18,846 bases of DNA from Pseudomonadota bacterium. GTDB lineage: Bacteria; Bdellovibrionota_B; Oligoflexia; Oligoflexales; CAIYRB01. Positions 1 to 18,846 of the stretch are shown here, piece by piece. The stretch spans positions 1 to 18,846 of the forward strand of contig JANOTL010000076.1 in NCBI GenBank assembly GCA_031416315.1. Reading direction: 5' to 3'. Made by a program: the position numbers and the translations under genes. Under the pieces are notes generated by a model. It saw only the letters and a program-made list of their open reading frames with translations, did not search any database and was not told the origin of the DNA. How positions within the stretch are numbered: the stretch's first letter is position 1; each line of letters begins with the position of its first letter.

Positions 1-162
1 GGCTTCACAAAGAAGTACAACGTCCACCGACTCGTGTACTTCGAACGCCTCCCGGACATGGACGCCGCGCGACGACGCGAACGTCAGCTCAAGGGTTTGA
101 GCCGGGCTAAGAAGGAGGCGCTCATCAGCGCCGCCAATCCTGATCGACGGGAGCTGTCATGA
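1..162 (+). CDS. GIY-YIG nuclease family protein (UPF0213/YhbQ-like), 3' part; 5' end outside window
   Basis: Not in the ORF track. Frame 1 reads GFTKKYNVHRLVYFERLPDMDAARRRERQLKGLSRAKKEALISAANPDRRELS*, matching the C-terminal half of small stand-alone GIY-YIG proteins (FTxKY...LVYxE...AxxRExQLK...RxKKxxLI...NP). TGA at 160-162. Confidence 0.9.
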   Translation, partial: GFTKKYNVHRLVYFERLPDMDAARRRERQLKGLSRAKKEALISAANPDRRELS

Positions 163-197
163 TGGTGCCGGGAAGCGGCGGCGCAGGTGTAATCGCC

Positions 198-225
198 GAG
201 ATCCCTCGCTCCGCTCGGGATAGAC
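198..225. repeat. REP-like imperfect palindrome
   Basis: gagATCCCtcgctccgctcGGGATagac. The reverse complement GTC(T)ATCCCGAGCGGAGCGAGGGATCTC resembles, from memory, the GTCATCCCGAGC..AGCGAGGGATCT type of extragenic repeats often seen beside small GIY-YIG genes. Only one copy in the window. Confidence 0.55.
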
Positions 226-252
226 CCTGGCGCTTTCGCGCCAGGGTCTATC
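219..252. repeat. Perfect 15-bp inverted repeat (hairpin) with 4-nt loop
   Basis: gatagaccctggcgc (219-233) - tttc - gcgccagggtctatc (238-252). The loop reads GAAA on the minus strand. No U-tract on either strand. Confidence 0.9.
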
Positions 253-329
253 TAGCCCGCGTCTTCGTTGAATTGCCGCAGGCAACGATGCTATACCCCT
301 ACTCAGTCTTAAGCGGGGAACGGAGCGTC

Positions 330-827
330 ATGAACAAGAACATGGAAGAGCAGCCAGACAATGAAAGCGCGCGCGAAGGCGACGAGCGCACTTGGGTCGC
401 CAGCGGGTTCACGGCCCGAGTCATCAAGAGTGAGGATGACGAGGGTTGGGCCGTGACGATGACGCGAGACGGCGACTCCGAGTCGGTCCTCACCAGTCCG
501 TGGGTCATGGGGCGCGACAAGAAGAACCCCAAGCCGCTGAATTATGCCGATTTCAAGACGCTGCTGAAGGGCGCGCTGGACATCATCACACGCCACGAGG
601 CGCACGCCCACGCTCAGCGTCACCGCAGCGTGCAGGTCGTCGACGCGGAAGGCGCTTCGGTCCGCATTGATCTCGACGTCGCGACCGACGAGGAAGACCC
701 GCACGCGATGCTCACGGCATGGGGGCCCGTCGGCGAGAAGTTGGCCGAGCGGCGGGTTGCACCAGATTTCAAGCTCAGCAGCACGAGCGCGGGCCAGTGG
801 GTCGCCCACGGTTTCGGCGGCGTCTGA
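330..827 (+). CDS. Conserved hypothetical protein (165 aa)
   Basis: ATG at 330 preceded by GGAG (322-325); GC3-rich codons; globular-looking sequence containing PWVMGRDKKNPKPL. The track's 159 start runs through the REP/hairpin and is unlikely. Confidence 0.75.
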   Translation: MNKNMEEQPDNESAREGDERTWVASGFTARVIKSEDDEGWAVTMTRDGDSESVLTSPWVMGRDKKNPKPLNYADFKTLLKGALDIITRHEAHAHAQRHRSVQVVDAEGASVRIDLDVATDEEDPHAMLTAWGPVGEKLAERRVAPDFKLSSTSAGQWVAHGFGGV

Positions 828-1135
828 CGGCAACGGCAGGGCGGGCCGGAACGTTTCTGGGTCGTGGAATGCATAGCTCCGCCTCCCCCCCCACCACACA
901 CACAAACTCGCCCGAAATCACCTCGAAGTTCCCGAACTCGCCCGCAAGCGCGAACCCAGACTTCGCAGCTTTTTCCGCGGGTTCCACACCGTGCTTTAAG
1001 GCGCCGTAAATCTTTCTGGCTAACGCGACGATAAGCTTAGCTGACGAGTCGATGGTCGATCGCGCGATCTCGAGCCAATGTGGAGGCAAGAACCATTCGC
1101 GACCAAACGTTTAGCAGAGAAGGGCAACCCGAAAG

Positions 1136-1477
1136 ATGGTCAAGTTCCTGTTCTTTTTTTTGGCTCTCTGCGCCTGCGTTCCCTGGAAAACCAACGCCCC
1201 CAATGCCGCTGCGTCTGAGCCTGGAGCGATGACGGAAGCGCTCGACGTCCTCTACACGCAGGCGAAGCCGGGCGAAGCAGTCTACTTATTCACGCGCATT
1301 CTCGTAGCGAACCCAAAGCATTATGGCGCACGATTTCAGCTGGCCGTGGCCTTGGAGCGAAGCGGCGACCGCTACGCAGCGAAAGCCGAATGGGCGAGGG
1401 TCCGCGCCGCCGCGGAGGCGATCCACGATCTGCCGACGGCAATCACTGCCCAACAGCATCTCGAGCTCGCTCATTGA
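1136..1477 (+). CDS. Small putative lipoprotein with one TPR-like helical pair (113 aa)
   Basis: Hydrophobic N-terminus with lipobox-like LCAC; segment AVYLFTRILVANPKHYGARFQLAVALERSGDRYAAKAEW has TPR spacing (NP, A..LA..L...G...A...W). Confidence 0.65.
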   Translation: MVKFLFFFLALCACVPWKTNAPNAAASEPGAMTEALDVLYTQAKPGEAVYLFTRILVANPKHYGARFQLAVALERSGDRYAAKAEWARVRAAAEAIHDLPTAITAQQHLELAH

Positions 1478-1481
1478 GAAC

Positions 1482-3191
1482 TTAACGGTCGGCTGGCCGC
1501 GTCGCCTTGCGGCGATAGGCCCTGACCTCTACCGGTCGCCGGTACAAATCTAGATAACTCGTTCGCGCGACGATCTGGGACTCGTCAAGGCTAGGTTGCG
1601 GGTACTCGGTGATCAGGTACTCGGCCCGTTGGCTTTCGGCCGCCAAGAAGGCTCCGCCGAAATCGAAGAGATTGGGTCGAAGCGCGAAGTCAATCGAGCG
1701 AATGTAGCGGTCGAACGCCCCGTGATAGGAAGCCCACGCCCAAATCGATGCCACGTTTTCCGGGCCTGTCCCACTTTCATTCCGAACCTGATCGGAAAGC
1801 GTCCAATGAGCGTGCGCCTGACCAATGGAGGCGCCGACCCCGGCCGATGCCACCAGGCCAATGATCATCGCGGAGGCAAGGATCGGAGCGAGCACGCGTT
1901 CTCCGCGGCTCTTGATCGCGCGCGCGAGGATGATGAGGCCGCACGGGAAAAGAGCGATCAAATACTGGTCGCCGAACTGAAAGAAGAGGAGCTGAAAACC
2001 GAGCAGCAGGCCCGAGACCCACAGTAGCAACGCCATGGATCGAGGTGGCGCGACAGGACGATCGTCGGTCGGGTATAAGCCCGGCGCCAGGAGGAGCTTC
2101 AAGAGGATGATTGCCCCCGCGCCGGTGGCGAGCGTCAAGGCTACGCGAGTATACGTTCCAAACTCGAAGAGAAAATAAAGGTTCCAGCGCAGAGACGGGA
2201 AGAGCAGCGAGCTCTGTCCGACTTTGTCGTAATATTGAATTGATGGCGAGGCGGACCCGAGCAAAGAGGCGCTGACGAAAAGAGCGGTCGCGATCCCGAG
2301 CTTGAAGAGCTCCCTGGCCCTCATCGAACGGTCGTGCCGCTTCCGAAAGAGCTCTCGCGCGCTCTCGAAAACAAGGACCAAAACGAGAGGAAGCCCGCAG
2401 AACGCGGCGTACTGCAGCGTCGTGGCCGAGCGCCACAAAAAGTTCGTTGCCAGGAGGTGTGGCTCGCTGCTCAAGTAGGTCAAGAGCCGAGCGCTGGAAT
2501 AGTGCTGCGCCCAAGACGGAAAATCCCGATGCAGGCGGAAGGCGAGCGCGGCCGCCAACATCGGCAACGCCGCTCCCGCGCCGAAGAGCCGCACCCACCG
2601 ACCGCGGACGCTCAGCATCGATAAGAATAGCGCGACGACCAACAGCATCCCGTTCTGCCGGGTCAAGATGCTGAGAGCGGCGAACACCGAGCCGACGAGC
2701 ATTGGCCGGACGGTTTGCGATCTCAACCCCCGCGAATAGAAGAGCGTCGCCAGAACGACGAAGCTGAAGAACGGCATGTCGCTCAAGAAGGTGAAATTGA
2801 TGCGAAGCACGAGCGGGCAGGAATGAAAGGCGACCACCACCGCCAGGCTCTTCCACTTCTCGAGCCCCAGCTCGAGCCCTAGCTTATAGAGCCCGATCGT
2901 CCCGCAGACGGTGATGAAAAGCGAAGTGAACAGAAACACTAGGAAGTGCTCGCCGAAGAGTCTGGCGAAGAAAGCCGCCAGATAGGACTGCGCGATGATG
3001 TTCGCGGAAGACCAGTCGTCGAGATAGTAGCTTCCCGTGACCAGGAGGCGCTTCACGGTGCGGACGTACGCGAAGTCGTCCCCTGACGGCACCCAATTCA
3101 GTGGGTTGATCAGTAAGACGGCGGCGCCGGCGGCGAGAGAGCAGCAGAATGCCGCAATTTTAAGGTTCATCGCGATGGGGTACTCAAACAC
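1482..3191 (-). CDS. GT-C fold membrane glycosyltransferase (ArnT/PMT, GT39/83-like)
   Basis: More than 10 hydrophobic segments; acidic DDFAY motif after the first TM; FTFLSDMPF and LTRQNG motifs typical of this family; soluble C-terminal domain. Alternative start ATG at 3170. Confidence 0.8.
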   Translation of the reverse strand: MFEYPIAMNLKIAAFCCSLAAGAAVLLINPLNWVPSGDDFAYVRTVKRLLVTGSYYLDDWSSANIIAQSYLAAFFARLFGEHFLVFLFTSLFITVCGTIGLYKLGLELGLEKWKSLAVVVAFHSCPLVLRINFTFLSDMPFFSFVVLATLFYSRGLRSQTVRPMLVGSVFAALSILTRQNGMLLVVALFLSMLSVRGRWVRLFGAGAALPMLAAALAFRLHRDFPSWAQHYSSARLLTYLSSEPHLLATNFLWRSATTLQYAAFCGLPLVLVLVFESARELFRKRHDRSMRARELFKLGIATALFVSASLLGSASPSIQYYDKVGQSSLLFPSLRWNLYFLFEFGTYTRVALTLATGAGAIILLKLLLAPGLYPTDDRPVAPPRSMALLLWVSGLLLGFQLLFFQFGDQYLIALFPCGLIILARAIKSRGERVLAPILASAMIIGLVASAGVGASIGQAHAHWTLSDQVRNESGTGPENVASIWAWASYHGAFDRYIRSIDFALRPNLFDFGGAFLAAESQRAEYLITEYPQPSLDESQIVARTSYLDLYRRPVEVRAYRRKATRPADR

Positions 3192-3334
3192 GGAGCACGA
3201 AGCCGCTGGATCAACCGCCGGTCAAGGCGCGGATCCATATGTTCGGTCATTATAGGCCGCCTCCCGCAGAAGGACCAATCCGCGAGCTCGAAATCCGTTG
3301 TCGCGCGTCATGATCTCTGGGGGAGGGAGCTGAC

Positions 3335-3655
3335 TCATGGCATCGACGTGGACGCCAGCCGCCCAAGTATCGGAGGTTTGGACGGAACCCTCTGTCTTGT
3401 TATTTCCGTCGTACCAAGAGCGCTCCTTTGCACCGACCCGTGCGGCCCGCCGACGAAATCAAGTCGCAAGCCCTCGCCGATCTTGACGACGCTGATCCCA
3501 TCTACGGCCGTCTCCGCCCACGCCGGTAACATGCACGGCACGTAGCCGCCGCCTTCGACTGCGCTCCAAGCCAGGCCGTCGGCGGACTCGGCATAGGCTC
3601 GCGAGCCGTACATCGGTTGGTCGACCACCTGCGGAAGCTCCGAGTTACGAGACAT
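3335..3655 (-). CDS. Hypothetical protein (106 aa)
   Basis: ATG at 3655 with GAGGGG SD-like sequence just upstream; fills the gap between larger genes; no recognisable motif. Confidence 0.4.
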   Translation of the reverse strand: MSRNSELPQVVDQPMYGSRAYAESADGLAWSAVEGGGYVPCMLPAWAETAVDGISVVKIGEGLRLDFVGGPHGSVQRSALGTTEITRQRVPSKPPILGRLASTSMP

Positions 3656-3784
3656 GACCGCCCCTCAATCCTGCAGGGGTCGGCGGGATAAGCCCCCCAG
3701 CACCGAACGTTTCAACGACCGAAGGATGAACGGGAAAGGCGAATTTCGTGTACGCGATGCAGAGACTCAAGTCTTTGAATTTAC

Positions 3785-3808
3785 AATATTAACATAAATA
3801 TTCTCAAG
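3785..3808 (+). promoter_or_regulatory. Shared AT-rich upstream motif, copy 1 (Fur-box-like)
   Basis: aatattaacataaatattctcaag; 19/24 identical to 4966-4989; contains ATTCTCA, a half-site of the TGA(T/G)AATnATT(A/C)TCA Fur-type palindrome; ends 53 nt before the ATG at 3862. Confidence 0.55.
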
Positions 3809-3861
3809 ATTTCCTTGCCGTTCCCGAAAGTGAAACTGTGTACAGCAAGGGAGACCAGGCC

Positions 3862-4923
3862 ATGAAAACCATTCAAACCATCTCGCTCTCTTTAATTCTC
3901 GCGGGGCTCGCAGTCGGCTGCGGCCAGGGCACGAAGGACGAAAGCGGCGCGGAAGGCGACGACGACTCTCAAACCGTCGCATCCGTCGGCGGCTCGACCA
4001 CGACGACGACCGACGAATCGAAGCCGGAAGACTCGACGGGCGCAACCGGCAATGTCGCGCTCGGGTTCTCGTCCACCACCCAGACTGCCGGCGCGGCGCT
4101 AGCGGAAGCCGGCGTCGAGATCACCATGGCGAAGCTCAACGTCGCCATGGTGAAGCTCAAGCCGAAGAAGGAAGCGACGGCGAAAGACCAAGACATCGCG
4201 GCGCAAGAGTCCACCGAGGAAAAGGCGCAAGATGCCGCCGTCGCCGAAGCGACGGGCGAGACCGAAGCCGCCGCGCTGGCCGGCAATGACGGCGCCGCCA
4301 ACATGTCCACCGAGGACCGAACTGCGAAGCTCGCAGCCAAGAAGGACGAGCTGAAGAAGAAGGATGCCGATCGTCGCGCGAAGGAAAAGGCGCGCGATCC
4401 GGCCATCCGCTTCGGCGGCCCGTTTGTCTTCGACGCGCTCGCGGGCAAGCTCGAAGGTAGCGCCGAGAGCGCCGCGCTTCCGGACGGCAGCTATCGCCGC
4501 ATCGAGTTCAAGGTTCGCCGCACCTTCGACGTCGTCGAGAGCGACCCCTTGTTCGGGAACGCGGCCATCGTGAAGGGTACCTTCACGAAAGACGGCGCGG
4601 CCGTGCCATTCACGATCGAGATCCGCAACGCGATGAACTTCAGCCTGGCGGGCGAGAAAGCCTTGGCCATCGTACCGTCGGCCGACACGAGTCTCGGCCT
4701 GTCGTTCGACCTTACGAAATGGTTGGAAGGCGTCGACTTCAGCGTCGCAGAGATCGACACCGCGAGCGGCGAGGTGCTGATCGACGTGCAGCACAACCAG
4801 ACGTTGCTGAAGAAGGTGCGCTCGAACATGAAGACCGCCAGCCGCTTCGGCAAAGACGCGGACGGCGACGGCAAGATCGCGACTGACGAGGCCGCTGGCG
4901 AAGGTCAGGCCACGGCGGAGTAA
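3862..4923 (+). CDS. Putative lipoprotein, DUF4382-like beta domain with charged insertion and C-terminal EF-hand-like loop (353 aa); paralog A
   Basis: SD AAGGGAG then ATG 3862; signal peptide ending LAVGC; motifs FGGPFVFDAL, LPDGSYRRIEFK, FDLTKWLEGVDF; DADGDGKIATDE near the C-terminus. DUF4382 similarity is from memory. Confidence 0.85.
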   Translation: MKTIQTISLSLILAGLAVGCGQGTKDESGAEGDDDSQTVASVGGSTTTTTDESKPEDSTGATGNVALGFSSTTQTAGAALAEAGVEITMAKLNVAMVKLKPKKEATAKDQDIAAQESTEEKAQDAAVAEATGETEAAALAGNDGAANMSTEDRTAKLAAKKDELKKKDADRRAKEKARDPAIRFGGPFVFDALAGKLEGSAESAALPDGSYRRIEFKVRRTFDVVESDPLFGNAAIVKGTFTKDGAAVPFTIEIRNAMNFSLAGEKALAIVPSADTSLGLSFDLTKWLEGVDFSVAEIDTASGEVLIDVQHNQTLLKKVRSNMKTASRFGKDADGDGKIATDEAAGEGQATAE

Positions 4924-4965
4924 TCCATTACGGCTTGGCATTTCGCAAAAATGCGTTCGAGCAGG

Positions 4966-4989
4966 AATAGTTACGGAATTATTCTCAAG
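4966..4989 (+). promoter_or_regulatory. Shared AT-rich upstream motif, copy 2 (Fur-box-like)
   Basis: aatagttacggaattattctcaag; GAATnATTCTCA gives 11/14 matches to TGAGAATnATTCTCA; ends 68 nt before the ATG at 5058. Confidence 0.55.
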
Positions 4990-5057
4990 TCTCACTTCAC
5001 CGCCCCGAAACCCAACAAGCCGGCACGCCGTCGGTTGTACCCACGAAGGAGATATCC

Positions 5058-6347
<1,290 letters not shown>

Positions 6348-6378
6348 GCCGTTCCAAAATCTGAGCGACCGAAATTTG

Positions 6379-6410
6379 CGGCGCCGCGGAGCATGAGCTT
6401 CGCGGCGCCG
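6379..6410 (+). terminator. GC-rich hairpin downstream of the lipoprotein pair (possible terminator or mRNA 3' stabiliser)
   Basis: cggcgccgcggagc-atga-gcttcgcggcgccg: 14-bp stem with one G-U pair, 31 nt after the stop; no U-tract. Confidence 0.45.
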
Positions 6411-6609
6411 TCTCCGTGGTACGTCACAGGGCTGTCCACCGCCTTCAGCACCGTGTTGACACGCAACTCAAGGAATTGACAGCCCGGCCGCCCGCCCCTT
6501 TCCCGGGTTTCCCGACTATTATCCAGATATATCCGCGGGTTCACCTTCGACGGGCGCGCGGCACGAACCTTGCTGAAATAGCCTCAACCCCTCCCGGATG
6601 GAGCTATGA

Positions 6610-7953
6610 ATGTCACGGTCGTGGATGCTCTTGTTCCTGCTGGCGTTTGGGACGGCTTGCCGAGGAAATGGCGAGGCGAGCTCCGTGAAGGAGCTGGCAG
6701 CGAACCCCGCCGCCGGCAACGTGTTGCTAGCGTTCGGAGCTGCAGCGAAAGGTACCGTCATCCAGCTGAAAGGCGTAGAGCCCGACCTCAATCACATGGT
6801 CGCTACGTTCTCCGACCCCGCACTGCACTTCAAGACGTATGCGAAGGAAGGATTGACCGTTGGCGGCATCTTGAAGAAGACAGCGGACATCGCCGCGTCG
6901 ATGCATGAGGACGCGACGCTCTTTTGGTACTACTCCGGTCATGGCAATCTTGACGGCGCCTTGGCGCCCGAAGGGGCCATTTTGCCCAACGGCAAGTTTT
7001 TGAGCGCCCATCAGCTCACAGCTGAAGACATCTTGAGCTCCTTACGCTCGGCGCGGGCGAACAAGAAACCGCTGGCTCGCCTAATCGTCGTGCTCGACTC
7101 CTGCTACAGCGGTCAATGGCTTGGCGGGCAACAGGGAAGCCTATTCAAGAGTGCGTTGCAAAACAGCGCTGGTACCAATGCCGTCGCTCGCGAAATTCTG
7201 CTCGTCTCGGCGTCGACTGCATACGAAGAGGCCGCGGACGGCATCGCGGGTGGGGCGATGACGAAAAATTTTCTGAAGACCCTCATTAAGCTCAAAGGCT
7301 CGAGCACCGCAACGATCGGTTCTTTTCTGGACGCGATGGAGACCGGGCTTAAGCAAGACGCGATGGAAACCGGCCTACAGCCAGAAAGCGTGCAGACACC
7401 CCAGTGGTATGCGGCTCCGACACTGGACATCTTGAAATCACCCCTATGGATGGGCTCGGGAAGCTCCGCCGTCTCGCCGCCCGCACTGGGATCAGTCACG
7501 AACACTTCGTGCGGCCTCCAAGGTTCGATCGCTCAACGCATTGCCGACTGCGACTACAAGCGGACGCCGGTGCCAGGTTCTTCTTGGAGCATGGTAGCGC
7601 TTACGCACCTCGGAGGTCCTGCCGTTTGGCGCGACGATTCGTCAGGATTTCTCTGGGCCGACAAGGCACCCGTAAAGATGAACTACGTCCAGGCTCGCAC
7701 ATATTGCTACACGGCAACCGGGCCAGAGTTCGGCAATCTCGGGTCGCAGTATCCTTTCCGCCTGCCGGAAGCCATTCAGGTCACCTATGCGCTGGAGAAC
7801 GGTCTTGCGCTCCTGGCGCCAGAGTTCAAAGCAAACCAAGAGTGGTGGACATCCAACGAGGCGTCTGGACAGGTTTACAGTTACAACGGCTTGAAAAACC
7901 TGTTCACCCCTGGTCCTTCCAGCGACTATTTGATGACGAATTGCATTCTCTGA
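6610..7953 (+). CDS. Caspase-family (peptidase C14, metacaspase-like) lipoprotein with C-terminal DUF1566/Lcl-like domain (447 aa)
   Basis: Signal peptide ending FGTAC; catalytic dyad motifs FWYYSGHG (His codon 6940-6942) and LIVVLDSCYSG (Cys codon 7102-7104); p10-like LVSASTAYEEA..GGAMT; tail motifs VWRDDSSGFLW, MNYVQARTYC, FRLP, WWTS. Confidence 0.85.
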   Translation: MSRSWMLLFLLAFGTACRGNGEASSVKELAANPAAGNVLLAFGAAAKGTVIQLKGVEPDLNHMVATFSDPALHFKTYAKEGLTVGGILKKTADIAASMHEDATLFWYYSGHGNLDGALAPEGAILPNGKFLSAHQLTAEDILSSLRSARANKKPLARLIVVLDSCYSGQWLGGQQGSLFKSALQNSAGTNAVAREILLVSASTAYEEAADGIAGGAMTKNFLKTLIKLKGSSTATIGSFLDAMETGLKQDAMETGLQPESVQTPQWYAAPTLDILKSPLWMGSGSSAVSPPALGSVTNTSCGLQGSIAQRIADCDYKRTPVPGSSWSMVALTHLGGPAVWRDDSSGFLWADKAPVKMNYVQARTYCYTATGPEFGNLGSQYPFRLPEAIQVTYALENGLALLAPEFKANQEWWTSNEASGQVYSYNGLKNLFTPGPSSDYLMTNCIL

Positions 7954-8055
7954 CGCCTTAAGCCGCGATAGCACCGCACGACTTGTGCGCCTTTTTTCGG
8001 CGCTCCGTGCGCATCGGCGTTGACCGCGCCCCATGGTGGTTCTTATAACCACGCC

Positions 8056-8374
8056 ATGACCACGAACGTCTCCGTCTTCCAATTCGAGGATTTCCGCGAC
8101 TACCTGCTGCTCCGGCGTCCGCCGCGGCTCGGCGCTTGGGCGAAACGCCTCGGCTATCGGTCTTCGGCGCGATCGCCGAATGGCAGCACGTCGTCTTGCG
8201 CCGCGACCCGCTTTTTCCGCGAGGATCTCGACTAGATCAGCCGGCGGCTGCGCAAGAAGCTTGGCGCGCCGGCGCTCCGCGCCGCGACGGCCCCCGACGT
8301 GAAGGCCTGGCTCGTCGAGAACCACGTCGCGCTCGCCAACGACGTCGACGCTCGACTCGACCTCGGAGATCAAC
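8056..8374 (+). pseudogene. Degraded TIGR02147/DUF4423-like gene remnant
   Basis: One frame gives MTTNVSVFQFEDFRDYL...LGAWAKRLGYRS, another gives VFGAIAEWQHVVL, and the first frame resumes FREDLD*ISRRLRKKL with TAG (8233-8235) where Trp (TGG) is expected. These three blocks recall conserved blocks of that family. Confidence 0.6.
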
Positions 8375-8653
8375 GTGGCCGATTTCGCCGGCGCCAACCT
8401 CACGGGCGCGCGGCTCCGGTTCAATCGCGCGGTCTACCGCGCGTCGTTCGCCGGCGCGAATCTGACGGATGCGCGCTTCATCTGCGACAGCGTCTGTTAC
8501 AACCTCGATTTCAGCGACGCTAAGCTGGGCGGTGCCGAGCTGCCGGCGAGCATGCGCGTGGAGAGCTGGCGCGGAGCGTGCTACTCGCCAACGACGGGGC
8601 TGCCGTTCCCGGTGGAGGAAGCCGAAGGGCTTGGTTTGGTGCCGTGCCCTTGA
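8375..8653 (+). CDS. Pentapeptide-repeat protein (92 aa, probably a truncated C-terminal fragment)
   Basis: ADFAG ANLTG ARLR..ASFAG ANLTD ARF..LDFSD AKLGG A repeats, ending GACYSPTTGLPF..AEGLGLV, a typical cap. GTG start with GGAG at 8365-8368, or reached by a frameshift from upstream. Confidence 0.7.
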   Translation: MADFAGANLTGARLRFNRAVYRASFAGANLTDARFICDSVCYNLDFSDAKLGGAELPASMRVESWRGACYSPTTGLPFPVEEAEGLGLVPCP

Positions 8654-8875
8654 GGGGAAACCTCGGATTGGAAGGAGCGGCGTTGCAACCTGACGCACGG
8701 CCCAGCCTTCGTCGCTTCATGTGGGAATAGATCCTCTTTGCGAGGCCGAATGTGACGCGGCTTGCAAGAAGCTCGTGCTTCGGGTGCCGCGGTGGTATTT
8801 ACGGAAAGTCGTGCTTATTAGGTGCGACGCATGAGTCAGGAGAATGAGCAGCGTCGCTAAGACGCGGGAGGGCGG

Positions 8876-9376
8876 ATGATGGCACAGCAAGTAGGGGCGC
8901 TTTCGGGAGTACGTATTCTGTGTGTTGACGACCATCAGGATTCGCTGACTCTTCTGAATGCCATTCTCGTTCGCAACGGCGCCGTCGTCACTCAATGCCT
9001 GTCCGGTGAGGTCGCGCTTGCGACGTTGAGAAGAGACACGTTTGATCTGATTATCTCCGACCTGTCGATGCCGCCTGGGATGGATGGGTACGATCTCGCG
9101 CACGCACTTCGTAAGATGGAGGATGACGGTATGCCCGCAACTCCGGCCATAGCCCTATCTGGCGATGCCATGCGAGCGTCCGCGAAACGACGCTTCGCGG
9201 ACTTTCAGGTCTACGTCGCAAAGCCCTTTGATCGCGCCTGTTTTATCGAAGTCGCGAAACGTCTGGCGGAGGCCGATGGCGCTGCCGTCAACGCGGGATC
9301 TCTCGCACAATACGATTCTGAACAGCGCGCGGGAGTGGCTTACCGGGATACCGCAGTGACGACCCACGCGCCGTGA
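8876..9376 (+). CDS. Single-domain response regulator (CheY-like receiver)
   Basis: ILCVDD acidic pair, LIISDLSMP phospho-acceptor Asp, MDGYDL, AIALSG, VAKPF conserved Lys-Pro; SD GGGAGG upstream. Confidence 0.92.
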   Translation: MMAQQVGALSGVRILCVDDHQDSLTLLNAILVRNGAVVTQCLSGEVALATLRRDTFDLIISDLSMPPGMDGYDLAHALRKMEDDGMPATPAIALSGDAMRASAKRRFADFQVYVAKPFDRACFIEVAKRLAEADGAAVNAGSLAQYDSEQRAGVAYRDTAVTTHAP

Positions 9377-9667
9377 ACTCGAGACGCCAGCGATGACGTC
9401 GCGACTGAAATAATCCCAAGGCAGCGACGATCAATTTCACCCGCGATGCGGGGCGAGCCCCACTCAGAGATTCCCTGGCGGCGCTTCACGTTCGCAGCCC
9501 CCGGAATCATCGGCGCTCACGCCGCGCGCAAGGGCTTCGCTGCGCAATGCGCGGCAAACCTCCCCGAAGTGGCAGGCTTATTCGGTCGGCCTCAAGGTCG
9601 CAGCGCCGCGGGACGAGGACCCTTTGTGCGATTGTCGCGTCAGTTTGCGACCAGAGGCCATTTCCTG

Positions 9668-11287
9668 ATGCAGCGCGCAGCTTCCGCTTGGTTCATGGTC
9701 TTCGCCCTCGGGCTGACCGGGTGTGGAGAGCAAGAGCCTCCCCGCCGCGTCGCGAACGCCGAGACCGCGGGTGCGGATGCGACTCAGGCCGCCCCTGAGA
9801 TCAAGCTCGACGACGCGATGACGGCGCGGTTGCGCGCGGAGCTCGCGGCGCGCGATCCGCGGACGTTGACGGCAGACGAGCTCCTGGCTTTGGCCGATTG
9901 CCGCTGCGCTGCGCCCATGCGCGCGAAGTTCATCGATTCGCTCGGCGAAGGCCGCGGCGTCCTGCCGCAGGTGCTCGTCCCGGCGATTCGTCGCGAGATC
10001 CGCGGCGACGAGACCTTGAACGCGCTCATGGCCGTGACCGGTGCCTTCAAGTCGATCGCGGCCTGGATTCTCGGCGCCGTGCTCGACGACCAGGCGCTGG
10101 CGGACAAGATCCGCAGCGGCGTCCTCGACAAGATCAAGAGGGCGCTCGGCAGCACCGCGAGCCTTTTGGACGCCAGGCCGAAGCTGACCTTCGACCTGTT
10201 CATGCCCGAGAATCGAGGCCGCGCCGCAGCGAGCGTCAGCTTCACGGCGCGCGATCAGGCGGCGCGCGCGGCACTTGTCTTCGCGCATCCGGACCTTTGG
10301 GGTGGCGCCTCTGCCGACGCTGCGCTCTTGGAAACGTCGCGCGTCTTGAGCGAGTGGCACTACGTCGTGGGGGAGCGCGACAACGAGACGGAGCACGTCT
10401 CCGGTGGCCTGCTTCTCGACCATGGCGCGACGAATTCCGCGGCATTGAAGGGCTACGAGGCCGGCTCGAGCGCCATGCCCGGCTTGTTCAGCGGCAGTTA
10501 TGCCGTACGCTTCGAGAAAGCCGAGGCCCTGGAGCTGGCGTTGAACGTCCAGGAGCATTGGACACGCGCGCCCGGCTCGACCACCTTGGAAGAGCAAGCC
10601 GCCGTCCTGGATGCGGCGGCGATCGCCTTTTCGCGGCTCAAACCGACGGCCCGCTCCGCGTCAGGGACACTTTTCGCGCCGGTCTCGGGCTTGTTTCCCG
10701 GCAACGCGCACGCACTACCACTCGTCTTCCTCGCCGGGTTCGGCGCGAGCTTCGAGGCAAGCTTCGTCGACTCCGAACGGCGTCTCGTCTTCTCGGCGAC
10801 GGATCGGGCGCAGCCGGCTTCATTGTCCGATCTGGGCCGCCTGCTCGGAGCGCTGACGCGCTGGTACGCCGAGCTCGTCCAAATTGCGCCGGAAGACGTG
10901 CCGGAGGAAGCGGCGGGCTCGCTCGACGGCTCCGCCGCGTCGCTTCAGCGCGCCATGCAGCTCGTCACCTTCGTGATCCTGAGGGATCACGATCTTGCCG
11001 CGGCGAACGTCACGGAGGCAGCGAGAGCGCTTTCGGCCCTGACGCGCGCGGAGGCCGTCGGCTTGAAAAGCGACTTCCTCGTCGAAAAAATCGACGCGCT
11101 GGCGCTCGATTTCGTTACGAACCGGCTCAGGCCGATGTTGAGCGCCGGCGTCAAAGGGGAAAGCGCGTTGGCCGCATTTGCCTCCGCGCATGCGGCGATG
11201 CATGCGCTCTACGAGGTCCGCGGCGCCGCCGCGCCGGTTTGGATGGAGGCCGCGGCTCGCGCGTTGGACGAGGTGCTCGGTGATTGA
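9668..11287 (+). CDS. Large hypothetical lipoprotein, mostly alpha-helical (539 aa)
   Basis: ATG 9668 with AGAGG upstream gives signal peptide MQRAASAWFMVFALGLTG-C; GC3-rich codons. The track's longer start at 9446 would bury the signal peptide. Confidence 0.75.
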   Translation: MQRAASAWFMVFALGLTGCGEQEPPRRVANAETAGADATQAAPEIKLDDAMTARLRAELAARDPRTLTADELLALADCRCAAPMRAKFIDSLGEGRGVLPQVLVPAIRREIRGDETLNALMAVTGAFKSIAAWILGAVLDDQALADKIRSGVLDKIKRALGSTASLLDARPKLTFDLFMPENRGRAAASVSFTARDQAARAALVFAHPDLWGGASADAALLETSRVLSEWHYVVGERDNETEHVSGGLLLDHGATNSAALKGYEAGSSAMPGLFSGSYAVRFEKAEALELALNVQEHWTRAPGSTTLEEQAAVLDAAAIAFSRLKPTARSASGTLFAPVSGLFPGNAHALPLVFLAGFGASFEASFVDSERRLVFSATDRAQPASLSDLGRLLGALTRWYAELVQIAPEDVPEEAAGSLDGSAASLQRAMQLVTFVILRDHDLAAANVTEAARALSALTRAEAVGLKSDFLVEKIDALALDFVTNRLRPMLSAGVKGESALAAFASAHAAMHALYEVRGAAAPVWMEAAARALDEVLGD

Positions 11288-12545
11288 GCGGGCTTGGCTA
11301 CTCCTTTTGATCGTCGGCGGGGGCGCGCAAGCGCGAGCCGAGAATTCGGTCCTGCCGCGCGGAGTCGGCGCCGTGCAGATCGGCAGCCGCGCGTACGGCG
11401 AGATCGGGGAAAACTACGACGCCGGCGGCAACCGCGCCTCGCTCGCCCGTCCGTTCGAGCGCGACCTGACGGGCCGGTCGATCCTATCGGGATCGGGCGG
11501 CGACGACCTGAAAAAGCTCGGCGAGGCGCTGCGGGACTATGACGGCGCCGCGATTGACGACGGCCCGAAGCTCGTCGACGAGCTCGACATGGGAAAGTTG
11601 AGCGGCGACGTGAAGGCCAACGTTCGCGCGACCTACGTCGGCGCGGCCTTCGGCATCGGCCACGAACTGATGCTGCTTTTGGCCGTACCTTGGGTCGAGG
11701 CGAGCTCCGAGGCGCGGCTTTCCCATACGGGCGGCAACAATGCGCTGGCGATCAAGGAGAAGCTCGGCGATCTGGCATTCACCGAGCTGCAGGACGGGCT
11801 CGGCCGCGCCGCGACGTTGAGCGAGCGCGACGTCTACCGCGAGGTGGAGGCGGCGGGCTACGGCTCGATCGAGCGTTGGGAAGGCAAGGGCTTCGGCGAC
11901 CTGCAGCTCGCCGCAAAGACCGCAAAGAGTCGCAGGCTCGCGCACAAGCTGGTCGCAAGCGCCGGCGCCGCGATCAAGCTCTCCGTGCCGACGGGGCGCG
12001 GCGACGATCCGGATGAGCTCGCCGACGTCCCCAACGGCAAGGGCTACGCGGGCCTCGGCGTCGAAGTGACGCCGCGCGTCACGATCGCGCGGCTTGTCTT
12101 TCTCGGATTCGATGCCAGCTACATCCACAACTTCGAGCGCGACGTCGAGCGTCGCGTTCCCGAGGGAGAAGAAACCCTCGTCGCGGCCGACCGCAAGACC
12201 ACGGTCCGCTTGGATCCGGGTGACGACACGGGCGCCGCGGCCGTCGTTGGCGGCGCATACAAGGGATTTTCCGCGACTCTTGTCCACGGCGAGCGGCGGC
12301 ATCGAGGCGATCGCTACGACGGCTCGCTTCCCGGCAACTACGGCGAGCTCGCCGCGAGCAGCGAACAGCGGGAACGTTACGACGAGATTATTTTCGGCTT
12401 CGACACGATCGCCGCCTTTCGACGGCGCGCGTTTCCCGTGCCCTTCATGCTCGGCCTCACGCTCCATCGCACGGCCAGCGGGGAGAACGTCCCCGCGGTG
12501 CAGTACCTGGAGGCGAGCGTGACCGGATTTTTCAGCGCAAATTAG
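11280..12545 (+). CDS. Putative outer-membrane beta-barrel protein (MetA-pathway/SphA-like transporter family; 421 aa)
   Basis: GTG 11280 after GAGG, overlapping the upstream gene by 8 nt; signal peptide ending AQARA; GFGDLQLAAK and LSVPTG..DDPD motifs; amphipathic strands; last strand YLEASVTGFF near the C-terminus. Confidence 0.65.
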   Translation: MIERAWLLLLIVGGGAQARAENSVLPRGVGAVQIGSRAYGEIGENYDAGGNRASLARPFERDLTGRSILSGSGGDDLKKLGEALRDYDGAAIDDGPKLVDELDMGKLSGDVKANVRATYVGAAFGIGHELMLLLAVPWVEASSEARLSHTGGNNALAIKEKLGDLAFTELQDGLGRAATLSERDVYREVEAAGYGSIERWEGKGFGDLQLAAKTAKSRRLAHKLVASAGAAIKLSVPTGRGDDPDELADVPNGKGYAGLGVEVTPRVTIARLVFLGFDASYIHNFERDVERRVPEGEETLVAADRKTTVRLDPGDDTGAAAVVGGAYKGFSATLVHGERRHRGDRYDGSLPGNYGELAASSEQRERYDEIIFGFDTIAAFRRRAFPVPFMLGLTLHRTASGENVPAVQYLEASVTGFFSAN

Positions 12546-13800
12546 AGCGCTTCAGCATGCCGGATAGCAGCATCGAAAGCATGACGAACGCCACGAAGAC
12601 GTAGTAACCGGGTTGCAAGGACGTGCCGTTCGTCGCGATGATGTCGACCCCGGAATCGGGGAAATTGAGGCCTTTGAGCTGAGAGCTGATGACGCCGTTG
12701 AAGCCGATGTAAGCCATGAAGATGGCGACGACCATGACGTCGGCCATCGACCACTTCCCCGAATGGTGCACGAAGAACTTGACGGCGGCGCGCTCTTTGG
12801 CGCCTTTGAAGTCAAAATAATAGGCAACGGTCGAGACCACTTTGAGGAGCGGGAAGATCACGCTGAAGGACACGACCAAGATCGCGACGAGCTTCATCTG
12901 GATCTGGTCGTCGGTCATCATCAGCCAAAAGACGTCCATGATGCTCTTGCTTTGAAAGTAGAGAACCTGATCCTCGAAGAGGATCGGATGCCCGATGAGC
13001 ATGAACTCGAGTTTCGAGATCTTCGCCTCCATATCGATCATCGGCGTCGCAACGCCGGCCGCGAGGAGCGTCACGAGCGCGAGCACGAGGATGACGAAAT
13101 GGGCAGGAGCCCGCGGCTTGGCAAAGGCGAAGAGCAGAAAAAGGGCAATCCCAAGCCCGATCAGCAGCGCGGATTGAATTGCGACCAGGCGTTGCGTCGT
13201 CGCTCGCGATTCGTCAAGTTTGGCGCGAGCCGCCGCGACGTCTTTCATCCCCATCTCTTCGACGATGGCCTTCAGCCGGGAATCATCTTGTGCGTCCGCG
13301 GTCTTGGTGGCGAACTCCGTGACTTGCTTGTTGAGCATCGACTTGATTTGCCGCTTCGTCTTCGGCTTCATCAACTCTCGCATCACCGCGTCGGTGTATT
13401 CGGGGATGCCGGTTTTGACGTCTTTGATGTCGACGAACATGTCGATGAACGCCTGTTTCACCTTGCCGCCGGTGGTCTTTCGATTGGCCTGCTCGATTTT
13501 CGCAGCCGCTTCGTCGATCATTTTGTTCAAGACGATGGCGACGTGCTCTCTCAGCTCGCGCTCCGTCTGATCGGAAACGGAGAGCTTGTCGAGCTCAGCG
13601 GTCACGATGGGCGTCAGGTGCCCCTTCCAGGCGTCGATGCTGAACATTCCGTACTTGATCGAGTTGAGCTCGGCGACGTCGCCTTTGATCTTTTGATTGA
13701 GCCTCGCGTTTGAGATCAGCTGCACGCACAAAACGACGGCGCTCACGAGTAGAATCAGGGCCAAGAGCGAGTAGAAATTCTTCATCATCTTGGTGAACAT
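12532..13800 (-). CDS. pqiA: Paraquat-inducible protein A (PqiA) family membrane protein with extended N-terminal helical domain
   Basis: C-terminal PqiA signature QSKSI...FSVIFPLLK...GKWSMADVMVVAIFMAYIGF...LQPGYYVF. Start uncertain (13800, 13788 or 13785). The 3' end overlaps the convergent gene by 14 nt. Confidence 0.85.
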   Translation of the reverse strand: MFTKMMKNFYSLLALILLVSAVVLCVQLISNARLNQKIKGDVAELNSIKYGMFSIDAWKGHLTPIVTAELDKLSVSDQTERELREHVAIVLNKMIDEAAAKIEQANRKTTGGKVKQAFIDMFVDIKDVKTGIPEYTDAVMRELMKPKTKRQIKSMLNKQVTEFATKTADAQDDSRLKAIVEEMGMKDVAAARAKLDESRATTQRLVAIQSALLIGLGIALFLLFAFAKPRAPAHFVILVLALVTLLAAGVATPMIDMEAKISKLEFMLIGHPILFEDQVLYFQSKSIMDVFWLMMTDDQIQMKLVAILVVSFSVIFPLLKVVSTVAYYFDFKGAKERAAVKFFVHHSGKWSMADVMVVAIFMAYIGFNGVISSQLKGLNFPDSGVDIIATNGTSLQPGYYVFVAFVMLSMLLSGMLKRSNLR

Positions 13801-14195
13801 AATCGCATGATTTTGCTCCCATATTGAGACTATAATGTGGCACCGATCGCATGGGAAGTCATTGCGAATCACCGACTCGCCTTAGGAGCAGGTGCATGTG
13901 ACGACGCGGCGCGTGCTTACGACCTGCCGCCTTCGTCGTCGCGCCGCTCGCCGGTTTCGTCGTCGTCGCCTTGATTGCGGTCGCCGTGCTTTAAAAGTCG
14001 CAGCTGCCCGCCCCGGCAGCGGCGGCGTCCGGCGGGGTCCGACAGGAGCTGATCAGGAGCGACAGTCGAATCCTGCGTCGCGTTCTTTACGATGATGAAG
14101 GCCCAAGGCTGATGGCACGGCCGTCGGCGTGAACGGGTCGCCGACGCTCTTCATCAGCGGTGGCGGCGAACAAACGGTCGTGAAGCGGCAGCGGG

Positions 14196-14657
14196 CTACT
14201 TCTTGACGTTGAGCGTGCCTTTCATGCCGAGCATGTCCGCGTGTCCGGCCATGAGGCAAATATACGGATAGAATCCGGGCTCCGCCGGACTGAACTCGAC
14301 GGTGCCGTCCGCCCCCGGCGGTAGCGCTTTCGTCATCGCCAGAACCGATTTGTGGGAGCGCAGCTTTTCGATGTCGTAGCTGTTCGCCTGGAGCTCTTTA
14401 ATGACCTCGTCCAAGGAGCCCGGCTTCAGAATGGCGACGTTATGAAGGATCTCGGAGCCTTTTTCAGCTTCGTTGATGAACTTGATCGCGACTCTTTTAC
14501 CAAACGGCACTTGGATAGCGGTTTGATCGAAGGCGATGTCATTACCTTTGGTGCTGAGGCGAACGGCGATCGGCGCCCCGCCGCTCGCCCCGGCGGCGAA
14601 AGTCGGCGAAGCGCTCAGAAGCGTCGCCAGGATCAAGGTCGAGAAAACTGCGCGCAT
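14196..14657 (-). CDS. Azurin/auracyanin-like blue copper protein (153 aa)
   Basis: SD AAGGA then ATG 14657; Sec signal ending PTFA; type-1 Cu ligands in HNVAIL and YPYICLMAGHADMLGMKGTL; azurin-like helical flap between them. Confidence 0.9.
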   Translation of the reverse strand: MRAVFSTLILATLLSASPTFAAGASGGAPIAVRLSTKGNDIAFDQTAIQVPFGKRVAIKFINEAEKGSEILHNVAILKPGSLDEVIKELQANSYDIEKLRSHKSVLAMTKALPPGADGTVEFSPAEPGFYPYICLMAGHADMLGMKGTLNVKK

Positions 14658-14678
14658 TTGTCGTCCTTTCCGCATGTT

Positions 14679-14996
14679 CTACTTGACCACCACTTTCAGC
14701 TTCATCTTGGGATGAATGGCGCAGCGCACCTCGAACGCGCCGGCCTTGTCGAACTTTTGGGACGACTCGGCGCCTTGCTTCTGGATGCCGAGGTTGAACT
14801 TCGCGCCCTCAGTCGAGGAGAAGACGTTGTGCGAGGTGTCGTCCTCATTCTTGAAGAGCACGGTGTCGCCGACAGCCAGCGTGATCTCCTCGGCGGTGAA
14901 TTGTTTCGCCTTCTGAGAAACGATATGTTCCTTCGCGAAGGCGCTGCCCGCGGGCAAAAGGCCAAGCCCGAAGGCGACGATCTGAGTCATTCTCAT
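14679..14996 (-). CDS. Amicyanin/plastocyanin-like cupredoxin (105 aa)
   Basis: SD AAGGAG then ATG 14996; signal ending SAFA; VGDTVLFKNED..HNV and short ligand loop C-A-I-H-P-K-M (CxxHPxM, amicyanin-type). Confidence 0.9.
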   Translation of the reverse strand: MRMTQIVAFGLGLLPAGSAFAKEHIVSQKAKQFTAEEITLAVGDTVLFKNEDDTSHNVFSSTEGAKFNLGIQKQGAESSQKFDKAGAFEVRCAIHPKMKLKVVVK

Positions 14997-15013
14997 GGGG
15001 AAGCTCCTTTGCA

Positions 15014-16039
15014 TTATCGCGGTAGCATTGGGATGACGACGGGCTTGTCGCGGCTCGTGAGCGTCCGGAGAAACGCCACCAGGTCCGCTTTCTCTTCGCC
15101 GCTCAGGCCTAAAGGTTTCACGTGCTCGGAAACGGTGGGTCGCCGCTGCTTGCCGCCTTTGTCGTAGAAGTCGACGACTTCCTCGAGCGTTTTCTCCGAG
15201 CCGTCGTGCATGTAAGGCGCGCGGTGGTCGACGTTGCGCAGAGTCGGCGTCTTGAACGCGCCCTGAAGCACCTCGAAGTCGGGCATAATCTTGCCCCGTC
15301 CGATGTCGTCGCCCGCGACGCCGATGTCGTGGAAGCTGTCGTCGGTAAACCGCCAACCGCTATGACACTGTGAGCATAGCGCCTTCTCGTTGAAGAGCAC
15401 GAAGCCGCGCTTTGCGTTTTCGGTGACGGCCTTGGCATCACCCTTCACCCAACGGTCGAAAGGCGCCTCGCCCGAGACCACGGTGCGCTCGAAGGTCGCG
15501 ATCGCCTTGGCGATGGTCGACTTGTTGATGCCCTCGCCCGGGTAAGCCTTGTCGAAGAGCGGCTTGTACGACGACATACCCTCAAGCTTGCCGATCATCT
15601 GATCGAGCGGCAGATTCATCTCGCCTTCGGCCTCGACGGGCCCGAGCGCCTGCGCCTCCAACGAGTCGGCCCGGCCGTCCCACATCATCAGCTCGCCCCA
15701 AGCGAGATTGAGAATCGTAGGCGTGCGCCGGCCAAGCACCTTCATTCCGTGGCCGAGTCCTTTGGGAAGGCCGTCGCCCCACGAGAGGGCCGGATTGTGA
15801 CAGGTCGCGCACGAGATCCAGTCGGAGCCGGAGAGCCGCGGATCGAAAAAGAGCGTACGACCGAGGTCCTCGCGCGCTTGGGAATGGAGGTTGTCCTTCG
15901 GGAAAGGGATGTCCTTCGGCCGCTTGTAAGAGCTCAGATAGGCTTTCGGCTCGGCCGCGAAGGCGGCGGGCTCTGATGCCTCGAGGGCGAAGGACACGGC
16001 AATTAGTAGCACACCAATCCTGGCTACTCCGCTGACCAC
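15014..16039 (-). CDS. Periplasmic diheme cytochrome c peroxidase/MauG superfamily protein, MauG-type (Tyr-ligated)
   Basis: LGRTLFFDPRLS, CATCH (15797-15811), WDGRA..LEAQALGP..EM, CSQCH (15362-15376), FKTPTLRNV..APYMHDG, LVAFLRTLT. GTG start at 16039 after GGAGG gives a signal peptide ending AAFA. Confidence 0.92.
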   Translation of the reverse strand: MVSGVARIGVLLIAVSFALEASEPAAFAAEPKAYLSSYKRPKDIPFPKDNLHSQAREDLGRTLFFDPRLSGSDWISCATCHNPALSWGDGLPKGLGHGMKVLGRRTPTILNLAWGELMMWDGRADSLEAQALGPVEAEGEMNLPLDQMIGKLEGMSSYKPLFDKAYPGEGINKSTIAKAIATFERTVVSGEAPFDRWVKGDAKAVTENAKRGFVLFNEKALCSQCHSGWRFTDDSFHDIGVAGDDIGRGKIMPDFEVLQGAFKTPTLRNVDHRAPYMHDGSEKTLEEVVDFYDKGGKQRRPTVSEHVKPLGLSGEEKADLVAFLRTLTSRDKPVVIPMLPR

Positions 16040-16285
16040 ACTGCCTCCAACAAAGCGAAAGGAAACCAATCGAGCGCGTCAGCGCGCATGTCTCGCGAGG
16101 TCTATCGTCTGCATTTCCGGGGATTCATACTGATAGGATACTATAGACAGCAAGTCGCAGTAAAACGCCGGTATCCTCGACAAATTCGGGCGGCGAAGCC
16201 GCCTAGCGCCGCAAAGCTTTCACGGCTTCTACGGCATTTTTTGGCTACAAAGCAGACGCCGTTCGGGCGTCGCATAAGGAGCGCC

Positions 16286-18406
16286 ATGGCGTCCCGCCAA
16301 CGCAAAGTCGCACGAAGTCTCGCCCAAAAATTCTACCTGTTGCTGGTCGTTCCGCTGATCTTGATCTCGGGCCTCGTGACGTGGATCACCTACCGGGGAC
16401 TCGATTCAAACGCCGCGGAATTGGCCACCGCGCTGCGCGTTCAGGGCAAAAGCAACTCCGTGCTCCCGCTTCTTCTGACGCAAGACGACACATCGAAGTC
16501 GCTGCTGATCGACCCTTCCAAGCTCGCGCTCTTCTCGGACAAGAAGATCACCGCCTACGACGAGCACAAGAAACTCCTTACCGAGCTCAGCAGCGAGGCC
16601 ACCGATCCCGCGATGCAGGCGTTGATCTCCGAGCTTGCGGCTCTCGACGAAACAAAGCTTCGCCCACTCGATACGCAGATCCTAGAGCTACTCTTCGAAG
16701 ACGTCGACAAGGCCAGAGCGCTCTATTTTACCGACTACGAACCCCACCGCCTCGAGTATGAAAAAAAGATCCGCGAGCTCGCCCGGCTGGGCGCCGAGCA
16801 CGCGGAAGAAGCTCGCATCGATATGACGAAAAAGAACTCACGCTCGCTTCTCTTGATCGCGCTCGCCCTCGTCCTCGGCATCGCGGTGATCGCGACGACG
16901 ATCACCATCCTGTCACGTCAGATCGAACGCTCCAACGACAACACCAAAAGCCTGCTCGCCGTCCTCGGAGAGGGCCTGTTCTTCTTCGGCCGCGACGGCG
17001 TGATCGCGCCGGAACGGTCGCAGGCGCTCGGCAAGATCATCCCGGGAGCCGATCACGTCGACACCCTGCAGCAGTTCGTCGGCAAATATTCCGCGACGAG
17101 CGAAGACAACGTCAAAACGTGTCTCAAGCTCCTTTGGAACGTCGATGGTGACGACTTTCTCAGCGACTTCGACTCGACCATAACTTTCTTGCCGAAGTCG
17201 CTAGTTATCGACGGATCGCGCATCGTCGAGCTCGAGTACCGCCCGCTATACGGTAGGGACAAGCAGCTCGAGAAGGTCGTGGTCGTCGCCGCCGACGTCA
17301 CGGAGAAGCGCAAGAACGAGCGAGAGGCCGTGGTCCAGGCCGAACGTGTGCGCAAGATCTCGCGGGTCGCGGCGGGGCTCGATAGCTACCTCAGCTTCTT
17401 CGACGAGGCGATCGGCCTCTTCCGCCGCGCCGATGGGCTCGTTGGCGGCAAGGCGAAGGGCGCCTCCGACCTCGCTCAGCTTCGCCGCGATCTGCATACC
17501 CTGAAAGGGTCGATCGGTACCTTCGAGTTCACGAGCCTGGCGCACGAGATTCACGAGATCGAGACTCTGCTCGACGAAGAAGGACCGTCGAGCGCCCGCC
17601 TCTCGGCGCACTGGGACCGGATCAAGGACCAGTGGAAATTCGAGACCAGCGACATCGAAACCGTGCTGCGGCTCAAGGAAAGTCAGGGCAAAGTCACTCT
17701 GACCAAGAGCAAGTTCGACACTCTCATCGCTCACGCACAAGCTACCAGCGACGACAAACTCGCCGGCCTCCTAAAGGCCAGTCTGCGAGTGACGGTGAAG
17801 GACGCCTTCGCAAAGTATAAGGCCTACCTCGAAAAGCTCACCGATCGCCAAAACGAGAAGCAGATTCGCCTCGCCTACGTCGCCGATAGTGACGAGATTT
17901 CCCACGCGGAGATGCAGGGTCTCGACCCGGCATTCGTGCACATCGTCCGCAATTGCCTCGACCACGGCATCGAAGCCAGCGACGTTCGGCGTAAGGCTCA
18001 CAAGGCGGCGGCGGGAACCATACAAATCGCCTGCTACCGGAAAAGTGACGGCTGGCTGCACTTCGTGATCAAAGACGATGGCCAGGGCGTCGACGGCGAC
18101 AAGCTGGCTCAGAAGGCCGTGCTCGGCGGCCTTTGGACGGCGGAAAAAGCCGCCGCGGCCAGTTACCAGGAGAAGATCGAGCTCGTCTTCATCCCGAACC
18201 TGTCTTCGAAAGACGAAGTGAGCGAGATCTCCGGGCGCGGCGTCGGCATGGACGCGGTCAAGACGCTCGTCGAGGAGTTGGGCGGAAAGATTACAATTTT
18301 TTCGCAGCCGGGCCAGGGGACGCAGTTCGAGCTCGACGTGCCACCGATCCCGGCCTCGATCCCGGTCGCTTACGCCAGCAAGGCGCATCTGGCATCCATC
18401 AGATAG
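16286..18406 (+). CDS. Membrane-bound CheA-like histidine kinase (TM - periplasmic helical sensor - TM - PAS-like - HPt - HATPase; 706 aa)
   Basis: SD AAGGAG then ATG 16286; two TM helices; HPt motif RDLHTLKG; CheA-type catalytic boxes HIVRNCLDHGIE, DDGQG, FIPNLSS, SGRGVGMD, GQGTQF; ends without a CheW-like domain. Confidence 0.9.
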   Translation: MASRQRKVARSLAQKFYLLLVVPLILISGLVTWITYRGLDSNAAELATALRVQGKSNSVLPLLLTQDDTSKSLLIDPSKLALFSDKKITAYDEHKKLLTELSSEATDPAMQALISELAALDETKLRPLDTQILELLFEDVDKARALYFTDYEPHRLEYEKKIRELARLGAEHAEEARIDMTKKNSRSLLLIALALVLGIAVIATTITILSRQIERSNDNTKSLLAVLGEGLFFFGRDGVIAPERSQALGKIIPGADHVDTLQQFVGKYSATSEDNVKTCLKLLWNVDGDDFLSDFDSTITFLPKSLVIDGSRIVELEYRPLYGRDKQLEKVVVVAADVTEKRKNEREAVVQAERVRKISRVAAGLDSYLSFFDEAIGLFRRADGLVGGKAKGASDLAQLRRDLHTLKGSIGTFEFTSLAHEIHEIETLLDEEGPSSARLSAHWDRIKDQWKFETSDIETVLRLKESQGKVTLTKSKFDTLIAHAQATSDDKLAGLLKASLRVTVKDAFAKYKAYLEKLTDRQNEKQIRLAYVADSDEISHAEMQGLDPAFVHIVRNCLDHGIEASDVRRKAHKAAAGTIQIACYRKSDGWLHFVIKDDGQGVDGDKLAQKAVLGGLWTAEKAAAASYQEKIELVFIPNLSSKDEVSEISGRGVGMDAVKTLVEELGGKITIFSQPGQGTQFELDVPPIPASIPVAYASKAHLASIR

Positions 18407-18451
18407 GTCCAGCGCCAGGGCTTGCGGACTTTCACCGCCCCCCCCCTTAGA

Positions 18452-18484
18452 CTCCGGCATTCATCAGAAGCCTCGATGCCGGAG
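18452..18484. other. 9-bp inverted repeat downstream of the kinase gene
   Basis: ctccggcat (18452-18460) and atgccggag (18476-18484), 15-nt loop, no U-tract. Confidence 0.35.
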
Positions 18485-18557
18485 CATTCATGAAACTGGT
18501 CCCGGTTTTTACGTCCTTCTGGGCCTTGTTCGGTGCCCAGTCCCTAATCATGGCGTG

Positions 18558-18589
18558 AAAAGGGCTCCCAGCAATAAATGCGGGGAGCC
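18558..18589 (-). terminator. Rho-independent terminator for the minus-strand gene entering from the right edge
   Basis: Minus strand reads ggctccc-c-gca-tttat-tgc-t-gggagcc-c-tttt, starting 23 nt after the TAA at 18613-18615. Confidence 0.65.
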
Positions 18590-18612
18590 TCTTTCATCGG
18601 CGTGGGGTCGTG

Positions 18613-18846
18613 TTACGGACGGGTCGGTTGTTGCTGTTGCTGTTGCTGCTCCTGGCCTTCCTCGCCGTCGCAGCAGGCGCAGGCTTCACAGGTGCAGCCG
18701 TCTTCACCGCAGCAGCCATCGGTCGGGCAGGTGCCGCCTTCACCGCAGCAGCCGCCTTCACCGCAGCAGCCGCCTTCACCGCAGCAGCCGCCTTCACCGC
18801 AGCAGCCGCCTTCACCGCAGCAGCCGCCTTCACCGCAGCAGCCGCC
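18613..18846 (-). CDS. Cys-rich, metallothionein-like tandem-repeat protein with polyQ tail, 3' part; 5' end outside window
   Basis: Frame starting at 18846 reads (GGCCGE)x6-GGTCPTDGCCGEDGCTCEACACCDGEEGQEQQQQQQQPTRP*: 77 aa, 20 Cys, codons typical of this window (GGC, TGC, GAC, ACC, CAG), followed by a terminator. Not in the ORF track because there is no start codon inside the window. Confidence 0.75.
   Translation of the reverse strand, partial: GGCCGEGGCCGEGGCCGEGGCCGEGGCCGEGGCCGEGGTCPTDGCCGEDGCTCEACACCDGEEGQEQQQQQQQPTRP
18733..18846. repeat. Perfect 18-nt tandem repeat (ttcaccgcagcagccgcc) x6 plus a partial copy, running off the window edge
   Basis: Six exact units at 18739-18846 plus gccgcc at 18733-18738; a degenerate unit at about 18703-18720. 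Confidence 0.97.

Follow-up and report, generated by a model that had tools for sequence, protein, structure and literature searches.

The cysteine-rich open frame at the end of the window, by which we mean the whole 18,846-nucleotide stretch that was analysed and which is the entire contig C76 of a 6.36-Mb assembly in 226 contigs, very likely belongs to a bacterial gene that stands alone and was split by an assembly break, the frame being its back half. Judged from its sequence, the gene appears to be real, and its product looks by composition like a metallothionein-like metal binder that stands outside every family tested. That this product is an exported, repeat-expanded metallothionein-like metal scavenger is the best explanation we can offer, and we regard the chances for and against it as roughly balanced.

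The two putative halves of the gene and their surroundings

Translated on the minus strand from position 18846, the frame gives six GGCCGE units and, after them, a Cys module of 24 residues without repeats; a brief acidic stretch and seven Gln lead on to the stop at 18613–18615. This agrees with what the preliminary description of this DNA had proposed. Its count of 20 Cys in the first 60 residues, with no aromatic or large aliphatic residue, likewise survives recounting, which gives 20 Cys within the first 59 residues and not one Phe, Trp, Tyr, Leu, Ile, Val or Met. The array at the contig end is perfect over 114 nt with a period of 18 (TRF), and the +1 frame, in which the repeat reads VKAAAA, is likewise open across it. 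The features of the gene are as follows.

18613..18846, minus strand: 3′ half of the gene, comprising 77 codons and the stop; the other half is on contig C95, beyond the window
G000:C95:59786-60166 (locus L001:11620-12000), plus strand, outside the window: 5′ half of the gene
18733..18846, minus strand: perfect 18-nt tandem array encoding (GGCCGE)n, truncated at the contig end; it resumes at the end of C95, where 136 nt of array are perfect, for at least 7 units overall
18670..18738, minus strand: non-repetitive Cys module with 8 Cys as CP, CC, CxC and CxxC; its first ten residues are the third copy of an xGTCPxDGCC module, of which two are on C95
18616..18666, minus strand: C-terminal tail, acidic and then Gln-rich, with the seven Gln at 18628-18648 in mixed CAG/CAA codons
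18556..18596, minus strand: strong hairpin 3′ of the stop, A-rich before and with four U after, from a fold of the 68 nt that follow the stop

Elsewhere in the 226-contig genome the 18-nt repeat is found in one place only, the 3′ end of C95, and both sites are contig ends. Followed backwards on C95, the Cys frame takes in two xGTCPxDGCC modules, five consecutive Cys and a His/Asp/Ala linker that contains 7 His. Its ATG is at C95:59786; GGAGGT lies 7 nt before this start, and the preceding gene is 460 nt away. The N-terminus and signal peptide that the preliminary description had proposed to seek upstream are supplied by this contig end, which carries a ribosome-binding site, the ATG, a predicted Sec-type signal, the linker and additional Cys modules. 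The ends of C95 and C76 overlap exactly at 12, 30, 48, 66, 84 and 102 nt, every one of these in frame, and it is from such unique, in-frame overlapping ends that we infer the join. The shortest join gives 170 aa with 7 GGCCGE units, 31 Cys, 7 His, 28 Asp/Glu and 4 Lys/Arg, including a 91-residue core that is 34% Cys; the joined product would hence have at least 170 aa, at least 31 Cys and at least 7 units, and the whole product about 170–190 aa, a size at odds with the earlier suggestion that the stretch might be the tail of a larger protein.

Considering that 9 of the 452 contig ends (7 besides those of C95 and C76) stop in perfect tandem repeats of at least 60 nt, two further apparent pairs among them, the break within the array is an ordinary failure of the assembler. 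Further pairs of contig ends that lie in tandem repeats of the same period, and that probably join, are the 5′ end of C69 with the 3′ end of C119 and the 5′ end of C199 with the 3′ end of C201 (15 and 7 nt). No read spans the array, nor does any contig of sequencing run X1, and runs X2, X3 and X5 hold just short scattered pieces. In run X1, from which the assembly may derive, depth reaches 65 in the last bin against 7.7–9.9 on the flank, and the shortest array predicts 51–65; as a rough hint, the array may have some 7–10 units, summed depths not being a copy number. Between the convergent genes, at 18427-18447, there are ten consecutive C, which read as G on the minus strand; the X1 contigs break elsewhere, near 18225-18254.

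Folding of the 68 nt 3′ of the stop gives a hairpin with an energy of −26.7 kcal/mol (z = −6.1), which none of 200 shuffles equalled, and this hairpin is likely a terminator between the Cys-repeat gene and the convergent CheA-like gene (16088-18406, plus strand). The terminator that had been claimed here is upheld as a structure; a consensus scan of 18300-18846, however, made no call, because only four U follow the hairpin.

The Cys-repeat gene, likely a single-gene unit, lies between a methyltransferase-domain gene upstream and the CheA-like gene downstream, with no metal-resistance context. Outside this unit, an iron/thiamine-type ABC transporter is encoded 3 kb upstream, and two cupredoxins and a MauG-like gene lie 2.5–4.6 kb downstream. 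The latter occupy 14196-16069 (minus strand), where a MauG-like di-haem peroxidase gene is followed by amicyanin-like and azurin-like cupredoxin genes; the first cupredoxin probably starts later than its listed open reading frame. Elsewhere in the window, 3838-4923 and 5058-6347 (plus strand) encode two paralogous lipoproteins in tandem; neither belongs to a Pfam family, both have long linkers rich in acidic residues and Lys, and the second carries a TQ dipeptide repeat. About 100 nt upstream of the Cys-repeat gene there is a palindrome with 8-bp arms, which is not significant (13 of 200 shuffles reach it). It is unique in the genome at 0–1 mismatch, and the 25 loci that it returned from relatives, mostly inside genes, have no downstream function in common that would mark a regulon. 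No sigma-70 promoter was called for the gene, and Rfam gave no match on either flank. Neither the CheA-like neighbour, sought in 11 family genomes at E <= 1e-60, nor two upstream genes, sought in 5 close genomes, were found.

Coding frame and predicted export

A 3-periodic Markov model trained on 1873 long open reading frames of the same genome prefers the Cys frame over the VKAAAA frame in both non-repeat parts (−314 vs −334 and −156 vs −165), whereas inside the perfect repeat it slightly favours the VKAAAA phase (−65.9 vs −68.7). The fit to local codon usage noted earlier is thus borne out in the non-repeat parts and fails within the repeat, which by itself cannot settle the frame. The three diverged 10-codon modules are more telling: 10 of their 30 columns vary, 7 of these 10 at third positions (binomial p = 0.02), and the changed codons, counted over three non-independent module pairs, show synonymous-to-non-synonymous ratios of 12 : 5 (Cys frame), 1 : 15 (+1) and 9 : 5 (mirror antisense). 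The preliminary description had named as fatal a stop and no start upstream in the Cys frame while the VKAAAA frame continued into a real protein. The Cys frame does have a start; the +1 frame meets a stop at C95:59787, and no ribosome-binding motif precedes any of the 14 starts possible in it. Together, the start, the ribosome-binding site and the silent divergence show, at the level of the DNA, that the Cys frame is the coding frame, as had been claimed. The strand assignment rests on the start site and the signal, because the mirror antisense frame is itself mostly silent (9 : 5) and close in Markov score, being better by 4.8 in the linker region.

Could the Cys frame nevertheless be a shadow, the true product being rich in Ala and Lys (VKAAAA), or could the contig ends have been wrongly paired? 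We hold this to be very improbable. The same DNA pattern was collected from at least 119 metagenome and at least 120 viral loci, 79 of them with only about 300 nt of flank, and a start plus signal appears in the Cys frame for only 4 of these at least 239 loci under a crude filter for ATG and hydrophobic signal; the metagenome loci (at least 119), which were also read by eye, are mostly shadows of Ala/Lys- or Ala/Thr-rich repeats. The +1 frame is, moreover, the open and slightly better-scoring phase of the repeat itself. Against this stand the stop of that frame at C95:59787, its 14 starts devoid of ribosome-binding motifs, its lower Markov score in both non-repeat parts and its 1 : 15 ratio, and C95 and C76 agree in GC and in tetranucleotide profile (r = 0.984).

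The N-terminus of the joined product has a basic start, a hydrophobic core (11-residue mean up to 2.5) and small residues at 21–27, and neither a twin Arg nor a lipobox Cys was found in it. By hydropathy and inspection, a Sec/SPase I signal is predicted, with cleavage near residues 24–27; because of this predicted export signal, a cytosolic metallothionein is unlikely. The mature chain is 22% Cys, carries 28 Asp/Glu vs 2 Lys/Arg and lacks aromatic and large aliphatic residues altogether. AlphaFold models made for each half from its single sequence are of low confidence (pLDDT 57.6 and 61.8) and have almost no regular structure past the signal helix, and fold searches with them gave no match, to a solenoid or any other fold. 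Little regular structure is expected of an apo-thionein, and single-sequence models of any protein also look this way.

Relatives and look-alike families

No Pfam family matches either half at E <= 1, and NCBIfam gave only a UreE score of 13.7 bits, on the His linker, and no bufferin match for either half. PF02069, the SmtA/BmtA family, matches neither the protein nor anything in the genome, the control having matched in Synechococcus, and membership of that family was rejected on this ground. Membership of the bufferin or Buf_EGKCG-oxazolin families was likewise rejected, there being no BufA2 or NCBIfam match, no EGKCG and no linked MNIO gene, the last of which is not decisive alone as unlinked precursors exist. 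Csp1 was set aside for want of a twin Arg, a Pfam match and a helical bundle in the low-confidence models, and Hpn/Hpn-2 because only 7 of 170 residues are His vs 46.7% in Hpn.

As far as the homology searches reach, the protein is an orphan. A phmmer-type search with the N-terminal half found none of 5637 candidates at E <= 0.01. A profile of both halves drew 2 weak matches among 6371, a 90-aa orphan with GGCCGE-like repeats and an FKBP/SlyD-like protein with a GCCGEGG tail. A HMMER search of the whole library, with a profile of 127 positions that ends before the last Cys module and the Gln tail, gave 3 matches at E <= 0.001; each of them reflects composition, the proteins being one with collagen-like repeats, one that is bufferin-like and one that is Cys-rich in a different pattern. 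An exact look-up in the protein collection found neither half, the 2 matches to PDB sequences are by chance, and the Atlas search gave no usable match, its top score of 0.80, for locus L148, being a lead only. As for related genomes, where the preliminary description had suggested that homologues be sought, no orthologue turned up in 130 other genomes of the phylum. The CC-hexamer pattern occurs in none of these 130; 9 of them have weak profile matches, and the 8 inspected together comprise 3 bufferin-like proteins, one unrelated secreted protein and, for the rest, shadow frames. Weak matches among relatives (2 of 60) were rejected as shadows of unrelated repeats. The orthologue is best described as not found rather than absent, the sole genome of the same genus being 82% complete in about 950 contigs and such arrays being easily lost. 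The pattern GTCPxDGCC has 38 matches in species genomes, none homologous, and a stricter pattern has none in metagenomes; no paralogue is present among the 9 of 28 Cys-rich open frames of the genome listed after an Arg filter.

A profile that included the look-alike loci L148, L110 and L116 returned 25 proteins, namely 20 lipoprotein relatives and 5 relatives of L148. L110:270-560 and L116:222-512 (both minus strand) encode lipoproteins with EEGCCK-type hexamers, and the members of this Bacteroidales-type family (P0008-P0022, P0024-P0026, P0029 and P0031) have 68–107 aa, 8–20 Cys and acidic CC/CxxC modules that vary in number; one is named Bacteroidales by NCBI. L148:184-555 (plus strand) encodes a protein of Sec type that combines three EKGCCS hexamers with two longer Cys modules. 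Members of its family (P0023, P0027, P0028, P0030 and P0032) have 103–150 aa and 17–35 Cys, carry a conserved Cys module of 21 residues once or twice and are, by sequence features, strongly metallothionein-like. None of the four look-alikes scanned (L148, P0009, P0027 and P0032) reached a curated NCBIfam cut-off, and Pfam offered nothing better than E = 0.04 for L148, L110 and L116. Compared with the L148 module (CCDGCKxGxCxCxxCxCCxxC), the last Cys module of the window is identical in 12 of 18 columns, a likeness picked post hoc and matched by 71 of 5000 shuffles; three control tails did not rise above their own shuffles. This likeness may have arisen by convergence. The 25 proteins are homologues of the look-alikes rather than demonstrated homologues of the window's protein; the two families, which look unrelated, share its architecture of a signal followed by variable CC hexamers.

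Other Cys-rich frames came to light in these searches. In the viral collection, the open reading frame from position 199 of L297 (plus strand) encodes 102 very Cys-rich residues with a hydrophobic N-terminus and KDVGCC repeats. At L018, L021, L025, L027 and L030, large Cytophagales-type proteins end in a short Cys-rich segment with GTCPxDGCC, the same motif as in the window's module. L109 and L127 have two adjacent short open reading frames, each of which has a compact Cys-rich GCCxDxGCC stretch and, after it, a C-terminal segment that is free of repeats and common to both; these are possibly real paralogous Cys-rich proteins with no signal.

Proposed metal capture and its rivals

As to composition, the earlier proposal of a repeat-expanded, metallothionein-like protein is supported: at least 7 GGCCGE units and 31 Cys in a 91-residue core, arranged as CC, CxC and CxxC within a mature chain free of aromatics, fit the composition of the metallothionein class. 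In the mechanism that we envisage, the chain, a disordered acidic polypeptide in which there are 7 His and at least 31 Cys, would be exported by Sec; it would acquire a fold around soft metal ions such as Cu(I), Zn, Cd or Ni and keep them outside the cytoplasm. Going by known chemistry, the His linker may catch ions quickly and weakly, and tight thiolate sites may be provided by the CC/CxC/CxxC core. Capacity could be set by gain and loss of 18-nt units, a variation seen only in the look-alike families, whose architecture recurs with variable Cys modules (8–20 Cys in the 20 lipoproteins and 17–35 in the 5 Sec-type proteins) and lends support by analogy. According to excerpts of the literature, CC motifs bind Zn(II) and Ni(II) tighter than CH/HC in model peptides that include an EEGCC peptide (PMC10221980), EEGCC occurs twice in Helicobacter Hpn (PMC5312948), and fungal Cu-thioneins reach high capacity through tandem amplification of Cys units (PMC4755600).

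Comparison with known systems brings out what would be new. SmtA/BmtA, MymT and PmtA share with the Cys-repeat protein a small-residue, Cys-rich chain with CC, CxC and CxxC, a mature part lacking aromatics and, likely, multi-metal thiolate binding; the Cys-repeat protein, however, is about three times longer, is built of perfect tandem repeats, is strongly acidic and has a predicted Sec signal. Characterised bacterial metallothioneins are described, in the excerpt available, as rare and small, SmtA having a zinc-finger fold and MymT a mass of 4.9 kDa (PMC7558416), and PmtA is surface-exposed, probably via non-classical secretion (PMC11237414, in excerpt). The fungal Cu-thioneins Cryptococcus CnMT1/2 and Tremella TmMT are similar in gaining capacity by amplification of a tandem Cys unit and in length (122–257 aa; PMC4755600, in part), but they are eukaryotic and use a 7-Cys unit of other sequence, whereas the Cys-repeat protein is bacterial and combines a 2-Cys hexamer with a His linker and an export signal; no homology is claimed. 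Helicobacter Hpn/Hpn-2 and the SlyD tail have a His-rich segment, acidic-Gly-Cys-Cys repeats (PMC5312948) and, in Hpn-2, a Gln-rich end (PMC4671568), both sources in excerpt; yet Hpn is 47% His with two EEGCC, compared with 4% His, ten or more CC and an export signal here, so that the similarity is at motif level only. Bufferins and Buf_EGKCG/oxazolin resemble it in their Sec signal, linker, variable short Cys repeats and proposed copper capture outside the cytoplasm, and differ in that the Cys-repeat protein has no EGKCG, no BufA2 match and no MNIO/DUF2063/DoxX cluster on C95 or C76. Csp1 is exported and Cys-rich with a high proposed Cu(I) capacity, but is a Tat-exported, rigid four-helix bundle (PMC7558416, in excerpt), whereas the Cys-repeat protein has neither twin Arg nor helical core. 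The exported Cys-rich metal binders compared are thus either enzyme-modified (bufferins, oxazolin) or Tat-exported helical bundles (Csp1), and in the open-access literature we found no Sec-exported tandem-repeat bacterial metallothionein, though the supplements of PMC12452194 may list similar precursors.

Tentatively, and with doubts outweighing confidence, one may go further and place the protein in an unrecognised class of exported bacterial metallothioneins, Sec- or lipoprotein-targeted and present in several lineages, with unmodified CC-hexamer arrays whose in-frame repeat number sets capacity; as part of this same tentative reading, the class might have been missed because its arrays break assemblies and are read as Ala/Lys repeats in the adjoining frame. 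If an unmodified Sec-exported thionein does exist, it would show that arrays of free thiols are able to persist in a periplasm with DsbA and to bind metal there, and the protein would offer a simple modular scaffold on which stoichiometry per repeat could be measured directly. There is also a practical blind spot, such genes splitting assemblies and being readily translated in the wrong frame.

The most serious rival, one that the preliminary description had itself allowed for, is that the exported chain is oxidised by DsbA/DsbB and serves as a disulfide cross-linked component of the envelope or matrix, or as a sacrificial redox buffer of thiols and disulfides; any binding of metal would then be incidental. 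It owes its weight to the predicted export and to the presence of DsbA- and DsbB-family genes in the genome (6 DSBA-family matches and one DsbB), an oxidising system that Sec-exported thiols would meet; a Sec-type signal lacking a twin Arg, moreover, implies unfolded, metal-free export. The strict 6-residue Cys period could make a disulfide ladder, and GTCPxDGCC ends large secreted proteins in 5 Cytophagales-type loci of the 38 pattern matches, where the segment likely serves to form disulfides. On the other hand, vicinal CC and five Cys in succession lend themselves poorly to disulfides within one chain and are a typical trait of metal-thiolate proteins, and the His-rich linker and strong net negative charge suit the capture of cations. 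That no solenoid or other fold was predicted or matched is weak evidence against the rival as well, the models being of low confidence. On balance, we consider cross-linking or redox buffering rather unlikely.

Distinctly less probable still is a stand-alone RiPP precursor that would be modified in trans in the cytoplasm by a genomic MNIO (DUF692) to give a thiooxazole-type copper chelator like the bufferins and oxazolin. The predicted Sec signal is a trait of bufferin-type precursors, and the order of signal, linker and short Gly/Glu/Cys repeats recalls the layout of HvfA with its AEGKCGEGKCG repeats (PMC11252979, in excerpt). The genome has two MNIO (PF05114) genes, and sizeable shares of bufferin precursors are unlinked to MNIO genes (PMC12452194, in excerpt). 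Both MNIO genes, however, are on other contigs (C138 and C5), each beside its own small Cys-rich precursor; the BufA2 model matches the precursor on C138 (33 bits, under the cut-off of 60) but neither half of the Cys-repeat protein, whose repeat has CC, no Lys and nothing of EGKCG. Among the functions considered, exported metal scavenging by unmodified thiols remains the reading we prefer.

The bufferin-type clusters of this genome, in which a small secreted Cys-rich precursor is followed by an MNIO gene, lie at G000:C138:67330-69544 and G000:C5:3342-5371. A YceI-like gene, so labelled by eye, precedes the cluster on C5, and similar genes precede clusters in genomes G025, G038 and G068.
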